Part shown: positions 1-64,000 of the stretch, one piece after another
Position numbering within the stretch: the stretch's first letter is position 1
Layout of the letters: every line of letters begins with the position of its first letter
Origin: Candidatus Bathyarchaeota archaeon
GTDB lineage: Archaea; Thermoproteota; Bathyarchaeia; 40CM-2-53-6
DNA length: 64,000 bases
Assembly (NCBI GenBank): GCA_963726255.1
Contig: CAVSBL010000002.1
Location: 1,056,001 to 1,120,000, forward strand
Direction: 5' to 3'
Program-made: the position numbers and the translations under genes
The notes under the pieces: generated by a model
Seen by the model: the letters and a program-made list of their open reading frames with translations, nothing else
What the model was told of the DNA's origin: nothing
Databases searched by the model: none

Positions 1-57
1 GTACATTCAAAGCTGCAAGAAGTACTATGCAAAGTTGACAGAGATCGGTTTTCTGAG

Positions 58-204
58 TTAGGGGGTATCTTTCCCCTTGAAGTACTCGCCTAGTACGGCT
101 CTTACCGCTTCAGGTATGGATTCTAGCTTACGGGCTTTTCGTTCTTGGTCCAGTGCTTTTGCCATGTCAGATGACATGGCTACCATTATTTTGTTGATTG
201 CCAA
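58..204 (-). CDS. Small ribbon-helix-helix (CopG/MetJ-like) DNA-binding protein, 48 aa (not in ORF track)
   Basis: Manual translation MAINKIMVAMSSDMAKALDQERKARKLESIPEAVRAVLGEYFKGKDTP*. Shows a beta-strand (KIMVAM), helix LDQER and S-x-x-E-A-V-R-x-V-L-x-E-Y RHH pattern; divergent from the IS6 remnant. Confidence 0.7.
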   Translation of the reverse strand: MAINKIMVAMSSDMAKALDQERKARKLESIPEAVRAVLGEYFKGKDTP

Positions 205-242
205 GTTGGACTCGCTACCATTGTATAGCGATATCAACCGTC

Positions 243-398
243 ACGGGCGAGAGTCTCCGCAACGTGCAGAAGTTCTTACGGTTGCAAGGTGTCGAAGTTC
301 ATTACACGACTATTCATCGTTGGATTCAGAAGTATATGAAAATCATGGGTCGATACTTGGCAAATGCAACCGCAAGTTGGCAACACTTGGAGAGCTGA
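243..398 (+). mobile_element. IS6-family transposase N-terminal HTH fragment (remnant)
   Basis: GESLRNVQKFLRLQGVEVHYTTIHRWIQKY matches the IS6 'SLR..v.HtTi.RWv.kY' motif; no catalytic domain follows. Confidence 0.75.
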
Positions 399-448
399 TG
401 AACTATTCCTCAAAGTCAGAGGCGACAAGAATAGGAACTGATTGAATT

Positions 449-1012
449 TTGACAACAGTGCTTGATTTTTTCCTAGAACTCGCAGCGGTTTTTCTCGGTG
501 TATTGGGAGCCTTTGAGTTGGATAACTATCGTGAAACAAAGGCTGAGGACAAAGAGCGTGTAAGACTTTTGGGATTGATTAGTCGCGAAGTTGATTCAAA
601 CAATGGCATACTCATTGGCATGTCGCGAGAGGAGGATGCTGCTTTTGGCGTTCCTAACGCTCGACCGATGCGAAATATCTGGGATGGAATTACCAGTAAG
701 CTTGCTATTCTGAGAAACGATGAACTACTTGAAGAGGCGACTATGCTATATTGGGATTTGGCTAATCTTGATGGAATGCTGGACATCTATCGAGATTATG
801 CTGGCCGATACCAATACGCGAGTTCAGAAGAAAAAGTGAGGTTGGGACCTATCCTATTTATCCATCGTACTCATTATGTAGACTACATTAAGAACGAAGC
901 TCTCCCCCAGATCACTATAGTGCGAAAGCTCATTGATGCGGAACTTTGGCGTGAAAAGAGTAATCGTGTCCCGAAAAGCAACACTGAGGGCGAGAAAACG
1001 GCTGTCCAATAG
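449..1012 (+). CDS. Hypothetical single-pass membrane protein (N-terminal TM followed by charged helix, L..E...N motif)
   Basis: 187-aa ORF with hydrophobic LAAVFLGVLGAF, then KAEDKERVRLLGLISREVDSN; lower GC than core genes. Confidence 0.7.
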   Translation: MTTVLDFFLELAAVFLGVLGAFELDNYRETKAEDKERVRLLGLISREVDSNNGILIGMSREEDAAFGVPNARPMRNIWDGITSKLAILRNDELLEEATMLYWDLANLDGMLDIYRDYAGRYQYASSEEKVRLGPILFIHRTHYVDYIKNEALPQITIVRKLIDAELWREKSNRVPKSNTEGEKTAVQ

Positions 1013-1128
1013 ATGCAACAGAACCCTAGGGGGATTGGGAGGCCTGTCCCGAACCTGCAAAAGCACCCTAGGCGCTAAGAATTTATACCGGGTTGTTACT
1101 TGAGGTAACAAAATAGGATGCATCAAAC

Positions 1129-2011
1129 ATGGTGTGGACATTCATCAAAACAACCCTCCTAATCGGGTTTCTAACGGGTATCCTCTTCGTAATCGCATAC
1201 CTGTTAGGCCTCTCGCCGATCCTTGCACTTGGCTTCGCCGCATTCATGAACCTCATAATCTATTGGTTCAGCGACAAGTTCGTCCTACGTATGGGCGGCG
1301 CCAAGCTCGTAACCGAAGAAGAGGCGCCCCGTGTATGCGGCCCTGAGGAGGCTTACGGCGGAAACTGGAACCGCGATGCCAAAGGTCGCGCTGGTGAACA
1401 GCCCAATCCCGAACGCATTCGCAACCGGACGCAGCCCTAACAACGCTACGGTTGCCGTTCACACAAGTCTGCTTAGCATCGTGAACGACGAAGAACTGGA
1501 AGCCGTGCTCGCACATGAGTTGACGCATGTTAGGAACTGGGACATGTTGACCACCACGATTGTGGCGACGGTTGCAGGCGCGATCACCTACCTCGCCCAA
1601 TGGGGATGGCTCTTCGGCGGCGTTTACGGATATTCCGGAGGTAGCCGGGACCGACAACAAGGAAACATCATCGGGCTCCTCCTCATGATGATTCTCGCCC
1701 CAATCGCCGCAATGCTGGTACAGCTTGCGGTCTCAAGGACCCGTGAGTACTCAGCTGATGAGGGCGGCGCCAAGATATCAGGTAACCCAATGGCGTTGGC
1801 TAGCGCACTCGAGAAAATAGATACCTATGCGAAGCAAAGGCCTACCCGTAGCAAGACGAACACCGCAATGTCTTCCCTCTACATAATCAACCCGTTCCAT
1901 GGTTCGTTCGTGGCCGAACTTTTCTCAACCCACCCTTCAACTGAGAAGCGCATCGCCCGACTAGAACAGATAGCTGAAAGGATGGGTACCGGGCGCTACT
2001 ACCCACGCTAG
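1129..2011 (+). pseudogene. htpX: Zinc metalloprotease HtpX (M48), frameshifted at ~1331
   Basis: N-terminus in ORF 1129 (KTTLL...YWFSDKFVL...EEEAPR). C-terminus in ORF 1331 (PNAFATGR, HELTH, SRTREYSAD, FSTHP). Frame change at cccCGTGTATGCG; TATA-like TTTATA at ~1082. Confidence 0.9.
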
Positions 2012-2105
2012 ACGCAAGGGCAACTGTATGTCACCCCTCCCCACACAGAATTACACGACACGGCTCTGCTAACTTGAATGGGGGGTAGCTGCGGATTTTG
2101 TAAAT

Positions 2106-2124
2106 GTTAACTTCTGGGGGGTCA
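2106..2124. repeat. Left arm of 19-bp imperfect inverted repeat (partner 5649-5667)
   Basis: Reverse complement of gttaacttctggggggtca is tgaccccccagaagttaac, which matches tgacccccccgaagttacc at 17/19. Confidence 0.6.
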
Positions 2125-2152
2125 TCGACGAATGAGTCTGGTAACTTGTAGC

Positions 2153-2782
2153 TCAAGCCACCAGTGATTCCGAAGGAGCTGGAATTTCTATCTCCGGAAG
2201 AGTGCTCTTAAGCGAAAGTCGGATATGATTTGGAAGGCTCTCAATGGCATCTTTAGCACGTTTCAGCAACGGACACGATCCATCTATGATTGTCTTATCG
2301 AACTCAATTACACGGTCTTTGTAGTCCGAAAGTGAAATGCTCGTTGTTCTGAACAACTCCCGACCCTCCAAATTGGAGTTCATCATCGCCATATTGGTGT
2401 ATAACAGAATCCACACCTTGAGATTCTCTTGTGTAACGTACTTGAGGAGGTTTTCGGCCTTTGCTAAAGTCCATCCGTCCATTGAAAGACGAGGCGGGGT
2501 GGTGACATACATCTTTCCCTCATCTGAAATAGCAATCTCATCCTGCATCATCTTTTGAATTGTGTCAACGCGTAGGAGATTTTCCGCGGTCTCTATTGCG
2601 AGCAGGGTTAGAATGCGATCCTTCTGCCGCTTCTCCCGTTGCCAACCCTTGTATGAATCCCAAGCAGCAAAAAGAAGAAAGCCAATCAATGCACCGATAA
2701 ATGCACCAAGTAGCGCGTAGAATGCCTCGGGAGTCAAGCCATAGATTACTGTCGTATGGGTCGCATTTTGAAGAATATACAA
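2153..2782 (-). CDS. Hypothetical single-pass membrane protein
   Basis: 209-aa ORF; TM ALLGAFIGALIGFLLF, then QREKRQKDRILTLLAIETAEN. Confidence 0.7.
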   Translation of the reverse strand: MYILQNATHTTVIYGLTPEAFYALLGAFIGALIGFLLFAAWDSYKGWQREKRQKDRILTLLAIETAENLLRVDTIQKMMQDEIAISDEGKMYVTTPPRLSMDGWTLAKAENLLKYVTQENLKVWILLYTNMAMMNSNLEGRELFRTTSISLSDYKDRVIEFDKTIIDGSCPLLKRAKDAIESLPNHIRLSLKSTLPEIEIPAPSESLVA

Positions 2783-2814
2783 GATTCAGCGGGAATTCTT
2801 TGAAGCTTTCCTTA

Positions 2815-3360
2815 TTATTGTTTCTTGAGTGGCGGGGGCTTCTTAAGTAGTTCAAGGAGCTTTGGTTTAAGCTGGAAAAGTTCGTTGGTAATCAGCTGAT
2901 GAACTTCATCAATCTTGGCAATCATCGGCTCACTAACAGTTGTTCGTTCATCATAAGGAACGCTTGTCATTTCTGATTCGTAATAATGAATCCAATTATT
3001 CTTCTCGTGCATGTGTGAATAGAGTTTCCTCAATTCGATTTGCAAGTTCTCTTCCAGAAGCGCTGTTAAACCCTCATGCCGGAATCGCTTGTAAGCGTCC
3101 ATCTCAAGCGGTAGCCACTTATCGACGGACTGGTGTTGCTGGTTCTGTTCAACTTCCCCCAACAGGTCAGTAAGACACTGTTTCCAAAGTCGTTCCTCTT
3201 GCTGAGCGCCGCGTCTATCTTCGTCAGCTTTTTGCATTCTCCACGAATAGCGTGTGGTCAACCATGATCCAAAGAATCCGAGCACTGAACCAATAACGAG
3301 GAAAACAATTGCTCCTAAATTACTTACAAGCCAACCCATTACGTGATCCGCTAACGCCAA
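2815..3360 (-). CDS. Hypothetical single-pass membrane protein
   Basis: 181-aa ORF; TM IVFLVIGSVLGFFGSWL, then a charged helix and LTDLLGEVEQN. Confidence 0.7.
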   Translation of the reverse strand: MALADHVMGWLVSNLGAIVFLVIGSVLGFFGSWLTTRYSWRMQKADEDRRGAQQEERLWKQCLTDLLGEVEQNQQHQSVDKWLPLEMDAYKRFRHEGLTALLEENLQIELRKLYSHMHEKNNWIHYYESEMTSVPYDERTTVSEPMIAKIDEVHQLITNELFQLKPKLLELLKKPPPLKKQ

Positions 3361-3372
3361 AGAATTCTCGAC

Positions 3373-3904
3373 TCAGGTGTGCTTGTGTAAGGTTGTTTGC
3401 TGCAACAGCCGTTGTTTCTTCCTTTCCGTGTCAGCTTTAGACGGTTTCCTGAACGTCACATTAACAGCGACTACCGCAGCGGGATAGTCAATCTTCCGAC
3501 CTTGTAATAGGTATGCTATTGTAAAGATTTGAATACGTGGGTACTTCTTTCCACTTAACTCACTGGCGACATAAAATCCAGCTGATGCTGCCTCAGTTTT
3601 CGTGGGAGTTGTCGGAGCTTCAAGGGTGATGAATGCGTCTATCGCAGCCTTTTCTCTTTCCACAACGCCTCGTAGGTCGCGAACTTGGGACACACCAACA
3701 CCGCCAGACTTGACTGAGAACACTATCTGGTCAACGGTGACTGTCTTAGTATCAAGCAAAAAGTAGAGACGGCCGTCGATTCCCTTGTCGGCTCCTTTCT
3801 TTATCTGACCAGTCGGCCTTGCGCCGACGAGTCCGAGAGCCCAACATTGGAACTGATACTCATCTTGTTTCGCTAACGCTTCCGCGTCTGGTAGAGATGT
3901 TGGT
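3373..3904 (-). pseudogene. 5'-truncated DNA methyltransferase / Mrr-like restriction endonuclease fusion (C-terminal part only)
   Basis: YQFQCWAL...KKGADKGIDG...SVKSGGVGVSQVRDLRGVVEREKAA...AASAGFY...YPRIQI is typical of the C-terminal Mrr-like domain of MTase-Mrr fusions. The N-terminus is replaced by IS sequence. Confidence 0.75.
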
Positions 3905-4382
3905 CGAACAGTGGCGGATGCACGAGCAGCATTCAAAGAAGCAAAAGCTGTAGCCAAGACAGACGCACGCCTTCTACTGACTGATGCACGCCTTCTACTG
4001 ACTGATGCACGCCTTCTACTGACTGATGCACGCCTTCTACTGACTGATGGCTTGCTCTCTTATGGTCCAGCAGCGGAAAAGGAATTTCCAAATGCGGTAC
4101 ACGTTTCAGGGATTGGCATTCAGGGACGGATGAACAATAATCGCATGGAACGCTACCACGGCACATTCAAGGAACGCAGCAAGGTCATCCGAGCAATAAA
4201 GAAACCAGACTCCTTTCGTTGAAGGTCAACGAATCCAATACGACTACCTACGCCCACACACAGCCCTAGACGGCGGAACTCCCGCACAAGCCGCTGGAAT
4301 CGAACTAGGCATAACAGGGAACAAGTGGGAATCTCTCATCAAGAAAGCTGCCAAAAACCCGACTCAAAAAGCGAAACCTTAA
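3905..4382 (+). mobile_element. IS6-family DDE transposase C-terminal remnant, frameshifted at ~4216, with internal tandem repeat
   Basis: LLTDGLLSY, NNNRMERYHGTFKERSKV; after the frameshift QYDYLRPHTALDGGTPAQAAGI...NKWESLI..* (stop 4380-4382). Confidence 0.85.
3965..4048 (+). repeat. Perfect 21-bp tandem repeat x4 (gcacgccttctactgactgat)
   Basis: Four identical units at 3965, 3986, 4007 and 4028; encodes ARLLLTD x4. Confidence 0.97.
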
Positions 4383-4429
4383 CCATCCACGCTCATAATC
4401 CATTAATCTCAATTTCTTGGATAGATTTG

Positions 4430-5071
4430 ATGAGAAACATGTCTAATAGGAAAACCGCGGAGCTTACGCTACATGTCAATCTTAAGCCTACAACTGCGTT
4501 GCCGTCGAAAGCCCTAACGGCTTTTTGGCGGAAAGTGCTAGATGTAGACTTTAGAAGTGCGATTGGCAGACCGAAAACGGATCACGTAAGTAGCGGCTCA
4601 ACCGGTGAATCACATGTCCTATACACTTTCGGAACTATACAGATCGCTCTCTACAGTCGTGGGGATGCGACTATTGAGGATGAGGAATTCGTACCTGGCC
4701 ATAGCGCGATGATTCAACGAATTGTGAATGCGATACTTCAAACGATTGCTCAAGCCGCGAACAAGCGTGTTTACATGCAGGTAGATGCCTACTTGGAAGC
4801 TGTCCTATTAAGAAAAGCTATTGGACAATTTCTACTTCGAAATGTGCGGTTTAGTCCGACAACACGATTCATCAAGCTCTTCGCACCCGCCAAAATCGTA
4901 AGCTTTATGCTCAAAATTTCGAATAATTTGAGCATAGCCTTTGTCGCACCAAACCACTTGGACTTCATTTACCTCGACAGGATTTCAATGGGAACGAACC
5001 GAAAGGCATTTGTTTCTAAGTTGGTGGGAACAGGCATGAAACACCTGAAATCTCTGGATAGGCGAGTATGA
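4430..5071 (+). CDS. Hypothetical protein (island cargo)
   Basis: Long AT-richer ORF; start taken downstream of the IS remnant; ATGA overlap with the next gene. Confidence 0.6.
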   Translation: MRNMSNRKTAELTLHVNLKPTTALPSKALTAFWRKVLDVDFRSAIGRPKTDHVSSGSTGESHVLYTFGTIQIALYSRGDATIEDEEFVPGHSAMIQRIVNAILQTIAQAANKRVYMQVDAYLEAVLLRKAIGQFLLRNVRFSPTTRFIKLFAPAKIVSFMLKISNNLSIAFVAPNHLDFIYLDRISMGTNRKAFVSKLVGTGMKHLKSLDRRV

Positions 5072-5448
5072 TGCGCTCTAGTCAGATTCATTCGGCTTTC
5101 ATCAATCGTTTGACAGGGTCTTTCCCTGATAGTCTTGATCATTTCTACCCAGATGCACGGCGCATTTTTCCCGACCTACCCATTAGAGTTCACGTTGCAA
5201 CGGCCGTTACTCTCGAAGAAAGGCTCGTTAGGCACTTGAGGATGAGTTGGAAAAATGAACGAAACACTTTCGGTTTCGATATTGTCGATGAGGATTACTC
5301 GGCAGTGGAATCTTACCTCCGTCGAGCTTTCAAAAACAAAGCTTCGATGTACGTAAGTGATGTGGCTGATGCATTGGGACTAGAATATGCTATCGTTCGA
5401 GAGATTATCGCTCAAATGATTAAACAAGGGAAGTTGAAAACGAAGTGA
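5068..5448 (+). CDS. Hypothetical protein with C-terminal winged-helix-like segment
   Basis: YVSDVADALGLEYAIVREIIAQMIKQGKL resembles a wHTH; coupled to both neighbours. Confidence 0.65.
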   Translation: MMRSSQIHSAFINRLTGSFPDSLDHFYPDARRIFPDLPIRVHVATAVTLEERLVRHLRMSWKNERNTFGFDIVDEDYSAVESYLRRAFKNKASMYVSDVADALGLEYAIVREIIAQMIKQGKLKTK

Positions 5449-5651
5449 GCGAACTTACCTATCACGACAAACAGAACGACGCCATTAAGGGTGATAAGAT
5501 AATTCTTGAGGCACGAAAGATCAAGCTTTCCACAAAGCCGATCAAAGGAAGCCACGCTCACAAAGCCCAACACGCAGAGGGTCGACACAACGCCATTGCA
5601 TGGGTAGATATTGAAATTTACCCAACTGGGCAATTCAAACTAGAGGGTTGA
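5445..5651 (+). CDS. Small hypothetical protein
   Basis: 68-aa ORF with GTGA overlap to the previous gene. Confidence 0.5.
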   Translation: MSELTYHDKQNDAIKGDKIILEARKIKLSTKPIKGSHAHKAQHAEGRHNAIAWVDIEIYPTGQFKLEG

Positions 5652-5667
5652 CCCCCCCGAAGTTACC
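5649..5667. repeat. Right arm of 19-bp imperfect inverted repeat (partner 2106-2124)
   Basis: tgacccccccgaagttacc; starts at the stop codon of the last cargo gene. Confidence 0.6.
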
Positions 5668-5840
5668 GATACCTTAAGCCCCCAGATTAGTTACCAGAAC
5701 TCACGACACCCCCCACCAGGGGGGTCCCCCGTTGAGTGAGAGGGTGGATCCACCCATCTTGGGGTGGAGCCAAACGGTGCCAAACGAGGGTAACTCTCGC
5801 CTCATTTTACGCCTCTATCCCCTAACCCGAAGCGTTCCGA

Positions 5841-6413
5841 TTACCCTTCGAGAACAGCCACCGCTCGAACAGGTGAAGTCGGGCCGTTCACACTGAGTGG
5901 AAAGGCAATGAGCCGAAACCTCGACTCCTGAACTTTATTCAAGTTGCGAAGGTTTTCCAAAACTAGAATTCCCGCATGCATCAATATTGAACGTGCCGGT
6001 AATTCCTTGCTGCCCTCCGCGTCCAGGCTGGGGGTGTCAATCGCAACGAGCGATGGTCGTTTGAATTCAAGAAATTCTGCACCATTCACACTCAGGTAAG
6101 CGTGTTGCGCAATGGCCGTGGTGCGCGCGGAATCACCCCAGCCGGTATGAAGAACAACAGCCTCACCCTCGCGCAACGCCAACCCTGCACTCTCTTCCGC
6201 GCCCTCCAAGTCTTCGTCATCGATCGGTTCCCCATCCTTCTTGCTCGTCAGGTCCAGAAGCACCGCTTGTACCATGAAGGAATCTAAAGCGAATCGGTCA
6301 AGTTTCTTCCCGTTACGGATGAGGTACGCAGGAGCTTCAATGTGCGTACCCGCATGGGTATCCTGCAAGACGGTTTCGAGAGGCAACTCGGTAGTGAGGT
6401 CTAGAAGTTTCAA
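5841..6413 (-). CDS. Cyclase family protein (kynurenine formamidase-like metal hydrolase)
   Basis: THAGTHIEAP, VVLHTGW, AIDTPSLD, LENLRNL, SPVRAVA motifs. Start placed at TTG (LKLLDLT); the ORF extends to 6539. Confidence 0.85.
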   Translation of the reverse strand: MKLLDLTTELPLETVLQDTHAGTHIEAPAYLIRNGKKLDRFALDSFMVQAVLLDLTSKKDGEPIDDEDLEGAEESAGLALREGEAVVLHTGWGDSARTTAIAQHAYLSVNGAEFLEFKRPSLVAIDTPSLDAEGSKELPARSILMHAGILVLENLRNLNKVQESRFRLIAFPLSVNGPTSPVRAVAVLEG

Positions 6414-6512
6414 AATGCAATCCTCTGGCTTACCTAGCGCCTTACTGTTCCAAGCAATCATTAAAGCGCTCCCACCAATAGAGCATGGAAAACCGATACG
6501 GCGGTTGATGAC

Positions 6513-7121
6513 ATGGCGACAACTGTGCCCCCGGGACAAACTTTCGCGAAACGGTGGGCAATCTACGCAGCCCTTGGTGTTCCAGAAATCGAACTTGAAA
6601 CGTGGCGCTTGTCCACGAAGGGGCTTGTCGAGAAAGAGCTGAGCCTCAGCTTCGATGATTTGCAGAAGCTACCCCAAGTTAAACTTACGAGGGATTTCAG
6701 TTGCGTCACTTCGTGGGGCATAAGGGACGTTGTTTGGGAAGGCGTCGCCTTCCGCGACCTCGCAAAGCTAACGGGAGCCAAGCCCGAGGCGAAGTGGGTG
6801 ATGTTCCACTGTGCGGACGGTTACACTGCACCTGTCCCACTTGAGGATGCAATGGTCGAAGACTCTCTGATCACTTTCAAGATGAATGGCAAACCAATCC
6901 CAACCCAGCAAGGTTTCCCTGCGCGCCCGTTCATTCCACACCTTTACGGATGGAAGAGCGCAAAATGGCTAACAGGCGTCGAATTCATGCGTGAATATCG
7001 AGACGGATACTGGGAAGAGTATCAGTATCATGAGCGTGGAAACATATGGAACGAAGAGCGCTTCAAAGGGCAAGGCGGAAAACATGTTCGGCATCGTGGG
7101 CTTGGAACTCTGCCAATCTAA
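6513..7121 (+). CDS. Sulfite oxidase-like molybdopterin-dependent oxidoreductase (YuiH-like)
   Basis: VPPGQ, DFSCVTSW (Mo-ligating Cys), GFPAR, YGWKSAKWL, GYWE..YHERG. Confidence 0.9.
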   Translation: MATTVPPGQTFAKRWAIYAALGVPEIELETWRLSTKGLVEKELSLSFDDLQKLPQVKLTRDFSCVTSWGIRDVVWEGVAFRDLAKLTGAKPEAKWVMFHCADGYTAPVPLEDAMVEDSLITFKMNGKPIPTQQGFPARPFIPHLYGWKSAKWLTGVEFMREYRDGYWEEYQYHERGNIWNEERFKGQGGKHVRHRGLGTLPI

Positions 7122-7201
7122 CTCCTGTGGCCTGCAGGGTGAATCTGAACCGCCAAACGCTTTTATGAATCGCCCTGACTCCAAATCGCAGGCGAACGTC
7201 A

Positions 7202-7588
7202 ATGGCTGACAGTGTTGTACACTTTGAGATTCCCGTGGATGAAATGGAGCGCGCGCAGAGGTTTTTCAAAGAAACCTTTGGTTGGTCGATAAACGCCATG
7301 CCGGAAATGGGCTACGCGATACTCGGAACCGCTCCGACGGACGCCGAGGGACGGCCCACTGAAACGGGCGCGATAAACGGTGGCATGCTCGAACGGCAGG
7401 AGCCTGTCAAGCACCCTGTGGTGACAATCAACGTCGCGAGCATCGACGACGCTGAGAAGCGCATACAGAAGAACGGTGGCAAAATGATCAGGAAGAAGAT
7501 GGCGGTGGGAGACATGGGCTTCGCCGCATACTTCCGAGATACAGAAGGAAACGTACTCGGCCTCTGGGAAAACGCAAAGGCGCAGTAG
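7202..7588 (+). CDS. VOC family protein (glyoxalase/bleomycin resistance)
   Basis: VVHFEIPVDEMERA..FF...FGW, GAINGG, FRDTEGNVLGLWE. Confidence 0.9.
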   Translation: MADSVVHFEIPVDEMERAQRFFKETFGWSINAMPEMGYAILGTAPTDAEGRPTETGAINGGMLERQEPVKHPVVTINVASIDDAEKRIQKNGGKMIRKKMAVGDMGFAAYFRDTEGNVLGLWENAKAQ

Positions 7589-8073
7589 TGTTTGGTTTGG
7601 CCGAGTCGCTCACTTCTGAACTGAAGAAGGCGTTGCTCGGCTGGTTCTACCCCGCAAGGTACAACCTAGAGAGATGGGCGTACGCCCTGCAACGTATCTC
7701 AGGCATTGCCGTGACGGGCTATTTTTTGGCGCATATTGTGGAAACCGGAAACGTTGTTGGCGGCCTGAGTGTTTGGAGTGTTCCGTCATTTGATGTGGCC
7801 CGGGATGTTTGGACAGCAACCTTCCTTTTCTTGGAGAACCCTGTCTTCGACATCGGCCTTGTTGTCATCGGCTTCATGCTTGCATACCACACCATAAACG
7901 GGATCAGGCTCACCCTGACCGAGTTCGGATTACTCCAAGGCCGGCCGGCCAGGCCCGACTTCCCGTACGAACCCAAGTCCTTCACAAAATCGCAGAGAGC
8001 ATTGTTTTGGTTGAGCATACTTTTCGCGGCCGCGACAGCCGTGTACGCCCTAAATCTTTTCTTCGGGGTTTGA
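7588..8073 (+). CDS. sdhC: Succinate dehydrogenase cytochrome b556 membrane subunit
   Basis: LQRISG...YFLAHI, YHTINGIRL; three TM segments. Confidence 0.8.
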   Translation: MFGLAESLTSELKKALLGWFYPARYNLERWAYALQRISGIAVTGYFLAHIVETGNVVGGLSVWSVPSFDVARDVWTATFLFLENPVFDIGLVVIGFMLAYHTINGIRLTLTEFGLLQGRPARPDFPYEPKSFTKSQRALFWLSILFAAATAVYALNLFFGV

Positions 8074-8076
8074 GGA

Positions 8077-8433
8077 ATGAAAGAATCCACCAGGATGCTT
8101 CTTCACTACATAACAGGGCTCGGCATAGTTGTTGCAGGCGGCCTACACCTCTTCACAGTATTCTTGACCGGACCGTACCTTCAGAACCTTGCATTCAGCG
8201 GCGGGGCCTATTCAGTTATCGAGGTTTACCGGAATTTGATGCTTGCCGTCACCTTGGAGCTGCTACTGATCTTCGTAGATTACCATGCCCTGAACGGAAT
8301 CCGAGTAATTCTGATTGAATTCCACCAAGGCCAGAAATGGGAAAGGGGCGTTTCGTGGATTCTGGCGGTCGCTGGAATTCTCTTGCTCGTTTACGGAACT
8401 AGAACAATCCTGATTGCCAACGCACTCGCCTGA
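8077..8433 (+). CDS. sdhD: Succinate dehydrogenase hydrophobic anchor subunit
   Basis: LHYITG...LHL, YHALNGIRVILIE; three TMs; follows sdhC. Confidence 0.75.
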   Translation: MKESTRMLLHYITGLGIVVAGGLHLFTVFLTGPYLQNLAFSGGAYSVIEVYRNLMLAVTLELLLIFVDYHALNGIRVILIEFHQGQKWERGVSWILAVAGILLLVYGTRTILIANALA

Positions 8434-9163
8434 AGAACCCCAATTGGACAACATTGCACTCGAAGCTGAGAGGAAACGAGCCGAACAAATCCTCAGCATA
8501 CTTCGTGCAAGCCTAGAGATACGCGAAGAAGACTTTGCCACGCTAACCGTAGCGCGTGAAACGAAGGATCCATTCCAAATCCTTATCGTAACAGTTCTCA
8601 CGCAGAACTGCACTGATGTCGCCGCGCTCCGAGCATTCAGAAACCTTGACCGACAAGTTGGCGTAACCGTGGCTAAGCTAGCTCAGGCAAACGTCCGTAC
8701 CATAGAGAAGGCAATCCATGTTGCAGGCTTACACAAGCAGAAGGCACGGGGAATAAAGCAGCTTGCCAAGATTATTGCTGAACGATATTCTGGAAATATC
8801 ACGGCTGCATTGAAAGGCCCGTTTGAAGATGTGCGTGCCGAGCTTCAAGAGTTGCCCAGAGTTGGGCCTAAGACGGCCGATGTTCTATTAGGAGTTCTAG
8901 GCTGGCCGACAATTTCAGTCGACACCCACGTTTACCGCGTTTCGAAACGGCTCGGCTTGGCCCCAAGAAAGGGTGGGGAGGAGAAGGTTAGAGGGGCGTT
9001 GATGCCGTTGTTCCGTGAAGAGGATTCGCGCATGGTCCCGCTATATTTCATGGCGCTTGGAAGGCAAATCTGTCGGGCTCGAAAGCCACTCTGCCCAGTA
9101 TGTCCTGTAAGCGAGCTATGCCCCTACCCCAACAAGACAACTTATCAGCAACGGGTTAGGTGA
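8414..9163 (+). CDS. nth: Endonuclease III (HhH-GPD glycosylase, 4Fe-4S)
   Basis: DPFQILIVTVLTQ, LPRVGPKTAD, VDTHVYRVSKRLG, CRARKPLCPVCPVSELCP. Confidence 0.92.
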   Translation: MPTHSPEEPQLDNIALEAERKRAEQILSILRASLEIREEDFATLTVARETKDPFQILIVTVLTQNCTDVAALRAFRNLDRQVGVTVAKLAQANVRTIEKAIHVAGLHKQKARGIKQLAKIIAERYSGNITAALKGPFEDVRAELQELPRVGPKTADVLLGVLGWPTISVDTHVYRVSKRLGLAPRKGGEEKVRGALMPLFREEDSRMVPLYFMALGRQICRARKPLCPVCPVSELCPYPNKTTYQQRVR

Positions 9164-9207
9164 AGCACGTCCCCTTCCTTTCTGCCTAATTTCACAGAAA
9201 ACGCGTA

Positions 9208-10743
9208 TTATTCTGGGGGAATTTCCTTGAAAGCAAACGATATGTTCAAACCCTCATTCCGAAGCCTGACCTTCGTAATCACGTATAGCACAGCGCCCAA
9301 CACAAACGTAACCGCAATGTATCCATAGGCTAAGGCATTGCCGCCCCAAATGCGGGGGTACGCCAAGAACTCGTAAGTCAGATAGGCGAAGACTAGGGAT
9401 TGCAGTACCCCGGCGACTGCAAGGAGAACCTTGGAACCTCCCCTTTCCTTCTTTACGGCATAGATAATTGCAGCAACTCCAACGAACGCAAAATAAATCA
9501 TCGACGCCATCACGGCACCGTAAAGGGAAGAAATCGTCCCATAGAGAAAAGCCGCGAGACCGATTAGGACGACCGTTACTGCGAGGTCGAGTATGTGCGC
9601 AACGACTGGTGAACCGTATTTCGGGCTAACGTAGGCTAACTTAGATGGAAGATACCGGTCGAAGGCTTGTGCAAGCATGTACCTGGAGATTGTAATTATG
9701 CCGAATGCCAAAATCGCAACCGTCAGCACTATCCAACCTATTCCGATTATCAAAGCCTGCAGGTAATTCGAAGAGACGCCTATGGCCAACGTCCAGAAAT
9801 TGAAAGAGTAGTTGTTCACGAGCGTTGGGTTTGAGAGAGCTGCGGTCGTGAACTGAAATCCTCCAACATAATACATCGATGCGTAGGGAATGGTTACTAC
9901 AAGGAAAGCCAGCAGGAGAGAAATTGGCACGCTCCACTTCGATGCTTTTTGTTTCAACTCGGAACCCACTGATGGTGCGGCGTTAAACCACGGATAAGTA
10001 AAGAGAGCAAAGTAGGGCATCATCAACAACGTTGAGTTAAGATCGAACGTGGGCCCGGAATAAGAACGAGCAAGCGAGGCGTATGTGGTCTGCGGAATAT
10101 TCAGCTTGTCAATGTAATTCTCTACGCCTGCTGGCCCTGCAATAATCATTGTGACTACGGCAACGGCCACCGAAAACATGCCAATAATCCAGCACGTTGA
10201 AATTAACTTGAATCCGAGCCTCGGCTTCAGTATATTGATTGCAACCAAAATTAGCACCAGACCGGACGCCAATAGGAACTGTGAGAATGGAGCCGAACCT
10301 GGGATGTTGCCGGGCAATGCGAGTCCCAGCATGCTTGAGTAACCAAGGGAAAGCCCGACAGAACCTACAGCGAACACAGCGGACAAAGCGATGAGCGCCA
10401 GATACGGCATTGTTTCAAGTGTGATGCCAGTTAGCGTTATCGTGCTACCGAGAAAACCGCCAAGCGACCTGGAGAGCCACACATAATCTCCTCCAGTCCT
10501 AGAGACTCGACTCGACAACATGGTGTAGACAATCATTTGGGGAACTGCCAATAGGGCGGCGATCGCCGACCCGAAAACTAGGTTAACGCCTGAAACGGTC
10601 GGAAGCGCAAGCATCGTAAACCCAACCAGCGCCAGCGCAGCACCTACCGACATGTAACTAACGTTGATCGCAATCGCGTCGAGCAACGAAACTTTCTTCG
10701 TTAGCCCAGTTGCATCTCGAAGGAAGATCTTAGAAGACGCCAA
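9208..10743 (-). CDS. APC family amino-acid permease
   Basis: FLRDATGL N-terminus, RTGGDYVW, SRYMLAQAFDR, C-terminal FKEIPPE; about 12-13 TMs. Confidence 0.92.
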   Translation of the reverse strand: MASSKIFLRDATGLTKKVSLLDAIAINVSYMSVGAALALVGFTMLALPTVSGVNLVFGSAIAALLAVPQMIVYTMLSSRVSRTGGDYVWLSRSLGGFLGSTITLTGITLETMPYLALIALSAVFAVGSVGLSLGYSSMLGLALPGNIPGSAPFSQFLLASGLVLILVAINILKPRLGFKLISTCWIIGMFSVAVAVVTMIIAGPAGVENYIDKLNIPQTTYASLARSYSGPTFDLNSTLLMMPYFALFTYPWFNAAPSVGSELKQKASKWSVPISLLLAFLVVTIPYASMYYVGGFQFTTAALSNPTLVNNYSFNFWTLAIGVSSNYLQALIIGIGWIVLTVAILAFGIITISRYMLAQAFDRYLPSKLAYVSPKYGSPVVAHILDLAVTVVLIGLAAFLYGTISSLYGAVMASMIYFAFVGVAAIIYAVKKERGGSKVLLAVAGVLQSLVFAYLTYEFLAYPRIWGGNALAYGYIAVTFVLGAVLYVITKVRLRNEGLNISFAFKEIPPE

Positions 10744-11031
10744 TTCAGGTTAACCCGTCTAGTTTGGTTGGGCCAGGCGCATACGCATCTGCATTACACA
10801 TAAAAACACAGAGGATTTTGTCACCACCCACAACCACCGAAGGCTAGCGGCCTTGAACGTAGCAGTTATTCATTTCTGACTAACCACTACGTTACTAGAC
10901 ACGGCGCCTCAATCCCGTAACCAGGGATAGGTCGGCTGCCAGCCGATGTCTTCGCCGAAAACAAATAAGACGTAGCCAAGCTAACCATAACAACAAACCT
11001 AGATTCGAAGCCTCTTTGCCCGTGAATTGGA

Positions 11032-11970
11032 TTGGTCAAAACAGTTGTCATTGGAGCGATAAACTGGGACATCAACCTCTTCATCGACAACTTTCCTCGA
11101 GGAGGCGAAGAGGTAGTCGTTCGCCGGATTGCTCGCGTCCCAGGAGGGAAAGCAGGTAACACCGCCGTTGCAGCCGCAAGACTGCTGGGGCGTAACCAAG
11201 CTGCTATACTTGGTGCACTGGGGAAGGATGCGGTTGCGTCCGACCAGGTGAGAATCTTCCAAGACGAAGGTGTCAACGTATCAGGCCTAAAATTCAGTGA
11301 GAACGCCGAGTCGGGACAAGCATACATCGTCATCGACGCGAAGGGAGAAAATATCATCTATACTCACGTTGGCGCAAACGCCAAAATCAACCCGGATGAC
11401 CTAGACGATCCGACACGCCATGCACTAGTCGCGGAATCATCAGTCATCACAATAATGGACCCCCCCTTCGATACCGGTCTGAAGCTGGCTAGGGATGCAC
11501 GGGAACTTGGCAAAGTTATCGTGTTGGACCCGGGAGTAAAATCTAGAATGGGCGTCAAAGGTTCCGAGGAGATTCTGCGGAACGTCGATTACGTGGTAGC
11601 GAACGAATCTGAAGTGGCACTTTTGACCGGCACGAAGGATCGGAGTGCAGCCGTACGGAAACTGATGAAGATTAACGGCGAACTTAGAATCGTCGCCAAG
11701 TTAGGGGTAAAGGGTTCGATCATGTACACTGGCAAGCGGCAAATGGTTTCTCATGCCCTAGACTTGAAGTCGCTTGGGATGAAGGTGGTGAACACTGTGG
11801 GGTGCGGCGACGCATTCCTCGGCGCCTTTGTATCCGCATTGTCTGAGGGCCGAAGCGAACTCGAGGCTTTGAATTGGGGAAACGCGGCAGGCGGGATCAA
11901 AGCAACACGCGCGGAAACGCGCGGGGGCCCAAACCGCGAGACTCTATTGAAATTCCTCGCTTCGATTTAG
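11032..11970 (+). CDS. Ribokinase / PfkB family carbohydrate kinase
   Basis: PGGKAGNTAVAAARL, ANESE, NTVGCGDAFLG. Confidence 0.92.
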   Translation: MVKTVVIGAINWDINLFIDNFPRGGEEVVVRRIARVPGGKAGNTAVAAARLLGRNQAAILGALGKDAVASDQVRIFQDEGVNVSGLKFSENAESGQAYIVIDAKGENIIYTHVGANAKINPDDLDDPTRHALVAESSVITIMDPPFDTGLKLARDARELGKVIVLDPGVKSRMGVKGSEEILRNVDYVVANESEVALLTGTKDRSAAVRKLMKINGELRIVAKLGVKGSIMYTGKRQMVSHALDLKSLGMKVVNTVGCGDAFLGAFVSALSEGRSELEALNWGNAAGGIKATRAETRGGPNRETLLKFLASI

Positions 11971-12776
11971 TTTATGGAACCTAAGGCATCGACGACGTCT
12001 CTCAGCGAACTAATTCTGCGATCCGGCTGAATGTCAGAATCCGGAACCCGCCTGTCAGACCTTGACAGCGCTAATAACGAACCCGGTTGCTGCCTGAAGC
12101 CCTCCGGAACTGGGTAATCCAAGAGTATGGCCTTCATCCCCGCCTTCTTAGCACCCCAAGCATCAGCCTCAGGGTCATCGCCAATATGCACGATCTTGGA
12201 TGGTTCTGTTCCGAGTTCGATTGCCGCCTTCTCAAATATCAGCCCGTCTGGTTTCCTTGACCCTACTTCGTCGGAGAAAACAGTTGAACTGAAGAAACCC
12301 AATACACCATATTTCCTAAGCAGCTCCCGCAGGGCCGTACCCGGGCTTCGCCCCGTATTGCTGACCAAACCAATCTTTCGGACTCGGTCACGCACTTCTT
12401 GCAGGGTTGCGGCGGCGTCGCCCTCAAGCTCCGGAGGAGAGGCATATATTGGGTCAACATAAGCGCGCTCGAGCTTTCCAGCCGTCTGTGAATCCATCCG
12501 AAAATCGGCCAGGCCCGCAGCGCCAATAATCAACCGAATCTGTTCCGCTATCGGGAGCTCCTTGTTGTTGCGCCAAATTGATTGAAACAGGGAAGCGCTC
12601 TGCTCGTAACCCCTCTCTAGGTCCCCTAACGAAATCTTGACGCCTAAATCAGAGAGTACCTTGTAGATCCCTTCGTACCTCATCCTATTCCTTGCATCGT
12701 CTAGTTCCGGTTTGTCGATGAAGAGCGTTCCCCAAAGGTCGAAGGTAACGCAAATGTCTCTCTTGTAACTCGTCAC
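11967..12776 (-). CDS. HAD-superfamily hydrolase (subfamily IA)
   Basis: FDLWGTL, VSNT, KPDGLIF, HIGDDPEAD. Confidence 0.9.
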   Translation of the reverse strand: MTSYKRDICVTFDLWGTLFIDKPELDDARNRMRYEGIYKVLSDLGVKISLGDLERGYEQSASLFQSIWRNNKELPIAEQIRLIIGAAGLADFRMDSQTAGKLERAYVDPIYASPPELEGDAAATLQEVRDRVRKIGLVSNTGRSPGTALRELLRKYGVLGFFSSTVFSDEVGSRKPDGLIFEKAAIELGTEPSKIVHIGDDPEADAWGAKKAGMKAILLDYPVPEGFRQQPGSLLALSRSDRRVPDSDIQPDRRISSLRDVVDALGSIN

Positions 12777-13666
12777 TTCATTCCGGCCTTTCGTATTTCG
12801 CTGGCTATCAACGGGGCAACGCTCACCCGGCTTATCGGGCTTGGAACGGTGTCCGTCCCAAACACACTGGTTACTCCAGCCTTCTGTATCTTCTCAAGCG
12901 CGCCGTTTGCTAAGATTGGATGTGTGCACGCAACAGCGACCTTATTCGCTCCTTGCGACATCAATATCCTTACGGCTTCTACGATCGTTCCTCCAGTACT
13001 AATTATGTCATCAACGATCAGGACGTCTCGCCCCTTGGCGCTCGACCTCCTAGGACGCACTTCCACCTGTGCATCTCCAAGCCGCTTCTTCTCGAAGACG
13101 TCGTAATCAGTCTCCAACCTTTCAGCGGCGATTTTTGCCCACTGCTCAGCCTCTGCGTCGGGACCGATCACTAGGGGCTTCTTGAGCTCGCCCGTCTTCC
13201 TAACGTAGTCCGCTAACAGAGGCATCGCGGATAGGTTATGGGAAGGGATTTTGAATATCTCTGAAGATTTCAGAACCCGATGCTGATGCATGTCGATGGT
13301 GTAAATCTCGTCTGTCCCTACGCTCTCCATGAGTTTGCTGACGGTTTTGAAGCTCAGCGCCTCGCCAGGTTTGAACCGTTCATCCTGCCTCGCATAAGCG
13401 AAGTATGGTATGAAAGCGGTTACCTTCTTAGCTCCGAGATCCTTCAGTGCATCAACGAGAAGGAGATATTCAAACACTAATTCGTCAGGTGTATGATGTA
13501 TTGATTGAATAACTGCAAGGTTCTCGTTCTTGACATCGTCGAGTACGCGAAGGTATTTTTCCCCGTCCGGAAAACGCCGGACTTCCAATGCTCCTGCTTT
13601 CAGATGTAGTTCCTGTGCGACCTTCGAAGCTAGCGCCTCAGACGACGAGCCGCCAATTACTATCAA
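12773..13666 (-). CDS. prs: Ribose-phosphate pyrophosphokinase
   Basis: RFPDGE, PYFAYARQD, LIVDDIISTGGT, ACTH. Confidence 0.96.
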   Translation of the reverse strand: MIVIGGSSSEALASKVAQELHLKAGALEVRRFPDGEKYLRVLDDVKNENLAVIQSIHHTPDELVFEYLLLVDALKDLGAKKVTAFIPYFAYARQDERFKPGEALSFKTVSKLMESVGTDEIYTIDMHQHRVLKSSEIFKIPSHNLSAMPLLADYVRKTGELKKPLVIGPDAEAEQWAKIAAERLETDYDVFEKKRLGDAQVEVRPRRSSAKGRDVLIVDDIISTGGTIVEAVRILMSQGANKVAVACTHPILANGALEKIQKAGVTSVFGTDTVPSPISRVSVAPLIASEIRKAGMK

Positions 13667-13736
13667 CCTGCAAAACCACGGCCTGACCCGTATTGGGTGC
13701 CCAAATAAAACTTGTTTGAGATGACCATCAGCCTTT

Positions 13737-14393
13737 CTAAGCGTCGATTGCGTCGATAACCTCTTGAAAGTCGGTTATTTCCCTGTGTGGAACGTTTCCC
13801 TTTCGGCACGCCTCAGCTAACTTGGAACCTTTGATTGCGAATGAGAAATCAGCTTCTCTCGCCGCCGGGAAATCGCCTAACCCATCACCTATGTAGAAAA
13901 CTCTGTTGCCCTGTTCCTTGTGGTGCTTAACAAAGTCATCTTTGAAGTTAATTGATCCCTTGCCGAACAATCTGGGCATAGCCACTTCGTAACCTTTGCC
14001 GGTGAATTTCGATTTCGGGGCGTATATTTCCATGAAATTTAACCAATCGTCGCGACCTAGGAAATGACGAATACAAAACTCAAGCCCGCCGCTAACAATG
14101 ATGAGCGGTAAACGTTGTTTCTTGCAGTACTCGATCAGCCTTTCGAAGTTTGGCCTGAGAACCGCAACTTTGTCCAACTCGTCCAATATCACCTTCTCCG
14201 GAGCCGTGATCATAGCAAACTCGCTTCGCAGAGACTCTTCGAAGCTAATTTCACCGGCTTCAAATTGCTCCTCGATTCGCTTCCAACTGGGATCTGCGAA
14301 AAGCTGCAGTGCGAATTCGGCGGTGTCGATGGTGACAATTGTCTCGTCGAAATCGCTCATGACGACCGCCTTACTGGACTGCATCCGAATCAT
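13737..14393 (-). CDS. MtnX-like HAD-IB phosphatase
   Basis: SDFDETI, IVSGG, YIGDGLGD. Confidence 0.8.
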   Translation of the reverse strand: MIRMQSSKAVVMSDFDETIVTIDTAEFALQLFADPSWKRIEEQFEAGEISFEESLRSEFAMITAPEKVILDELDKVAVLRPNFERLIEYCKKQRLPLIIVSGGLEFCIRHFLGRDDWLNFMEIYAPKSKFTGKGYEVAMPRLFGKGSINFKDDFVKHHKEQGNRVFYIGDGLGDFPAAREADFSFAIKGSKLAEACRKGNVPHREITDFQEVIDAIDA

Positions 14394-14469
14394 CTAACTT
14401 CTAGAGCAACTTCGCCCGGAACCGGTCGTAGGATGATTAAGGATGGTTTAAAGCGTTCCACTTGCGAGC

Positions 14470-14718
14470 TTGCCCAGAACCCAATTGCGAACGCGAGCTC
14501 TAGTTGCCTTAGCGCTGATGGCGTTAGGGGTCGTGCTCATTGCGTTTGCAATCGTATCGGTACTAATTCGATCGGCCCCCTTCGCGAACGTTCCCATTCT
14601 GGCTGCAGCAGGGGCTCTCCTACTCGTCATCGGCGTGTTACTACTGATAACGGAGCTTATGGAAAATTGGCTCACCAAAGGCCAGACTGCTTTGGTTGAC
14701 GGCCTTCAAGCTGGGTAG
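14470..14718 (+). CDS. Small membrane protein (2 TM)
   Basis: Two hydrophobic segments; directly upstream of the IMPase gene. Confidence 0.6.
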   Translation: MPRTQLRTRALVALALMALGVVLIAFAIVSVLIRSAPFANVPILAAAGALLLVIGVLLLITELMENWLTKGQTALVDGLQAG

Positions 14719-14730
14719 CCGCGTCCACTC

Positions 14731-15549
14731 GTGGTGATGAATACTTTGAACATTGGACCCGAAGAATTGCTCGATGTCGCCACCGCGAGCGCCGAGGAAG
14801 CTGGAAAGAAACTTCTAAAGCTGTTTCAAGGCTCGAAAAGGCTGTCCGTTAAGCGGAAGTATGATTATCCAGGTAGCCTCGTCACGAACGCGGACATAGA
14901 AGCTGAAAGAATCATTCTGGGGAAGATTAGGCGAAGTCGAATCAAATCCACTGTGAATTCGGAGGAAGCAGGTACCGTAAGCTACGGGTCACGCGACATC
15001 GTCTGGGCCTTGGACCCACTTGATGGGACACTGAACTATGTGAAGCGAATTCCATACTTTGCAGTCTCAATCGGCGTACTAGTGAAAGGCGAACCCGTGG
15101 CCGGCGCGATATACAACCCTGTCTTGGACGAGATGCACACCGCATGTCGCGGAGGAGGGGCCCACTTGAACGGAAAACGAATTCATGTCTCCAACGCCGG
15201 ATCGCTCAGCAATTCGTCGCTCATTTTTGAGTGGTGGGAGGAGGAACCAGCGATACCAGACCCACTGGCACTGGAAAAGCAACTCTACCATTTTACGCGA
15301 AGGCTGCGATCGCCAGGAAGCGTTGCGTTGAACTTGTGTTCTGTGGCTTCCGGTCGATTCGATGGTCTCGTTACAGTTTTCAGAAAATCCCCCATATACG
15401 AAACTGCGGCGGGTTGCGTGATCCTTGAAGAAGCTAAAGGCCGAATAACTAACTCGTCAGGCGGAAGCTGGAAGCATTTCTCTTGTTCCATATTAGCGGG
15501 TGGCCCAAGAGTCCAGAGGCAGCTTCTATCCTTAGTTCGAAGGCGGTAA
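14731..15549 (+). CDS. Inositol monophosphatase family protein
   Basis: SEE, WALDPLDGTLNY, FAVSIG, GSVALNLCSVASG. Confidence 0.92.
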   Translation: MVMNTLNIGPEELLDVATASAEEAGKKLLKLFQGSKRLSVKRKYDYPGSLVTNADIEAERIILGKIRRSRIKSTVNSEEAGTVSYGSRDIVWALDPLDGTLNYVKRIPYFAVSIGVLVKGEPVAGAIYNPVLDEMHTACRGGGAHLNGKRIHVSNAGSLSNSSLIFEWWEEEPAIPDPLALEKQLYHFTRRLRSPGSVALNLCSVASGRFDGLVTVFRKSPIYETAAGCVILEEAKGRITNSSGGSWKHFSCSILAGGPRVQRQLLSLVRRR

Positions 15550-15561
15550 ACCAAGCTAGAA

Positions 15562-16653
15562 TTAGAGGCCTTCACGGGCGAGCTCGTTCATGAGTTCGCG
15601 TTGCCGAGAAGTCAGTTTCGTAGGCGTCTTTACCTGGACCATTACGAGTTCATCTCCTCTGCCATTTTCACGAAGGCTGGGCATTCCTTTCTTGCGTAGG
15701 CGGAAGATGGCTCCACTTTGGGTGCCAGGGGGCACGACAATTTTCGCCAGTCCATCCAAAGTGGGAACTTCGAGTTCACCGCCCAGAACCGCTTTGGAAA
15801 GGCTCAAACCGATATTGCAAACGAGGTCGTTTCTCTGTCTTTTGAAGACCTCGTGCGGCCTCACATCAACGACAACGTATAGATCTCCCCTTTGCCCACC
15901 ACCATCGGCCGTGTCTCCCTCGCCACGTAAGACCAATTGGGAACCTGTATCAACGCCAGGGGGAATTCTTATGCTGATTCGCCTGTGGCGTTCAACGATC
16001 CCTGCACCTCGGCAGACATTGCAGGGTTTCTCAATTATCGTTCCTCTGCCACGACATTTGCGACAGGGCTCGATTCGTGCAAAATGCATGAACCCTCTCG
16101 TTTGGACATGTTGAATTTGGCCTGTGCCCCCGCAGTCTGGGCATTTCTTCGGTGAAGTCCCTGGGCTCGCACCTGTCCCGCCGCATTCTGAACACCGTTC
16201 CCTCCTGGGAACCTCAATCTCAGTGGCAAGCCCAGAGTACGCTTGCTCAAGCGATATCTCTAGATCGTACCGTAGGTCTTCGCCCCTCGTCGGGCGGCGT
16301 GGCCCGCGCCCCCCAAAGAAGACATCAAAGATTGATTCAAAGCCACCAGCACCACCAGCACCGAAACCCATGTCCCTGAATATCTCGTCGAAGTTTACGC
16401 CGCGGAATATGTCCTCTGTAGAGTATTGTGAATCGATTCCAGCATGTCCCAGACGGTCGTATTGCGCTCGCTTATCGTCATCTGAAAGAATAGCGTAGGC
16501 TTCGGTTATCTCCTTGAATTTCTCCTCAGCGCCGGGTTCCTTGTTTCGGTCAGGATGGTATTTCAGGGCGAGTTTTCTGTATTCATTCTTCATTTGTTCC
16601 TTAGTGGCGTTCCGCGGCACGCCGAGTACATCGTAGTAGTCACGCTTCGACAA
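15562..16653 (-). CDS. dnaJ: Molecular chaperone DnaJ
   Basis: J-domain HPD, G/F region, four CxxCxGxG repeats. Confidence 0.98.
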
Positions 16654-16677
16654 TGCTGGTCGGCCGCGGTCTCATTG

Positions 16678-18549
16678 CTACTTCTTGTCGTCAACTACCT
16701 TGTAATCAACGTCTACCGGCTGGGTCTTGTTGTCAGTTTTCGGGGCTGATTCCGATGAGCCGCTTGAAGCTGCTTGCTGCTGAGCGACGTGTTGGTAAGC
16801 TGCAGTTCCAATGTCCTGCATGATTTTCTGAAGTGCTTCGAACTTCTGTTTAATCACGTTAACGTCCTTGCCTGCCATGGCCTGTCGAAGCTCCGCTGTA
16901 CTCTTTGTGACCTGTTCAGACTGCTCCTTTGAGATCTTACCGGCGAGTTCCTTCGTCAGCCGCTCAGCGCTGTAGATTAGGTTGTCAGCCGAATTTCGAA
17001 GCTCCGCCTCTTCCTTGCGCTTCTGATCTTCAGCCGAGAATTGATCCGCCTGTTTAACCATCTTCTCAATTTCGCCTTTCGAGAGTTTTGTGGAGGCGGT
17101 TATGGTGATCTTCTGCTCTTTGTTAGTAGCCAAGTCTTTCGCGGTCACGTTCAGGATGCCGTTTGCGTCTATGTCAAATGTGACTTCGATTTGTGGTACT
17201 CCCCGAGGTGCCGGTGGAATTCCTGTCAGGTTGAACATGCCTAGTGAGACGTTGTCGCCTGCCATGGGCCTTTCACCTTGGAGAACATGGACTGTGACCG
17301 TCGTCTGAAAGTCGGCCGCCGTTGAGAAAATTTGGCTTCGCTTCGTCGGAATAGTAGTATTTCGTTCAATTATCTTCGTAGCAACGGCGCCAAGAGTCTC
17401 AACGCCAAGAGACAGCGGAGTAACGTCGAGGAGCAAAAGGTCGCGAACTTCCCCACCGATTACGCCCGCTTGAATAGCGGCCCCCGTGGCGACGCACTCC
17501 ATGGGGTCGACCCCGCTCTCTGCTTCTTTGCCCATGTAATCTTGTACGAATTTTCGAACGATGGGCATCCGGGTCGGTCCACCGACTAGGATGATTTTGT
17601 CGACATCTTTGGGGGTAAGCTTGGCGTCTTGAATAGCCCGTTCCGTGGGGCCTCGGCAACGGTCGATCGTTGGTCGAACAATCTCCTCTAGTTTGGCCCG
17701 AGTTAGGGTCATTGTGAGATGTTTTGGGCCCGCCGCGTCGGCTGAGATGAATGGAAGGTTAATGTCCGTCGTCAGGACGGTGGAGAGTTCGATTTTGGCC
17801 TTTTCAGCCGCTTCGCGAACCCTTTGGCTCGCGACCTTGTCGTTACGTAGGTCTATTCCTGTGTTCGCCTTGAATTCCCCTGCTATGTAGTCTAGGAGGG
17901 AGTTGTCCATGTCGGTTCCCCCGAGCTGAGTATCGCCGCTAGTTGACAGAACCTCAAAGACTGGTGGTGCCTTGGGATCGGGCTTACCTACGTCCATCAT
18001 GGTTACGTCCAAGGTTCCGCCTCCCAGGTCGAAGACCATTATCTTGAGTTCCTTTTCCACCCGGTCAAGGCCATAGGCTAGCGATGCGGCAGTTGGTTCG
18101 TTGATTATTCTAACAACCTCAAGACCCGCGATTGCGCCTGCGTCCTTTGTCGCCTGACGTTGGTTGTCATTGAAATAGGCAGGGACGGTGATCACGGCTT
18201 TCTGGACGGTATCACCCAAGAAGGCTTCCGCGTCGCGTTTGATTTTCTGAAGTATGAAGGCGGAAATCTGCTGCGGCGTGTATTCTTTGCCGAAAATGTT
18301 GACCTTATAGTCAGTACCCATCTTGCGTTTGATTGCTTGAACCGTACCCTCCGGATTCGAGACGGCCTGGCGCCTAGCTGGTTCGCCTACGAGCAGCTGC
18401 CCGTCTTTGGTGAAGGCTACGTACGAAGGAAATGCCTTGCCGCCCACTGACGTCCCTTCAGCGCTAGGGATAATGGTGGGGCGTCCGGCAATGACGGCTG
18501 CTGCAGCAGAATTGCTAGTTCCAAGGTCTATTCCGATAATCTTAGGCAA
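16678..18549 (-). CDS. dnaK: Molecular chaperone DnaK (Hsp70)
   Basis: [36 protein letters not shown]. Confidence 0.99.
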
Positions 18550-18619
18550 CGATTGCTCTCCCAGTAGTTACTTAACGTAACAAGGTACTAGGGATGGGTT
18601 CAAAAACCTTATGGGGCAA

Positions 18620-19228
18620 TTAATTCGCGCTCTCGTCTTCCAGCGACCCCTCTTCGGAACCCTTTCGCTTACTGACAACGACTAGGCTTGGCCTAATCAC
18701 CTTGTTATTTAATGAGTAACCCTTGCGGACTTCTTCTACAACCATGTTCTCGGGTTTTTCGTCACTCTCCATGTAGCCCACAACTTCGTGCAGCTCTGTG
18801 TCCAGAGGTTGCCCAATGGCGGGAATTTCCTTTAAGCCCTCACTAGTCAAGACTTCAGTTAATTGCTGCTGTAACATCTTCAGCCCTACCGCAATTTCAT
18901 CTGGGGGTAACGTGTTGCTTTCATGAACCATCTGTTCGGCCTGTTGGAGCGCATCTAGAATCGGCAGTAACTTAACCAGTAACCCCTCGGATGCTTGTTT
19001 TGTTGCGGTGTCAACCTGACGCTGTGAGATCTTCTGGAGATTCTCCATGTCCGCCTGTAGCCGTTGCAACCGGTCAAAGTAGTCCGCTGCCTTCCTCTCG
19101 CTCTCCTCTTTCTCCTTGGCCACTTCACCCAGCTGCCTACGGACTTCATCCAGCTGTTTGCGTGTATCTTGGATGGACTGGGGTTTGTCGCTCTTGGCCA
19201 ATGGTTCTTTCCTCGGATCGATTGGCAA
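18620..19228 (-). CDS. grpE: Nucleotide exchange factor GrpE
   Basis: LQADMEN, LLPILD, KGY..NNKVIRPSLVVV; upstream of dnaK. Confidence 0.96.
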   Translation of the reverse strand: MPIDPRKEPLAKSDKPQSIQDTRKQLDEVRRQLGEVAKEKEESERKAADYFDRLQRLQADMENLQKISQRQVDTATKQASEGLLVKLLPILDALQQAEQMVHESNTLPPDEIAVGLKMLQQQLTEVLTSEGLKEIPAIGQPLDTELHEVVGYMESDEKPENMVVEEVRKGYSLNNKVIRPSLVVVSKRKGSEEGSLEDESAN

Positions 19229-19298
19229 CTAGCGGACCACTGTAGAGAGGTTGAAACCACACCAGGCAGTTCTTAAGCATGTTTTTCCGCGACGGAAA

Positions 19299-19907
19299 TC
19301 ACGAAAGGCTCTGCGCGCCAAGAACGGTACTGTCCTTCAACCTGTCAAATGCATATTGTGGCACGTAGGTTCCGACTGAAATAGTCTCATCATGCGTCCT
19401 ATGGAAGTATTGGTGGGCAATCAAAGTCTCAGTCTTAGAAATGCCTTGCACACCCTCGAATTGATTTACGGCAGTTTCAAGAATCTGGCCAACGTTCTTG
19501 CTATGCAGAATCGTGAGCAGGTCCCAGTCACCTGGAATTATATGTCCCTCTACAACGTGTTCCAGCTGCTTCAATTGGGACAAAACATCGGGCAGCGACC
19601 CCTGCGCGCGTAGCAGAGAAATCGCCAAGGCGTCATTCTCGTTAACAATGTACTCTTTCGTGAATCCTTCGAAGGGTATGTGAGTGCTCGTCGCCTTAAT
19701 TCCGGGCATATTACGTATTTGAGAAACCGACTTGTACAGATCCGCGCGATCGTAATGCGCTACTCGCACCAGAAGATCGTACCTGCCGATTAGAAGCGCC
19801 CCTTCATCGACTTGGCTGATTTCCCTCACGGCTTTAACAACATCAGCTATCTGTCCGCGTTCAATGACTGCTAGAATGTAAGAGCAACTCTTCAAAGTCG
19901 AACTCAT
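19299..19907 (-). CDS. Tandem Lrp/AsnC ligand-binding (RAM) domain protein without HTH
   Basis: Two repeats (GRYDLLV...IRNMPGIKATSTHI; GDWDLL...GISKTETLI). RBS GGAGGGT precedes the ATG at 19907. Confidence 0.75.
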   Translation of the reverse strand: MSSTLKSCSYILAVIERGQIADVVKAVREISQVDEGALLIGRYDLLVRVAHYDRADLYKSVSQIRNMPGIKATSTHIPFEGFTKEYIVNENDALAISLLRAQGSLPDVLSQLKQLEHVVEGHIIPGDWDLLTILHSKNVGQILETAVNQFEGVQGISKTETLIAHQYFHRTHDETISVGTYVPQYAFDRLKDSTVLGAQSLS

Positions 19908-19999
19908 AGCTGACCCTCCGAAATCTGTTAGCACGGTAGCGAAGCCTCGTACTTAAATCCGTATAATGTTAGTCCGCTCAGTTTATCGGGGCGTTGAGA

Positions 20000-20467
20000 A
20001 TGAAGTGGGTGACTCGCGAGAATGCAAAGGTCGATAGGATTGCTTGCCCATGGTTGATCACGCACTTTGTAGATGCGAATGCTGAGTTTCTATTCGTCCA
20101 GAAAGAAAGAGTGCAAGAGGTTGCTAAGGCGGAGGGTGCGGTTCCATTTGACGCACCTGGCGTGGAACTAACTCACTATCAGGAAAATGGGAAGACGTTC
20201 GTCAGCTTCGACGCCATCATAAAGAAGTACCGGATTAAAGACGAGGCTTTAGGAGAAATGGCGCGAATTGTTCGAGGCGCTGACGCACATATCCCGGACG
20301 CACCGCCAGAATCGGCGGGCCTTGAAGCTGCAGCAATCGGCTTCAGGGAACTCACGAGAAAAGACTTCGAAAACCTGAAGCTTCAATTCCCGCTATACGA
20401 TGCGTTGTACAAATATTGCCAGCTGAAAGCACAGAAGGGCTTAGGGTTGGAGCACGCAGTCCCGTAG
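20000..20467 (+). CDS. Chromate resistance protein ChrB-like (C-terminal domain)
   Basis: MKWVTRE..KVDRIACPWLI..FVD..AEF, PFDAPGVELTH, IVRGAD. Confidence 0.88.
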   Translation: MKWVTRENAKVDRIACPWLITHFVDANAEFLFVQKERVQEVAKAEGAVPFDAPGVELTHYQENGKTFVSFDAIIKKYRIKDEALGEMARIVRGADAHIPDAPPESAGLEAAAIGFRELTRKDFENLKLQFPLYDALYKYCQLKAQKGLGLEHAVP

Positions 20468-20703
20468 TTGGCCCATGGCCTGTTCATCTACGAGTTTCCG
20501 AGGCCAAGCACAACATAGGAAAGTAGGCCAAATTCGAAGTAAGCCGAAGTAGCCTCATGTCCTGTGTGAATGTATTGGGCAGCATACACATTCAATGAAC
20601 TAGTGTATGACATCCATCTCGGCCTTAATTCGCATGCGAGAGACTCATATTCCGGTTTTTCCATACTATTGGGTTTTGAATTCAGTGGGGGCGTTGAGAC
20701 GAC

Positions 20704-22827
20704 TTGGCAGCTCCGGAGCCTAAGGCAAAACGGGTCAGGTTACGACAGGTCCTAGTCGAGCCCTCCTTGGTTATACAACCCCAAGTTCACATGCCCCAAC
20801 CTAGTTTCGGATCGCTAACGGAGATTACGCCGTTCAAGGGCGGATTCTTTCACCATCCGCTTACACTAAACCCCAAAGTCGCTAAGGAAACCTACCGCCA
20901 AGCCGGCTTAAGGCTAAAGTACTCCCCTCGCGCCCTGAAACTCATTCGTGAACACCGTGCCGTACTCTTCGAATATGACAAAGACGGCATCGTATGGGTC
21001 AAGCCAGTGAAGGGCGATTCACTAAGAGAAATTCTCGACGACCGAACCTTCAAGACATACGCCATCTGGAGCCCCTATTATGACGCTTACCGCCTTCGGC
21101 AAGCTGGGTCAGTAAGGTTCGCTAAGCGCGCATTCGAAGAGGATGATGTGCGCGTTGAACTCAAGAACTTCCCTGAGAGCGAAATTCAACTACAGGCTAT
21201 TCGGGCTCCGCGAAAGGTCAACGTAACACTTTACCCTTTTCAACGGAAAGCGGTGGATTTCATTCTAAGGAACGATGGTCGGACCTGCCTCTTTGATGAA
21301 ATGGGGCTCGGCAAAACTATCACGGCCACGACAGCCCTCTTGGGGCTTGTCAGGGAGAGAAAGGCGTCCAGAGCCATCATCGTCGCGCCGAACGCTGTGA
21401 TCGAACAATGGCGTGGTGAGTTGGTTGAGAAATTCAAGCTTGAACCAACCTTAGTCTCATCTAAGCGCACATTGAATGAGCGTATGATGCTCTACGATGA
21501 TCCACTCATCGTGATGAACTATGAACTACTCAGAACGGACGTGGAGTTGATACTTCAGAAGAACTTCGACACCTTGATCTTAGATGAGGTCACCCGAGTC
21601 AAGAACTGGGATACGCAAACGAGCGAAGCGGCGAAGAAACTCATCGTCAGAAACGTTATCGCCTTGACCGGCACCCCCCTCGAAAACCATCTGGGGGAGC
21701 TCTACAACATTGTCAGTATCGTGAAACCTGGCTTCTTCGGCCGCTATAACGAAGACTTTCTCGCCAGATTTACGCTCAAACTTTCTGGTCAAGGGTGGCA
21801 GGGTTCCAGGCCCATCGTCAACCCGGAAACACTCCCCGAGCTAAGAAGAGAGCTACGAACGATATCTATTCGAAGAACGAAGAACCAAGTCCTGAAACAA
21901 TTGCCCGCGCTCACGGTTCAGTACGTGTACACGGAACCGGCGAAAAACCAGAAGATGATTTACGATATACTCCAAGAAAGCCTGGGCGAGACGGTTCTCG
22001 AAGAGTTCGCCTATAGCGAAAGCAACAAAGCCGGTCCGAACCCATTCACGGCCAACCGTATCAGGCTCTACACGCTCCTACGCGAAGCGTGCGCAGACAT
22101 AAGCATGATAGCTGGCTACCTTCGGCGCAAGCAGCGCGAAAACACCGAGGACGCGCAGTCCCTCCGGGAGTCGCCCATCTTCAGGAAATTAATCAGGGCA
22201 CTAGCAGACCTCGAACCGGAGAATGCGAAGCTAGTCGAACTGAAGGAGCTAGTGAACGACCTGACTGAACAAGGGCACAAATTAGTGGTTTTCTCACAAT
22301 TTGTCGCGGTCGTTAACCTGATTCAGGAAGAACTATCCAACCAAGGTGTTCCAACTCTCGTTTACCATGGACAACTTTCCGACGACGTCCGAACATTGCA
22401 TCTGAAACAGTTCGTGGAACAATCCGAGTACCGCATCCTAGCCAGCACAGATGCGGGGCAATTCGGTTTAAACCTGCAAGCCGCAGATGTCGTGGTTAAC
22501 TACGACTTGCCCTGGAACCCAGCACGGTTACAACAACGCATTGCCCGCCTGCACCGAATCGGTCAGACCAACAAGGTTCTCGCAGTAAACTTTGTTGTGA
22601 AAGGCACGGTCGAAGAACATGTCCGTGACGTGTTGGAACGAAAACGAAAACTGTTCAGGGACGTGACGGTCAGTGAAATATCGGAGAGCGAAGATTTGTC
22701 GCTTGAGGAATTGAGGGAGGTTTTCGGATTTGATATGCATAGGCTGGCGGAAACGATACGCGAACGTTATGGGTTACGTGTGGAAAGCTCAGGCGGGAAT
22801 CGTCTTCCTGAGAAACACCGAGAGTGA
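20704..22827 (+). CDS. SNF2-family (Swi2/Snf2) helicase/ATPase
   Basis: LFDEMGLGKT, ILDEV, LTGTPLENHLGEL, VVFSQF, GLNLQAAD, DLPWNP..LQQRIARLHRIGQ. Confidence 0.95.
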   Translation: MAAPEPKAKRVRLRQVLVEPSLVIQPQVHMPQPSFGSLTEITPFKGGFFHHPLTLNPKVAKETYRQAGLRLKYSPRALKLIREHRAVLFEYDKDGIVWVKPVKGDSLREILDDRTFKTYAIWSPYYDAYRLRQAGSVRFAKRAFEEDDVRVELKNFPESEIQLQAIRAPRKVNVTLYPFQRKAVDFILRNDGRTCLFDEMGLGKTITATTALLGLVRERKASRAIIVAPNAVIEQWRGELVEKFKLEPTLVSSKRTLNERMMLYDDPLIVMNYELLRTDVELILQKNFDTLILDEVTRVKNWDTQTSEAAKKLIVRNVIALTGTPLENHLGELYNIVSIVKPGFFGRYNEDFLARFTLKLSGQGWQGSRPIVNPETLPELRRELRTISIRRTKNQVLKQLPALTVQYVYTEPAKNQKMIYDILQESLGETVLEEFAYSESNKAGPNPFTANRIRLYTLLREACADISMIAGYLRRKQRENTEDAQSLRESPIFRKLIRALADLEPENAKLVELKELVNDLTEQGHKLVVFSQFVAVVNLIQEELSNQGVPTLVYHGQLSDDVRTLHLKQFVEQSEYRILASTDAGQFGLNLQAADVVVNYDLPWNPARLQQRIARLHRIGQTNKVLAVNFVVKGTVEEHVRDVLERKRKLFRDVTVSEISESEDLSLEELREVFGFDMHRLAETIRERYGLRVESSGGNRLPEKHRE

Positions 22828-23150
22828 CACGGGAGAAGTTTCACTCATCTCTCAGGCGTATTAGGAGTGGGGTTGCTAAGGTTGGATTGACGGAAGTGGA
22901 AACCTTCTGCGAAGCATGCAGCCCACCTAGAATTCCCAGATACGAAGGCCGAAAGCTCGTGTTGGAACACGCTGGCTGTAACTGCAAATGCCCTGACACC
23001 GTCTTCGAACCTCGCGGACCAAGGTGCCCTCGGTGCGATCATCTCGTTAAGATCGAGCTCACGGATCGATGGGACGACCCCTTTATCTGGATGGACCCAA
23101 AAACCCACAGCCCCGTCAAGCTCGACGCAGTGAAACCACTGGCCGAGTAG
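22824..23150 (+). CDS. Small Cys/His-rich putative zinc-binding protein
   Basis: CEAC, HAGCNC, CPRC motifs; GTGA overlap with the SNF2 stop. Confidence 0.65.
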   Translation: MTREKFHSSLRRIRSGVAKVGLTEVETFCEACSPPRIPRYEGRKLVLEHAGCNCKCPDTVFEPRGPRCPRCDHLVKIELTDRWDDPFIWMDPKTHSPVKLDAVKPLAE

Positions 23151-23229
23151 ATCTTCTCGTCTCAATCCATGTTGCCTGTTGATTGCCTTGAGTTAGGGCG
23201 CTTTGAGAGGTCGGACACATCACCCCAGC

Positions 23230-23289
23230 TGGCACCACCCGACTATGCTTGGAGCCATTTGGCACCACCCGACAAGTGCTGGGACCACT
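23230..23289 (+). repeat. Imperfect 30-bp direct repeat x2 (core tggcaccacccgac)
   Basis: tggcaccacccgactatgcttggagccatt / tggcaccacccgacaagtgctgggaccact, upstream of the Lon-like gene. Confidence 0.75.
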
Positions 23290-23334
23290 AGGAAGTCAGT
23301 AAAGTAATTAGCCTACGCTCTTCCGAAGACCCGC

Positions 23335-25737
23335 TTGATCCCTTTGCCTTCTGAACTACCAACCACTAGCTTGCGCTGGACCTGCGACCCCAAGATTATC
23401 GGAGCAAAATCCACGGAGGAAATCAAGCCTCTCGATGTGTTAGTTGGCCAACCACGAGCTTACGAAGCACTGAGATTTGGCTTCAGCATCAAAGAACACG
23501 GCTTCAACATTTTCGCGGCCGGCCCACAAGCAACTGGCAAGACAACCACTACAACCGACTTCCTAGAGGACATCGCGAAGAAATTGCCCACCCCCTACGA
23601 CTGGTGCTATGTTCACAATTTCGAGGATGACTATCAACCCAAGGCACTACGCTGCCCCCCCGGGCTTGGAAAGCAGCTCAAACAGGACATGCGTGAAATG
23701 ATTCAAGCCGCACGCCTCGCAATTTCACAATTATTCGAAGGGGACGACTACGCTGCGAAGCGCGATGAGATGTCCCGGAAACTGAACAAGCGGAGACAAG
23801 AGGTGATTACACAGATGGGCCAGGTTGCAGAAAGCGCAGGATTCGCGATGCAACTCACAGCCCTGGGCATCTCCTTAGTCCCAGTCGTGAAAGGCCACCC
23901 GTTGTCGGAAGAGGAGTTCCTATCGCTGCCCAAAGAAAGCCAGCAGAAATTTGCTGAGCAGCGTGAAACAATGAAAGAGAAACTTCAGCCCCTCATGAGA
24001 GAACTTCGAGATCTCGAATTGAAAGCACACGATGAAATGGCCAAATTCGACAAAGATGTAACCCTGTACGCTATCGAACGTCTAATGTCAAGCCTACTCG
24101 AGAAGTATAAGCAAGATAAGGGAATCACAGATTTTCTGCACGAGATTCAGACACACATAGTGGAGGACTTGGACAGGTCCTTCAGAGGACGGCGAGGAGA
24201 CAAGAAAGAAACAGATCAAGACGCCTCGGCGGACGATTTGGCCTTCCGAGTTTATGATGTTAACGTTATCGCTGACAATTCAGGAGTGCAAGGCGCCCCC
24301 ATTGTCGTAGAAAGCAACCCCACCTATGATAATGTGCTCGGCCGAATAGAGAAGGAAAGCCAGCTCGGAACTCTGACAACCGATTTCACACTGATTCGAG
24401 GCGGCTCCTTACACGAGGCAAATGGCGGATTCCTAATAATCCGTGCAGAACAGATCCTTCGCGACCTGAACGTCTACGAGGGTTTGAAACGCACGCTTAA
24501 GGCCGGGGAGATTGTCATCGAAGATCTACCACAGAGGGTAGGATACGCGAGTGTAAAGAGCCTGGCCCCCCAGCCGATACCCTTGGATGTGAAGGTCGTC
24601 CTGATCGGCGATTCTTCCACGTACCAACTACTCTTCGCTTACGACCCTGAATTCCGTGAACTCTTCAAGGTGAAAGCAGATTTCGATTCAACCATGGAAA
24701 AAATTGATAGCAATCTCAAAAACTATGCAGGGTTCTTCACGACTCTGGTGGTAAACGAGAATCTGAAACACCTCGACGCATCAGCCCTAGCTCGACTTCT
24801 AGAGCACAGTTCACGGCTTGCTGAAGACCAGACCAAGCTGTCAACCCAATTTGGCCTCGTGGCGGATGTTGTGCGTGAAGCACATTTCTATGCCTCGCAG
24901 GAAAATGCGAAGTACATAACGGCATCGCATGTTGAGAAGGCGATTGAGGCCAAGGTCTATCGTTCAAACCTGGTGCAGGATAAGATCAAGGAATACATTC
25001 AGCGAAATGTGATTTTCATCTCAACCGATGGAGCCGCGGTTGGTCAGATTAACGGGTTGTCAGTTCTGAGCGTGGGCGACTTTTCGTTCGGCGCCCCGTC
25101 ACGCATAACCGTTGCAGTCGGGCTCGGAAAGGAGGGGTTGATAGATGTTCAAAGAGAAGTCCACATGAGCGGCCCGATACATGGGAAAGGGATTATGATC
25201 ATTGCTGGATATTTGGCCTCAAAGTTCGCTTACGATAAGCCCCTGACTCTGTCAGCCAGAATAGTTTTCGAACAGAACTATGAAGGAGTTGAAGGAGATA
25301 GTGCATCGAGCACAGAACTATACGCCTTGCTCTCCGCACTTTCCGGCGCCCCGATCAAACAGAACTTCGCAGTAACCGGTTCAGTAAACCAGAATGGCGA
25401 CGTGCAGCCAATTGGAGGAGCTAACGAGAAAATTGAAGGCTACTACGAAATCTGTAAGGCGAGAGGCCTGAACGGGCAGCACAGCGTAATCATTCCGGCA
25501 AGCAACGTTCAGAACCTCATGTTGAAGCAGGAGGTGGTCGACGCCGTGAAGGTAGGGAAGTTTCACATTTACCCTGTCAAAACCATTGAGGAAGGTATTG
25601 AAGTCTTGACCGGCGTCCCAGCTGGAAAGCGGCTGCCGAACGGGGGCTACGAGGAGGACTCTATCTACGGGCGAGTGGACAAGCGGTTACGGGAGATGGC
25701 GGAGACAGTCAAACGTTTCCAAGCGTTCGCCGCGTAA
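23335..25737 (+). CDS. Lon-like ATP-dependent protease (LonC/YcbZ type, S16)
   Basis: GQPRA, Walker A GPQATGKT, ANGG, GQINGLSV, VEGDSASS (catalytic Ser), GGANEKIEG (Lys). Confidence 0.92.
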   Translation: MIPLPSELPTTSLRWTCDPKIIGAKSTEEIKPLDVLVGQPRAYEALRFGFSIKEHGFNIFAAGPQATGKTTTTTDFLEDIAKKLPTPYDWCYVHNFEDDYQPKALRCPPGLGKQLKQDMREMIQAARLAISQLFEGDDYAAKRDEMSRKLNKRRQEVITQMGQVAESAGFAMQLTALGISLVPVVKGHPLSEEEFLSLPKESQQKFAEQRETMKEKLQPLMRELRDLELKAHDEMAKFDKDVTLYAIERLMSSLLEKYKQDKGITDFLHEIQTHIVEDLDRSFRGRRGDKKETDQDASADDLAFRVYDVNVIADNSGVQGAPIVVESNPTYDNVLGRIEKESQLGTLTTDFTLIRGGSLHEANGGFLIIRAEQILRDLNVYEGLKRTLKAGEIVIEDLPQRVGYASVKSLAPQPIPLDVKVVLIGDSSTYQLLFAYDPEFRELFKVKADFDSTMEKIDSNLKNYAGFFTTLVVNENLKHLDASALARLLEHSSRLAEDQTKLSTQFGLVADVVREAHFYASQENAKYITASHVEKAIEAKVYRSNLVQDKIKEYIQRNVIFISTDGAAVGQINGLSVLSVGDFSFGAPSRITVAVGLGKEGLIDVQREVHMSGPIHGKGIMIIAGYLASKFAYDKPLTLSARIVFEQNYEGVEGDSASSTELYALLSALSGAPIKQNFAVTGSVNQNGDVQPIGGANEKIEGYYEICKARGLNGQHSVIIPASNVQNLMLKQEVVDAVKVGKFHIYPVKTIEEGIEVLTGVPAGKRLPNGGYEEDSIYGRVDKRLREMAETVKRFQAFAA

Positions 25738-25749
25738 GTGGAGCCTTGT

Positions 25750-26880
25750 TCACTCTAATACGTGGATGTTCTTCTTCGCGCACATGTCTTTCAGGATCTT
25801 TGGCCAGACAGTGACGCTAACTTCGCCCAAGTGCGCCTTCTTCAGTAGGAGCATGTAGGTTCGTGATTGCCCTATACCGCCCCCTATGCTGAGCGGCAGC
25901 TCGTTGTTTACGATGCCTCGGTGGTAGGGGAACTTCAGGAAATCCAACTGCCCGGTGATTTCCAGTTGCTTCTTGAGAGAGCTGGCGTTGACGCGGATGC
26001 CCATGGAGGTTAGTTCATGGCGGCGCCGTGTCACCGGATTCCAGACCAGAATGTCGCCGTTGAGGCCGTGCATTGTCCTACCGTCTTCGGACTTTGTTTC
26101 CGTAACCCAATCGTCGTAGTCGGCCGCCCTCATCTCATGTGGGTACCCATCCTTGAGTACCCAACCAATTCCAATTATGAAAATAGCTGGATACTTTTGG
26201 AGTATCGCTGTCTCACGCGCCTTGCGAGGCATGTCCGGGTACTTGTCGAGGATGTCTTCGGCGTGGAGAAAAGTGATTTCGTCTGGCAGGCTGGGATATT
26301 TCGAGGTTTGTAGCTGAGGAAAGAGCTTTTGCGCGTGGGTTTCAGCGCCTTTAAGGACCTTCCAAATTTTCCGAACGGTTTCCTTTAGGTAATCCAAGTT
26401 CCGCTGGTCTTCAGTTACCACTTTCTCCCAATCCCACTGGTCCACGTAGGCGCTATGGTCGTGGTCCAAGAAGTAGTCCTTGCGAACCGCACGCATGTCG
26501 GTGCAAATTCCTTCACCGACTCGAAGGCCGAATTGTCTCAACGCGACTCGTTTCCATTTAGTCGCAGCCTGCACTACTTGCGCATCGATCGGGTTCTTGT
26601 TATAATCGTTGGATATGTGAAATTGGATTGGGGTACGTGAGCCGTCTCGGTCGAGTAGGTCGTTGACTCCGCTTTCGGCGTCAACAATCAGCGGCACCTG
26701 TACCATCATTAGGTTGAGTTCTTTGCACAGGTTCTCCTCAATGTAGCCCTTGACAGCGAAGATAGCCTTCTGCGTGTCTTGCGGCGTCAGAAGGGAACTG
26801 TAATCACTTGGGAGAACCTTCTCAAGCTCATCATAACTACCGATGCCCGGCCCAGCCAAGTCCGCCTTCTTGCTAGACAT
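25750..26880 (-). CDS. asnA: Aspartate--ammonia ligase (asparagine synthetase A)
   Basis: KWKR, HSAYVDQWDWE, RAADYDDW, LNGDILVWN, SMGIRV, SIGGGIGQSR; start could be up to 26946. Confidence 0.93.
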   Translation of the reverse strand: MSSKKADLAGPGIGSYDELEKVLPSDYSSLLTPQDTQKAIFAVKGYIEENLCKELNLMMVQVPLIVDAESGVNDLLDRDGSRTPIQFHISNDYNKNPIDAQVVQAATKWKRVALRQFGLRVGEGICTDMRAVRKDYFLDHDHSAYVDQWDWEKVVTEDQRNLDYLKETVRKIWKVLKGAETHAQKLFPQLQTSKYPSLPDEITFLHAEDILDKYPDMPRKARETAILQKYPAIFIIGIGWVLKDGYPHEMRAADYDDWVTETKSEDGRTMHGLNGDILVWNPVTRRRHELTSMGIRVNASSLKKQLEITGQLDFLKFPYHRGIVNNELPLSIGGGIGQSRTYMLLLKKAHLGEVSVTVWPKILKDMCAKKNIHVLE

Positions 26881-27078
26881 TGCTCTCTTCGCTTTGGGAA
26901 AGAAAGTGTCCTTATTACGCATGCTTCTGCTTTCCACGACTGGCAAAATGGAAATTCACTTGTCAGGAGTGTGACACACCCAAACGTTGGGTGGGCACAC
27001 CCTACGTCGAAGCAGCTCCTAGCCTGTCACACGCGAAACAAGAGTAAGGTGTACTCGAGTCCTGCCCTCGTCTCCCGA

Positions 27079-28704
27079 TCATCTTGATGATCCAGTGACA
27101 GCCTTGGCTGTCATCGATGGTTTGTGAGGGGCATAGAAGATGCTGAGGACTGCCTTGAAGCCTACTGTTCGTATGATGTTTACTGAGAAGACGGCGTAAC
27201 CTGAGGCCAGGATGACTGCTCCGACGAGGGCTGCATTCATGTATGGTTCGAACGGCCCAAGGCCGTTTATGTAGAGCATCCTTCTTAGCATGCCCGCTAC
27301 TCCAGCGAGCCCCATGCTTAGACCCATCACAAGACCGCCAATCGTCCACAGAATCAGTTGCACATCCGCGAGACGTTCATTGAGTTGCTTACCTGTCAGC
27401 ATCGGGAACAGTGCATAGATGGCTGCAAAGATCGTGAGACCCAGGCCGATTAGGAGTTGTACATGTGCGTGAATTCCCACGATCCATTGAGTGTTATGGA
27501 AATATCGGTTAACCGCATAATTGGCTTGTATTATCCCAGCTGTACCGCCTATACCGTAACCCATGATGGAGACAAGAACATACTTCAGCGGAGCCGTGTA
27601 CTTGACCGGCCACGCCAACCACAGCGTCATTAGCACCGCGAATATTGTCAATCCCATTGTAACTAGTTCCCCCCATGTTACAATTTGACCCTCAACGAGA
27701 AGGCCCAGGGGTTGAGGCGTGTCAGCCATCATATGATGACCCCAAACTCCCATTGAGACCAAGAGATCTGCGAGAATCACTGACCTTACAACGTTCTCAC
27801 CGTATAGCTTCCGATTCAAGAGCAACGGAACTATGAGATACCATGTCGCGGCAGTGAACATCAGAACGTTCCCGTCGGCAATCATATCCAAACCCCACCA
27901 AAACACGTTCTTGTAGACCAGAGGATCAATCAGCGTTGGACTGAGAGCCATTGAGGGAACGAGATAGGCAATTCCGTAGATTGATAGTAGAACGCCCACT
28001 CCTCCCATGACCACTGCATTGATTGTAGTGTCAACACAGCCCCTGAATACGCCCACAACGAATACTGGAAAGGTGAAGACCTTACTTGTGTAGTCCGGCA
28101 CTCCACGAATCTTAGCTCTGAGCTTGTCTACGTTGAAAGCTGTGACAATCAATTCCCTAGCCACGAAGGCCGGCTTGGGCTGAGAGCTGACTTTCGGACG
28201 TAGTGGGAGAAAGATTGTTGCGAACATGTTGAAGAAGAACGCTAAGACGGCTGCGAAGATTAGGATCATACCTACCCCAAACGGAAGAATGCTTACGGGA
28301 TTCCACCCTACGGTTTTAACCGCGACGGGAAGCGGCCAATAGAGAGTGTAAAGCGGAGCATAATGCGTGATGAAAGTAGTTGTCCAAACCGTCATTACGC
28401 CCACGGTCATTAGAAGAAAGGAAGCGTTCGCAGTCTTCCTGCTGTAAATATCACGACCCAACACGTACGGAACAAGGAAGTAGAATGCCCCCATCACCGC
28501 CATGTAAGCGAACCCATAAATCAAGACGAACGGGTGCGCGGTCAACATGGCATAGAAATGTTGCGGGTCCAATCCTAGCAGGGGAAGGTCTATGTTATCA
28601 ACCCGACCTCGCATCATAACGCCTTCTATTCCACCAAGGCCTAGGAAAAGCAGAGAAACGACCACGAACCTTAGCGAGAGGATCTTCCGTTCATCCTCGT
28701 TCAA
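27079..28704 (-). CDS. Heme-copper oxidase superfamily subunit I, gNOR-like
   Basis: Helix II His (TAHP), WGHH and HAH heme ligands are present. The helix VI HPxVY motif is replaced by WWGLDMIADGNVL. Confidence 0.85.
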   Translation of the reverse strand: MNEDERKILSLRFVVVSLLFLGLGGIEGVMMRGRVDNIDLPLLGLDPQHFYAMLTAHPFVLIYGFAYMAVMGAFYFLVPYVLGRDIYSRKTANASFLLMTVGVMTVWTTTFITHYAPLYTLYWPLPVAVKTVGWNPVSILPFGVGMILIFAAVLAFFFNMFATIFLPLRPKVSSQPKPAFVARELIVTAFNVDKLRAKIRGVPDYTSKVFTFPVFVVGVFRGCVDTTINAVVMGGVGVLLSIYGIAYLVPSMALSPTLIDPLVYKNVFWWGLDMIADGNVLMFTAATWYLIVPLLLNRKLYGENVVRSVILADLLVSMGVWGHHMMADTPQPLGLLVEGQIVTWGELVTMGLTIFAVLMTLWLAWPVKYTAPLKYVLVSIMGYGIGGTAGIIQANYAVNRYFHNTQWIVGIHAHVQLLIGLGLTIFAAIYALFPMLTGKQLNERLADVQLILWTIGGLVMGLSMGLAGVAGMLRRMLYINGLGPFEPYMNAALVGAVILASGYAVFSVNIIRTVGFKAVLSIFYAPHKPSMTAKAVTGSSR

Positions 28705-28707
28705 AGC

Positions 28708-29289
28708 TTAACCCTCCACCTGGATAGCGTTTGGAACATACATCAACGGGTTTTGCGGACCACTGTACTCCGTTGACCGAACGTCATAGAATCCCGGCTC
28801 GTCGAAAACCCACCTCAGAGTATTCTTGTAGGGTTCTGGAACGACCTGCATTTGAAAAACCATAGTCCCATCCTTCCTAAAGACGCCGAACCCGTACGTC
28901 ACGTCATGGGAAACCACAACGAACTCAACGACCTTCCCAACGGGAATTGTGACCGGTTGCTGCGGCATGACGAAATGGTAATTGTCAACTTGAATAGTGA
29001 CCGTCATGACCGGAGTCGACTGCACCCATAACCCGTAGTCCGCGGAAGGGATCAGCGGAGAGAGCGTAACAAGGTTCCCCAGCAGAACCACAGCGAGGAG
29101 AAAGTACAGCCAATTGCGTTCACTCCCATGCATCCCACGATTAACATCAATCTCACGTGACCCTGCCTTCGAATCCGCATCGTGCCTCTTTGGTGCCTTT
29201 CGACTATAGACATAGAAGACTGAAACGAACGAAATAATTACGGCAATAAGCACGAGGTAGAAAATCTCAAAGGCATATTGCATGATCAA
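28708..29289 (-). CDS. Heme-copper oxidase subunit II-like cupredoxin lacking CuA ligands
   Basis: 2 TMs plus cupredoxin domain. SHDVTYGF and RSTEYSGPQNPLM replace the canonical DVxH and CxExCGxxHxxM motifs. Confidence 0.85.
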   Translation of the reverse strand: MIMQYAFEIFYLVLIAVIISFVSVFYVYSRKAPKRHDADSKAGSREIDVNRGMHGSERNWLYFLLAVVLLGNLVTLSPLIPSADYGLWVQSTPVMTVTIQVDNYHFVMPQQPVTIPVGKVVEFVVVSHDVTYGFGVFRKDGTMVFQMQVVPEPYKNTLRWVFDEPGFYDVRSTEYSGPQNPLMYVPNAIQVEG

Positions 29290-29476
29290 GGGCTATCGCC
29301 TTAAGAGCACCCAATAATCTGTGCCTGGAGCTGTTTGGCTTTTGGTCCTTACAGTAAAGACTCGTCACTACCAATTTCATTTGCCTTGGGCTACGGAACA
29401 AAGCATTTACAGACCCACGTCTTCTGAGTTTCAGTCAATAGCACGAAAACGTAGGACAGAGGAGAGACGACCGAAA

Positions 29477-29854
29477 TTGCCCCAAGAATCTGAATTGAGG
29501 ATCGGCTCCGTTGTTATTGATTGCATCAATTTCGACGAGATGTTGGCGTTCTGGCAGGAGGCGCTCCATTACGTTCCGAGAGAACCAGCTGAGGGCGGCT
29601 GGGTAGTTCTTCGGGACCCTGCTGGAAGAAACACGAATGTGTCTTTGAACCAGGTTTCAGTTTCAGAAAAACTCATGGGCAGAAACTGGCTACACTTCGA
29701 CCTCTACACCAACGACCAGAAGGGCGAGGTAGAGCGGCTGCTCAGGATAGGAGCTGCACGCCATCCGCAGACCTATGAACCTGATGATGATTTCATTGTC
29801 CTAGAAGACCCCGATGGCAACCTCTTCTGCGTGGTCGACATAAGCAAGCGTTGA
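29477..29854 (+). CDS. VOC family protein
   Basis: IGSVVIDC...FWQEAL, NWLHFDL, VLEDPDGNLFCV; start placed at TTG after GGAG. Confidence 0.85.
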   Translation: MPQESELRIGSVVIDCINFDEMLAFWQEALHYVPREPAEGGWVVLRDPAGRNTNVSLNQVSVSEKLMGRNWLHFDLYTNDQKGEVERLLRIGAARHPQTYEPDDDFIVLEDPDGNLFCVVDISKR

Positions 29855-29942
29855 CATTCTTAGATGCTCAGAAGCTCTTTTTCAAGGGTTCGAAAGCCTT
29901 CCAAAACCCAATCCTTGACGACAACTACAGCCAAATCCAGCC

Positions 29943-30899
29943 CTACTGAACTGTGAGGCTTCTGCCATTATGCTTCAGTGCCCGGAGCGCAAGATACGTG
30001 ATCATTTTCGATGGTTGCCCAGGCTTCTCTAGGTAGGGGTACCGGTTGTTTCCGTTCAGATTCCACCTACCATCTCGCCTTCGAGCGGAGATCAGCATGG
30101 AGAAAGCTTCCTGCATCCGATTGTCCGAGCCGTAACCCAGGCTGGTCATGAAATCTAAGCCGACAAGGTAGTCGTAGATGTAGTGCCAAGGATAATGGAG
30201 GGTCATCCAAGTTCGAGATGGCCGCCCCTCATGAATCAGCCGCCGCTTCAGAAAGAACCCGGCACCTCGTTCAATCGCCCTTCGAACGCGCGGGCTTCGC
30301 TCGTTCACAGGGACTTCCGCGAAGGCGCTCATGGCCTCCCATCCATCGATCGTCCCTCTCGGGCGCCCGAAACAATCCCAGCCCCCATCGGGCAACTGCT
30401 CATTCACCAGCCAGTTGATCGCGGACTGAACCCGTTCGTCTTTCAGGTAGCCAAACCGGATTAGCGACCGGACCATATTTCCGGTCATGCACAAGTGGCC
30501 TCTCCCCTTGTGGAGGGGATGGGACACAACGCCGCCGGAATATCCACCATCCTTCGCGAGGTGTAAGTCAAACCATAACTCTGTCGCGTTTGCGATTCTT
30601 TCATCTTTCCGGGTGAGGCCGAGGTCGGCCAGGACTTGCAGCTGCCAAATTGTTGACCTAAACTTCGGTCGATAGCACGTTTTCTTTGTGGCCCACCAGG
30701 TTTTCTCCCTCTGAAGGGAGAGAATGCGCGCGGCCCAACCCTTTTTCGGAATGGCTGATTGAAGCTCGGACAAAGTGCGTTTGCTGGGTCGAGGTCCCAA
30801 CAGGTCTCTCGCTGTAAGGTATCTAATTGAGGGTTCAGTAGACTCAAGCAACCAATCAATAACGCTACCACGGGACACTGTTTCAACCAATTGGCTCAC
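29943..30899 (-). CDS. Prenyltransferase/squalene-oxidase repeat (alpha/alpha barrel) protein
   Basis: IDWLLES.EPSIRY...RDLL, WLVNEQLPDGGWDC, YPWHY.YDYL, RRRDGRW, PSKMIT. Confidence 0.8.
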   Translation of the reverse strand: MSQLVETVSRGSVIDWLLESTEPSIRYLTARDLLGPRPSKRTLSELQSAIPKKGWAARILSLQREKTWWATKKTCYRPKFRSTIWQLQVLADLGLTRKDERIANATELWFDLHLAKDGGYSGGVVSHPLHKGRGHLCMTGNMVRSLIRFGYLKDERVQSAINWLVNEQLPDGGWDCFGRPRGTIDGWEAMSAFAEVPVNERSPRVRRAIERGAGFFLKRRLIHEGRPSRTWMTLHYPWHYIYDYLVGLDFMTSLGYGSDNRMQEAFSMLISARRRDGRWNLNGNNRYPYLEKPGQPSKMITYLALRALKHNGRSLTVQ

Positions 30900-30981
30900 C
30901 GGACTGCGGATTTGAGACTGCTATCCTAAAATAAGTGTGGATTAATGCGGCCCCACGCCAAAACGTTTCGAAGCCTCGAAT

Positions 30982-30998
30982 TGGTGGGCCCGGAGGGA
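30982..30998 (-). repeat. tRNA-Ile 3'-end copy (att-like site)
   Basis: tggtgggcccggaggga is identical to 37569-37585 of the intact tRNA. Confidence 0.85.
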
Positions 30999-31276
30999 CC
31001 CGCTGTCCGCGTGAGGGTGGTGGAACCCGTTTTTCTCCACCATTCATGTCTCGTCGAGGCGCACTACGTCCCCGTCGCGCTTGAGTTTTGCGCGTCGCTT
31101 CTTCACACTGTCGGACAATGTTGAGTTCAAATTGCGCTGCTCGCACCAGCTGACCCACACAAAGTAAACCGTCAGAAGCTTGACTCGTAACCAGTTGGAG
31201 ACTTCGTTGAGTAGGTTTTTTCTTCTGGCAAAATGTTAAATCTTTTGAAACAGCACGGAGATTGGAGGTGTATCGA

Positions 31277-31531
31277 TTGATTGTCATCACTCTGGCCAAG
31301 TTCAGGAGAAAACCGTCGAAAGAAGATGTTCCGAAGCTGCCGCAGTACGTTCAAGGAGTGGGTGGTAAGGTTCTATCTGCATATTGGACGTTAGGGCGAT
31401 ACGACGCCGTCGTAACCATTGAAGCTGCAGATGAGAAAGCCGCCTTGAAGGCGCTATTGCAATTTGGAGATTTCGTTGCGACGGAAACGTTAGTTGCAAT
31501 TCCGCGTGATGAAGCGGCAAAATTGCTGTAG
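31277..31531 (+). CDS. GYD domain protein
   Basis: GGKVLSAYWTLGRYDAVV..EAAD, TETLVA; RBS GGAGGTG. Confidence 0.85.
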   Translation: MIVITLAKFRRKPSKEDVPKLPQYVQGVGGKVLSAYWTLGRYDAVVTIEAADEKAALKALLQFGDFVATETLVAIPRDEAAKLL

Positions 31532-31628
31532 CCGGTATGCTTCGCGGTACGGGAAGCTGCCTGGAAGTTATCTTCTCCATTTTTCATGTTGGGCCTCCGT
31601 TGAGCTTGGAGGTTTCTGGTTGTTACGC

Positions 31629-31760
31629 AGAGAACACGCACTCCGGCGGCTCGTCCGGACCGCTATTGCCTACAACCGTTCCAAGTTGAAGGGCAAGGAA
31701 GCCCCCGGACCGGCCAAGAAGCCGTCCCGTCCCTCGGCGCGAGGGAAGAAGGGGCCCTGA
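31629..31760 (+). pseudogene. C-terminal fragment resembling DUF1801/YdhG-like proteins
   Basis: EHALRRLVRTAIAYNRSKLK with a basic tail; high-GC patch with no N-terminus. Confidence 0.4.
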
Positions 31761-31970
31761 GGGACACGTCCGCTGCGACGGTCTAGTGCCGCAATATGGC
31801 ATGCAAAGAGCTCGCATGAGACAGACATGTCAAGGGACGACGAGAAGAAGATGGCAAAGCCTGCGTAGAAGACTTATTTCAATTACTTTGGAAAAGTTCT
31901 TTCAATGCAGATCGGCAAGTAGTTTCCGCCGTCTCAAGGCGTGCAAAAAGTGGCATCGAACCCGACGATA

Positions 31971-32015
31971 TGGTGGGCCCGGAGGGATTTGAGCCCACGA
32001 ATATCGTGGGTTCGA
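31971..32015 (-). repeat. tRNA 3'-end copy with T-arm followed by a palindrome
   Basis: tggtgggcccggagggatttgagcccacga-atat-cgtgggttcga. Confidence 0.8.
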
Positions 32016-32062
32016 GCCGCATCTCCAATCGGGCCGCGCCACGATTCACTTCACTTCTCCTT

Positions 32063-32134
32063 GGGGCTTTTGCTGAGTATGTATGTGTTCCTGTGGATGC
32101 GCTAGCTCTGAAGCCGGCCAATCTATCGTTCGAG
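32063..32134 (+). pseudogene. 24-codon fragment of an NAD(P)-dependent MDR/quinone-oxidoreductase-type alcohol dehydrogenase
   Basis: GAFAEYVCVPVDALALKPANLSFE is a hallmark MDR segment; flanks are unrelated. Confidence 0.7.
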
Positions 32135-32182
32135 GGGGGGCTGATTTTTCAATTGCCTTCTTTGCGTGAAGAAACTCCAAAT

Positions 32183-33004
32183 TCAACGAAACATGGCGCT
32201 TATCTCCTTGGGGCTGGCAGCGTCAGCCGCGAACGAGAAAGTTCCATGCTCTCGCATTTCGCGAGCAGCACGAAGAAAAGCGCCGAGGGCGGTACGGTAA
32301 AGTGCGCTTCCGACGCTAATTCGTTTGACCCCTACGGCTGAGAGCTCTGCTAAGCTTAGTCGAACTCCCTGTAATCCCATTACAACGTTGACCGGTCGCT
32401 TTACACAGTTAACGACGGCTACAATTTCATCTTTAGTCCGCAAACCTGGAGCATACAAGACATCCGCGCCAGCTTTTTCATAAGATTGCAGTCGTTTTAT
32501 CGTGTCTGTAAGGTCTGGCCGACCGTGCCAATAGTTCTCAGCACGGGCTGTCAGAGTAAAAGGAAAAGGAAGTGCACGCGCCGCGGCTACAGCTGCCTTG
32601 ACTCTCTCTGTTGCAAGTTCTATTTCATAGATCGGGCGGTCTGGGTGTCCGGTTGCGTCTTCGATTGAACCGCCGACTATCCCGGAGGCCGCGGCACATC
32701 TGATTGTTTCCGCTACAGCTTCTGGCGAGTCGCCAAATCCATTCTCAAGATCGGCACTGACGGGCAAATTAGTCGCAGAGGCAATAGCAGACGCATATCC
32801 TAATGTGGCTTGGAGGCCAAGCGTGTTGTCTCTCCGCCCTTGAGAAAAGGCGTATCCCATACTGGTGGTGGCCAGTGCCTCAAAACCCATATGCGCTAGC
32901 AAACGGGCACTACCCACATCCCACGGATTCGGGATGATGAAGGCGCCGTCTCGCTCATGGAGAGCTCTAAAGGCTCGTCCCTTCTCGACCTGTGTGCTCT
33001 TCAT
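32183..33004 (-). CDS. Isocitrate lyase/PEP mutase family protein
   Basis: FIIPNPWDVGSA, ALATTS, PVSADLENGFG, SIED, LTARAEN, GADVLYAPG, RISVGSAL. Confidence 0.93.
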   Translation of the reverse strand: MKSTQVEKGRAFRALHERDGAFIIPNPWDVGSARLLAHMGFEALATTSMGYAFSQGRRDNTLGLQATLGYASAIASATNLPVSADLENGFGDSPEAVAETIRCAAASGIVGGSIEDATGHPDRPIYEIELATERVKAAVAAARALPFPFTLTARAENYWHGRPDLTDTIKRLQSYEKAGADVLYAPGLRTKDEIVAVVNCVKRPVNVVMGLQGVRLSLAELSAVGVKRISVGSALYRTALGAFLRAAREMREHGTFSFAADAASPKEISAMFR

Positions 33005-33139
33005 TTGGTTAGTTGCCTCCATCGGCATCCACATTCCCTAATGCAATACAAGAAGATTCAGGCGTAGGTAAAAGCAATAGTGTTCGTGCCTCAAGACGCG
33101 GAAGAATGACCGGCTACGAACTATCGAGCCCACGAAAAC

Positions 33140-33240
33140 GGTGGGGCCGGTGGGATTCGAACCCTCAATTTCTAGCCTTCAACGCAATAGGTGCGTGTCG
33201 TGGGGCCCTTGGGATTTGAACCCCCCATATGGTGGGTTTA
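33140..33240 (-). repeat. Two tandem degenerate tRNA 3'-end copies
   Basis: ggtggggccggtgggattcgaaccctc (33140) and gtggggcccttgggatttgaaccc-cccatatggtgggttt (33200). Confidence 0.75.
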
Positions 33241-33249
33241 TTTTACAGT

Positions 33250-33690
33250 CTAGAACTGCTCGTCGACTTTGCGGTACTCCCTCCGCAGGAAGTCAATCTC
33301 TCGCGACAACATGTCTCTAACATGATCCTCTCGCCTAACTGCATGCCTAAGCATGAAATCAACTGCCCGCTGCGAAACGCCAGTCTTCATGCAGGTCGTG
33401 TGGAAATAATCCCTCAGGTCATGCCACCGAAGACTCGCCGCGCGAACCGCCTTCTCAGCTTCCCTGAACCCTGCTCCGTGACCACCGGCGACTCAGCTCG
33501 TGGACGCGGAGAACGAGACTTCAAATCTTCCAGCAACCATTCGCATCCTCGCGACGACAGAAACGTACAGTACTTTATGACAGCAGCCCGCCGATTTCTG
33601 ACACCCAGAAGCTGAATCCGAGAAGGCACCTCCAAGAAACGCCTCTTCGCGAGCGATAACTCTACGAGGTTCCGAAAAAGGAGCTTGTTG
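33250..33690 (-). pseudogene. Decayed tyrosine recombinase/integrase C-terminal remnant (not in ORF track)
   Basis: Manual translation ...KYCTFLSSRG... / frameshift / LRWHDLRDYFHTTCMKTGVSQRAVDFMLRH...FLRREYRKVDEQF*. HxLR box II is present, the GH is degenerate and the catalytic Tyr is not evident. Confidence 0.75.
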
Positions 33691-33877
33691 ATTTGCCCTG
33701 GCCAACCCAACCCAGAAAAAGTCGCCAACCCGACCGCCACTTTAGCGCCCAATATTGGACGGGGTTTCCTCTCCGAGACGAGTTGTCCGCAACCCGCGCC
33801 AGGCGCTTGCCCCGTCCAGAACAATTACCGTTCCAGACACCCAAATATCGTTACCGGACTCGCGCAGCCAGTTTGGG

Positions 33878-34042
33878 TGGTGGGCCCGGAGGGACTCATC
33901 ACCCTCGGAGAGTGGCGGTTGGGTTACCGCTTTCTCCCTTCTTCGCATAATGTTACCGTGCAGGCATATTAGCGAATGTCGCGGATAAGTTTTGTTTCCC
34001 GAAATGTGATCCTGCGCTTCCAGAAAGGTGGTGGGGCCGGTG
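33878..34042. repeat. 142-bp direct repeat copy 1 (33887-34028) bracketed by tRNA 3'-end copies
   Basis: About 12 differences from 37423-37564; tggtgggcccggaggga at 33878 and tggtggggccggtg at 34029. Confidence 0.92.
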
Positions 34043-34245
34043 TACACTTGACTATGTGCAGATCATCAAGCACGTGCTAATTTGACGGAGCCTGACCTAC
34101 GTCGAGTTTTGAAGACAGTTTCAAGCATCTCCAAACGCTTCGAGACACCCTAGCAAACGAAACTCAAGGATGGGGTAGGGGATTCTGACCCCAATTACTG
34201 GTACATATAACCTCGGCCTGCGTTACATTTGTGAGTGACTTGTCA

Positions 34246-34407
34246 TTGGTTACAGAAATCAAATATCAAAATAAAACTGTCTATTCATGTGAAATCTGCA
34301 AGTTAGGATATGCAGACAGACGAACCGCTAATGATTGCGAAAACTTCTGTAAAACCCACGGCGCCTGCTCACTAGAGATAACCAAAAACGCAGTCCACAA
34401 ACCGTGA
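34246..34407 (+). CDS. Small Cys/His-rich putative zinc-finger protein, 53 aa (not in ORF track)
   Basis: MVTEIKYQNKTVYSCEICKLGYADRRTANDCENFCKTHGACSLEITKNAVHKP*; TATA-like CATATAA at ~34204. Confidence 0.75.
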   Translation: MVTEIKYQNKTVYSCEICKLGYADRRTANDCENFCKTHGACSLEITKNAVHKP

Positions 34408-34481
34408 GCCAACTAGCCAGCAGACGAAAAGTAACAGTCTCCAGCGGCTGACGAGAAGGTACCGTTACCGAAAGTTGATTA

Positions 34482-34826
34482 TTACATGTCCTTGATGTGT
34501 TTCGTAATGCCCATGTAGCCAGTGATCTCGTTCTCTTTCTTCAAGGGCCGAACCGTCAGCAATCCTCGGAACCTACTTCCATTCTTTCTTACGAGCGTAA
34601 CCTCTTCCTCAAACTTCCCTGTCTCCGCCGCGGTCTTCAAGAGTCGAGGGACGAGCGTCTGAACCGCTTCAGGCTCGTGAAAGATCACGACGCTCTGTTT
34701 GCCTACGACTTCGTCCTCAGTCCAGCCAAAGAGCTGCTGGGCCCCGAGACCGTACGATGTAATTATCCCCTTCAAATCGCACGCTATTCCAGAATGGGAA
34801 GTATCTTCGGTCTTTGACATTACCAT
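34482..34826 (-). CDS. Stand-alone PAS domain protein
   Basis: IACDLKGIITSY..GAQQLFGWTEDEVVGK, RKNGSRF, GYMGIT. Confidence 0.85.
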   Translation of the reverse strand: MVMSKTEDTSHSGIACDLKGIITSYGLGAQQLFGWTEDEVVGKQSVVIFHEPEAVQTLVPRLLKTAAETGKFEEEVTLVRKNGSRFRGLLTVRPLKKENEITGYMGITKHIKDM

Positions 34827-34963
34827 TCACCGCTGCGGCATAATCGATATTGTCCCTTGTCTTTGGCTGTCACGTGATCCGTGGAATGAGCTTGCCTGAA
34901 ATTTAAGCCATACGTCATACATTCAGCATAGGATGGGGCGGGACATTTGATGGAATGAGGAGT

Positions 34964-35248
34964 TCATTCTGGTCGACGGGGGCTCAGTGGTCTCGTGTGG
35001 AAGGCAATCTCCCAGATCAGCATGGCTTGGTTGAAGCATTGCCTATGCAGAGTGCCTTGCATTGCTTCTCCCAAATCCCAGTTGGGTGACGTGAATCCAA
35101 CCCTCTTTGCGCATTCAATCATTCTAGGATTCTTATGAGTAATCTGTAATCTCATCACGCTGGGTTTTCCTTGGATGACCTTTTTGCAGGAGACGCAATA
35201 CACCTTGGATTTCACTTTGGTCTTCTGGCGTTTTTCTCTCCTAGGCAT
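34964..35248 (-). CDS. Hypothetical basic protein with CxxC...HxxC
   Basis: YCVSCKKVI...LHRQCF; RBS GGAGGTG; follows the hemerythrin gene. Confidence 0.6.
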   Translation of the reverse strand: MPRREKRQKTKVKSKVYCVSCKKVIQGKPSVMRLQITHKNPRMIECAKRVGFTSPNWDLGEAMQGTLHRQCFNQAMLIWEIAFHTRPLSPRRPE

Positions 35249-35250
35249 CT

Positions 35251-35832
35251 TCAGACACCTCCTTTTCTGTTGATGTTGAATGATTTCTCAAGTTTCGCTA
35301 CCATCTGCTCGTATTTGTTATGGAAATCTGAACCGAATCTCGTCTCGACTTCATTGAAATTCCTTGTGAGGCCTGCTAGCTCTGGTTTGGGTAGAACTTT
35401 CTCGGTCATCGGGAAGAGAAGGTAGTCTTCTCTCCAAATGTGATCCGTGTACAAATCCATGGCACCTTTGATTGTCGCAGAGATCGTGACCTTTGCCGTT
35501 GAATCGCCGCTGGCGTATTTCTCGATCGCATCGTTCAGAGCGGTCATAAGCGCTCTCCCCTGTTTGTGCTCGCTTGTGAGTGTGCCTATTGGGCATCCCT
35601 GCGGACGGACTCCATTCCTTTCCAGCGTCGGGAAAAGACCGTCTTCTTCTTTTGCGTGATGAGCCTTGTCGGCAAAAGTTCGGAAGAAATCTACGATCTC
35701 CGTCAATATTGCAGCATCAATATCTCCGCCACTTTCAAGACGTTTATGCATAGCGGTGAGTACGTTAACCATTCGCAGGATTACTTTGTGCTCTTCCTCC
35801 AACACCTGGATAGCGGACGACGCAGAATTCAC
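35251..35832 (-). CDS. Hemerythrin HHE cation-binding domain protein
   Basis: LEEEH, HHAKEEDGLFP, EHKQGR, HIWREDYLLFP. Confidence 0.92.
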   Translation of the reverse strand: MNSASSAIQVLEEEHKVILRMVNVLTAMHKRLESGGDIDAAILTEIVDFFRTFADKAHHAKEEDGLFPTLERNGVRPQGCPIGTLTSEHKQGRALMTALNDAIEKYASGDSTAKVTISATIKGAMDLYTDHIWREDYLLFPMTEKVLPKPELAGLTRNFNEVETRFGSDFHNKYEQMVAKLEKSFNINRKGGV

Positions 35833-36191
35833 CGTGGCTGCGTCGGCGCTGCTGTGAACGTCTTGAGCTTCTGCCGAAGTGCACCAAAATCGCTCTTGGT
35901 TGAAAATTGGTTGTCCTCAGTCATCATGCCGCCCTCAACGGGACAATACTCAAGAGCATAGGTTGAAGCGGCTATGAGGAATTCAAGGTCTTCATTGTTC
36001 ACGTCCAGCCTATTAACGGGCTGAACTGCAACAGCCTGAAGTTTCTTGCGTAATGTCTCGAACGATATCTTGGTCGAGAAGTGTCCTGCCTCGGTCATTA
36101 TTCCTCCCTCAACTGGACAATTCTCAAGGGCGTAAGCGACGTTCGCCTTAGCCAACCTCAACTCCTTGTCGGTTAGCTCTATTCCCGTCAT
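35829..36191 (-). CDS. Hypothetical protein made of two internal repeats (YALExCPVEGGxMTE)
   Basis: YALENCPVEGGIMTEAGHFSTK / YALEYCPVEGGMMTEDNQFSTK; GTGA overlap with the hemerythrin gene. Confidence 0.75.
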   Translation of the reverse strand: MTGIELTDKELRLAKANVAYALENCPVEGGIMTEAGHFSTKISFETLRKKLQAVAVQPVNRLDVNNEDLEFLIAASTYALEYCPVEGGMMTEDNQFSTKSDFGALRQKLKTFTAAPTQPR

Positions 36192-36307
36192 TTTCGTCTC
36201 ACACGACTATCATCTTGGCGAGTCAACTATAAGGGGTGACCCCTAACATGTTTGGGTGAGCATGATAATCAAAAGCGTTAACTGAATCAGGCAAGTTAGT
36301 CGGTCAT

Positions 36308-36436
36308 ATGTCAACGCAGACTTGCCCAAAATGTGGACAGCCAGTCCGATACGTCCAGGGACGAATGTACTGCGTAAATTGCGACAAAACAGCGTATGAA
36401 GCGACGAAAACTGGTCACTCTCATGAAACGAAATAG
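36308..36436 (+). CDS. Zinc-ribbon micro-protein, 42 aa (not in ORF track)
   Basis: MSTQTCPKCGQPVRYVQGRMYCVNCDKTAYEATKTGHSHETK*. Confidence 0.65.
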   Translation: MSTQTCPKCGQPVRYVQGRMYCVNCDKTAYEATKTGHSHETK

Positions 36437-36472
36437 GAACGGCAACTAGATCCTAGAAGTGGTCTCACCACT

Positions 36473-36934
36473 TCACACTGACGGCTTTGAATCGTTCTTC
36501 CGTATCCCTTGGTGCGTCTGCAAAGCCCAGGGAAAGATGCGTTTTTCTTCGGCCTCAAAATGCGAACGAACCAGGTTGTCGAATTCGGAGGGTATTGATC
36601 CAAGTTCTTCAGGCGAGTTCATAGCCTTCTTCGAAATTGTATCAGCCAGTTTATGCATCGTTCGATGCTGCTGGAACACCTTGATGGCACCATTCGCCCC
36701 TTTTCGCCCATACGTATCGATGAAAAGTTTCAGCAATACATTCTCTTCGTCAACAATGTGTTGAACGGTTGAGTTGTCAAATTCTCTTGCCAGTTCGGCT
36801 CCTCTCGCATAGTCTTTCTTCTCCAAAACGTCGGTAAGCTCTGACAAGCGTTTTCTCTGTTCCTGATGCTCTTGGGAGAGGAGCGCAATGAGTTCCTCAA
36901 GTTCGAGTGGGCGAGCGACGATTCTCGAGGACAA
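36473..36934 (-). CDS. Hemerythrin HHE domain protein
   Basis: LSQEH, QHIVDEE, QQHR, HFEAEEKRIFP. Confidence 0.85.
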   Translation of the reverse strand: MSSRIVARPLELEELIALLSQEHQEQRKRLSELTDVLEKKDYARGAELAREFDNSTVQHIVDEENVLLKLFIDTYGRKGANGAIKVFQQHRTMHKLADTISKKAMNSPEELGSIPSEFDNLVRSHFEAEEKRIFPWALQTHQGIRKNDSKPSV

Positions 36935-36943
36935 AGTCTCCGC

Positions 36944-37288
36944 TTACCTCGATTTTACCATAATCAGAATCATCTTGAACTTAGTGACCGCTTTGAGTGC
37001 ATGTGTTTTGTTGGGAGGCATTATGATCATCTCGCCTTCACTCAAGTGGAACATTTCACCGGAAATCTTGATGTCTACCTGACCCTCTATGACAATGACC
37101 AATGCGGCGTAGGGTGCTGTATGCTCACTCAATCCCTCGCCCTCATCAAAGGCAAAGGCTGTAACAGTACCTCCTTCTTCACCCACTAGAGTCCTGCTCA
37201 CAACTGCTCCGCTTTGGTAAGCAGTCAGATCTTTGAGCTTCATGACTTGTGCGACGACCGTTTTTGAGTTAGTCAATTCAAAACGCAC
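36944..37288 (-). CDS. Cupin domain protein
   Basis: YQSGAVVSRTL, AFDEGEGLSEHTAPYAA, MPPNKTHALKA..KFKMIL. Confidence 0.92.
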   Translation of the reverse strand: MRFELTNSKTVVAQVMKLKDLTAYQSGAVVSRTLVGEEGGTVTAFAFDEGEGLSEHTAPYAALVIVIEGQVDIKISGEMFHLSEGEMIIMPPNKTHALKAVTKFKMILIMVKSR

Positions 37289-37422
37289 CTCCTAATGCTT
37301 CCTAAGAGTATTCCGGGTTCCTCAATTAGTGTATTTGGTGGGATTTGACTCCCCTGACCTTGATTCGGCGAACGTCGGATGATTATCAGGCTGCTAACTT
37401 TTCTCGTCAGACAACATATTCT

Positions 37423-37564
37423 CGGAGGGACTCATCACCCTCAGAGAGTGGCGGTTGGGTTACCGCTTTCTCTCTTCTTCGCATAATGTTACCGTGCAGG
37501 CATATTAGTGAATGTCGCGAATAAGTTTTGCTTCCAGAAACCTAACCTTGCGCATCCAGAAAGG
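37423..37564. repeat. 142-bp direct repeat copy 2, adjacent to the tRNA-Ile 3' end
   Basis: Aligns without gaps to 33887-34028. Confidence 0.92.
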
Positions 37565-37568
37565 AAAG

Positions 37569-37675
37569 TGGTGGGCCCGGAGGGATTCGAACCCTCGACC
37601 AGCAGGTTCCTCCGCTATGCATATGAGCTTCGACTTTCAGTGTCTGTCGCTCTAGCCTAGCTGAGCTACGGGCCC
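37569..37675 (-). tRNA. tRNA-Ile(CAT) (Ile2-type) with two introns: 30/31 (37629-37643) and 37/38 (37608-37621)
   Basis: Mature GGGCCCGTAGCTCAGCTAGGCTAGAGCGACAG|GCTCATA|ACCTGCTGGTCGAGGGTTCGAATCCCTCCGGGCCCACCA. The GGGCCC acceptor stem indicates Ile rather than Met. BHB central helix CGAC/GTCG at intron 1. Confidence 0.88.
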
Positions 37676-37941
37676 TTATTCTTTTAGTGACTTTAGGGGA
37701 CATTTCAGGATTAGGGTTCGAGTTTGGCAAACGTCAGGCGCCGACTGAACGTGTAGCTTAGAGCATTCGAAGGGTTCTACAGCCCCCAAGAGCTTCGGCT
37801 GGCTCTACATTAGAGCCCTCGCTAACACGCCACTCTCAAAGCATGAGCTCGCAAGGATCGCTTCGCTCCTCCTCCGCCGCTAATAGCCACGGAATAACCA
37901 TAATACCAGATTCCTCACGAAAGAGGGCCAGTGATTAAGCA

Positions 37942-38316
37942 GTGGATACCGACAAATTCGTAGAGGAAGTCTTCAAGAAAGACGGTCGGATTCGCTACGT
38001 AGGAATCGTTGATAGGGAGTTTCACGTCCTTGTCTCAAAGATGAGGGAGGGAGTTCAGAGTCTCACTCCCGACGAGAGCGACCGTAACTTTGTTCAATTG
38101 ATGCCCTCGATCATTCTCGACTCGGTCGAAAAGCTCTCGCCCTTTCTGGGTGTTGTTGAGTCCGTGACTATCAGATACGCGAAGGTGTTTCTAGTACTCT
38201 TCACTAAGGGCAGTTACGTGATTGTACTAAGCTTCAACCCAGACATTCAGAGGCCATTCATGAGCGCTCTGACAGAGTGGATGCAATCGCTAGCTTCCAT
38301 GTACCTATCCGAATAG
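37942..38316 (+). CDS. Roadblock/profilin-like fold hypothetical protein (archaeal)
   Basis: DGRIRYVGIVD...MREGV..L, LG.VESVTIRYAKV pattern. Confidence 0.7.
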   Translation: MDTDKFVEEVFKKDGRIRYVGIVDREFHVLVSKMREGVQSLTPDESDRNFVQLMPSIILDSVEKLSPFLGVVESVTIRYAKVFLVLFTKGSYVIVLSFNPDIQRPFMSALTEWMQSLASMYLSE

Positions 38317-38404
38317 ACACGCCTGCAGTGCTGAACCGTCGTTTTAGTGTCTGGGCATAGTCGTGTGCACGAGCTAGCGTCGATTGAGTTCTGAACTCTT
38401 CATC

Positions 38405-39115
38405 TTACTTCCGTCTGACGGAACTCTTACGCCATTGGTCGCGAGGAATTCTATGCCTCTCTTTTCTACTATCGTTCCGTGGTCGAACGTGCTTTGGTTT
38501 CCTTTGAGCGTGTATTCGATGTGTGCGCAGGTCAAACGTATAGATAGAACCACCGGCCAATACTTGAAATGGCCTAGTCACGTGTTTGCAATGATCGAAT
38601 TGCATGCTACCTTTCTTGTGGAAATATTCGAACCATGGCGGGTGTACGAAGTCGGATACTAGGACGCCGTCGATTTTGTAACCGAAATTGTCCGGTTCGC
38701 ATGCGTCACAAATCTCGTACGGGTATAGAAGCCCCCTATTCGCTTCATGTTGAACGAACAGATTGCTGCTTGGGTTCGCCAGCATTTCCAGCAACTCGTG
38801 ACTCATAGTTACCGTCCATTCACAACCAGCCTGCTTATCGCTCCTCGCAAACACTTTCGCTAAAGGCAAGCCTTTGGCTGTTAGGTCATGATAGCCGAGA
38901 ACGCCCGCTTGGTGTGAATCATCGAAGATTCCAAGCCACCAAGAATCGTGGCTTGGCTTTGATTTCTTAGGTACGAAGACAAGTTTGGCATTTGCCCCCC
39001 ACGGGGGCGCAAAATCGCGTCGCACTTGGGTCTGAAGCGACGGCAGTACAGATTTGACGTCGCTGTCAGCAAGGGTCTTGCTCTCGTTTATAATTTCGAT
39101 TCTGACATGAGCCAT
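38405..39115 (-). CDS. Hypothetical protein, possible metal-dependent hydrolase
   Basis: QVRRDFAPPW, GVLGYHD, SHELLEMLANP, YEICDACE, VSDFVHPPWF. Confidence 0.75.
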   Translation of the reverse strand: MAHVRIEIINESKTLADSDVKSVLPSLQTQVRRDFAPPWGANAKLVFVPKKSKPSHDSWWLGIFDDSHQAGVLGYHDLTAKGLPLAKVFARSDKQAGCEWTVTMSHELLEMLANPSSNLFVQHEANRGLLYPYEICDACEPDNFGYKIDGVLVSDFVHPPWFEYFHKKGSMQFDHCKHVTRPFQVLAGGSIYTFDLRTHRIHAQRKPKHVRPRNDSRKERHRIPRDQWRKSSVRRK

Positions 39116-39254
39116 GTAGGTTCCTCTAGCCTGTTAGCGTCTATAAGACTTGTCAGATCGAGTGAATTCCAGCAATTTGCGTCGTGGCAGTCACCATCAT
39201 GAGACCCTTAGTGCTATATTCCAAGACACATCATGTGTTGCCTGCTGAATTTGT

Positions 39255-39542
39255 ATGTCGAAACCGGACGAAATCGGCTTTAATCCACTTGAGGAACTTG
39301 ATCGTAGCGAAGCACGCATCGTCGTTAGATTGGAGTTTAGGCGATTCCGTAAACCGGTAACAATCATTCAAGGACTGCCTAGCACACGATTGGCGGAAAT
39401 TGCTCGCGAGCTGAAACGGAGGTTCGGGGCAGGGGGAACCACTAAAGGTGGAGAGGTCCTACTCCAAGGAGATCATCGCGGGCACATCAAACAAGAACTC
39501 GTGGAATTGGGATTCCCGGCTGACCATATCGACATGATCTAA
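39255..39542 (+). CDS. SUI1/aIF1 family translation factor (YciH-like)
   Basis: RRFRKPVTIIQG, LKRRFGAGGT.K, LQGDHR. Confidence 0.92.
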   Translation: MSKPDEIGFNPLEELDRSEARIVVRLEFRRFRKPVTIIQGLPSTRLAEIARELKRRFGAGGTTKGGEVLLQGDHRGHIKQELVELGFPADHIDMI

Positions 39543-39560
39543 AGGAAAGGGATGAGAGCG

Positions 39561-39710
39561 TGGTGCTCCGGGCGGGATTTTCAGCGATTGAACCATCGCA
39601 TTCGAACCCGCGTCGCTGACTCTCTCCGCAAACTCGAGAGGCCAGCATACTCTCGGCGACATACGCCTTGACCGGGCTATACTCGGTAGCTGAACCGCTT
39701 CTACCGGAGC
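39561..39710 (-). tRNA. tRNA-Glu(CTC) with four introns: 10/11 (39682-39700), 20/21 (39652-39668), 37/38 (39622-39634), 59/60 (39578-39600)
   Basis: Removing 19+17+13+23 nt gives the canonical 78-nt GCTCCGGTAG|TATAGCCCGGTCA|AGTATGCTGGCCTCTCG|AGTCAGCGACGCGGGTTCGAA|TCCCGCCCGGAGCACCA. Each junction forms a BHB-type motif. Confidence 0.9.
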
Positions 39711-39751
39711 CCCAACTAACCCGGAGCAATTGGACTAACGCTGTCCCACGG

Positions 39752-39759
39752 TATTTTAA
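39752..39759 (-). promoter_or_regulatory. Putative TATA box of tRNA-Glu
   Basis: TTAAAATA on the minus strand, ~40-50 nt upstream of the mature 5' end. Confidence 0.45.
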
Positions 39760-39807
39760 CCGTGTGCACAGAAAAGAAAAACAGAGGAAAGAAGATGGAA
39801 GTGCCGC

Positions 39808-41433
39808 TTAGTATTCCGGCTCCCCACCTCTCGGTGGTGGAGTTGGAGGCGGCTTAGCTGCGGCTATTACATCATCAACCCTAAGAATCATTGACGCGGC
39901 TTCGGCCGCGGACCGTATTGCTTGCTCCTTCACTCGAACTGGTTCTACGACGCCCTGCTTCCTCATGTCTTTGACTCCGCCTTTGAAGACATCGACGCCT
40001 TGCGACACACCTCCTTTCTTGCCATGCGCCGAGCGGAGGGCAACCATTATGTCAATGGGGTCAAGCCCCGCGTTCTCGGCTAGGGTCTTCGGAATCATTT
40101 CCAATGTGTCTGCGAAAGCTTCTATCGCAAGTGCCTCACGCCCGCCAACCTTACTGGCATAATCACTCAACCTCTTGGAAAGTTCGGCTTCAATTGCGCC
40201 TCCGCCCGTGACGATTTTTGGTTCTTGCACCAAATCGATGGTTACGGAGAGTGCGTCTTTGAGCGCTCGTTCAGCCTCATCGACTAAGCGCTCTAAGCCT
40301 GCACGGATAAGGACGCTAACTGACCGTGGGTCCTTGCAGCCTTCAATGAAGACCATCTTGTCGTCTCCAATCTTTCTTTCTTCAACAAGGTCTGCTTTTC
40401 CCAGGTCGCTGGCTTTCAGGTCGTCCAGGTTTGTGATGATTCTTCCGCCCGTTGCTCTTCCTAACTTTTCCATGTCTGATTTCTTGATTCTTCGTACGCC
40501 CAGTATTCCTTCCTTTGCGAGGTAGTGCTGTGTAGTGTCGTCAATTCCTTTCTGGCAAAGGACTACGTTTGCGCCCGAAGTTTTGATCTTGTCCACCATT
40601 TCCTTCATCATGCGAGTTTCCTCGTCAAGGAAGGCCTTCATCTGGGTCGGGTCCTCGATGCGTATTTCAGCGGATATCTCGGTCTTTTCAATTTCAAGGG
40701 CTGCATCTATAAGCGCAATCTTAGCGTTCTTAACCTGCTTTGGCATTCCTGGGTGAACAACTTCCTTGTCGACGATAATCCCCCTGACCAGTTGGGTGTC
40801 GAGGAGGCTTTTGCCTTCCTTCTTTACGAGCTGCACGTTGTCGATGTCGGCGTACCATGCATCGCCGCGCTTTTCCTTAACCAGTTGAATTGCCTCAATG
40901 GCGATGTCGGCGAAGTGTTCACGGGCACCACCTAAACCCTTGCTATGCATCGCCGTCATGGCAACTTTCTTGAGAGCAACTTTGTCCTCAAGTTTAATCG
41001 GTTCAGATAGGGAATCGAGAATCTGAATCGCTCTGTCCGCCGCCTTCTTGTAACCCGCAACAATGATCGTTGGGTGAACGTCGTCATCGAGCAAGTCTTG
41101 GGCTCGTTTCAGTAGCCCGCCCGCAAGGATTACCGCCGTCGTAGTCCCGTCGCCAACTTCATCATCCTGTGTCTTGGCAACCTCAACCATCATTTTCGCG
41201 GCTGGATTCTGAACATCAACTTCGTCAAGGACCGTGGCCCCGTCATTTGTTACAGTCACATCGCCGAGGCTGTCAACGAGCATCTTGTCCATTCCGCGTG
41301 GGCCCAATGTCGTTTTCACAACTTCAGAAACAATGATCGCCGCTGTAATGTTGCTCCGTTGAGCGTCGCGGCCTCTATTGCGGGTGGATCCTTCCTTTAG
41401 AATGAGTACACGTTGACCAGAGAGCTCGGACAT
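39808..41433 (-). CDS. Thermosome subunit (group II chaperonin)
   Basis: [43 protein letters not shown]. Confidence 0.98.
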
Positions 41434-41475
41434 TTTTTTGTTACCTCAGGTGACTACTTTGCATAAAATCAGCCG

Positions 41476-41497
41476 GTAAATAAGCATTTTTCTATTC
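41476..41497 (-). promoter_or_regulatory. Putative BRE-TATA promoter of the thermosome gene
   Basis: Minus strand gaatagaaaaatgCTTATTTA, upstream of the GAGGT RBS. Confidence 0.4.
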
Positions 41498-41680
41498 AAG
41501 ACTCAGTCGGTTCAAGAAGGTGATTGAACAAATACTCTCTAAATCGGACGCCCGCCTTCATCGATCCTTCGTACTAGCGAGAAATCTGGCGCGGACTATC
41601 TAGCGAACTTATTATAGCCGTCCCACCATTCGTCCACACGAAGATTTTAGAATTTTCGGGAACGTTCGAGGAAAGCACAT

Positions 41681-42382
41681 TTGCCCGTTAACCTCTTGGT
41701 GCGAACCAGCAAACTTCGGAATTGCACTCTCGTTACCGGATTTCATGGCGTAGGGGAAACGGGATACATTTCTGTCTCATATCTCGTTCATGCTCTGAAT
41801 GCAAAGAGAATAGGATTTGTTGATGTGGCCCACCCTCCCCCATTCATCGCAACATCCGAAGAAGGTCTAGTCACTCCTTTCGAGGTATACAGGGCTGGGA
41901 ACATCGTGCTGGTGAAGTTGGAGTTTTCTCCGCATAGGGCGGAGGAGGCAGAGTTCGCCAAGACTCTGGCGCGTTGGATTATGGAAAACAAATTCAAAGA
42001 CGCAGTCCTCATCGGAGGCCTAGACGGAGCCCTGAAATCGGGCAAGGACGGCGTGAGAATTGTTACAACTGGAGAGTACCCGGTAAGAGCGAAGAAGATG
42101 AAACACCCGAAACTTGAAGCAGGCCTCTTCGTCTACGGACCGTTGGCCGTCATGTTAGGGGAATTCGAAAAACTGAACTTTCCTGCAGTAGCGGTGCTGC
42201 CCTACGCCTCCGCTGAACACGCCGATCCTAAGGCCGCGGCCACGGCGATTAGGGCAGTGTCGAAAGCGTACGGGCTAAAGGTCGACGTCAGGGACTTGGA
42301 ATACGATGCCGAAGATATTGAAGAAGAAATAGATAAACGAATGCAGCAAACAGCCCGGTCACTGCGCGGGATGTACGGCTAA
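41681..42382 (+). CDS. PAC2 family proteasome assembly chaperone
   Basis: LVTGFHGVGETGYI, LIGGLD, GPLA, DPKAAA, C-terminal MYG. Confidence 0.88.
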   Translation: MPVNLLVRTSKLRNCTLVTGFHGVGETGYISVSYLVHALNAKRIGFVDVAHPPPFIATSEEGLVTPFEVYRAGNIVLVKLEFSPHRAEEAEFAKTLARWIMENKFKDAVLIGGLDGALKSGKDGVRIVTTGEYPVRAKKMKHPKLEAGLFVYGPLAVMLGEFEKLNFPAVAVLPYASAEHADPKAAATAIRAVSKAYGLKVDVRDLEYDAEDIEEEIDKRMQQTARSLRGMYG

Positions 42383-42452
42383 TGCAAAATTCATACGTTG
42401 GTGAAAAGTTACCAACCAGGTCAGATTCATGAAACAAATTAGCTGATTTCGA

Positions 42453-43709
42453 ATGCAATTGCGATTTCTAGGTGCCTGTCAAGAAGTAGGTAGGTCCGCG
42501 GTCGCGGTCAAAGGCGCCCGTAGCCAGATCCTGATGGATTACGGCGTTATGATAAACCACGAAGTGGGCTTCCCGGTGCACGTTTCACCGAAGGACCTAG
42601 ACGCAGTTGTCCTAACCCATGCTCATCTTGACCACAGTGGACTCATACCCCTCTTCTACGTCCACTCTAGGATACCAGTCTACGCGGTCGAACCAACCTT
42701 CAAACTTACCCGAGTGCTCGTGCGCAACATGATCAAACTCAGCGGTTACTTCCTACCTTATGAGTACATGGACCTAGAAACGATGATGAATCATACCGTT
42801 CCCGTCGAATACCATGCAAAATTCAAGGTTGGCGACTCTGAAATCTCGATGATCAACGCCGGCCACATACCCGGGAGCGCACAGATAATAGTTGAAAACG
42901 ATGGTAGGCGAGTGCTCTACACCGGGGACTTCAACCTAATTCCGACCCACCTTGTTCCCGGCGCTGATAGAGAATACAACAACTTAGACGCCATAGTGAT
43001 CGAAAGCACGTACGCTATGGGCGACCATCCAGATCGGGCTGAGTCAGAACGCAACTTCGTCCTTGCCTGCAAGGAGGTTGTGGAAGGAGGAGGGACCGTC
43101 CTTGTTCCAGCCTTTGGAGTAGGCCGGTCCCAGGAAATTATTTGCATGCTCGCCGACCACAACTTCAACCACAAAGTCTTCGTCGACGGCATGGCTTTGG
43201 ATGCGATTAGAATGTTAGAGCAGCATCCGGGCGCGTTGAAAGACGAACACCTTTTCCGAAGGGCCATGAGAGAAGCGGAACAAATCAAGAATTGGCATGA
43301 CAGAAGACGTGCAGCCCACACTGAGGGGGTGATAATATCGCCTGCGGGAATGCTGAAAGGGGGAGCATCTGTTTTCTACATGGAAAACATCGCGACTAGG
43401 CAAGAAAATGGTATCTTCCTCGTCAGCTACCAAGTTGAAGGCTCACCGGGCAGGATACTCCTAGACGAGGGCCGATTCATCTTGCACGGCAAGGCTAGGA
43501 CTGTGAATGCCCGAGTTGAAAAATTCGATTTCTCATCCCACGGCGGAAAAACTCAACTCGAAGAAACCTTGAGAGAACTTGACAAGAAAACTCGCGTGTT
43601 TGTCGTTCATGGAGAAGAGGGAAACTGTAAGCACCTGGCTGAATTTGCATCACAGGAACTAGGCCTACAAGCCTCAACACCCCGCCCAGGTGAAACATAC
43701 GACGTCTGA
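42453..43709 (+). CDS. MBL-fold beta-CASP ribonuclease
   Basis: FLGACQEVGRS, THAHLDHSG, AGHIPGS, ESTY, PAFGVGRSQE, FSSH, VHGE. Confidence 0.93.
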   Translation: MQLRFLGACQEVGRSAVAVKGARSQILMDYGVMINHEVGFPVHVSPKDLDAVVLTHAHLDHSGLIPLFYVHSRIPVYAVEPTFKLTRVLVRNMIKLSGYFLPYEYMDLETMMNHTVPVEYHAKFKVGDSEISMINAGHIPGSAQIIVENDGRRVLYTGDFNLIPTHLVPGADREYNNLDAIVIESTYAMGDHPDRAESERNFVLACKEVVEGGGTVLVPAFGVGRSQEIICMLADHNFNHKVFVDGMALDAIRMLEQHPGALKDEHLFRRAMREAEQIKNWHDRRRAAHTEGVIISPAGMLKGGASVFYMENIATRQENGIFLVSYQVEGSPGRILLDEGRFILHGKARTVNARVEKFDFSSHGGKTQLEETLRELDKKTRVFVVHGEEGNCKHLAEFASQELGLQASTPRPGETYDV

Positions 43710-44235
43710 AGTTCTCGGTGTAATTCAAGTCGGCCCAACGAATGATTATCCGCTTACCACGATTAGGGATCAACTCTCCGATAGGTTTCCGAACTTCGCG
43801 CTCGAAACTATGCGTCCGCTCCCCGAACCTTCGGAGGCCTACGATTCGTTTCGCGGCCAATACCACTCCACACGCCTCCTTGTGCTCTTGGAGGAACACC
43901 TGCGAACGCTGCGGGTGAACAGGTTACTAGGTGTGGCAGCCCTCGACTTGTACGTCCCGGGTATGAACTTCGTATTTGGCGAAGCCAGATGCCCAGGCCA
44001 AGTGGCAGTCATTTCCACAAGGCGCCTAAAACCCACCCCCAGGAACCAACGCTTGTTTCGGGAACGCGTGCTCAAGGAAGCTGTTCATGAAATTGGGCAC
44101 ACAATGGGGCTGAAGCATTGCCCTGACTCTGCGTGCGTGATGCATTTCTCTGAGCACATTGGCGATACGGATAAGAAGTGTGCAACGTTTTGCGTGGAAT
44201 GCCAGTCGAGTTTGAAGGGGCGGAAAGTTGAGTAA
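43690..44235 (+). CDS. Archaemetzincin (M54 zinc metalloprotease)
   Basis: NFVFGEA, KEAVHEIGHTMGLKHC...CVMHFS...FCVEC. Confidence 0.93.
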   Translation: MKHTTSEVLGVIQVGPTNDYPLTTIRDQLSDRFPNFALETMRPLPEPSEAYDSFRGQYHSTRLLVLLEEHLRTLRVNRLLGVAALDLYVPGMNFVFGEARCPGQVAVISTRRLKPTPRNQRLFRERVLKEAVHEIGHTMGLKHCPDSACVMHFSEHIGDTDKKCATFCVECQSSLKGRKVE

Positions 44236-45079
44236 GAAATTCAAGGCCAAGCCGGCCCAGTTGATTCCTGAAATCTCCGCCATAGCCCTCGCAGGGCTGT
44301 TTACCTTTAGCCTTCAATCGTCCAACGCCCCCATTGTCCCCATTACCGTCTTCCCGGAAACAACGAGCGGGATCACACTGAACGCCGGCATCTTCGTGGT
44401 GTTGATGGCAGCGACTGGAACTATCATGTACCTCTTCATAAAATTCGGATTGAAGCGCCTCGTTAGGTACCTGATCAACCTAGCTCTCCTAGCGCTGCTA
44501 TTCTTTCTGTTCACTTGGTATGGGTCCCTGTACGAAACTTACTTGCCACCGTTCTTGAGCTCCACAAGCTTTGGTTGGCTCATCGTAAGCTTGCTGGGCG
44601 CGGTCCTGCTGGGGCTCTTGATCTACAAAGCTAAGGGGGCGCTGCATTTGGTTGGCATCGTCCTAATCGGCGGACTTACAGGAACATTCCTCGGCGTGTC
44701 CATACCAACATTAACAGCTGTCGCGCTCTTGCTGGCGCTCGCTGGCTACGACCTCTTCGCAGTCTACAAGGGCCCGATAGGGAAAATTGCTCAATCAACT
44801 GACCTAGAGGAGTTCACAGGGGCCGTATTCACGTACGGCGACTTAACCGTCGGGATGGGGGACATGGTGTTTTACTCTATGCTCGCTAGCAACTCAATGA
44901 TGAATTTCGGGCCTCTCCCATTCCTCGCCGCAGCAGTCGGTTTGCTTATTGGAGCTTACCTCGGGTTCAAGATGCTTGAAGGGCGAGATATGTTTCCAGG
45001 TTTGCCGTTCGCCATAATTCTTGGACTTGTCTTCATGTATGTGACTTCTCAGGTTTTAGTAATGCTAAAACCGGCCTAA
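44228..45079 (+). CDS. Presenilin-family intramembrane aspartyl protease (A22)
   Basis: YDLFAVY, VGMGD (GxGD), PGLP (PAL-like); multiple TMs. Confidence 0.88.
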   Translation: MSKKFKAKPAQLIPEISAIALAGLFTFSLQSSNAPIVPITVFPETTSGITLNAGIFVVLMAATGTIMYLFIKFGLKRLVRYLINLALLALLFFLFTWYGSLYETYLPPFLSSTSFGWLIVSLLGAVLLGLLIYKAKGALHLVGIVLIGGLTGTFLGVSIPTLTAVALLLALAGYDLFAVYKGPIGKIAQSTDLEEFTGAVFTYGDLTVGMGDMVFYSMLASNSMMNFGPLPFLAAAVGLLIGAYLGFKMLEGRDMFPGLPFAIILGLVFMYVTSQVLVMLKPA

Positions 45080-45103
45080 ACATGTGCCTTCCCAACAAGA
45101 AGC

Positions 45104-46369
45104 TTAACGCCTCAAAATCGCTACGAGGTACCAAACATTGAGAAAGGTGAACAGCGTTCCGGCCAGAAAATCCAAAGCATACCTGATTGGCCCAATAGAT
45201 TGAGACAAGGCCGATTCAATTTGCAGGAAGTTTGGATTAATCGGGGACAAGAATCGAATTAGGAAGTAGTTGTTGCTTACCAGGTAAATCAACGCGACGG
45301 CCATCATTAGGAGCAGCGTTTTTTTCCTCTTCGGGTTCCAAACCGCCACATCGATCGCAGACAGGGCGAACAGGTAGATTGCGTACTGCTCAGTTACGCG
45401 AGCTCTGAAGATCAAGAAGACCAGCGTAACAACAAGAAGCGATTGAACGAGGCCGTAATCTGTATCAAACCGGAATCTCTTGAACGCCACCAACGTAAAC
45501 CCTCCGACCAAAGGTATCCAAACGAACCCCAAGAGCCTGTAGAAGTCTGGTGCTGTCGAGGGCTGTAAGAAGCCCAAGTTACTGAGGTAGAAGAGCGAAT
45601 CCCAAACCGACATCGATTCTCCGCCACGTCCAGCAGCCGACAGCAAAGATGACCCAATCGAGGGAAGAGGCCAGCGCATCACCTGAAATACAATCGCCGA
45701 AAACAGAGCAACCAGCCCAATGGCCAAGGCCGACCAAACCAAATCGCGCTCCCGCTTCATAGCGATGGGAACAGCATAAATGATCGGAACCGACTTCGCA
45801 AAAATAGCCAGTCCTGTCCAAAGAGCACTTTTTGCGCGAGAAATGGACATTACCGAAATCATAACGAACGCCATCGCGATTGAATCGAACATTCCCCAGA
45901 TTCCTGAGATGATTATCATGAATGGCGACAAGAGCCAAAACATCAGAACCCAACATGAGCGGCGAGGCTGCTTGGCGGAAACGTAAGAATACAGTAAATA
46001 GGCTAGGCCCACATCGCCGGCAATCACGGGCTGTTTGAGCAAAAAGTAGTATGCAAACCTGTTGCCGAAGCCAATCAAAGAGTACGCAGCGTACATCAAG
46101 CCGGTTACCAACGGCCAAAAAGGGAGGTATGCGATTGTCGCCGTGTTTTGTTCTGAGAAAGTGCTGGAAAAACTGAGGCCTGGAACAGGTGGTAGAATTC
46201 CATAAGGGTCGCCGCCATGAGTGAATGCATAACCCAACCTCACCCAGAGCTCGAAATCTGAAGGATGCCCTGTCCAGAAGGAGAACACTTCCCGGATCAA
46301 TACTCCCAAGACGAGAATGAGTAGAACTTCTTTCTGTGAAGGAGATGGCACGTGTTTTCCTTGAGACAT
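45104..46369 (-). CDS. Integral-membrane GT-C glycosyltransferase (GT87/PIG-M-like)
   Basis: WTGHPSD, YLPFW, LLKQPVIAGD, ISGIWGMFDSI, QY; many TMs. Confidence 0.75.
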   Translation of the reverse strand: MSQGKHVPSPSQKEVLLILVLGVLIREVFSFWTGHPSDFELWVRLGYAFTHGGDPYGILPPVPGLSFSSTFSEQNTATIAYLPFWPLVTGLMYAAYSLIGFGNRFAYYFLLKQPVIAGDVGLAYLLYSYVSAKQPRRSCWVLMFWLLSPFMIIISGIWGMFDSIAMAFVMISVMSISRAKSALWTGLAIFAKSVPIIYAVPIAMKRERDLVWSALAIGLVALFSAIVFQVMRWPLPSIGSSLLSAAGRGGESMSVWDSLFYLSNLGFLQPSTAPDFYRLLGFVWIPLVGGFTLVAFKRFRFDTDYGLVQSLLVVTLVFLIFRARVTEQYAIYLFALSAIDVAVWNPKRKKTLLLMMAVALIYLVSNNYFLIRFLSPINPNFLQIESALSQSIGPIRYALDFLAGTLFTFLNVWYLVAILRR

Positions 46370-46437
46370 TAGCATTTCCTTCCTTGGCATTACTTTCCTG
46401 CGGAAAGCAATAAGCGACCCGAGTTTCAAAATCGGCC

Positions 46438-46713
46438 TTACTTTGCGAGCTTGATTTTCTTTGTGAATTTGATGTTTGAGAGAGTGCCCCAGTACTTGAC
46501 GATTCGGGGTATATCGTATCCGCAGACTTCAACTATGCCTGGGTATGGATCGGTGGTTGGCGCTGTTCTAATTCCTAGGAGCTTCGTGCAAGCGAAGAAG
46601 AAGTACGCTCTGCTTTTCGTGGTTACTGCAAATAGAATTCCGGTCTTCTCGATGAGCAGCTTGAACATGGTCTGCTCGTAGATTAGCTTCCTCATGTTCT
46701 GTCGCTCGGTCAT
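46438..46713 (-). CDS. Small hypothetical protein
   Basis: ATGA overlap with the upstream GT2 stop; 91-aa basic ORF inside the operon. Confidence 0.6.
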   Translation of the reverse strand: MTERQNMRKLIYEQTMFKLLIEKTGILFAVTTKSRAYFFFACTKLLGIRTAPTTDPYPGIVEVCGYDIPRIVKYWGTLSNIKFTKKIKLAK

Positions 46714-47447
46714 CTCTTGAGTCGAAGCCAAGGCTCGGGTTTAGCGAAACCGTATAGGAACTTGAGGTAGAATATCGGGACATAAAGAATGTTCTTCATA
46801 CTTCGACTGTTCAAGCTCAGGAACACAATTACTTTCAGGCAGAATAGGAGCTCTTTGAACTTCGAGTCAGGCAGCATTCTTGTGTTCGCTCCTTCCCACT
46901 CAGGTTTGAATTCTCTAAATTGGGAGCGATGAACCATTGAATCGAGAACGTAGTAAGTTCTGAGTTTATACTCGTCGAGGCGTTTTTGAATGAAAAAAGT
47001 CTCCCTGGCATCTATGTAATTCGGCACGACCTTGCCCAAGAAATCGCTCTTGCGCAGCACAAGAAGACTGGCAGGCAGGCCGTAACGAAAGCGATGCCCG
47101 ACAGCCATCCCAACCACTGCACCGTATTCTCTTTTCTGAAGAACGCTGTAAGCGGTGTCAAAGAAATCGGCCCTTACTATCTCCACGTCGCTGTCGACAA
47201 AAGCAATGTACTTAGTATTCGTGGCACCGAAACAAAGCTGCCTAGCGTATCCTAATCCTCTTCTCTCAGAGATTACTTCTGCGTTGAATTGTTTCGCGAT
47301 CTGGACCGTCCGATCCACGCTGTGGTGGTCAACGACTAGGAAGTGTGCTCCAGGAACGCGCTTTCTGATGCTGCCGAGGCAGCGTTCTAAGGTCTTTGCT
47401 GAATTGTATGTGCAGACGCAGAAAGTGAGTTCTCTCTCCTTTGTCAA
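46710..47447 (-). CDS. Glycosyltransferase family 2
   Basis: VCTYNS..TLERCL, VVDHHSVDRT, GLGYARQ, FVDSD. Confidence 0.9.
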   Translation of the reverse strand: MTKERELTFCVCTYNSAKTLERCLGSIRKRVPGAHFLVVDHHSVDRTVQIAKQFNAEVISERRGLGYARQLCFGATNTKYIAFVDSDVEIVRADFFDTAYSVLQKREYGAVVGMAVGHRFRYGLPASLLVLRKSDFLGKVVPNYIDARETFFIQKRLDEYKLRTYYVLDSMVHRSQFREFKPEWEGANTRMLPDSKFKELLFCLKVIVFLSLNSRSMKNILYVPIFYLKFLYGFAKPEPWLRLKR

Positions 47448-48691
47448 CCTGCGGCTCTCCGATGGTAGACAGCGAGAAAGTGGTCGCCCAGGTGGTTCAT
47501 CGGAAATGTCTTCCCTAAGTTGAAATCAAATGATTTCCACAAACCGAATAGTTTCCGGGGTGGAAGATACTTTGTGAGATTCGATGGAGGAAGGGTAATT
47601 ACAACCCCGTAGACTTTCTTCAATTCGAAATAGGGATTGACGATCCTCCCGAGTGATGCTACTGAAAACGCATTTGTCGCGACGCAAAACCTGGACTTTC
47701 CTAGTGGTACGGGGTTACGAAACCTTGCGAATGCGAGTTTAGGTTTCAATTTGAAGGTGTACCCGAATATTTCGTATAGGCAATACTTGTTCCACACGCC
47801 GAGAACAAGAGGCGCCCGTTCCTTCAGAATAACGTGGAGAACGCGAATTGTTTCTTCTAACCGTGGTTCTGTATTGATTGCCCCGTAAGTAGAGCACGCT
47901 CCGTCGAGTTGGGACAGGCCTAGCTTTGTCATTTGTTCTTCCAGATGAACCGGCCTAGAATGGACGCCGATTATGTTGTCTGAGACGCCTGACTCCTTCG
48001 CCTTTGCGTTAAGCACGTCGACCATTTTGCTGGAGATGTCGGTGGCGATTACTCTGACGCCACGCTTTGCAAGGCTCAGTGTTTCGGTTCCGGTACCACA
48101 GCCTATCTCTAAGACGGTGTCCCCTGGCTTGAATAGCTGACTCATTACGGCGACAGAAACATTCCGCAGCCACGTGTTTACCGGGTTACCAAAGATATGT
48201 CTGTCGTAATCTTTAGCGACTGCGTCAAAGGCAGCTTCAAGGTCGCCATATATCACCTCGTCAAAACTTGCGGAGGCACTTTCCTGTACAATCAGTTCCG
48301 CGTAACTATGCTGGCCCTTGTAGTATTGGTTGACAACTGCCTTTCCATACTTTCGGGTGAATATCGAAAGCAAGGGGTCATCGAGCCCAGTAATCGTCTT
48401 CGTTTGCGCAACGCAGTTGAAGACCTTATCCTGAAAGAACAGCCGTCCCTTTGGGTTGCTTTGAAGATTGAGGAACCATCCTTGCTTACCCGTCCTCGCT
48501 GGAAAAACAATAATCTTGGTTCCTACGAAGACGTACCTGATCAAAACCTGGTGTGGGGTTCCACTGATGCGCCCGATGGTTTCGAGTCTAAGGTACTGGT
48601 TTTGCGCCGACGGCGAGTCCAAACCTGCCTTGGATGAAGTTGAGGTTCCCTGCATTTTGTCAACCTCACTCTCCCGTAGCCTTCCGCTCAA
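47444..48691 (-). CDS. Class I SAM methyltransferase with N-terminal deazaflavin-nitroreductase-like (split-barrel) domain
   Basis: N-terminal LETIGRISG.PH, WFLNLQSNP, FTRKYG; C-terminal VLEIGCGTG, ATDISSKM. Confidence 0.82.
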   Translation of the reverse strand: MSGRLRESEVDKMQGTSTSSKAGLDSPSAQNQYLRLETIGRISGTPHQVLIRYVFVGTKIIVFPARTGKQGWFLNLQSNPKGRLFFQDKVFNCVAQTKTITGLDDPLLSIFTRKYGKAVVNQYYKGQHSYAELIVQESASASFDEVIYGDLEAAFDAVAKDYDRHIFGNPVNTWLRNVSVAVMSQLFKPGDTVLEIGCGTGTETLSLAKRGVRVIATDISSKMVDVLNAKAKESGVSDNIIGVHSRPVHLEEQMTKLGLSQLDGACSTYGAINTEPRLEETIRVLHVILKERAPLVLGVWNKYCLYEIFGYTFKLKPKLAFARFRNPVPLGKSRFCVATNAFSVASLGRIVNPYFELKKVYGVVITLPPSNLTKYLPPRKLFGLWKSFDFNLGKTFPMNHLGDHFLAVYHRRAAG

Positions 48692-48778
48692 CCGTCAAGT
48701 TCCTTCGTGTTGGTTTGTTTCCGGCTAGTTGGCTCATGAGGCAGGTACTCTAGAGCGGAGGTGGCATATGGGCTTGAC

Positions 48779-49735
48779 CTAGGACCTGTTCCCAAACCTT
48801 TTCCACGGTATGTGCTTCCGCGTTGAGCTTACATTATCAGAGATTGCGAGGAGGATGGATGCGGCCTCACCCACCAGCGCCACGGGCAGAGCGGCGACCA
48901 GGCGCAGGGAACCCGCCAACGTTCTGATGAGGATCGAGAGACATAGAAGCGGATGCGACGTCAACATCGACTCCAAGGTTCTTGGTGGCTGACCAATAGT
49001 CTTCCAGATTTGAAAATGGCCGTAAACTATTCTTCGGCGTTGGCGAACGATGTCCACGAAGTTACGGGGAACATCAATCCTCACCTTAGCCGCTTCGCAA
49101 AACCTAATGTTATAGCCAGCTAGATGTGCCATTCCTGCCAGGTATGCACCGTCGTTCACGGTATCCAGTGGCAGTTTTTGAAGTGCCTTGGCTCGAAGCG
49201 CTAACAGTTCGTCACAGCAGCGATTGTTGAGGTCGCCATCATCTAGCTTCTGCAAGAATTCATTATGAACTCCCCAGATCAACCGCAGGACGCCGCCCGT
49301 TATTCCCCCCTCGTCGCCCACGACAGGGGAAGCGGAAACCATTCCAATGCTTTCGTCTCGGGCAATTTCATGCAGTAGCCTCGAAATCGCGCCGGGCTCA
49401 GGAATGGCGTCAGAATTCACGAGAACCAAGAATTCTCCATCAAGTTCTTCTACGATCTGATTAATCGCAGCTGATTTTCCTCGCCTCGTCGGTTCCTCAA
49501 TCAACACTAAACGTTGGTCTTGGCGCGCAAGCTCTCGCGCGAACCTCAAAGCTTGAGGGTCGCAGCCACTGGCGACCAGAACAATTCTTCTCAGCGTTAA
49601 GCCGGCTGGGTAGGATTCACTCGTGATGAGTTCAAGCAGCCTAGCCAAGTTTGCGGCAGAGTCCGCGGCACAGATGCCTATCGAGAAGCCGGTCTTGAGG
49701 ACACTAGCTACACGTAGGACAACACTCTGGCTCAT
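48779..49735 (-). CDS. Glycosyltransferase family 2
   Basis: VASGCD, RRGKSAAIN, VNSD, VNDGAY, RQRRRIVYGH. Confidence 0.88.
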   Translation of the reverse strand: MSQSVVLRVASVLKTGFSIGICAADSAANLARLLELITSESYPAGLTLRRIVLVASGCDPQALRFARELARQDQRLVLIEEPTRRGKSAAINQIVEELDGEFLVLVNSDAIPEPGAISRLLHEIARDESIGMVSASPVVGDEGGITGGVLRLIWGVHNEFLQKLDDGDLNNRCCDELLALRAKALQKLPLDTVNDGAYLAGMAHLAGYNIRFCEAAKVRIDVPRNFVDIVRQRRRIVYGHFQIWKTIGQPPRTLESMLTSHPLLCLSILIRTLAGSLRLVAALPVALVGEAASILLAISDNVSSTRKHIPWKRFGNRS

Positions 49736-49765
49736 CGTCCAGATCCGCCCACCTTTACGATAAGG

Positions 49766-50725
49766 TTACTCGCCCCATAAAGCGAGGAGCCACTCGTAGA
49801 ACTTAGAGGTGTAGATGCAAGAGACGGGACTCATCTTCGTGCTAAAGACACGAAGGTTTTGGCCTCGCGAACTGAGCTTGAGGTTGGTTAAGTATGCCCT
49901 TATGTGGAGATAGCAACGTAGAACTGGAAAGACTATCCCTTCGGCCCAGTTGAGAAGAAATGAAAGCCGCATCGCGTCGTCAGCCCCAACCCTTTGATCA
50001 CCAGTGTCTCCCTTCAAGTCTTTGAGTTTTGCATTGTAAGGGAGTGAATAGAGCTCCCCCACCCAGTCGTTTCTTTGGAGTAGCTCTCTGTACTGATCTG
50101 AACCCGCGACGGGTTTTGCTTTGAGCAGTTCGCGGGCAAAGAGCGGGTTAGTTCTATTCATGTGAGATTCTTCATCGAAGCCTTCCTGGTCGTGGACGTA
50201 GCTCAAGCAGAAGAGAGAAAGGTGCGGCGGCCGCAAGCCCAAGAGCTTGTTCAATCTCACAAGAACCAACGTCATGAGAGCCGTGAGCCAGAGCCTATTT
50301 CGCTGCGTAACGATGAACAGGTCTATGTCGTCCCATTTGTCGGCGCTTCCGTAGGCAACGCTGCCAGTAACAGCAACTGTTCGAATGAAAGGCACTAACC
50401 GTGTCAAGACTCTCGCGAATTTCGCTGCCGAATCTAACTTCGCGGCGGACATCCGCTCTCTTTCCAAGCGAGAAGTGTCCGATTGGCTCGCACTTATGAG
50501 TAGGTAGCCGTCTTTGACTTGGAATGGAATGTCCGCGAAATCGTGCGTCGTCAACATAGATCGAAGTTGCTCGCCGGTAAGTTTCGTTTTCGGCAGAAAA
50601 TAAGTTGCCACTTCATCCAAGGTGAAAGGAAAATTGAGGTACTCCGATACCTTGAAGACTTTCTCCAGCCCTTCATGAATTTGATCGGAAACGACTTGAT
50701 TCTCCGCCGGAAGGGCTGTCTGCAA
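49766..50725 (-). CDS. Nucleotidyltransferase-fold protein
   Basis: LNFPFTLDE, PFIRTVAVTGSVAYG...DDIDLFIVT...RLW (GS...DxD motif). Confidence 0.75.
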   Translation of the reverse strand: MQTALPAENQVVSDQIHEGLEKVFKVSEYLNFPFTLDEVATYFLPKTKLTGEQLRSMLTTHDFADIPFQVKDGYLLISASQSDTSRLERERMSAAKLDSAAKFARVLTRLVPFIRTVAVTGSVAYGSADKWDDIDLFIVTQRNRLWLTALMTLVLVRLNKLLGLRPPHLSLFCLSYVHDQEGFDEESHMNRTNPLFARELLKAKPVAGSDQYRELLQRNDWVGELYSLPYNAKLKDLKGDTGDQRVGADDAMRLSFLLNWAEGIVFPVLRCYLHIRAYLTNLKLSSRGQNLRVFSTKMSPVSCIYTSKFYEWLLALWGE

Positions 50726-51048
50726 CTTGATTCATCCTTGAACTTTAGCTTGCAATTGTGTTAGGTGAATTTCGCACTCGATGACTGGCGAGGGTATAAA
50801 AGAATTACTACTACAAGCGTAGTAACTTGCAAGCCGGGAACGGGCGACGCAGTAGGTTTCCTCCAGTTGAAACCTGTACGCCATCGGAGAGTAGTTAAGG
50901 TGGTTTACGCAGGTACCGTCGCGCGGCATGACGTGGATCGACTGACCTGCACCGAGGCCCCTCACGCCAGATGAGGAGATGCATCTCCGCTGACCGCAAC
51001 AACGCTTATACTTACTAGCTCATGCTTGTCGTAACGAACGGTGCCCGA

Positions 51049-51645
51049 ATGTCGGAATCTCGTGAGTACGTAGCGCCCAGCTGGGACAAAATCTACGAGA
51101 TGATTGTGGACCTAGCTCTCGGGATTAGAGCGTCCGGTTTCAAGCCAGACCTTATTGTTGGCGTCTCAAGAGGAGGTTGGGCGCCAGGAAGAATCCTATC
51201 CGACCTGCTCGAGAACCCCCATACGGCCAACATCAAAATTGAGTTCTATGTAGGCATCGAAAAGACAGGGAGAAAACCCGTCGTAACTCAGCCAATCAGC
51301 GAGGACATTTCCAAGAAGAATGTGTTGGTCGTCGACGACGTGGCCGATACCGGGGAGAGCCTGAAGCTCGCTTTGGACCATGTGCTTGAGAAGGGCGCTC
51401 GGAAGATTATGACGGTAACCGTATTCTACAAACCGCACAGCAAATTCAAACCAGACTTTTTCGCGGACACGACAAGCAATTGGATAATCTTTCCATGGGA
51501 GAGGCTGGAGGCAACAAAACTGTTACTCGACGAAGCCAAGGCTGAAGGGCGCAGTCTAGATTCTGTTCGTGCCGTATTGAAGAAGTGCGGGATCGAAGGC
51601 AGGATTGCAGATTCGCTCTTCCAACTAGCTAACGGCGGTTCCTAG
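51049..51645 (+). CDS. Purine phosphoribosyltransferase (Gpt/Hpt-like)
   Basis: VGVSRGG, VLVVDDVADTGES, KP, WIIFPWE. Confidence 0.9.
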   Translation: MSESREYVAPSWDKIYEMIVDLALGIRASGFKPDLIVGVSRGGWAPGRILSDLLENPHTANIKIEFYVGIEKTGRKPVVTQPISEDISKKNVLVVDDVADTGESLKLALDHVLEKGARKIMTVTVFYKPHSKFKPDFFADTTSNWIIFPWERLEATKLLLDEAKAEGRSLDSVRAVLKKCGIEGRIADSLFQLANGGS

Positions 51646-51648
51646 TGG

Positions 51649-52215
51649 TTGTTATTCGCGATCAAGGATCCGGCGGAGTTCGTTTGGATTTCAGCGTTTG
51701 ACGTCAAACCTGACGACGTGGAGCTTGTACTCCGATCCATGCAGCAGCAGTTCCCTGACGTTAGTGTTCAACTAGTAGACTTGGACAAGGTAGGAGGCTC
51801 TCGTTATTTGTTTCTTGCCACCTTTAACGCGCTCAAATCTTTCCGTTCAGCGCATCCGATCGCACGCTCGCTCAGCATGGAAATCTTGCTTTATGTCGCG
51901 GCGAACAGACAGATAGGCGAAGCCTTGAAAATTGCGGGCGTAACTGCTGAAACTAGGAATGTCGCAACAATCGCTGAAGGCGACTCAAGAAGCCAGGTCT
52001 TGGAAGCTGCCGCAACCCTCCGAGAGATGCTCAAGAGAGAGGAAAGCGACGAGTTACTCGATAAATGGGATGGGAAACGCGTTGATCACGTTCGATCGGT
52101 CCATGGGATAGGTGATAAAGAGATCCGTGCTACACTCCGCAAGAATGAAGACCTGACCAAAGCCGTTGAGCGTTTAGCCATTGAAAGGTCTGCTATGCTC
52201 GCTATCAAGAAGTAA
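51649..52215 (+). CDS. cgi121: KEOPS complex subunit Cgi121
   Basis: IARSLSMEILLYVAANRQIGEALK.AGV, C-terminal IERSAML. Confidence 0.88.
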   Translation: MLFAIKDPAEFVWISAFDVKPDDVELVLRSMQQQFPDVSVQLVDLDKVGGSRYLFLATFNALKSFRSAHPIARSLSMEILLYVAANRQIGEALKIAGVTAETRNVATIAEGDSRSQVLEAAATLREMLKREESDELLDKWDGKRVDHVRSVHGIGDKEIRATLRKNEDLTKAVERLAIERSAMLAIKK

Positions 52216-52220
52216 CATAC

Positions 52221-52754
52221 TCAGGCCTTTCGCTTAGCCCGCTCAATCGAAAGGACATCGTCAGAGCGAATCAGGGCTAGACCTGCCAATTCGCCAATTA
52301 CCTCGACCAACACGATCCTGTCGGGATTCTCGAGGTCAACTTTTCGCTCGATGTGTTTTGCAATAGTGTCAATTATCGTTTTGCTCGACAAATCCGTGTG
52401 CCGTTTCTCTATTGTGATTCTGAACTTTTCCTCTTTCCCTATTCGTTCTCCCATTTCGATAGCTGCGTCCTTGATTGCCTCGAGGCTGGCCTCCACGACC
52501 CTTTGAATCGGAACGAGTTTCAAAGTGTACTTGAATTCCCACGGCCGTTCTCTCAGAAGGCTGCCAAGGTCTCGAATGGCTTTGATCGGGTCAAGCTTTG
52601 TTTTGGCAACGACTAGGCCGATTACGGAGGTTGTCTCGATTGTTGAACCGCGGTCGCCGACTTCTCCGAGTAGATACCACATCTCGCTGCACGTGTTTCT
52701 CTCGTTGCCTCTGCTGGTCGAGATGATCAGGTTGAAGTCGTTCAGCAAAGGCAT
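52221..52754 (-). CDS. THUMP domain RNA-binding protein
   Basis: FNLIISTSRGNE, LVPI, FRITIEKRH, VDLENPD.IVLVEV. Confidence 0.9.
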   Translation of the reverse strand: MPLLNDFNLIISTSRGNERNTCSEMWYLLGEVGDRGSTIETTSVIGLVVAKTKLDPIKAIRDLGSLLRERPWEFKYTLKLVPIQRVVEASLEAIKDAAIEMGERIGKEEKFRITIEKRHTDLSSKTIIDTIAKHIERKVDLENPDRIVLVEVIGELAGLALIRSDDVLSIERAKRKA

Positions 52755-52797
52755 ACCCCGGAATCCTGCGAAAGGTAAGCTCGTACCTTAATAGCTA

Positions 52798-53418
52798 TCA
52801 TGGGTTCCCCCCTCGTAGACAATTCATTATTTCCCGTGCTCCAATCGGTCCTTCACGTAGTATGGTGAAAGTTGGTTTAGTGAGGTTGACCACGGTCGAG
52901 GCTACGCCGAGTGGAGCTCTCCCTCCATCTAAAATGAGATCAACACGATCCCCTAGGTCCCTAGCTGCCTCCTCTGCGGAGACGGCTGGCGGTTTTCCTG
53001 TCAGGTTGGCGCTCGTCCCAACCAACGCGCCAGAGCACAAGCCGAGGAGGCTCAAACAGATTGAGTGTTTCGGCGAGCGCAAGCCCACAGTCCCGTCAAA
53101 GACTAGGTTTTCCGGGAGAACACCAAGAGCGGGAAGAACCAGCGTAAGCGGGCCAGGCCAGAATTTCCGTGCAAGCTTTCTCGCGCGGTCCGGGATTTGA
53201 GCTAGGCGTTCGGCATTTTCGATGTCTTTCACCAATACGGGCAACGGTCTAGTGGGAACACCCTTTACGCTCCTCGTCCGTTCAACCGCCGAAGAGTCGA
53301 GTGGATTGCAGCCCAAGCCATACACCGTGTCTGTCGGGTAGCAGATGAGCCCACCCTTTCCAACAACCTCTACTGCCGCAGTCAACCCTTCCAAGTCGGC
53401 TTTCAAGACGCGTGCCAA
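52798..53418 (-). CDS. sua5: L-threonylcarbamoyladenylate synthase (Sua5/TsaC)
   Basis: YPTDTVYGLGC, FWPGPLTL, TSANLTG, STVV. Confidence 0.92.
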   Translation of the reverse strand: MARVLKADLEGLTAAVEVVGKGGLICYPTDTVYGLGCNPLDSSAVERTRSVKGVPTRPLPVLVKDIENAERLAQIPDRARKLARKFWPGPLTLVLPALGVLPENLVFDGTVGLRSPKHSICLSLLGLCSGALVGTSANLTGKPPAVSAEEAARDLGDRVDLILDGGRAPLGVASTVVNLTKPTFTILREGPIGAREIMNCLRGGNP

Positions 53419-53530
53419 CGAAATCGACGAACCTGCCGAAGCCAACAAAGTCGCGAACAGCTTAAAGATTAGTCCTCCGAGACTGACTCATTCCTTTCAC
53501 GGTAGACGCGGAAGACAAGAGGCCAATAGT

Positions 53531-54493
53531 GTGAAAACTGGCAGGTCTAGTAAGATCATTGTTCATGGTGGCGCGGGATTCTGGAAGAGCGACATCAGGA
53601 GCGCTTTGATCGGCGTCCGAAGGTCAGCGTCCCTTGGGTCGAGGGTTCTAGTAAATGGCGGCTCAGCTCTCGATGCTGTCGAATCGGCTGTTTCCGTTAT
53701 GGAAGACGACCCTGTATTCAATGCTGGCAGGGGGTCGTCTCTGACCTTTAACGGGACGGTCGAGATGGATGCAGCCATAATGGATGGGAGGGACCTTACC
53801 GCTGGGGCAGTTGCGCTCGTTCGCAAGGTAAAGAACCCAGTCCAACTCGCCCGCTTAGTTATGGAAAAGACCGACCACGTGCTTCTTGCTGGACGTACAG
53901 CGGAGAGACTGGCGAGGGCCTACTCGCTTCCTGTCACGAATCCTATTACCCCGAAAAGGCGCCGAATGCTTCTAAAATTGAAAAGAGGCCCATTGGACGC
54001 CCGATTGGCGTGGGTCCGGAAGAACCCGACCTTGTTGAGAAGCCATCCTGAGATCATTAAACACGACACTGTTGGCGCCGTGGCTCTGGATGCGAAGGGG
54101 AATTTCGCGGCCGCAGCCTCGACGGGGGGAACAACCATGAAGTTGCCTGGCAGAATCGGAGATACACCGCAGATTGGTTCAGGGGTCTATTCTGACAACC
54201 GGTGTGGAGCCGCAACGGTGACTGGTTGGGGAGAAGTAGCCATCAGGCTGACTCTATCAAAGGCAGTCTGCTCTTCTATGGAAAGAGGCCTGCCTGCGTC
54301 TAGGGCTGCAGAGCTGTCGGTGAGGATGGCGTCAAAACGTTTGAAGGGCGAAGCTGGCGTGATAGCCATTGACCGCCATGGGCGACTTGCCGCGGTTCAT
54401 AATACTCCCTACATGCCATGGGCATTCTGGGCAACGGGGATGCGTGCCCCTCAGGCGGTTTCGCGTGGAAAGATAGTGTCCCGGTTGCGGTAA
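53531..54493 (+). CDS. Isoaspartyl peptidase/L-asparaginase (Ntn hydrolase)
   Basis: IVHGGAG, FNAGRGS, EMDAAIMDG, DTVGAVA, STGG, GRIGD. Confidence 0.93.
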   Translation: MKTGRSSKIIVHGGAGFWKSDIRSALIGVRRSASLGSRVLVNGGSALDAVESAVSVMEDDPVFNAGRGSSLTFNGTVEMDAAIMDGRDLTAGAVALVRKVKNPVQLARLVMEKTDHVLLAGRTAERLARAYSLPVTNPITPKRRRMLLKLKRGPLDARLAWVRKNPTLLRSHPEIIKHDTVGAVALDAKGNFAAAASTGGTTMKLPGRIGDTPQIGSGVYSDNRCGAATVTGWGEVAIRLTLSKAVCSSMERGLPASRAAELSVRMASKRLKGEAGVIAIDRHGRLAAVHNTPYMPWAFWATGMRAPQAVSRGKIVSRLR

Positions 54494-54633
54494 GCGTCGT
54501 GGCAGAGAGAGAAGCAAAGTTTCGCGTTCTCCAAATCAAACATGAAGAATCGAGAATGATTCAAAATCGGCAAAAGTTTTAAAGCCCCACCTTAGGGGGG
54601 TTAGTCGAGCTTTTGTCACGGGAGTTTCTTCTC

Positions 54634-54735
54634 TTGAGTGAAGATGAGAATTGGGATAATGGAGAAGAAGACGACTGGACAGATGACGAATGGGGAGAAG
54701 ATGATGGCTGGGGAGAAGAAGAAGAGGAATGGTGA
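54634..54735 (+). CDS. Putative 33-aa acidic Trp-periodic micro-protein (not in ORF track)
   Basis: MSEDENWDNGEEDDWTDDEWGEDDGWGEEEEEW*; GGAG ~10 nt before the TTG start; TTTTAAA at ~54577. Confidence 0.55.
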   Translation: MSEDENWDNGEEDDWTDDEWGEDDGWGEEEEEW

Positions 54736-54817
54736 CTGAGTCCAGCCTCAATTTCCTTTTTGCCCACAAAAACCGCTAACGAAAGGAAGATTCCCAGACA
54801 AAGTGGAGGATTTTCTA

Positions 54818-56596
54818 TTGCTACGTGTAGCCACACTGGACAAAGAACATTGTAAACCAGATGACTGCGGGATACCCTGCTATAGGTTCTGTCCAGAAGT
54901 ATTGAACCGAAGGTACGCAATCAAATTCATCGCCGGACAAAAGAAACCGATCATCGATGAAGACCTCTGCACAGGCTGCGGAATCTGCATCAAGAAATGC
55001 CCCTTCGACGCCATAACCATCGTAAAACTCCCACAGGAACTCGATGGGGAATGCATTCACAGCTACGGCGTCAACGATTTCAAACTATTCAGGCTACCTG
55101 TCCCACTAACTGGGAAAGTCATAGGATTAATCGGCCGAAATGGAACAGGCAAAAGTACCGCTCTACGAATTTTGGCTGGCGAACTCACGCCAAACTTCGG
55201 TACCCCAGAAACCCAGACAAACTGGGACACAGTTCTGAAAAGGTACCGTGGAACGTTGCTGCATGAGTATTTCAGTAGAATTTCAGCCAAGAAGTTGAAG
55301 GTCGTTCACAAACCCCAACATGTCGACAAGCTCGCATCAGTTCTGCAAGGTAGGATAGGCCTACTACTCAAGAAGGTTGACGAGCGCGGAAAACTCGCTG
55401 AGCTTGTCAAGGAACTTGAGCTGGAAACGCTTCTCGAAAGAGAAGCAAAGGTGCTGAGTGGAGGAGAACTACAACGCGTCGCAATAGCGGCGGCCATCAC
55501 GAGGGATGCGGACGTATACATTTTCGATGAGCCTTCCAGCTACCTAGACATTTACCAAAGAATGCGGGCTGCAGGAAGTATAAGGAGACTTGTGGACGAG
55601 GGCAAGTCCGTGATTGTTGCAGAACATGACTTGGCGATGCTCGATTACCTGTCTGATGAAGTCTACCTGGTCTATGGGCAACCGAGCTCGTACGGTATCG
55701 TCTCGCACGTCCACCCCACTAGGGGCGGAATCAACGATTATCTAATCGGGTTTCTGCCCGACGAGAACATGCGCTTCCGGGACGAACCTATTCGTTTCCA
55801 CGTAAGGCCACCGAGGCAGATCGACGTCGAATCCCAAACCAAGCTCGAATGGCCGGAGATAAGCAAGAGCTTCGGAAAATTCCGCCTGCGTGTCGAATCG
55901 GGCTCCATAAGCTCAGGCGAAATCGTCGGCGTTCTGGGTGCCAACGGAATCGGGAAAACCACATTCATCAAAGAGCTGTTGGAATACTATGCAGAGTCAG
56001 CCCAGAACCGGCTGCAGGTAAGTTACAAGCCCCAGTACATCTCCTCTGTCTACGATGGAACGGTTGATGGACTTCTAACAAGTGTTGCCGACGACTACTC
56101 TTCAGCCCTGTTCACCGATGAAGTAATTCGTCCACTGTCGATAAGCAAATTGTTGGATAGGAAAATAGGTGAACTGAGCGGTGGGGAATTGCAGCGTGTT
56201 GCAATTGCGGCTTGTTTGGGCAAGTCAGCTCAGGTTTACTTGCTAGATGAACCGAGCGCCTTCTTGGATGTCGAAGAGAGGTTGAATGTGGCCAAGGCCT
56301 TGAGGCATTTGGTAGACTCACGCCAAGCTTTCGCTTTCGTTGTCGAACATGATATTGTCGCTCAAGACTTCCTCGCGGACCGGATAATGGTTTTCAAAGG
56401 GTTGCCGAGCATCAGTGGCCAAGGCGCGACCCCAATGCCCTTGCGTGATGCGATGAACATTTTCCTCTCCGATATGGGCATCACATTCAGGCGGGACCCT
56501 GAAACCAAACGGCCGCGCATAAACAAAATGGACAGTAAGCTGGACAAAGAGCAGAAGGGTTCGGGCGAGTTCTACTACGCTGCCGCGACTGAATAG
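54818..56596 (+). CDS. Ribosome recycling ATPase ABCE1/RLI
   Basis: Two 4Fe-4S motifs (CKPDDC...CP; CTGCGIC..KCP), two ABC NBDs (LSGGELQR), TFRRDP; RBS GGAGGA before TTG 54818. Confidence 0.97.
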   Translation: MLRVATLDKEHCKPDDCGIPCYRFCPEVLNRRYAIKFIAGQKKPIIDEDLCTGCGICIKKCPFDAITIVKLPQELDGECIHSYGVNDFKLFRLPVPLTGKVIGLIGRNGTGKSTALRILAGELTPNFGTPETQTNWDTVLKRYRGTLLHEYFSRISAKKLKVVHKPQHVDKLASVLQGRIGLLLKKVDERGKLAELVKELELETLLEREAKVLSGGELQRVAIAAAITRDADVYIFDEPSSYLDIYQRMRAAGSIRRLVDEGKSVIVAEHDLAMLDYLSDEVYLVYGQPSSYGIVSHVHPTRGGINDYLIGFLPDENMRFRDEPIRFHVRPPRQIDVESQTKLEWPEISKSFGKFRLRVESGSISSGEIVGVLGANGIGKTTFIKELLEYYAESAQNRLQVSYKPQYISSVYDGTVDGLLTSVADDYSSALFTDEVIRPLSISKLLDRKIGELSGGELQRVAIAACLGKSAQVYLLDEPSAFLDVEERLNVAKALRHLVDSRQAFAFVVEHDIVAQDFLADRIMVFKGLPSISGQGATPMPLRDAMNIFLSDMGITFRRDPETKRPRINKMDSKLDKEQKGSGEFYYAAATE

Positions 56597-56636
56597 GCTG
56601 CTACAGGTTTAACTATGTCGTCTCCAAATTACCCGA

Positions 56637-56864
56637 ATGGAGACCAAACCCGAAGTGACAACGAACTACTGCCTCGAATGTGGCGGAATACTAACCTACG
56701 ATAGCGCACTGAAGCACTATACCTGCAAGAGCTGCGGCCTCACCGTGAGCGCCCAACAATTGATGGAGGGCCGTCTCAAGATTCGCAAACGCGAAACGCC
56801 AGAAGAGCAACACCGGCGCAAGCAGAACGAGTACTTAAAATGGTGGCTCTCCAAGAAAGAATAG
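56637..56864 (+). CDS. Small zinc-ribbon protein
   Basis: CLECGG...YTCKSCG, C-terminal EYLKWWLSKK. Confidence 0.8.
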   Translation: METKPEVTTNYCLECGGILTYDSALKHYTCKSCGLTVSAQQLMEGRLKIRKRETPEEQHRRKQNEYLKWWLSKKE

Positions 56865-56975
56865 AATTCCGCCGTACCCTGTTACAGAGGTAACAGGTTC
56901 CCGTGAGTTTTTCCAGAAGAGATACCGTTTAATCGGCAACGTTTGATTCAGCACAGTACCCGAGTGTAAGCAAGA

Positions 56976-57788
56976 TTGCCGTGCACGGTAGAAATATTGT
57001 CGATTGGAAACGAACTCTTACTTGGGAATACGGTCAACACAAATGCTTCGTGGATAGCAGCCCAAGTCACTGGGCTTGGGGGTAGGGTAACTCGAATAAC
57101 GACGGTTGCCGACAATCTTGGCGAAATCTCTCGCTCCATAACCGAGGCATTAGGAAGGAAGCCCGTCTTCATAATCACAACGGGTGGCATAGGCCCTACT
57201 TTTGACGATATGACCCTCAAGGGCGTCGCAAAAGCCTTCCACTTGCGGATTGCATTGAGCACGGCGGCTGTACAAATGATTCGAGCCCATTACGCTCGAA
57301 GATTCCCCAGGCGAAGAATCACTTTAACAAAACCTCGCCTCAAAATGGCTTCAATCCCAGTCACGTCCGTCCCCGTAATCAACCCCGTTGGAACAGCCCC
57401 CGCGGTCCACTTGACCACGCGCAGCACAGAAATCTTCTGCTTACCAGGCGTGCCCAGCGAAGCAAAAGCGATCTTCAAAGGAACAATCTCCAAGGCTGTG
57501 AAAGCAAGGGCAAGCGGCATGATCTTCGTAGAAAAGTGGCTTAGAGTTCAAGGCGTTATGGAGTCTTCTCTTGCACCGCTTATCGACCGGGTGATGCACC
57601 GTTGGCAAGGGGTCTACGTAAAATCCCATCCGAGAGGAATAGAAGCAAGTGGCCGGCCGAACATTGAATTACACTTTTCAACATCCTCAACGTCGCCACT
57701 AAGGGCGAGGCGGTCTGTTTTTGGTGCAGTTAAGGACCTGAGAAAACAGCTTGAGAACTACGGTGCCCGAGTTACACCTTTAGCGTGA
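56976..57788 (+). CDS. CinA-like molybdopterin-binding domain protein
   Basis: IGNELLLG.TVNTNA, TTGGIGPTFDD, GTAP, LPGVPSE, VYVKSHP. Confidence 0.92.
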   Translation: MPCTVEILSIGNELLLGNTVNTNASWIAAQVTGLGGRVTRITTVADNLGEISRSITEALGRKPVFIITTGGIGPTFDDMTLKGVAKAFHLRIALSTAAVQMIRAHYARRFPRRRITLTKPRLKMASIPVTSVPVINPVGTAPAVHLTTRSTEIFCLPGVPSEAKAIFKGTISKAVKARASGMIFVEKWLRVQGVMESSLAPLIDRVMHRWQGVYVKSHPRGIEASGRPNIELHFSTSSTSPLRARRSVFGAVKDLRKQLENYGARVTPLA

Positions 57789-57846
57789 ACGCTGTCCGCG
57801 TCAGGTCGTAGTCAAAGTGCAGAACACGCATTATGTTATCCACAGT

Positions 57847-59670
57847 CTAAGAGAGCTTCCCGTACCGTTGGATATCTTCCTCTATAACCTTCAGGCTGCT
57901 CCGCCAGAAATCGGGCCTGTGCAGGTCAATGTCAAACCTCTTAGCCAGTTCCGCCGGCGTCGCTTCGCCAGTGCTGGCCAATAGCGCTTCATAGTCTTTC
58001 ACGAAGGGACGGCCGCGATCCACGTAGAGTGAATACAGCCCTGTCCCAAAGAGCAAGCCGAAAGCATACGGATAGTTGTAGAACGAAAACGACGGAATAT
58101 AGTAGTGACCCTTCCAAGCCCACATGTACTTGTGCAAGAAGCGTTCATCCAAGGCCTCGCCGTAAGTGGCCTTCTGGCATCTGAGCATAATCTCGCAAAA
58201 ATCATCCGCGGAAAGCTCAGAGTTGACACGGCGTTCGAAGACCTCTTTCTCGAACAGAAAACGGGAGGTTATGTCTACGATAACCTGAGTGGACCCGCTC
58301 AGCGAGGTTTCAAGGATTGCCAATTCCTCTTCGCGGCTTGAAGCCTCCTTTAGGGCTGCGTTAGCAATTATGGTCTCATTCATGATTGACGCGGTCTCAG
58401 CCAAGGTCATCGGTGTGATTCTTTGTAGCATCGTCTTGCCGACTAAGCATTCGTTATGGAAGGCGTGCCCTAGCTCATGGGCCACGGTCGAGACTTGGTC
58501 AAGTGACCCATCAAAATTGCACAGTACTCGTGACTCGTCCACTCCTGGGATGCCCATGCAGAATGCGCCTCCCCGTTTGCCGTTGCGCGGCTCTGCATCA
58601 ATCCAATGATTATCGAACGCTCTCTGCGCTAGCGCGGCCAAGCGGTCGCTGAAGCTGCGGAATTGAGTTATGATAAAGCCTACCGCTTCATCCCAAGTAT
58701 ATCGCCGGTCGCTTTTGCCAACAGGCGCGAATAGATCCGACCACGCAAGCTTCTCCTTGCCCAATAACTTGGCCTTGGTTAACAGGTATCGCCGAAAAAC
58801 TGGGAACGACTCCTCCATCACGGCCATTAATGTGTTCAGGGTTTCGCGGTCAATTCTTGAGGTGTCAAGTGAAGCATGAAGCGCGTCAACGCGGCCCCGT
58901 CTCTTATTCAGAGTGTTGGCGCTGCCTTTGACGCCGTTAAAGGCTCCGGCCAATGGTTCTCGTACGCTATCCCAAGCTGCCAGTTCGGCCTCGTAGGCAC
59001 GTCGGCGAACCTCTGGGTCGCGATGATGGTTAAGGTTCTGCAGCGCGGTGACCGGCATTTTCTGGGTTTTGCCATCTAATTCGAAGTCGACGGTGACCTG
59101 TGAGCAAATAGTTCCTTGCAGTTTGCCCCATGCGTTCGACCCGCTGAGTTCAAGTTCGGCTGCCAGAGATTCCTCCGGATCGCTCATCAGGAAACGGCTC
59201 TGTTCCGCCGTCTCACGAAGATAGAATGTATGAGCCTTAGCTGCGCCCTCCTGGGCCAATACAGCAGGTAGAACATCCCTAACGGTCCCAATCCAGCCCT
59301 TGAAGAGCACTTCTTGCTTCTGTAATCGGACACCCACCATCTCCAGTTCCGATTCTAACCTCTTTGCAACGGTGTTGTATGAATCGGTCGAAACGTACGA
59401 TGCCACGTACGCGTTAAGAGTGGCGAATAAGCGGAAGGCGGCGTTGGTAAGTGTCAAGTACTCGTCGATAACTGATTTCGCTTCTTTAGCAGTCACCTTT
59501 GATTTATCGGCCGTTGTCTTGGAAATCTTGTGCTCGACCAGGTAGACGTCGAGAGCGTCGATTTGGGCGGTCAGGCCGGCCGTAGCCTTCTTGAACTGCT
59601 CTGGCTCCAATGCCGGGAAGACGTTTGATAGATCCCATCGTGGTAACTTGCTGAAATTCTGACTTGCCAA
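57847..59670 (-). CDS. Oligoendopeptidase F (M3B)
   Basis: WDLSNVFP, KRGGAFC, AHELGHAFH, LAETAS, FYNYPYAFG. Confidence 0.95.
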   Translation of the reverse strand: MASQNFSKLPRWDLSNVFPALEPEQFKKATAGLTAQIDALDVYLVEHKISKTTADKSKVTAKEAKSVIDEYLTLTNAAFRLFATLNAYVASYVSTDSYNTVAKRLESELEMVGVRLQKQEVLFKGWIGTVRDVLPAVLAQEGAAKAHTFYLRETAEQSRFLMSDPEESLAAELELSGSNAWGKLQGTICSQVTVDFELDGKTQKMPVTALQNLNHHRDPEVRRRAYEAELAAWDSVREPLAGAFNGVKGSANTLNKRRGRVDALHASLDTSRIDRETLNTLMAVMEESFPVFRRYLLTKAKLLGKEKLAWSDLFAPVGKSDRRYTWDEAVGFIITQFRSFSDRLAALAQRAFDNHWIDAEPRNGKRGGAFCMGIPGVDESRVLCNFDGSLDQVSTVAHELGHAFHNECLVGKTMLQRITPMTLAETASIMNETIIANAALKEASSREEELAILETSLSGSTQVIVDITSRFLFEKEVFERRVNSELSADDFCEIMLRCQKATYGEALDERFLHKYMWAWKGHYYIPSFSFYNYPYAFGLLFGTGLYSLYVDRGRPFVKDYEALLASTGEATPAELAKRFDIDLHRPDFWRSSLKVIEEDIQRYGKLS

Positions 59671-59796
59671 GAACCTGTTCGCCTGTTTCTAGCATGCCCA
59701 GGGACCTCCATAATTGGTTTTGGCAACCAGAAATTTCCCGATAGTACTGCAAATAGCTTTGGACACCATCTAGCCGTGGCATAGAAGGGCTTCAGT

Positions 59797-60561
59797 GTGA
59801 CCAACACCGTGTTTATGGTTGGAATGGCCGGCTCCGGGAAGTCATCTCTCACGGCTGCGTATTCAGAATGGTTGAAGGAAAGCGACCAGGATGTTCTAAT
59901 AGCCAATTTCGACCCCGGAGCCACAGCCTTGCCCTATAATCCAGACATTGATGCACGCAAATACGTTGATGTCGAGAAATTGATGTTAGATTACAAACTC
60001 GGGCCGAATGGCGCGCTAATTATGGCCTCGGATTTGCTAGCCGACAACCTTGAGGAGATTCGGGGAGAAGTCCAAGACGCTAACCCCGACATACTCATTG
60101 TGGATACGCCGGGACAGATAGAGCTGTTCGCCTTCAGGGAGGGCGGGCGCTTCATTGCAAACCAACTGACGGATGAGAGCCGTGCAATAATCTATTTGAT
60201 GGATGCGCCCTTCACACGTTCCCCGCTTAACTTCATTTCAAGCGTATACCTAGCCGCAGCGATTTACAGTAGAATCACGCAACCCCAAATTTACGCCCTT
60301 TCTAAGGCGGACCTTGTCTCGGAGCAGGAGGTTGATACTATTGTCGCATGGGCAACTGAGCGCGAAGCCTTCGAGGAATCCTTGCAGACAGTACAGGAAC
60401 AGGACCTTTCAATGATTTCGAGGAACTTGGCGAATGCAGTTTTCGACGCTGGACTCTTGTCGGAGCCTATTCCAGTATCTTCGAAGGATAACTCGGGAAT
60501 GGTGGAACTCAATGCGGCTGTCACAAGAATTCTAACCGGCGGCGAGGAACAGTCCTCGTAA
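59797..60561 (+). CDS. GPN-loop GTPase
   Basis: GMAGSGKS, NFDPG, LGPNG, DTPGQIE. Confidence 0.95.
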   Translation: MTNTVFMVGMAGSGKSSLTAAYSEWLKESDQDVLIANFDPGATALPYNPDIDARKYVDVEKLMLDYKLGPNGALIMASDLLADNLEEIRGEVQDANPDILIVDTPGQIELFAFREGGRFIANQLTDESRAIIYLMDAPFTRSPLNFISSVYLAAAIYSRITQPQIYALSKADLVSEQEVDTIVAWATEREAFEESLQTVQEQDLSMISRNLANAVFDAGLLSEPIPVSSKDNSGMVELNAAVTRILTGGEEQSS

Positions 60562-60623
60562 TCATGCAAGATAATCATAATATCAACGAACATATGGCAA
60601 GAAGAATTCGGTTGAAGAGATAG

Positions 60624-61337
60624 TTGAGTCGTATGGCGCCCGCAGCCGTTGACCGGATTCTTCAGTCTGTGCGTGAGCAGAATCGGAGAGTCCTGCTCGA
60701 ACCTGAGGCCAAAGAACTTTGTCGAGCATACGGAATGCCGACACCAGCTTTTGGCGTAGCTCACAACCCTTCTGAAGCAGCAGAATTAGCGAATAAGGTT
60801 CAGTTCCCAGTGGTCCTGAAGGTTGTCTCGCAGGACATACTGCATAAGACCGAAGCTGGGGGAGTTTTGCTCGACCTGAATTCAAAGGAAGCGGTCGAAG
60901 ATGGGTATGGCCAAATCGTAGGCAAAGTTCGAGCCTACAACGAGAAGGCTCGAATCTCCGGTGTCCTCGTGCAGCACATGGCCCCCAAAGGTGTGGAAGT
61001 AATCGTCGGGGGTCTCCGGGATAGTCAGTTCGGTCCGACCGTCCTATTTGGGCTCGGTGGAATATTCGTGGAAGTCCTGAAGGACGCGAGTTTCAGGGTA
61101 GCCCCCTTAAGCGACCTCGACACCCGCCAGATGATCCGTGAGATTCGCGCCTATTCAATTCTGCAGGGCGTCAGAGGTCAACCTGCAGTAGATGAGGAAG
61201 CGATCATGCAAATTCTGCAGGCTACCTCAAAGGTCATGATGGAAAACGAAGCCATTCAGCAAATGGATCTCAACCCCGTGATAGTGTACGCAACGGGTGC
61301 CAGCGTAGTTGACGTTAGGATCATACTTGGCGAGTGA
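60624..61337 (+). CDS. Acetate--CoA ligase (ADP-forming) beta subunit
   Basis: EPEAK, FPVVLKVVS.DILHKTEAGGV, FGP..LFGLGGIFVE, DLNP. Confidence 0.92.
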   Translation: MSRMAPAAVDRILQSVREQNRRVLLEPEAKELCRAYGMPTPAFGVAHNPSEAAELANKVQFPVVLKVVSQDILHKTEAGGVLLDLNSKEAVEDGYGQIVGKVRAYNEKARISGVLVQHMAPKGVEVIVGGLRDSQFGPTVLFGLGGIFVEVLKDASFRVAPLSDLDTRQMIREIRAYSILQGVRGQPAVDEEAIMQILQATSKVMMENEAIQQMDLNPVIVYATGASVVDVRIILGE

Positions 61338-61507
61338 GGACACGACTATTCCACACAACCAATTATATAGAGCCGCCATCCTGTTTCACGCACCCCAAAC
61401 CGCGTGTTCACATTGAAGCTTATAGGCACCCGCGAAAAATCGCTTCCGTTCAGAGAATTCGCCCGTGTATCGGCGGGATGGAGGTACTTCGCCTAGGTGA
61501 GACTGGT

Positions 61508-62404
61508 ATGGCTTCTAGCACATCCCAGACGCCTGTCGACAATTTGTACCAAGAACTAGATGTACTTAAGGAGAAAAATGCTGCAAAAAGAGCCAAAATC
61601 AGCATCCTCAGAGGACAGATTGAAGAGACATTAAGGCAACGTGATGAATTCAACGCGGAAGTGAAGCACGTATCCGAAGAGGTAAGAAAACTCAAAGCGA
61701 AACGTGATTCACTGAACACGAAAGTAAAAGAACTCAAAGAAAAGAGGGACGCGCTACGAGGAGTGGCCGCCCAAAAGCGTGAAGCTCTTTCAAAGCTTCT
61801 CGAACAGGCTAGGCACATATCAGAGCAACTACAAGGGAACATGTCCGAACTTTCTAGACAGATCAAGGGGCTAGAATGGTTCATTCAGACCACGCCCCTT
61901 TCGACTAAAGCTGAAAGGAACATTGTGGCCAAGATCGGCGCGTTAGAAGTAGGTTTGCAAAAGCACAAGGGCCTGAGAAACGTGAAAGACAAGCTCTTAC
62001 GGTTGAGGATTGAAGTTGGGGCTCTGAGGATGCAGGCACAGGCCACTCACGAGGCACTAACGAAAGTAGCTGAAGAAAGCGAGAAGGTTCACACATCCAT
62101 GCAAGAACTCGTTAGGATTCTGGTAGAGAGAAAGAAGGAAGCAGACGTGAAACATTCGGAGTACGTACAAAGAAGCCAGGAACGGCACGACCTAGTCTCT
62201 GACCTAAAAGCAAACTTAGAGCGTATGGACAAGATTCGAGCTCAGATAGGTGAAGCTAAAACATTGCCGAAGCTGAAAGGCGAGGAATTGAAATCGAAGT
62301 ACAAGCAGGCAGCGAATGAGAAGCTTCGGACGGGTGGAAAGTTATCATTCGAAGAATTCCAAGCACTAATGGAAGACAGCGGTTCTGATGATGACGACGA
62401 ATAA
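61508..62404 (+). CDS. Archaeal coiled-coil protein
   Basis: Long heptad repeats, LEWFIQT, GGKLSFEEF tail; RBS AGGTGA. Confidence 0.85.
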   Translation: MASSTSQTPVDNLYQELDVLKEKNAAKRAKISILRGQIEETLRQRDEFNAEVKHVSEEVRKLKAKRDSLNTKVKELKEKRDALRGVAAQKREALSKLLEQARHISEQLQGNMSELSRQIKGLEWFIQTTPLSTKAERNIVAKIGALEVGLQKHKGLRNVKDKLLRLRIEVGALRMQAQATHEALTKVAEESEKVHTSMQELVRILVERKKEADVKHSEYVQRSQERHDLVSDLKANLERMDKIRAQIGEAKTLPKLKGEELKSKYKQAANEKLRTGGKLSFEEFQALMEDSGSDDDDE

Positions 62405-62422
62405 ATCCAGCGTTGATGGGTC

Positions 62423-63196
62423 ATGCCCAGAATTGCAATAATCGGAGGAAGTGGCCTCGAAGGTCTGCTTCAAGGCTCCCGCACACTTCAACTCGACACA
62501 CCGTATGGTCCTGCGCCTCCAATCTCCATAGGTACGGTCGGGAACGAGGAGGTTGCATTCCTCCCGAGACATGGGCCAAAGCACGACCTCCCGCCTCACA
62601 AAGTCAATTACAGGGCAAACCTGTCCGCGCTTAAACAACTTCAAGCGCAACGGGTCATAGCCACCAATGCAGTCGGCGCGATAAACGCAAGCTACGGCCC
62701 AGGCGACCTGGTCGTTGCTGAAGACATCTTGGATATGACGAAGTCCAGAACCTCAACGTACTTTGAGAGTGCACCTGTAACGCACATAGATGTCTCGCAA
62801 CCGTATTGCCCTGAACTCCGCAAGATCCTAATTGAATCTTGCAAAGGCTCCGGCGCGAAAACGTGGGACAGTGCGATCCTTGCAGCCACCGAGGGCCCGC
62901 GATATGAAACACCTGCAGAAATCCGAATGCTGCGCACACTGGGAGCCGATGTTGTTGGAATGACTGGAGCGCCTGAAGTTTTTCTTGCAAGGGAACAGGA
63001 GATGTGTTACTCGACGCTATGCTTCATCTCAAACCGCGCGGCCGGAATGCAAGAGAGGCTGTCAGCTAGGGAGGTCACGGAAATCGGAACGAGAGTCATG
63101 CCTGAGGTGCTCACCATTATACGTAAAGCTGTGGAACGCATCCCCAACGAGCGTAGATGCCCATGCACGAGGGCGATGGACCAAGCCCGAGTGTGA
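62423..63196 (+). CDS. mtnP: 5'-methylthioadenosine/purine nucleoside phosphorylase
   Basis: IAIIGGSG, TPYG, FLPRHG..H..PPH.VNYRAN, EGPRYETPAE, VGMT. Confidence 0.9.
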   Translation: MPRIAIIGGSGLEGLLQGSRTLQLDTPYGPAPPISIGTVGNEEVAFLPRHGPKHDLPPHKVNYRANLSALKQLQAQRVIATNAVGAINASYGPGDLVVAEDILDMTKSRTSTYFESAPVTHIDVSQPYCPELRKILIESCKGSGAKTWDSAILAATEGPRYETPAEIRMLRTLGADVVGMTGAPEVFLAREQEMCYSTLCFISNRAAGMQERLSAREVTEIGTRVMPEVLTIIRKAVERIPNERRCPCTRAMDQARV

Positions 63197-63200
63197 ACCA

Positions 63201-63983
63201 ATGTTACCCACCCTCCTCAAGGCAATAGGCGCCTACACCGTCTATGAGAAGTGGCTCGGGGACCAAATCGCTTCAGACACGGTACCGGAACACGTTGGCA
63301 TAATACTTGACGGTAACAGGAGATGGGGCATAGAGAAATACGGCGACAGGCTCGACGGCCACTTATACGGCGCACGAACCGGAGAAGATTTCCTGGAATG
63401 GTGTTTGGACCTTGGCATTAAGACAGTAACGCTCTACGTTTTCTCCACTGAAAACTTCCAAAGACCCAGAGAAGAGGTGGACACAATACTCAAGTTGATT
63501 GAGGACGAAGCCAGGAAACTCATAACAGACCGGAGAATTCACGAGCATAAGGTGCACGTCAAAGCGATTGGCCGCATTGAACTACTGCCTGAATCACTAA
63601 GAAGGGTCCTCGATGAGGTGGAGAAGGCGACAGCGGCATATGACGAGCATTACCTGAACATTGCCGTGGCCTATGGTGGGCGCGCTGAAATTGTTGACGC
63701 CGCGAAGAGGATAATTGACGAGGTCAAAAGTGGCTCGTTGGATGAAGAGGCAGTTGATGAGGACATGTTCCGCAAATACCTGTACACCTCGCACCTTCCA
63801 AACCCCTACCCGGAGCTCATAATTCGCACATCAGGCGAAGAACGACTCAGCGGATTCCTGCTCTGGCAAGCAGCCTACAGCGAATTCGTCTTCTTAGACG
63901 TCTTCTGGCCTGAATTCCGCCGCATAGACCTACTAAGAGCCGTACGGACATACCAACGGCGAAAACGCAGATTTGGCAACTAG
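63201..63983 (+). CDS. uppS: Polyprenyl (undecaprenyl) diphosphate synthase
   Basis: HVGIILDGNRRW, FSTENFQR, YGGRAEI, IRTSGEERLSGFLLWQ, RRFG. Confidence 0.96.
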   Translation: MLPTLLKAIGAYTVYEKWLGDQIASDTVPEHVGIILDGNRRWGIEKYGDRLDGHLYGARTGEDFLEWCLDLGIKTVTLYVFSTENFQRPREEVDTILKLIEDEARKLITDRRIHEHKVHVKAIGRIELLPESLRRVLDEVEKATAAYDEHYLNIAVAYGGRAEIVDAAKRIIDEVKSGSLDEEAVDEDMFRKYLYTSHLPNPYPELIIRTSGEERLSGFLLWQAAYSEFVFLDVFWPEFRRIDLLRAVRTYQRRKRRFGN

Positions 63984-64000
63984 AAAGACGAAGGCCGGCC

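Follow-up and report, generated by a model that had tools for sequence, protein, structure and literature searches.

The gNOR branch of the heme-copper superfamily is said to have been described first by Hemp and Gennis and by Sievert et al., both in 2008. As set out by Murali et al. (2024; PMC11214002), the family is defined by an aspartate in place of an active-site histidine, together with a cupredoxin subunit that has no CuA; quinol-dependent NO reduction is proposed as its activity, and it is placed next to the B family. As presented in that paper, the argument for NO reduction rests on a synthetic active-site mimic that the authors cite. The paper reports gNOR in both domains, the archaeal carriers being Caldarchaeales, Geothermarchaeales, Methanomethylicia, Conexivisphaerales and one member of the Bathyarchaeia; among the rows listed in its tables, the bathyarchaeial entry is from order B25 (JdFR-11) (PMC11214002). 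One norGH pair of the family is Damo_1118-1119 (CBE68178.1) of Ca. Methylomirabilis oxyfera (PMC11214002; Versantvoort et al., 2018, PMC6094997), and norGH is reported to be transcribed in a Methylomirabilis MAG (PMC8906906).

Other NO reductases of the superfamily differ from gNOR in ways that bear on the locus described here. The nNORs, for which Dataset S1 of the same study gives Aigarchaeota archaeon SCGC AAA471-B22 as reference, are B-family relatives and occur in the same archaeal lineages (PMC11214002). The cNORs and qNORs are placed on the C-family side; they have three histidines and a glutamate, and are accompanied by NorC or a fused N-terminal domain rather than a cupredoxin, and, in the same account, three histidines and one glutamate bind FeB in the known NO reductases (PMC11214002). 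Here we analyse a gene pair from a 64,000-nucleotide stretch of a bathyarchaeial genome (the window) and compare it with these systems.

A coupled gene pair with a conserved heme-copper core

Both genes lie on the minus strand: a NorH-like subunit II of 193 amino acids at 28708-29289 and, downstream of it, a NorG-like subunit I of 541 amino acids with a heme-copper oxidoreductase fold at 27079-28704 (coordinates from the list of open reading frames). Only 3 bases separate the stop of the first from the start of the second, so that the pair is tightly coupled, and both frames are intact and sit where the first-pass annotation had placed them. Of 81 loci, 77 have the subunit II gene immediately upstream of that for subunit I; in the remaining four a contig end cuts the locus. 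We found no plausible candidate for a small hydrophobic third subunit among the minus-strand reading frames beside the operon.

Subunit I matches Pfam COX1 with 216.4 bits (cut-off 34.8) and falls far below the cut-off of the NCBIfam oxidase models (123 versus 671). Its AlphaFold2 model (pLDDT 83.3, pTM 0.86) has bo3 and aa3 subunit I as top Foldseek matches (TM 0.69-0.76), and the protein is predicted to have a core of 12 transmembrane helices, with an additional amphipathic stretch at about residues 166-212. The histidines expected to hold the cofactors, and the WGHH pair, had been described as retained, and they are: H57 of helix II, a low-spin heme ligand (28534-28536, minus strand); W321-G-H323-H324 of helix VII, with the metal-ligand histidine pair (27733-27744, minus strand); and H412-A-H414 of helix X (27463-27471, minus strand), in which, by analogy with solved oxidases, we take H412 to bind the high-spin and H414 the low-spin heme. 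All five histidines are unchanged in every one of the 79 relatives, the most distant of which share about 40% identity.

The pair is absent from most congeners, and the copy of one congener (G010) has an in-frame TGA. That the pair in the window is itself a decaying or inactive remnant is nonetheless hardly credible, given its intact frames with coupled stop and start, the retention of every cofactor ligand, and dN/dS values against the nearest relatives of about 0.05 (subunit I) and about 0.11 (subunit II), albeit with saturated dS. These values indicate strong purifying selection, as judged from sequence comparison. A 264-nt contig from a wetland RNA library, derived from a relative with 97% identity, covers 28053-28315 within subunit I and also speaks against a remnant; it is a single contig from one library that could hold DNA. 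No other part of the window had RNA cover, which is uninformative. An apparent in-frame stop in a Methanomethylicia copy (L040) proved to be the natural stop, lying inside over-long match coordinates.

Aspartates in helix VI

The segment that departs most from an oxygen reductase is helix VI, where the checked translation reads W269-W-G-L-D273-M-I-A-D277-G (27871-27900, minus strand) in place of W-x-x-G-H-P-E-V-Y. Eight of these ten positions (W269, W270, G271, L272, D273, A276, D277 and G278) are identical in 79 of 79 relatives to about 40% identity, the exceptions being positions 274 and 275. How the motif lines up with the canonical one depends on a single residue. In a gapless register fixed by the anchor DPLxxxxxFW, which aligns without gaps with nNOR-type genes as well as with the A-type oxidase of this genome, D273 falls at the metal-ligand histidine and D277 at the cross-link tyrosine. 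HMMER/phmmer, a family profile and MAFFT instead introduce a one-residue gap that stacks WG on WG, which puts Leu272 under the histidine and A276 at the tyrosine position. We rejected the gapped register because its gap would fall inside one continuous transmembrane helix (residues 261-296 of the AlphaFold2 model). We therefore place D273, in the gapless register, as the probable substitute for the metal-ligand histidine and D277 as that for the cross-link tyrosine, while noting that the aligners differ by one residue. The second metal site keeps H323 and H324 of its three histidines, and the third histidine and the tyrosine would both be aspartate. The first-pass annotation had read this segment as having lost the helix VI histidine and tyrosine, with aspartate at or near the histidine position; this reading holds, exactly so for D273 in the gapless register and with Leu272 at the position if the gap is allowed.

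It is conceivable that we are dealing with an ordinary oxygen reductase of type A, B or C whose unusual helix VI arose from misalignment or a sequencing error. The protein does share the fold and heme ligands of such enzymes, and databases name it cytochrome c oxidase. Against this, W269-G278 contains neither histidine nor tyrosine whichever register is chosen, no tyrosine occurs anywhere within residues 265-288, and the motif recurs in 79 of 79 relatives. The stretch ahead of the HH pair in which C-type enzymes carry theirs is also free of tyrosine. Moreover, the same genome encodes an A-type oxidase that does have GHPEVY and a CuA subunit.

A cupredoxin partner predicted to lack CuA

By hydropathy, subunit II begins with a pair of hydrophobic segments, at about residues 5-28 and about 60-82, and a cupredoxin domain follows. 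It has no Pfam match at E<=0.01 and scores 26.8 bits against NCBIfam CoxB (cut-off 147.7); its best solved relative is subunit II of Thermus thermophilus ba3, with its CuA domain (1EHK and related entries; E ~1e-5). Aligned to ba3, four of the five side-chain ligands of CuA are replaced, with Met183 alone retained. The first histidine is Tyr132, within S127-H-D-V-T-Y132-G-F-G (28885-28911, minus strand), a tyrosine in 76 of 77 sequences. Both cysteines are serine (Ser172, Ser176) and the second histidine is Asn180, within S172-T-E-Y-S176-G-P-Q-N180-P-L-M183 (28741-28776, minus strand), as seen from the ba3 alignment and from the 77 sequences, which have S172 in 76, S176 in 69 and M183 in 70. 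The earlier description of a subunit II without CuA ligands is thereby borne out, and on this evidence we regard the protein as a membrane-anchored cupredoxin predicted to be unable to bind CuA. A new and strongly conserved motif occupies the site instead, S-T-E-Y-S-G-P, together with D129, Q146, Q148 and W160; T173, E174, Y175 and G177 are present in 77 of 77 sequences.

Although ba3 is nearest to subunit II, it has a full CuA site and reduces O2, and its helix VI motif, which we take to be H-P-I-V-Y, has the histidine and tyrosine that the window protein lacks. The profile score of subunit I is higher for A-family quinol oxidases (103 bits) than for ba3 (about 70 bits). Neither three CuB histidines nor a His-Tyr cross-link can be discerned in the pair, and subunit II lacks CuA, although the latter is expected in cytochrome c oxidases only. 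With four of five CuA side-chain ligands replaced and an NCBIfam score of 123 against 671, an ordinary A/B/C oxygen reductase is ruled out at the level of sequence, and we consider it very improbable overall. The suspicion that genes of this kind are mis-annotated was justified, in that public sources call the homologues 'cytochrome c oxidase subunit 1' or 'cbb3-type cytochrome c oxidase subunit I'.

Placement among NO reductases and quinol oxidases

The pair shares with gNOR the aspartate for the invariant active-site histidine, the missing cross-link tyrosine and a CuA-less cupredoxin gene just upstream. To this are added, as far as sequence can tell, the COX1 fold and both sets of heme ligands. 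The gNOR signature reported in the first-pass annotation agrees with the definition given by Murali et al. (2024; PMC11214002), and phylogeny, which it had named as a check, points the same way: the window protein belongs to an all-archaeal clade of 16 with 100% support, which also holds proteins from Archaeon HR02 (L004, 67% identity) and JdFR-13 (L032, 58%). The HR02 genome has exactly four heme-copper genes, namely one A-type, one of the window protein's family and two that are nNOR-like (L088 and L089, with H-x3-E [AHNLME] in helix VI and H-L-M in helix X). Dataset S6 of Murali et al. tabulates one A, two NNOR and one GNOR for HR02, and for JdFR-13 a single GNOR as its sole heme-copper gene (PMC11214002). 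Since the other classes are eliminated in HR02, and since JdFR-13 has no further heme-copper gene, L004 and L032 must be the authors' GNOR entries. The window protein thus groups with GNOR genes, indirectly, by elimination from Datasets S6 and S8, and stands outside the A/B/C oxygen reductases by motif. We found nothing defining in the pair that departs from gNOR, and the known picture of the family is unchanged. The locus nonetheless differs from tabulated gNORs in its host, a genus of wetland and peat Bathyarchaeia absent from the rows listed in the tables of that paper. The impression that gNOR is mainly bacterial needs correcting, given the several archaeal lineages listed there (PMC11214002).

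The window protein resembles nNOR in having a carboxylate at the helix VI tyrosine position. It differs from nNOR in two respects: in nNOR none of the three histidines is lost (FWVWAHNLME) and the low-spin heme has His/Met ligation (H-L-M in helix X), whereas the window protein has Asp273 for the first histidine and H-A-H in helix X. We take P. aeruginosa cNOR and G. stearothermophilus qNOR to be among the solved structures of the NorB/NorZ enzymes, and their glutamate to sit at the helix VI tyrosine position. The window pair would be like cNOR and qNOR in the proposed conversion of 2 NO to N2O at a centre that joins a heme to a non-heme metal, has a carboxylate among its ligands and lacks the tyrosine, and like qNOR, as described in the same source, in its use of quinol (PMC11214002). 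It is unlike them in the replaced first histidine and the cupredoxin partner, and no NorB model of NCBIfam matches at E<=0.01.

In sequence as in fold, subunit I is matched best by the quinol oxidases bo3 of E. coli and aa3-600 of B. subtilis (7N9Z, 6KOB), which also have a CuA-less subunit II but keep GHPEVY and reduce O2. E27 (78 of 79 relatives) and H49 (59 of 79) of subunit I align with D74 and H94 of aa3-600, which we take to be quinol-binding residues there; the quinol-site arginine of bo3 and aa3-600, by contrast, aligns with a non-conserved leucine. Quinol as the electron donor is consistent with this alignment, with the lack of CuA and of a cytochrome c domain, and with the presence of quinol-using complexes in the genome.

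Genome context and the candidate substrate

The genome is 98.5% complete; besides the A-type oxidase (GHPEVY plus CuA subunit) it has three genes for cytochrome b and a quinol oxidase of the cytochrome bd type. The first-pass annotation had pointed to nitrite reductase and quinone biosynthesis genes as informative. In this genome the best nirK candidate has 24 bits against a cut-off of 296, and nirS and narG were not found; for quinone biosynthesis the search covered MqnA and MqnD and found neither. The nos_propeller model also had no match, which carries no information because it matched none of the control genomes either. No NO-responsive regulator or hemerythrin adjoins the locus, the nearest hemerythrin reading frame being 6 kb away. 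In this the locus differs from some other gNOR loci, as it does in lacking their 201-amino-acid neighbours; across the 81 loci, hemerythrin lies directly downstream in eight and a Crp/FNR regulator nearby in nine.

We favour, with moderate confidence, the interpretation that the two genes encode a gNOR of the norGH type, a membrane enzyme of two subunits that uses quinol to reduce NO of extracellular origin. Because there is neither CuA nor a cytochrome c domain, electrons would enter from membrane quinol with the low-spin heme as their direct acceptor, the route used by bo3, aa3-600 and qNOR. The 2-His/2-Asp site would bind a metal outside the hemes, for which iron is a likelier candidate than copper, and may resemble the 3-His/1-Glu FeB of cNOR/qNOR and nNOR, with a carboxylate in the tyrosine position. 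The complex would reduce 2 NO to N2O. Since no nitrite reductase was found in the genome, the NO would come from outside, potentially from neighbouring denitrifiers, nitrifiers or chemodenitrification in wetland or peat sediment. The main role of the enzyme would be detoxification, since NO poisons iron-sulfur proteins as well as the cell's A-type and bd oxidases, and NO could also serve opportunistically as an electron sink.

An alternative possibility is that the family is real but acts on something other than NO, such as a peroxide, N2O or some other small oxidant that cells meet where sediments are sulfidic or fluctuate in redox state, or that it is a sensor. Among the papers listed in our literature search there was no biochemical study (purification or assay) of any gNOR, and the conserved motif of subunit II suggests a function outside present understanding. 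Many archaeal carriers, like the genome studied here, also appear to be without nitrite reductase: among the 15 archaeal rows listed in Dataset S8 with at least one GNOR, nirK occurs in four and nirS in none (PMC11214002). However, the carboxylate at the tyrosine position recurs in nNOR (Dataset S1 of PMC11214002 and the two HR02 genes), a glutamate binds FeB in the known NO reductases (PMC11214002), and bacterial gNOR co-occurs with nirS, nap and nos in the rows listed; in those with one GNOR, nirS is present in four of four Sulfurovum and three of four Methylomirabilis, and the Sulfurovum carriers include S. riftiae and Sulfurovum sp000010345 (PMC11214002). The hemerythrin and Crp/FNR neighbours seen at other loci likewise fit NO or O2 stress. 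We regard a substrate other than NO as unlikely.

Accessory distribution and gene mobility

Within the genus, gNOR is an accessory gene of two lineages. At E<=1e-80 it is found in eight of 22 congeners, in two of 14 genomes from other genera of the family and in none of 24 genomes from other families of the order, whereas an A-type oxidase occurs in 17 of the 22 congeners. Some congeners with gNOR lineages have no match to the A-type oxidase.

Horizontal acquisition had been suggested for the pair, and part of that suggestion stands. The patchy distribution and the two divergent lineages within the genus make gene mobility of some kind likely. DNA-level alignment with the three nearest relatives covers the operon only, with no wider synteny; the genes that flank the operon in one relative (L013) are found elsewhere in the window genome at about 80% amino-acid identity. 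Seven sequences labelled Bathyarchaeia do not form one clade (AU p=6.8e-8, for a group chosen after the tree was seen). The same observations could be taken to indicate that an archaeon recently received an NO reductase from bacteria, but the evidence for a bacterial donor is wanting. The 15 nearest neighbours in the tree are archaeal without exception: Bathyarchaeia come first, followed by Caldarchaeales and after them by Geothermarchaeota and kin (supports 100/99/100). Among the best 80 of at least 593 loci, the closest clade of bacteria shares 46-50% identity, and at 0.50-0.51 the GC content does not differ between the region and the DNA around it. Because the tree is unrooted and covers the best 80 of at least 593 gNOR loci, neither donor nor direction can be named. 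We consider recent transfer from a bacterium improbable.

Implications

Bathyarchaeia have long been regarded as strictly anaerobic fermenters and acetogens. Our preferred assignment of the pair as a gNOR would extend the family to wetland and peat Bathyarchaeia that also carry aerobic terminal oxidases, and the failure to find nitrite, nitrate or nitrous-oxide reductase genes in this genome favours NO scavenging over denitrification. Going further, gNOR might be a mobile accessory module with which cells that have no nitrite reductase respire or scavenge the NO of their neighbours at a 2-His/2-Asp iron centre; we put this forward as speculation, and in that full form it is probably not correct. 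Such a centre, if real, would be mechanistically unlike that of every characterised NO reductase, and if its protons were taken from the inside, it would amount to energy-conserving 'NO-only' respiration in an archaeal group. The assignment also matters for metabolic reconstructions, in which the label cytochrome c oxidase can falsely imply oxygen respiration or conceal an NO sink. Lastly, some of the N2O formed in the environment may come from enzymes of the gNOR type, and each reliable gNOR assignment narrows down which organisms might turn NO into N2O.

Subunit I and the register of helix VI

The gene pair at 27079-29289 of the window consists of two ORFs, both on the minus strand: a 193-aa ORF (28708-29289) encoding subunit II and, starting three bases after it, a 541-aa ORF (27079-28704) encoding subunit I. 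The longer product is a heme-copper oxidoreductase (HCO) subunit I, matching Pfam COX1 across residues 11-498 (216.4 bits; cut-off 34.8). The best NCBI named oxidase model, CtaD_CoxA, scores 123 bits against a cut-off of 671, and NorB is not among the named-model matches. The AlphaFold2 model (37-sequence alignment; mean pLDDT 83.3, pTM 0.86) has bo3 and aa3 subunit I as its top solved structures in Foldseek (TM 0.69-0.76).

A search of one genome per GTDB species gave at least 600 matching stretches, of which at least 593 contain a coding sequence for a relative; the 80 best were retained. Subunit I was compared across the window protein and 78 of these 80, leaving out two fragments shorter than 450 aa. 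The heme histidines and WGHH pair recognised in the first-pass annotation are indeed retained (H57, W321-G-H323-H324, H412-A-H414), with H57, H323, H324, H412, H414, R474 and R475 identical in 79/79 sequences. Helix VI reads W269-W-G-L-D273-M-I-A-D277-G, and W269, W270, G271, L272, D273, A276, D277 and G278 are likewise invariant in all 79. Compared with the two closest sequences, subunit I has a dN/dS of 0.05-0.06, dS being saturated.

Phmmer, a family profile and MAFFT all paired the helix VI "WG" with the oxidase "WG", opening a one-residue gap that puts Leu272 under the histidine. We disfavour this register and prefer a gapless one, in which Asp273 would occupy the histidine position, because the D-P-L-x5-F-W spacing matches D-P-L-M-W-Q-H-M-F-W-F-F-G-H-P-E-V-Y of the genome's own A-type oxidase, because residues 261-296 of the model form a single unbroken helix, and because W269, D273 and D277 then fall at i, i+4 and i+8, as do the oxidase W, H and Y; the geometry is predicted from sequence and model. 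The gapless register also fits F-W-V-W-A-H-N-L-M-E of genes of the nNOR type, another HCO NO-reductase family. The nNORs carry Glu at the tyrosine position (Dataset S1, PMC11214002), and in the gapless register D277 of the window protein matches this Glu. Neither register gives any His or Tyr at the helix VI sites, so the proposed replacement of both residues, with Asp at or near the His position, holds in each.

A CuA-less subunit II

The 193-aa subunit II matches no Pfam family. It has two hydrophobic segments at its N-terminus and a C-terminal domain that matches the CuA domain of ba3 subunit II from Thermus thermophilus (alignment E ~1e-5). The loss of the CuA ligands noted from the sequence is confirmed by this alignment: Tyr132, Ser172, Ser176 and Asn180 replace His, Cys, Cys and His, and Met183 is kept. 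Among 77 subunit II sequences from the best loci of at least 593, Tyr132 and Ser172 are each conserved in 76, Ser176 in 69 and Met183 in 70, and a new motif, T173-E-Y175, occurs in all 77. For subunit II the comparison with the two closest sequences gives a dN/dS of 0.11, again with saturated dS. Because the replacements are invariant or nearly so across the relatives of both subunits (79 and 77 sequences), they are family traits rather than accidents.

Assignment to the gNOR family

In Murali et al. (2024; PMC11214002), gNOR is defined by two features, Asp-for-His and a CuA-less cupredoxin, and is proposed to be a quinol-oxidising NO reductase on the basis of a synthetic mimic, not an enzyme assay. 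The genes go by the name norGH; in Methylomirabilis oxyfera they are Damo_1118-1119 (PMC8906906, PMC6094997). We linked the window protein to the Murali et al. classification through two genomes, Archaeon HR02 and JdFR-13. HR02 has exactly four HCO genes: an A-type I+III fusion, one window-family gene (L004; 67% identity to the window protein) and two nNOR-like genes. Dataset S6 of PMC11214002 gives HRBIN02 sp002898395 A=1, NNOR=2 and GNOR=1, the NNOR count agreeing with the two nNOR-type genes. In both of these genes (L088:1450-2928 and L089:1456-2928) helix VI reads A-H-N-L-M-E and helix X reads H-L-M (His/Met heme ligation), which are nNOR traits. Murali et al. also list JdFR-13 with GNOR=1 as its sole HCO (L032; 58% identity to the window protein), and the Dehalococcoidales genome JdFR-56 (L045) with GNOR=1 and no other NOR. 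L004 and L032 share an all-archaeal clade of 16 with the window protein (SH-aLRT 100; best 80 of at least 593 loci), which bears out the gNOR-type assignment; we are all but certain that the pair belongs to this family.

Distribution and origin

The closest relatives among the matches listed are three Bathyarchaeia-labelled MAGs (86-90%). Within the best 80 of at least 593 loci, Caldarchaeales (65-68%) and Geothermarchaeota (58%) follow, then a second archaeal group with Chloroflexota (46-51%) and Campylobacterota/Bacteroidota (40-44%). A quick, unrooted IQ-TREE of 79 rows from these loci joins the window to two Bathyarchaeia rows (100). Eight Caldarchaeales rows are the sister of this group (99), and all of them belong to the archaeal clade of 16 (100); a further four Bathyarchaeia rows lie in a separate archaeal clade. 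Forcing all seven Bathyarchaeia rows together, a group named after the tree was seen, lowers the log-likelihood by 250 units (AU p=6.8e-8).

At E<=1e-80, gNOR was found in 8/22 other species of the genus (six window-type, 85-93%; two of a second type, 50%), in 2/14 genomes from other genera of the family (both second-type) and in 0/24 from other families of the order. One of the family's other genomes, G037, has two second-lineage copies (C62:2795-4375 and C1:41229-42806; 51% and 50% to the window protein). As a control, an A-type oxidase was found in 17/22 congeners, an indication that the genus respires aerobically or microaerobically; four gNOR carriers (G012, G022, G002, G021) gave no match to it. 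Compared with its three nearest relatives, the window shows DNA-level similarity in the operon alone. Given the patchy occurrence, the two lineages and this operon-only similarity, the gene is accessory in the genus and probably mobile among archaea. Horizontal acquisition, as suggested in the first-pass annotation, thus survives as probable movement among archaea; for a bacterial donor there is no indication in the unrooted tree of the best 80 of at least 593 loci, with the window in an all-archaeal clade, or in the GC content of the operon region, which is unremarkable.

Genomic context

The operon's neighbours are an asparagine synthetase (AsnA) gene, adjoined by an 800-aa LonC/LonB-like AAA protease (23335-25737, plus), and a glyoxalase-like gene. 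Across 81 loci (the window and the best 80 of at least 593), a hemerythrin lies directly downstream of the operon in eight, a Crp/FNR regulator is a neighbour in nine, and an HTH_10 regulator lies upstream in 14 archaeal loci; the window operon has none of these. It also lacks a conserved ORF of ~201 aa, assigned to no Pfam family at the cut-off, that immediately follows subunit I in the same orientation in 28/81 loci, all bacterial and mostly Campylobacterota (within L039-L080; e.g. L049:2721-3326). This ORF may encode an additional subunit or an assembly factor for bacterial gNOR. Two hemerythrin-domain ORFs (35251-35832 and 36473-36934, minus) lie 6-7 kb from the operon on its strand. Along its full length, the first shares 37% identity (E 1e-42) with the hemerythrin that immediately follows gNOR in L035, an Anaerolineae locus.

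In four Caldarchaeales genomes (L002, L003, L006, L009) the pair sits inside a conserved ribosomal-protein cluster, an odd site for a respiratory enzyme, in the order Spt5/NusG, L11, L1, [subunit II, subunit I], L10 (e.g. L009:5321-6675; L006:4928-5434, 9776-10642). Elsewhere in the window, all on the minus strand, are a DnaJ-DnaK-GrpE operon (15562-19228), a 318-aa protein weakly matching squalene-hopene-cyclase-type repeats (29943-30899; 31.6 bits) and a 104-nt Rfam tRNA match (37572-37675; 48 bits) not called by ARAGORN, probably an intron-containing archaeal tRNA gene.

The genome (2.42 Mb, 5 contigs, 98.5% complete, 9.3% contamination) carries on the window's 2.36-Mb contig a canonical A-type oxidase (GHPEVY; C2:171351-172835, L081), accompanied by a CuA-bearing subunit II and a CtaA-like gene; a cytochrome bd oxidase (C2:1198909-1201135; L093, L094); and three cytochrome b genes (C2:241995-242543, 98815-99357 and 682283-682810; L090-L092). 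A search of the genome for nirK and nirS, as the first-pass annotation advised, came back empty: the best nirK score was 24 bits against a cut-off of 296, and neither nirS nor narG was found. The stretch itself was found in freshwater-sediment and wetland metagenomes from several studies, and a single 264-nt contig in an RNA library from a wetland maps onto subunit I.

Predicted function

Published work already describes the gNOR family, including the active site, the CuA-less partner and the occurrence in archaea. The features particular to this case are modest: the carrier belongs to a wetland/peat Bathyarchaeia genus, gNOR occurs there patchily and in two lineages, and no denitrification partners were found.

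Subunit I has ligands for two hemes and a second-metal site of two His and two Asp, which would hold non-heme iron; Fe_B in known NORs is ligated by three His and one Glu (PMC11214002). The pair has neither a CuA site nor a cytochrome c domain, and electrons would enter from quinol. In alignment with the aa3-600 quinol oxidase, E27 (78/79) and H49 (59/79; best 80 of at least 593 loci) fall opposite D74 and H94, which we take to be quinol-binding residues. On balance we favour the prediction that the pair is an NO reductase, which would catalyse 2 NO -> N2O. Since the genome yielded no nitrite reductase, the NO would come from outside the cell, and the role of the enzyme would be mainly protective.

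Follow-up and report, generated by a model that had tools for sequence, protein, structure and literature searches.

Co-oriented tRNA 3'-end copies behind a tRNA(CAU) gene suggest serial integration and integrase decay in a Bathyarchaeota genome

Within a 64,000-nucleotide stretch of a Candidatus Bathyarchaeota genome (the whole of which we call the window), short copies of a tRNA 3' end recur beside an intact tRNA gene, with small gene modules between them. How did this arrangement arise? The features are collected in Table 1, where the copies are labeled att A to H.

The intact tRNA scored 48 bits with Rfam RF00005 (cut-off 29) and is present in 21 of 22 genus relatives; ARAGORN at default settings did not detect it. 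Its two introns correspond to segments that vary among relatives, and its anticodon is CAT, which from the sequence may denote either a Met or an Ile2 identity. The original prediction had called it tRNA-Ile: an intact tRNA does supply the repeated 3' end and Ile2 is possible, but the anticodon also fits Met.

The 17-mer TGGTGGGCCCGGAGGGA occurs exactly at 30982, 31971, 33878, and 37569, the last being the 3' end of tRNA(CAU) itself, and with 3 mismatches at 33139. Five matches were thus observed where 0.15 were expected, and five were reached in 0 of 100 shuffles. Genome-wide (2,424,021 bases) the exact sequence was found in four places, all within the tRNA(CAU) locus, where every tRNA-tail copy has the same orientation. 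The predicted set of about eight co-oriented copies is confirmed: besides the tRNA end itself it comprises three exact 17-mers and variant copies, and for the five matches above the shuffles exclude chance.

As had also been proposed, some copies match a different tRNA, whose gene we located at C2:979121-979301; its 3' 17-mer has 10 genomic copies at ≤1 mismatch. In att B and att C, parts of the tRNA(CAU) type and of this second type are combined in reciprocal fashion. The proposal of several independent events with mixed tRNA specificities, two in number, and not of one provirus, is supported. The palindrome of att B has 8-nt arms and a 7-nt AT-rich spacer. A T-arm-like motif (30960-30981) precedes att A; in G004 and G007 it is found next to the tRNA itself. 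Both G and H are degenerate copies; G is 93.5% identical to C2:149879-149909 over 31 nt, and run X2 contigs have loose ends to either side of it, and H lies 41 nt from the hemerythrin-cupin block.

Table 1. Features of the tRNA(CAU) locus (window positions).
Feature	Position	Strand	Description
Gene X, conserved flank gene	25753-26946	-	adjoins tRNA 3' end in G021 and G013
Outermost block, inserted	26957-30981		COX1, 193-aa ORF, glyoxalase, prenyltransferase/SQHop-like gene (Pfam)
att A	30982-30998	-	exact 17 nt of tRNA(CAU) 3' end
GYD module	30999-31970		GYD gene 31262-31531 (+), Pfam 2.7e-13
att B, hybrid	31971-32013	-	17-20 nt of tRNA(CAU) end, second-type T arm, palindrome
PEP mutase / isocitrate-lyase-family gene	32183-33034	-	PF13714 1.8e-76, profile 1-239 of 240
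att C, reciprocal hybrid	33139-33166	-	second-type acceptor part and tRNA(CAU)-type T arm
att D	33200-33237	-	third tRNA-like 3' end, then 7-nt start of another copy
Tyrosine-recombinase pseudogene	33253-33824	-	catalytic half alone, two frames; adjoins att E
att E	33878-33894	-	exact 17 nt of tRNA(CAU) 3' end
Repeat D1a (~155 nt)	33887-34040		mid-att E to mid-att F
att F	34027-34040	co-oriented with other copies	14 nt of second tRNA type
Fragment G, degenerate, T-arm-like	34165-34200	-	tRNA-like
Zn-ribbon and PAS genes	34231-34826		Zn ribbon 34231-34407 (+), PAS 34482-34826 (-); Pfam
Hemerythrin-cupin block, six genes	34964-37296	-	94-aa, hemerythrin, 120-aa, Zn ribbon (+), hemerythrin, cupin
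att fragment H	37337-37356	-	second tRNA type, internal 9-nt gap
Repeat D1b	37423-37580		starts with last 8 nt of an att, finishes in tRNA 3' end
Intact tRNA(CAU), putative attachment target	37569-37675	minus	two introns, encoded CCA

Because gene X (tblastn identity 96% in G021 and 86% in G013) adjoins the tRNA in the closest relatives, with a gap of 50 nt in L002 (G021) and 95 nt in L005, we take 26957-37568 (10.6 kb) to be inserted DNA with a breakpoint exactly at the tRNA end. In both G021 and G013 the outermost block is missing from the interval that separates gene X from the tRNA, and core DNA identity to G021 is 96.3-96.5% on the two flanks. Contigs of runs X1, X2, X3, and X5 diverge into unlike sequence at 37568/37569, and a run X2 contig carries an empty site of the G021 type. 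The array does lie at 30982-37675, as predicted; the variable region is larger, however, with its left edge near 26957, where we found a doubtful att-like string and no clear att.

Comparison with relatives revealed different content in all 10 loci examined, and the tRNA-thermosome side was retained in 10 of 10. Two of the 19 island proteins had weak matches in the relatives' 3' flanks and the remainder had none. Variable segments end at the tRNA-like sites, as anticipated: exactly at the tRNA end in the window, and exactly at att copies between G014 and G015, whose common flank stops at an att and where G014 has two extra ~1.1-kb single-gene modules between att scar and tRNA. Some of the variation is not att-bounded, since the tRNA and gene X are 49 kb apart in G014 and the att copies are confined to the first 2.3 kb.

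Pfam upheld the predicted GYD, PEP_mutase, Zn-ribbon, PAS, cupin, and two hemerythrin genes of the modules, but the reported ADH and DUF1801-like scraps had no Pfam match at E≤10 and no paralogue in the genome. In the outermost block (COX1, 27079-28704; glyoxalase, 29321-29854; prenyltransferase/SQHop-like gene, 29943-30899) the COX1 part matches a separate 3.7-kb contig of G021 at 88% identity, compared with 96.4% for core DNA. The first ~110 nt of the GYD module are common to an att-adjacent element end in G001, as a match to L008 1865-1991 at 80% identity over 127 nt shows, and the module contains a ~50-nt repeat motif (31110-31171). Between att B and att C lies a 1.1-kb module with the PEP mutase gene alone; positions 32158-33038 match a marsh-metagenome contig (run X5) at 99.4% identity. 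The PAS gene on its own is 88% identical to G004:C44, with att absent nearby. The COX1 block and the single genes GYD and PAS have their matches in relatives at att-free loci, and they may be ordinary chromosomal DNA that arrived by other routes.

The hemerythrin-cupin block is 93.5% identical to G021:C16, 92.7% to G014:C9, and 88.6% to G022:C175. Core DNA identity is 80-82% for G014 and 96.4% for G021, and the block has a history separate from the core genome. Direct repeats of 82 nt that carry att flank it in G014, and att copies adjoin it in G022. At least one discrete integrase-less module, this block, thus occurs between att copies elsewhere, in the genomes of other species.

The predicted integrase remnant was confirmed. 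This pseudogene, frameshifted near 33490, matched the family HMM at 3.1e-10, PF00589 at E 0.081, and C2:2000954 by tblastn (50% over 96 aa, 9e-21). Neither the window nor the array yielded an intact integrase. Elsewhere in the genome we found an intact 499-aa paralogue beside the same att type, 62 nt from a copy at C2:1967912. It matches PHROG_1 "integrase" at 4.6e-6, and PF00589 occurs in its relatives; Pfam-based scans of the whole genome gave no match to PF00589 or PF16795, and the integrase assignment is based on the PHROG match, the family HMM, and annotated relatives. In 8 of 14 loci from other archaea, 77-94 nt separate a homologue from a complete tRNA T-arm and acceptor in front of it; one of these is L023, where the same two-intron tRNA(CAU) is directly upstream. 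The proposal that tyrosine recombinases left the copies as att scars, on integrating at the 3' end of a tRNA, is supported.

The two D1 repeats are 92% identical over 142 nt, ungapped; with the att ends included, 144 of 169 aligned columns are identical, with one 4-nt gap. At ~155 nt they exceed a site-specific core, which points to homologous recombination or a long attP in the newest insertion. One run X2 contig joins 37473 to 33938, as expected of a 3,536-bp unit in circular or tandem form. At this joint the contig passes through a 35-nt exact repeat, and it may reflect an assembler path or a tandem copy.

We consider it probable (about 0.7) that the locus is an integration hot spot at the tRNA(CAU) 3' end, built by serial integration, or accretion, and followed by integrase decay. 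Small elements with a divergent tyrosine recombinase would recombine an attP, mimicking the last 17-28 nt of a tRNA and flanked by T-arm-like inverted motifs, with the tRNA tail. Each integration would restore the tRNA and displace the older tail copy outwards, leaving a series of co-oriented scars that grow older with distance from the tRNA. Elements specific for the second tRNA, with its near-identical tail, would also enter the site and give rise to hybrid att copies. Later decay of the integrase genes would leave stacked modules of 0.06-3.5 kb that are bounded by att copies, lack an integrase, and carry cell-type genes. We infer the order of the integration events, and likewise that the integrase-less modules still move by means of an integrase supplied in trans; a cassette-like trade in them is possible.

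One alternative is that 1-3 kb integrase-less modules are the normal mobile unit of an integron-like cassette system, each bounded by a tRNA-tail mimic with a palindromic extension, and that an integrase whose gene lies elsewhere in the genome excises them as circles and returns them to tRNA-anchored arrays. Most modules indeed lack an integrase, one conserved unit is att-flanked in three genomes, and att copies enclose single-gene modules in G014 and at a metagenome locus (a citrate transporter between copies 1.59 kb apart). Similar arrays were sought in metagenomes with the exact 23-nt palindrome, and among the 67 stretches so selected att-like copies were co-oriented in 104 cases and opposite in 3, against a null of 2. 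At least two copies were present in 26 of 67 loci and at least three in 14 (median spacing 1,045 nt). Family-HMM integrase matches occurred in 7 of 67, all fragments of ≤196 aa, and PF00589 in 1 of 49 ORFs from six loci. The 3,536-bp junction would also fit. However, these loci are short, partly redundant (contigs recur across samples), and motif-selected, and the lone junction contig crosses an exact repeat. Genes downstream of orphan att copies (13 co-oriented, 8 opposite; n = 21) showed no difference in orientation bias from those downstream of full tRNAs (23 and 13; n = 36). Integrons, which are also reported from archaeal MAGs (10.1101/2022.02.06.479319), share small gene units, dyad-symmetric sites, and a tyrosine recombinase with this locus. 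In contrast to integrons, the genome has no detectable integron integrase (IntI), the array has no linked intact integrase and no attI/Pc head, tRNA-tail mimics take the place of attC, the island genes have mixed orientation, and integrase remnants lie within arrays, as decay predicts. An integron was rejected on these grounds, "integron-like" does not hold as a statement of membership, and we regard such a cassette system as unlikely.

Alternatively, inversion or translocation through recombining att copies of different tRNA loci might have moved ordinary chromosomal segments here, so that some "modules" were never mobile elements. Hybrid copies such as att B and att C are expected from recombination of two tRNA loci, and Thermococcales offer a precedent in the available part of PMC5495485. 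The 3' flank of tRNA(CAU) in G004 corresponds to G000 C2:475-485 kb (up to 97% amino acid identity), just beyond a second, opposite-strand att array at C2:459.6-472.8 kb, and a second-type att with palindrome lies 2.5 kb from gene X in G004, at a contig end. A Pst operon and P-type ATPase are found in the same order behind tRNA(CAU) in G001 and behind the tRNA at C2:198091 in G000. The G004 contigs stop short of the junctions, however, and rearrangement leaves unexplained the integrase remnant, the small module size, and a 93%-identical att-flanked block across species; we find it distinctly improbable. An artefact is scarcely credible, whether through chance matches, tRNA pieces duplicated locally, or mis-assembly of the MAG. 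The contamination estimate is 9.3%, repeats of this kind invite mis-joins, and copies G and H are degenerate. Against this, the shuffles exclude chance, the contig measures 2.36 Mb, relatives have the same kind of array, and X1/X2 contigs at 0-1 differences span att A (29596-31516 and 30113-31460), C and D (32676-33618), F and G (33943-34674), and the tRNA junction (37479-38220); none of the contigs listed, a set that leaves out 598 pieces, spans att B, E, or H.

Serial integration with integrase decay, our preferred reading, has several known counterparts. The Dehalococcoides islands at the tmRNA gene reportedly encode their own integrases. In the available text of PMC3146451 these tandem islands resemble our locus in repeated insertion at a small-RNA-gene 3' end and in strain-specific metabolic genes, but they are bacterial. 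The portion of Krupovic et al. 2019 (PMC6563490) at hand describes thaumarchaeal elements that integrate at tRNA 3' ends, intron-bearing tRNAs included, with att sites of median 17 bp (17-20 nt here) and arrays that arise by site re-use. The cryptic integrated elements and other tRNA-targeting iMGE of Thaumarchaeota and further archaea also share 3'-distal insertion, divergent tyrosine recombinases, and metabolic and stress cargo with our locus. In that portion, however, they are defined by an integrase, the smallest with one being 2.6 kb, whereas nearly all modules here lack one, and eight scars with two tRNA specificities and hybrid att copies lie within 6.6 kb.

Bacterial cis-mobilizable elements (CIMEs), in the accessible part of PMC5704250, follow a model in three steps: an element integrates, decays to a CIME, and is joined by others through accretion, with chimeric att sites. 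As in our locus, attL and attR are retained, integration genes are lost, genes are captured, newcomers use the att that bears the gene's end, and internal att copies are chimeric. Those described there are bacterial, have conjugative helpers, and usually comprise one or two decayed elements; our locus is in an archaeon and much more densely stacked, with no known transfer machinery. By analogy, the stacked modules would be the archaeal counterpart of bacterial CIMEs built by accretion. The locus would thus represent a known route of gene collection behind a tRNA, in an unusually dense and mostly integrase-less form.

The 17-mer TGGTGGGCCCGGAGGGA occurs on the plus strand of the window at three att copies (A, B and E in the table below) and at 37569, with a three-mismatch version at att C. 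These five matches compare with 0.15 expected, and five were reached in none of 100 shuffles. Across the 2,424,021-base assembly the exact 17-mer is found only at these four window sites. Read as its reverse complement, the 37569 copy forms the 3′ end (encoded CCA included) of a minus-strand tRNA gene, which we call tRNA(CAU) and which scores 48 bits with the Rfam tRNA model (cut-off 29). Default ARAGORN reported no tRNA anywhere in the window and misses this one because the gene has introns. tRNA(CAU) was matched in 21 of 22 same-genus genomes, in 17 of which the match covers at least 96 of 107 bases at 86-95% identity. When these copies were compared, two short stretches varied and the remainder was constant. 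The intron positions were taken from this pattern in place of two other approaches: ARAGORN with introns returned a poor “Gln” model, which was set aside, and brute-force intron removal was ambiguous, with some tRNA call from 5,586 of 26,642 variants. We read the variable stretches as putative introns of about 15 nt (30/31) and 14 nt (37/38), whose removal would yield the loop CTCATAA and, within it, the anticodon CAT. This anticodon is compatible with elongator Met or Ile2 and does not distinguish them.

A second tRNA-like gene (39561-39715) lies between SUI1 and a thermosome gene and was missed by both ARAGORN and the Rfam scan. Its acceptor halves pair, its 3′ 17-mer is that of the tRNA at C2:1298092 (C2 being the contig of the source genome), its T arm is apparently split by an insert of ~21 nt, and further inserts lie upstream.

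Features of the tRNA(CAU) locus, in window positions
Feature	Position	Strand	Description
Gene X	25753-26946	-	conserved flank gene
Island	26957-37568		10.6 kb
Stretch with haem-copper oxidase subunit I gene	27079-29289		
att A	30982		bare 17-mer
~50-nt motif	31110-31171		core 31125-31160
GYD	31262-31531		Pfam
att B	31971		17-20 nt of tRNA(CAU), then second-type T arm, then palindrome (8-nt arms, 7-nt AT-rich spacer)
PEP-mutase/ICL-family gene	32183-33034		full-length; Pfam 1.8e-76
att C	33139		reverse of B: acceptor part second-type, T arm from tRNA(CAU)
att D	33200		third tRNA type
Recombinase remnant	33253-33824	-	beside att E
att E	33878		bare 17-mer
att F	34027		second type, 14 nt
att G	34165		degenerate
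Hemerythrin-cupin block	34964-37296		
att H	37337		second type with 9-nt gap
tRNA(CAU) gene	37569-37675	-	
tRNA-like gene	39561-39715	-	

On the 5′ side of tRNA(CAU), the thermosome gene comes next in all ten of the relatives' loci fetched, joined in closer relatives by SUI1; on the 3′ side, the 19 island proteins have no counterparts in those loci beyond two weak matches. In the nearest relative (G021, with 96.3-96.5% DNA identity over both flanks), gene X lies 50 nt from the end of tRNA(CAU). A second relative, G013, resembles it at this junction, and a third, G017, has one additional ORF. The stretch between gene X and the tRNA is therefore extra DNA. The original prediction was right that an island is present, but it drew it too small, omitting a COX1/glyoxalase/prenyltransferase-like block. 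In public metagenome contigs from all four runs with sequence on the locus, unlike sequence begins exactly at 37568/37569; one contig of run X2 carries the G021-type empty site, and the contigs of run X3 leave parts of the window uncovered. The insert is thus missing in close kin (G021 and G013) with a breakpoint at att on the tRNA side, as in an integrated mobile or cryptic integrated element (iMGE/CIE), and the same holds for G014 compared with G015. No convincing att was found at the distal edge near 26957. The comparison of relatives that had been proposed as a check bore out part of the prediction: the content behind the tRNA varies, and the breakpoint on the tRNA side is exact.

All of att copies A to H are co-oriented with tRNA(CAU). 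Four exact co-oriented 17-mers, one of them within the tRNA, bound inserted DNA as direct repeats of a tRNA tail, again as in an iMGE/CIE. Internal sites B and C are chimeric, as expected of accretion of cis-mobilizable elements (CIMEs). A genuine tRNA with a long intron, at C2:979121-979301, represents the second type, and its 3′ 17-mer has 10 genome copies at no more than one mismatch. A repeat of ~155 nt, each copy of which starts midway through an att and stops midway through the following one, is present in two copies 3,536 nt apart (ungapped 142 nt at 92%; with the att ends, 144 identical of 169 aligned columns). The palindrome of att B occurs at six sites in the genome and at none in five shuffles; a tRNA-like tail lies directly next to five of these sites, one of them is beside an intact integrase, and among the att copies of the window only B has it in full. 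Palindrome arm and T stem covaried in three cases but not in G014, and this argument was dropped.

Pfam matches bear out most of the predicted modules: GYD, the PEP mutase, Zn ribbons, PAS, two hemerythrins and one cupin were all found, and the “ADH” and “DUF1801” scraps were left without support. PEP mutase is the sole gene of the module between att B and C, and the hemerythrin-cupin block has no integrase match by Pfam or the family HMM. Both units resemble CIMEs, which keep two att sites and have lost integrase and transfer genes. The haem-copper oxidase gene lies within the strain-specific island; its stretch matches a separate, short contig of G021 at 88% identity, as against 96.4% for core DNA, and this respiratory gene may belong to the variable DNA. 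The ~50-nt motif has at least 10 copies in the genome, on both strands (among them C2:249618, 913259, 120665, 1775489, 449631 and 1250222), and is found in relatives too. It lies ~112 nt from an att copy in two cases, and in metagenome contigs the sequence to either side of its core is dissimilar. The motif may represent a small RNA or the end of an element.

The window holds no intact recombinase. The remnant beside att E is a broken tyrosine recombinase in two frames, of which the catalytic half alone is left. PF00589 matches it only at E = 0.081, while the family HMM gives 3.1e-10 and a paralogue at C2:2000954 aligns with 50% identity over 96 aa (9e-21); these last two matches support the integrase remnant that had been predicted. 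The intact homologue sought on the strength of that prediction exists elsewhere in the genome, as a 499-aa protein (C2:1967990-1969486, equal to L018:5991-7490) that lies 62 nt from an att copy of the same type. A 379-aa family member abuts the att copy at C2:266772, and recombinase fragments lie near further att copies. No Pfam-A family matches the 499-aa protein at E ≤ 0.05, and Pfam scans of the genome with PF00589 and PF16795 returned nothing despite the presence of this family. The protein does match PHROG_1 “integrase” (4.6e-6), its relatives are annotated with PF00589, and an alignment of 13 homologues has conserved columns of the R...H-x-x-R...Y type. By sequence, this is a family of recombinases missed by domain scans. 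Among 14 homologue loci, drawn from named MAGs of Nitrososphaerales, Thaumarchaeota, Bathyarchaeia and Archaeoglobales, eight have a complete tRNA T arm and acceptor 77-94 nt upstream of the gene, and one of the eight (L023) has the same two-intron tRNA as the window's target. A split integrase of the SSV type was considered because stop-to-stop frames read across att, both in the window and at C2:1967912. It is unlikely, given that homologues of 494-496 aa align over 99-100% of an ORF whose start lies 62 nt past att.

There are signs that modules have had separate histories. Copies of the hemerythrin-cupin block, which comprises six genes, are present elsewhere: on another contig of G021 (93.5% identity), on contig C9 of G014 (92.7%) and in G022 (88.6%). 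For core DNA the corresponding values are 96.4% (G021) and about 80-82% (G014). The block was therefore not simply inherited with the chromosome. In G014 it lies between two 82-nt direct repeats that carry the second-type att and the palindrome; two such att and palindrome copies lie beside it in G022, and in the window it has att H on one side and F at a greater distance on the other. Compared with G015, G014 has two extra single-gene modules of ~1.1 kb, one with a protease gene and one with a 273-aa ORF, which sit between the tRNA and an att scar; the flank common to both genomes stops at att. One X2 contig (depth 6.4) leads from 37473 back to 33938 through a 35-nt exact repeat. Taken from assembled contigs and not from raw reads, this joint would be that of a circle or a tandem copy with a 3,536-bp unit. 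Three joints in run X5 (33164 to 37656, 32017 to 32158 and 36617 to 37575) hint that the PEP-mutase module lies next to a tRNA elsewhere, although, with 20-27 letters on a side, they carry too little sequence to be counted as evidence.

The original prediction likened the array to an integron, and here it did not hold. Integron integrase (TIGR02249) gave no match at E ≤ 0.01 in this 98.5% complete genome, and no IntI heads the array. The sites are copies of tRNA tails, and the Pfam-annotated genes between them sit on both strands; in an integron each cassette is followed by an attC site, and most cassettes point the same way and lack a promoter. Orientation of the first gene past att, taken over the whole genome, was tried as a cassette signature and rejected, since orphan att copies (13 of 21 co-oriented) were no different from full tRNAs (23 of 36). 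The array is not an integron, because there is no IntI, genes lie on both strands, orientation is unbiased and integrase remnants lie inside the arrays.

Similar arrays at other tRNA loci, which the prediction had proposed to look for, were found in the same genome. In the larger second stack (C2:458412-472847, locus L020), eight copies resembling a tRNA tail or T arm, of mixed type and all in one orientation, cover 13 kb (C2:459.6-472.8 kb) behind another tRNA; the stack also has an integrase fragment at 471491-471817. In public metagenomes the exact 23-nt palindrome was found in 67 contig stretches, where 104 att-like copies were co-oriented with it and 3 were opposite (2 in a reversed-sequence null). 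At least two copies were present in 26 of the 67 loci and at least three in 14, with a median spacing of 1,045 nt; these loci are motif-selected and short, with near-identical contigs from several samples among them, and the counts overstate their independence. The family HMM matched an integrase in seven of the 67, always as a fragment of at most 196 aa, and PF00589 was found in one of 49 ORFs from six loci. Cargo includes, for example, a citrate transporter with flanking att copies 1.59 kb apart.

Rearrangement between att arrays of different tRNA genes may be a further contributor. In relative G004, the flank behind tRNA(CAU) (contig C13, L001) matches C2:475-485 kb of the source genome, just past the second array, and a second-type att lies 2.5 kb from gene X (contig C24, L037). 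These arrangements suggest an inversion of ~620 kb whose ends lie in the two tRNA arrays. In G001 (contig C2, L008), the DNA behind tRNA(CAU) holds the Pst operon for phosphate transport, PhoU genes and a P-type ATPase, with an att copy between the ATPase and the other genes; the source genome has them in the same order (C2:186846-195688) behind a different tRNA (C2:198091).

This anatomy fits serial site-specific integration at a tRNA end that would be regenerated each time, followed by loss of the integrases. PMC6563490 describes archaeal tRNA-targeting elements with short att, intron-bearing targets and arrays formed through site re-use, all features the window array shares; likewise, PMC5704250 gives the bacterial CIME/accretion model chimeric internal att sites like those found here. 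Our literature search, with supplementary element tables outside it, found no account, for these archaea, of tRNA-tail arrays as dense and as poor in integrases as those described here. A more far-reaching reading is archaeal gene shuffling analogous to that of integrons. Integrase-less modules of 1-3 kb, marked by a tRNA-tail mimic, a conserved palindrome and iterated GGGTTC motifs, would be swapped between tRNA-anchored arrays and between species by a Pfam-silent tyrosine recombinase with its gene elsewhere, and their sites would double as rearrangement breakpoints. The identity pattern of the hemerythrin-cupin block, the recurrence of dense arrays and the X2 contig joining 37473 to 33938 speak for units moved by an integrase in trans. 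We consider the gene-shuffling reading tentative, with a chance of slightly over one in five.

tRNA genes are classic landing pads for mobile DNA, and in most described cases a single element or a pair is seen, every one encoding an integrase of its own. The sediment archaeon studied here, which is uncultured, and its relatives have dense co-oriented stacks of very small integrase-less units, whose cargo consists of genes of ordinary metabolism and stress response (for PEP mutase, hemerythrins, transporters and a protease). Nearly all tRNA genes of the source genome bear introns, and ARAGORN assigns some of them “introns” of 1.1-2.8 kb (e.g., 458412-459602 and 667336-670229). These seem to pair the 5′ part of a tRNA with a remote orphan tail, att positions having been compared at 458412 only. 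Orphan tRNA tails can thus mislead tRNA finders in intron-rich archaea, where such “introns” of 1-2.8 kb reach to distant scars. We know of no conjugation or virus vectors in these archaea. If the units are still traded via a shared integrase, they would provide a cheap route of gene flow among archaea, and would account for the DNA behind tRNA genes being the least stable part of the genome.

What the first reader, a model, noticed from the sequence alone, without database searches (positions are those of the whole stretch)
39561..39710. tRNA-Glu(CTC) gene interrupted by four BHB introns, including a 10/11 intron
Seen: the 150-nt minus-strand locus collapses into a canonical 78-nt archaeal tRNA-Glu after removing 19, 17, 13 and 23 nt. 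Each junction forms a 4-bp helix with 3-nt bulges cut after the second base. I1 is CGGT[AG|A]AGC-GGTTCA-GCT-ACCG[AG|T]. I2 is CGGT[CA|A]GGC-GTAT-GTC-GCCG[AG|A]. I3 is canonical 37/38 with CTCT/GGAG. I4 is TTCG[AA|T]GCGAT-GGTTCA-ATCGC-TGAA[AA|T]. Knowledge: archaeal EndA cleaves BHB motifs, and the multi-intron tRNAs I recall (Thermoproteales/Thermofilum) carry at most three introns; 10/11 is not a position I recall as common. Inference: this may be an extreme case that standard annotation would miss. I1 pairs with acceptor-stem bases, so splicing may need to precede tRNA folding.
Basis: partly seen in the sequence, partly recalled or inferred. Interest (0 to 1): 0.88.

Follow-up and report, generated by a model that had tools for sequence, protein, structure and literature searches.

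The report
Four-intron tRNA-Glu gene with leader decoy
This is a real archaeal tRNA-Glu gene cut into five pieces by four short introns, and its leader carries a spare copy of the tRNA's own 5' end that probably lets the first intron fold for removal.

Summary
Removing 19, 17, 13 and 23 nt from window 39561-39710 (-) gives a 78-nt tRNA-Glu(CUC) with an encoded CCA. Each junction has a 4-bp helix flanked by two 3-nt bulges. The sites are 10/11, 20b/21, 37/38 and 59/60.

Relatives are Bathyarchaeia, going by the record titles of related contigs. They carry the same gene with single introns present or absent exactly at these borders, and the intron helices covary. It is the only Glu(CUC) gene I found in the genome. 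The genome also encodes a two-subunit crenarchaeal-type EndA, RtcB and RNase P RNA. No RNA data exist.

Four introns exceeds the "maximum three" of older reviews. A 2026 preprint reports up to five in Asgard archaea, and this genome holds other 4- and 5-intron tRNA genes, so the count is not unique.

The 5' leader (39728-39719) is complementary to the tRNA's 3' acceptor strand and discriminator. This "decoy" occurs in 52 of 60 Glu genes with the 10/11 intron and in 1 of 18 without it. It recurs, matched to their own acceptor sequences, in tRNA-Asn and tRNA-Trp. Its function is inferred.

The parts
39561..39710 (-). tRNA-Glu(CUC) gene, 150 nt: five exons and four introns, CCA encoded (39563-39561)
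   Evidence: Homologues found in 41 of 41 genomes searched.
39701..39710 (-). Exon 1, tRNA nt 1-10
   Evidence: Columns 1-8 are invariant in alignment A1.
39682..39700 (-). Intron I1, 19 nt, at 10/11. The central helix is C5-U8 with ACCG and the inner helix is AGC/GCU. This is a relaxed HBh'-type motif.
   Evidence: helices 1 and 2. Absent exactly at these borders in 5 of 25 aligned genes.
39669..39681 (-). Exon 2, tRNA nt 11-20b
39652..39668 (-). Intron I2, 17 nt, in the D-loop at 20b/21. The central helix is C17a-U20 with GCCG.
   Evidence: helix 3 is 100% paired; helix 4 is 77.8% paired with 3 covarying pairs. Absent in 2 of 25 genes.
39635..39651 (-). Exon 3, tRNA nt 21-37, with anticodon CTC
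39622..39634 (-). Intron I3, 13 nt, canonical 37/38. The central helix is C32-U35 with GGAG, stacked on the anticodon stem.
   Evidence: helices 5 and 6. Absent in 1 of 25 genes.
39601..39621 (-). Exon 4, tRNA nt 38-59
39578..39600 (-). Intron I4, 23 nt, in the T-loop at 59/60. This is a full hBHBh' motif: T-stem, then U54-G57 with UGAA, then a 5-bp inner helix.
   Evidence: helix 9: 5 of 5 pairs covary. Absent in 4 of 25 genes.
39561..39577 (-). Exon 5, tRNA nt 60-76 including CCA
39719..39728 (-). Leader 'decoy' TGCTCCGGGT. It is complementary to tRNA nt 64-73, i.e. the 3' acceptor strand plus discriminator A73.
39711..39712 (-). Leader GG at -2/-1. In the predicted fold it pairs, together with G1 C2 U3, with D-loop A14-C17a, forming an outer helix beside the I1 motif.
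   Evidence: G at -1 in 55 of 60 genes with I1 and in 3 of 18 without.
39752..39759 (-). TATA-like box TTAAAATA, ending 23 nt before the decoy. Read by eye; not tested.
   Evidence: conserved spacing in the genus.

Best explanation
Window 39561-39710 (-) is the functional, and apparently only, tRNA-Glu(CUC) gene of a Bathyarchaeia genome. Its transcript carries four protein-spliced bulge-helix-bulge introns at 10/11, 20b/21, 37/38 and 59/60. The genome's two-subunit crenarchaeal-type splicing endonuclease (EndA) is expected to cut after the second base of each 3-nt bulge. RtcB is expected to join the exons, giving a 78-nt tRNA with an encoded CCA.

I2, I3 and I4 fold as local hairpins. I1 cannot fold that way, because its central helix uses acceptor-stem bases 5-7 and U8. 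The transcript therefore seems to begin with a 'decoy' (UGCUCCGGG) that pairs with the 3' acceptor strand and A73. This leaves nt 1-8 free to pair with the intron and the D-loop. After I1 is removed, the true acceptor stem must replace the decoy helix, and RNase P must cut off the leader.

Shown here: the gene anatomy, its conservation, the covariation, and the co-occurrence of decoy and intron. Inferred: actual splicing, its order, and the role of the decoy. I put the decoy's role at roughly 0.5-0.6.
For: (1) The spliced product is a canonical tRNA-Glu(ctc). An independent solver recovers the same four introns. The chance controls are far lower.

(2) Comparative evidence. In the 25-gene alignment A1, all four insertions are present in 14 of 25 genes. 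I1 alone is missing in 5, I4 alone in 4, I2 in 2 and I3 in 1, and each gap sits at the predicted border.

(3) Structure counts on A1. 97.0% of 822 cells are paired, against 37-44% when partners are slid by 1-3 columns. 14 pairs change on both sides, and 0 of 500 shuffles reach any measure. In the I4 inner helix 5 of 5 pairs covary. Exon G57/A57 covaries with the intron base opposite it.

(4) Only two loci in the genome end in the Glu-type 3' sequence: this gene, and a Glu(UUC) gene with two introns. No other homologue longer than about 20 nt was found in G000.

(5) Machinery. There are two EndA-family ORFs of 188 and 187 aa. The first is most like chain B of PDB entry 3p1z (E 8e-41) and keeps K/K at the positions of K44/R46 of the specificity loop (PMC3241643 passages). 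RtcB is present, as is RNase P RNA.

(6) Decoy. At least 7 contiguous Watson-Crick bases complementary to the 3' acceptor strand and A73 (nt 66-73) occur in 52 of 60 unique Glu genes with I1; the other 8 have 5-6 such bases and then a G.U pair. The same is true of only 1 of 18 genes without I1.

(7) The same device recurs, matched to each tRNA's own acceptor and discriminator. tRNA-Asn has an 8/9 intron and decoy CGCCGCCG, which pairs G73; it is present in 24 of 24 unique orthologues. tRNA-Trp has a 10/11 intron and decoy TGGGGCCG. In the 23-gene census, a decoy of 8 nt or more occurs in 3 of 4 genes with an intron at or before nt 12 and in 0 of 19 others, where the longest match is 5 nt.

(8) Folding. 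With the leader included, the minimum-energy fold pairs decoy with 3' strand and forms the I1 central helix with a 3-nt 5' bulge. Without the leader, the acceptor stem forms and that helix does not.

(9) The TATA-like box ends 23 nt before the decoy. In genes without I1 it lies about 24-25 nt before G1.
Against: There is no RNA evidence at all. No RNA run holds the locus, and the two runs labelled metatranscriptomic laid nothing.

Nearest-neighbour energies favour the decoy-bound form by 6-7 kcal/mol at every stage, even after all introns are removed. Secondary structure alone therefore does not explain how the true acceptor stem takes over.

tRNA-Leu(GAG) has an 8/9 intron but no decoy.

Within Glu, the decoy and the acceptor stem never vary, so pairing cannot be tested by covariation inside one family.

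I1 and I2 are relaxed motifs. I1 has no contiguous outer helix. The I2 flanking helix is only 77.8% paired on A1, and a competing GGCG/CGCC hairpin is what RNAfold prefers.

In three relatives (G004, G015, G014) the I4 central helix has a G.A mismatch.

The genome is an assembly with 9.3% estimated contamination. My census is partial and rule-bound.
Confidence: 0.85

Rival explanations
1. The locus is a decaying tRNA pseudogene. The 'introns' are junk insertions that are never removed.
For: No expression data. ARAGORN and Rfam do not call it.
Against: Exons are near-invariant, while introns vary in length and sequence yet keep their helices through compensatory changes. The gene is kept across many species and several families. 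No other Glu(CUC) gene was found. Most tRNA genes resolved in this genome are interrupted in the same way: 22 of 23.
Confidence: 0.03
2. The gene is real but parsed wrongly. One or more of the insertions, most likely I2 in the D-loop, has other borders or stays in the mature tRNA as an enlarged loop.
For: I2 has weak flanking helices. The solver's second solution moves I2 to 36-53 and gives a 77-nt product, with score 30.5 against 32.5. RNAfold prefers a competing hairpin.
Against: Relatives G017 and G026 lack exactly the I2 columns and read straight through as ...GGTCA|AGTAT.... The I2 central helix is 100% paired in 23 of 23 genes that have it.
Confidence: 0.05
3. The leader copy is not a working decoy. 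It is a neutral scar of the event that created the 5'-proximal intron, for example a duplication of the gene's 5' end. Alternatively, it is the true 5' acceptor strand, with the spacer and second copy removed by some other splice.
For: The decoy sits where G1 sits in intron-less genes relative to the TATA-like box. The decoy helix is more stable than the acceptor stem at all stages. Either strand would give the same mature sequence.
Against: The base pairing the discriminator is not part of any duplicated tRNA sequence, yet it tracks the discriminator: T for A73 in Glu and Trp, C for G73 in Asn. The element is kept across families of the order and in three unrelated tRNAs. No BHB can be drawn between the two copies (sequence reading). 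L017 lost I1 but still has the copy, which fits either view.
Confidence: 0.3
4. The stretch is part of a small protein-coding gene: ORFs 39487-39729 (-) of 80 aa or 39459-39662 (-) of 67 aa.
For: These ORFs exist mechanically.
Against: Insertions and deletions among orthologues are not multiples of three; I1 is 16-20 nt and I4 is 19-24 nt. The pattern is RNA-helix covariation.
Confidence: 0.01

Closest known systems
Multi-intron tRNA genes of Thermoproteales (Pyrobaculum, Thermofilum, Caldivirga). Source: passages of PMC4033280, PMC4090602 and PMC8450103.
   Same: Short BHB or relaxed HBh' introns at canonical and non-canonical sites, including the D-loop near 20/21 and the T-loop at 59/60. 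An (alpha-beta)2-type EndA with the specificity loop. Genes that standard finders miss.
   Different: Those reviews give a maximum of three introns per gene; here there are four. The lineage is Bathyarchaeia. The site 10/11 is not in the list of positions I could read. No leader decoy is described there.
Heavily interrupted tRNA genes of Asgard archaea (Atabeyarchaeia, Freyarchaeia). Source: passages of PMC11291895 and of bioRxiv 10.64898/2026.10.13.758758.
   Same: More than two intervening sequences per gene on average, and up to five in one gene. Many D-arm introns are missed by annotators. Introns are gained and lost between close relatives.
   Different: A different phylum. The words 'leader' and 'Bathyarchae' do not occur in the preprint's main text. 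Its supplements, which may list positions such as 10/11, could not be read.
Split tRNAs of Nanoarchaeum equitans and Caldivirga maquilingensis. Source: passages of PMC4033280.
   Same: Sequence outside the mature tRNA is complementary to another part of the precursor and sets up the fold that EndA needs.
   Different: In split tRNAs, two leaders from separate transcripts pair with each other and themselves form the BHB. Here a leader in cis pairs with the tRNA's own 3' acceptor strand and lies outside the BHB.

Membership tests
Archaeal BHB (EndA-spliced) tRNA intron | A 4-bp central helix flanked by two 3-nt bulges that carry the splice sites (PMC4090602) | tested here: met
   All four introns have 4 of 4 central pairs and 3-nt bulges. 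The central helices are 96.6-100% paired across 25 genes.
Archaeal BHB (EndA-spliced) tRNA intron | Flanking helices on both sides (strict hBHBh') or on one side (relaxed hBH/HBh') | tested here: met
   I3 and I4 are strict, with outer helices of 7 and 5 bp. I1 and I2 are relaxed, with inner helices of 3-4 bp and outer helices of 0-1 bp. I1 gains an interrupted outer helix with the leader GG and the D-loop in the predicted fold.
Archaeal BHB (EndA-spliced) tRNA intron | Removal restores a canonical cloverleaf | tested here: met
   ARAGORN calls the 78-nt product tRNA-Glu(ctc).
Archaeal BHB (EndA-spliced) tRNA intron | The host encodes an EndA able to cut non-canonical sites, plus an RNA ligase | tested here: met
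   Two EndA-family ORFs; the alpha-like one is closest to crenarchaeal heterotetramer chains and keeps the K44/R46-equivalent residues. RtcB is present. Enzyme activity was not tested.
Archaeal BHB (EndA-spliced) tRNA intron | Excision seen in RNA (spliced junctions, circular introns) | not testable with these tools
   No RNA holder is listed. Nothing was laid from X23 or X24.
Functional tRNA-Glu(CUC) gene | Anticodon CUC in a 7-nt loop with U33; 7/4/5/5-bp stems; conserved U8, A14, G18G19 and T-loop UUCGA | tested here: met
   The D-stem has two G.U pairs, which are conserved in the orthologues.
Functional tRNA-Glu(CUC) gene | Not redundant with an intact copy | tested here: met
   Only this locus and one Glu(UUC) locus carry the Glu-type 3' end. 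There is no other BLAST homologue in G000. A very diverged copy cannot be excluded.
Tri-intron Thermoproteales-type tRNA gene (maximum three introns) | At most three introns per gene | tested here: not met
   Four introns here. The 'maximum of three' comes from passages of PMC4033280 and PMC8450103.

The most novel reading that the evidence does not exclude
Bathyarchaeia use a programmed 5'-leader 'anti-acceptor' decoy. The primary transcript begins with a copy of the tRNA's own 5' acceptor strand. This copy captures the 3' acceptor strand and discriminator, holds the acceptor stem open, and so lets EndA see a BHB built from nt 5-8 for introns at 8/9 or 10/11. It would make splicing of that intron a precondition for acceptor-stem formation and for RNase P cleavage. 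That would be a built-in order of tRNA maturation steps, and a previously undescribed way for introns to survive in the tRNA core.
Probability: 0.5. Interest if true: 0.8.

Novelty: new variant of a known kind. Interest (0 to 1): 0.64.

Why it matters
Multi-intron tRNA genes are the clearest case of "cryptic" gene encoding in archaea. This locus, and the genome around it, show that Bathyarchaeia, an abundant sediment lineage, belong with Thermoproteales and some Asgard archaea among the most interrupted tRNA sets. My partial census finds about 2.2 introns per resolved gene. Standard finders miss such genes, so tRNA complements of these MAGs will look incomplete.

The leader decoy suggests how an intron can be tolerated where the acceptor stem and D-stem meet, a place where the mature fold and the splicing motif exclude each other. 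It also gives a concrete and testable model for an enforced order of splicing and 5' processing.

Tried and rejected
Expression. The look-up of sequencing runs listed no RNA holder. Read laying laid nothing from the two runs labelled metatranscriptomic (X23, X24). It laid only DNA contigs from X5 and X7, which carry the intron-containing gene without joints. This says nothing about expression.

A fifth intron between the leader copy and G1. I tried to draw a BHB for an excision that would make the leader copy the real 5' strand. The two copies are identical, not complementary. The only register with a 4-bp helix (palindromic CCGG) would give G8 plus U9 or C9 instead of U8 A9, and it has no counterpart in Asn or Trp. 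Rejected by reading the sequence.

GGTTCA loops. These are shared by I1 and I4 in this genome but are not conserved in the orthologues, so I treat them as coincidence.

Solver runs. The census requires a T-loop of the form T[TC]C[AG]A, G53-C61, an encoded CCA, U8, no intron inside the acceptor strands, and introns of 70 nt or less (100 nt or less in the T-loop). It confidently resolved only 23 genes, out of roughly 46 expected from general knowledge. Low-scoring solutions (below 27.5, or not recognised by ARAGORN) were dropped. The solver's 5-intron reading of tRNA-Lys(UUU) is better read as 4 introns, with a single 30-nt 37/38 intron (by eye).

Glu genes. Of the 78 unique Glu genes given to the solver, 65 gave a solution and 54 gave one with score >=26 and anticodon CTC or TTC. 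The failures include L003-L005, where the I4 central helix has a G.A mismatch.

Asn screen. Of 30 loci, 1 was a duplicate, 1 gave no gene, and 4 picked a wrong gene. These 6 were dropped, leaving 24.

Literature. Searches for four-intron archaeal tRNAs, for Bathyarchaeota/Bathyarchaeia tRNA introns, and for a leader-acceptor device found no description of either in Bathyarchaeia. Sugahara 2007 (PMC1852824) is not held. Sugahara 2008, Fujishima 2010, SPLITSdb, GtRNAdb and all supplements could not be read. They may list 10/11 introns or four-intron genes.

Full report
**The observation**

The minus strand of window 39561-39710 is 150 nt. Cutting out pre-tRNA positions 11-29 (19 nt), 43-59 (17 nt), 77-89 (13 nt) and 111-133 (23 nt) leaves 78 nt. 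ARAGORN calls this product tRNA-Glu(ctc) over its whole length, with 7/4/5/5-bp stems and an encoded CCA.

Four exon bases lie just 5' of a 3-nt bulge and pair with the four intron bases just 5' of the second 3-nt bulge. The cut falls after the second bulge base. This is the register described for the canonical motif, in which the first two anticodon bases lie in the central 4-bp helix (PMC4090602, passage).

In standard tRNA numbering the sites are 10/11, 20b/21 (D-loop), 37/38 and 59/60 (T-loop).

I wrote a solver that knows only cloverleaf rules and this BHB geometry. Given only the two gene ends, it returns these four introns as its best solution, with score 32.5.

Controls:
- With intron letters shuffled, the four central helices arise by chance with a joint probability of about 5e-6.
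- Of 3000 random 150-nt genome windows, 3 gave any solution, with a best score of 22.0.
- Of 3000 shuffles that kept the acceptor strands, 152 gave a solution, with a best score of 25.0.

ARAGORN found no tRNA in the window and none at this locus with its intron option. The Rfam tRNA model is silent here even at E<=10.

**Organism and context**

The window lies in a 2.42-Mb assembly of five contigs at 51% G+C. The Rfam tRNA model finds only 17 tRNAs above cut-off in the whole genome, which is a sign of heavy interruption.

A pattern spanning the I1 junction hit 62 stretches in the genome collection. 61 are titled Bathyarchaeota or Bathyarchaeia MAGs; the other is titled Candidatus Acidoferrum.

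The gene sits between protein ORFs. The small ORFs that overlap it are mechanical.

**Comparative evidence**

The 150-nt query found homologues in 41 of 41 genomes searched: G000 plus 40 relatives from ten families of one order.

In a 25-gene alignment (A1), exons are almost invariant. The four insertions are present or absent as clean blocks:
- All four are present in 14 of 25 genes. These include one gene from another family and one Glu(UUC) gene.
- I1 is missing in 5.
- I4 is missing in 4.
- I2 is missing in 2.
- I3 is missing in 1.

The genes that lack an insertion read straight through the predicted exon junction.

On the BHB structure:
- 97.0% of 822 cells are standard pairs, against 37-44% when the 3' partners are slid by 1-3 columns.
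- 14 pairs change on both sides.
- No shuffle out of 500 reaches any of the five measures.
- The I4 inner helix covaries at 5 of 5 pairs, and the I1 inner helix at 2 of 3.

The central helices hardly vary because one strand is exon. Even so, exon position 57 (G or A) tracks the intron base opposite it.

Weak points are the I2 flanking helix (77.8% paired) and a G.A mismatch in the I4 central helix of three relatives.

**Is it the working gene?**

Only two places in the genome end with the Glu-type 3' sequence plus CCA. One is this gene. The other is C2:1298092-1298224 (-), a Glu(UUC) gene with two introns (20b/21 and 37/38). BLAST of the locus against its own genome finds nothing else longer than about 20 nt.

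The genome encodes the following:
- Two EndA-family proteins of 188 and 187 aa. The first is closest to chain B of PDB entry 3p1z (E 8e-41), followed by 3ajv_B, 2cv8_A and 2zyz_B. From memory, these are crenarchaeal EndAs.
- In that first protein, K and K occupy the positions of K44 and R46 of the Aeropyrum "Crenarchaea-specific loop". That loop confers broad substrate specificity (PMC3241643, abstract and passages).
- The second protein hits beta-subunit models weakly.
- One RtcB.
- An archaeal RNase P RNA at 173.6 bits.

**The leader decoy**

Eighteen bases upstream of G1, the leader reads TGCTCCGGGT (window 39728-39719). This is the reverse complement of tRNA nt 64-73.

Among the unique Glu genes collected:
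- 52 of 60 with I1 have at least 7 contiguous Watson-Crick bases of this element, anchored on the discriminator.
- The other 8 have 5-6 such bases followed by a G.U pair.
- Of 18 genes without I1, 17 have nothing. The one exception is a same-genus gene that has lost I1.

The 60 I1-positive genes include those found with the I1 pattern, so that set was chosen for having I1. The I1-negative genes come only from the relatives' search.

The same device appears in two unrelated tRNAs, each matched to its own acceptor and discriminator:
- tRNA-Asn(GUU) at C2:1127748-1127883 has an 8/9 intron and the leader element CGCCGCCG, whose first C pairs G73. It is present in 24 of 24 unique Asn orthologues.
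- tRNA-Trp(CCA) at C2:266772-267000 has a 10/11 intron and the leader element TGGGGCCG.

In the 23 confidently resolved tRNA genes of this genome, an anchored element of 8 nt or more occurs in 3 of 4 genes with an intron at or before nt 12. The exception is Leu(GAG). It occurs in 0 of 19 others, where the longest match is 5 nt.

Folding results:
- With the leader, RNAfold pairs decoy with 3' strand. It pairs C5-U8 with the intron's ACCG, with A9 G10 A as a 3-nt bulge. It pairs the leader GG plus G1 C2 U3 with D-loop A14-C17a.
- Without the leader, the acceptor stem forms and the I1 central helix does not.

G at position -1 is found in 55 of 60 genes with I1 and in 3 of 18 without.

A TATA-like TTAAAATA ends 23 nt before the decoy. 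In genes without I1, a similar box lies about 24-25 nt before G1 (by eye). The decoy is therefore probably at the very 5' end of the transcript.

**Mechanism, and its weak point**

I2, I3 and I4 are local hairpins that EndA can meet in any order. I1 needs acceptor bases, which the 7-bp G+C-rich acceptor stem would otherwise claim.

I infer the following sequence. The decoy takes the 3' strand, EndA removes I1, the true 5' strand then replaces the decoy, and RNase P removes the leader.

Against a simple switch, nearest-neighbour energies favour the decoy form by 6-7 kcal/mol at all stages. The exchange would therefore have to be driven by tertiary folding, by proteins, or by the irreversibility of RNase P cleavage. 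No RNA data could be found to test any of this.

**Novelty**

Reviews give a maximum of three introns per archaeal tRNA gene: PMC4033280 and PMC8450103, "up to three".

A 2024 paper reports that more than half of the tRNA genes of three Asgard genomes have multiple introns (PMC11291895). An October 2026 preprint reports 2.2 intervening sequences per gene, and up to five in one gene, in Asgard families.

In this genome my partial census gives 51 introns in 23 genes by the solver, or 50 if Lys has four. Trp has five, and Glu(CUC), Pro(GGG) and Lys(UUU) have four. The four-intron gene is therefore real but is not the extreme of its own genome.

I found no paper on tRNA introns in Bathyarchaeia, and none on a leader element of this kind. 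Supplements and several key older papers were out of reach.

**Verdict**

This is a true, conserved, four-intron tRNA-Glu(CUC) gene. It is a new variant of a known kind. The leader decoy is the part most worth an experiment.

Noticed in passing
window 37569-37675 (-): This is the second tRNA gene of the window and the only one Rfam finds (48 bits). My solver reads it as tRNA-Met(CAT) with two introns, after mature nt 32 and nt 39. ARAGORN mislabels it Gln(ctg) with one intron.
   Followed up: partly
G000 C2:266772-267000 (-), outside the window: tRNA-Trp(CCA), 229 nt, solved with five BHB introns (10/11, anticodon stem, 37/38 of 61 nt, variable region, 59/60). Its own leader decoy is TGGGGCCG. 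ARAGORN accepts the 77-nt product.
   Followed up: partly
G000 C2:1127748-1127883 (+) = L105:149-284: tRNA-Asn(GUU) with three introns, one at 8/9, and a leader decoy CGCCGCCG that pairs its 3' strand and G73. The decoy and the 8/9 intron are present in 24 of 24 unique orthologues across the order.
   Followed up: yes
G000 C2:979121-979301 (-) and C2:1440515-1440704 (-): tRNA-Pro(GGG), 181 nt, and tRNA-Lys(UUU), 190 nt, each appear to carry four introns and no decoy. For Lys the solver's five-intron answer is better read as four.
   Followed up: partly
G000 C2:1298092-1298224 (-) = within L106: tRNA-Glu(UUC) of the same genome has only two introns (20b/21 and 37/38) and no leader copy. Its TATA-like box lies about 24 nt before G1.
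   Followed up: partly
G000 C2:2253994-2254133 (+): tRNA-Leu(GAG) has an 8/9 intron but no leader decoy. This is an exception to the rule proposed here.
   Followed up: no
L096 (genome contigs record titled Candidatus Acidoferrum): This contig carries a Bathyarchaeia-type three-intron tRNA-Glu gene identical to that of L016. The contig is probably mis-binned.
   Followed up: no
window 39541-39548 (-) strand reading: There is a T-rich tract (CCCTTTCCTTT) 13-20 nt after the CCA, possibly an oligo-T terminator. This stretch varies among strains in DNA runs.
   Followed up: no
L046, L061 (Bathyarchaeia Glu-UUC genes): These are four-intron Glu(UUC) genes whose introns sit at other sites: after mature nt 10, 37, 56 and 62. 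Intron sets therefore differ between lineages.
   Followed up: no
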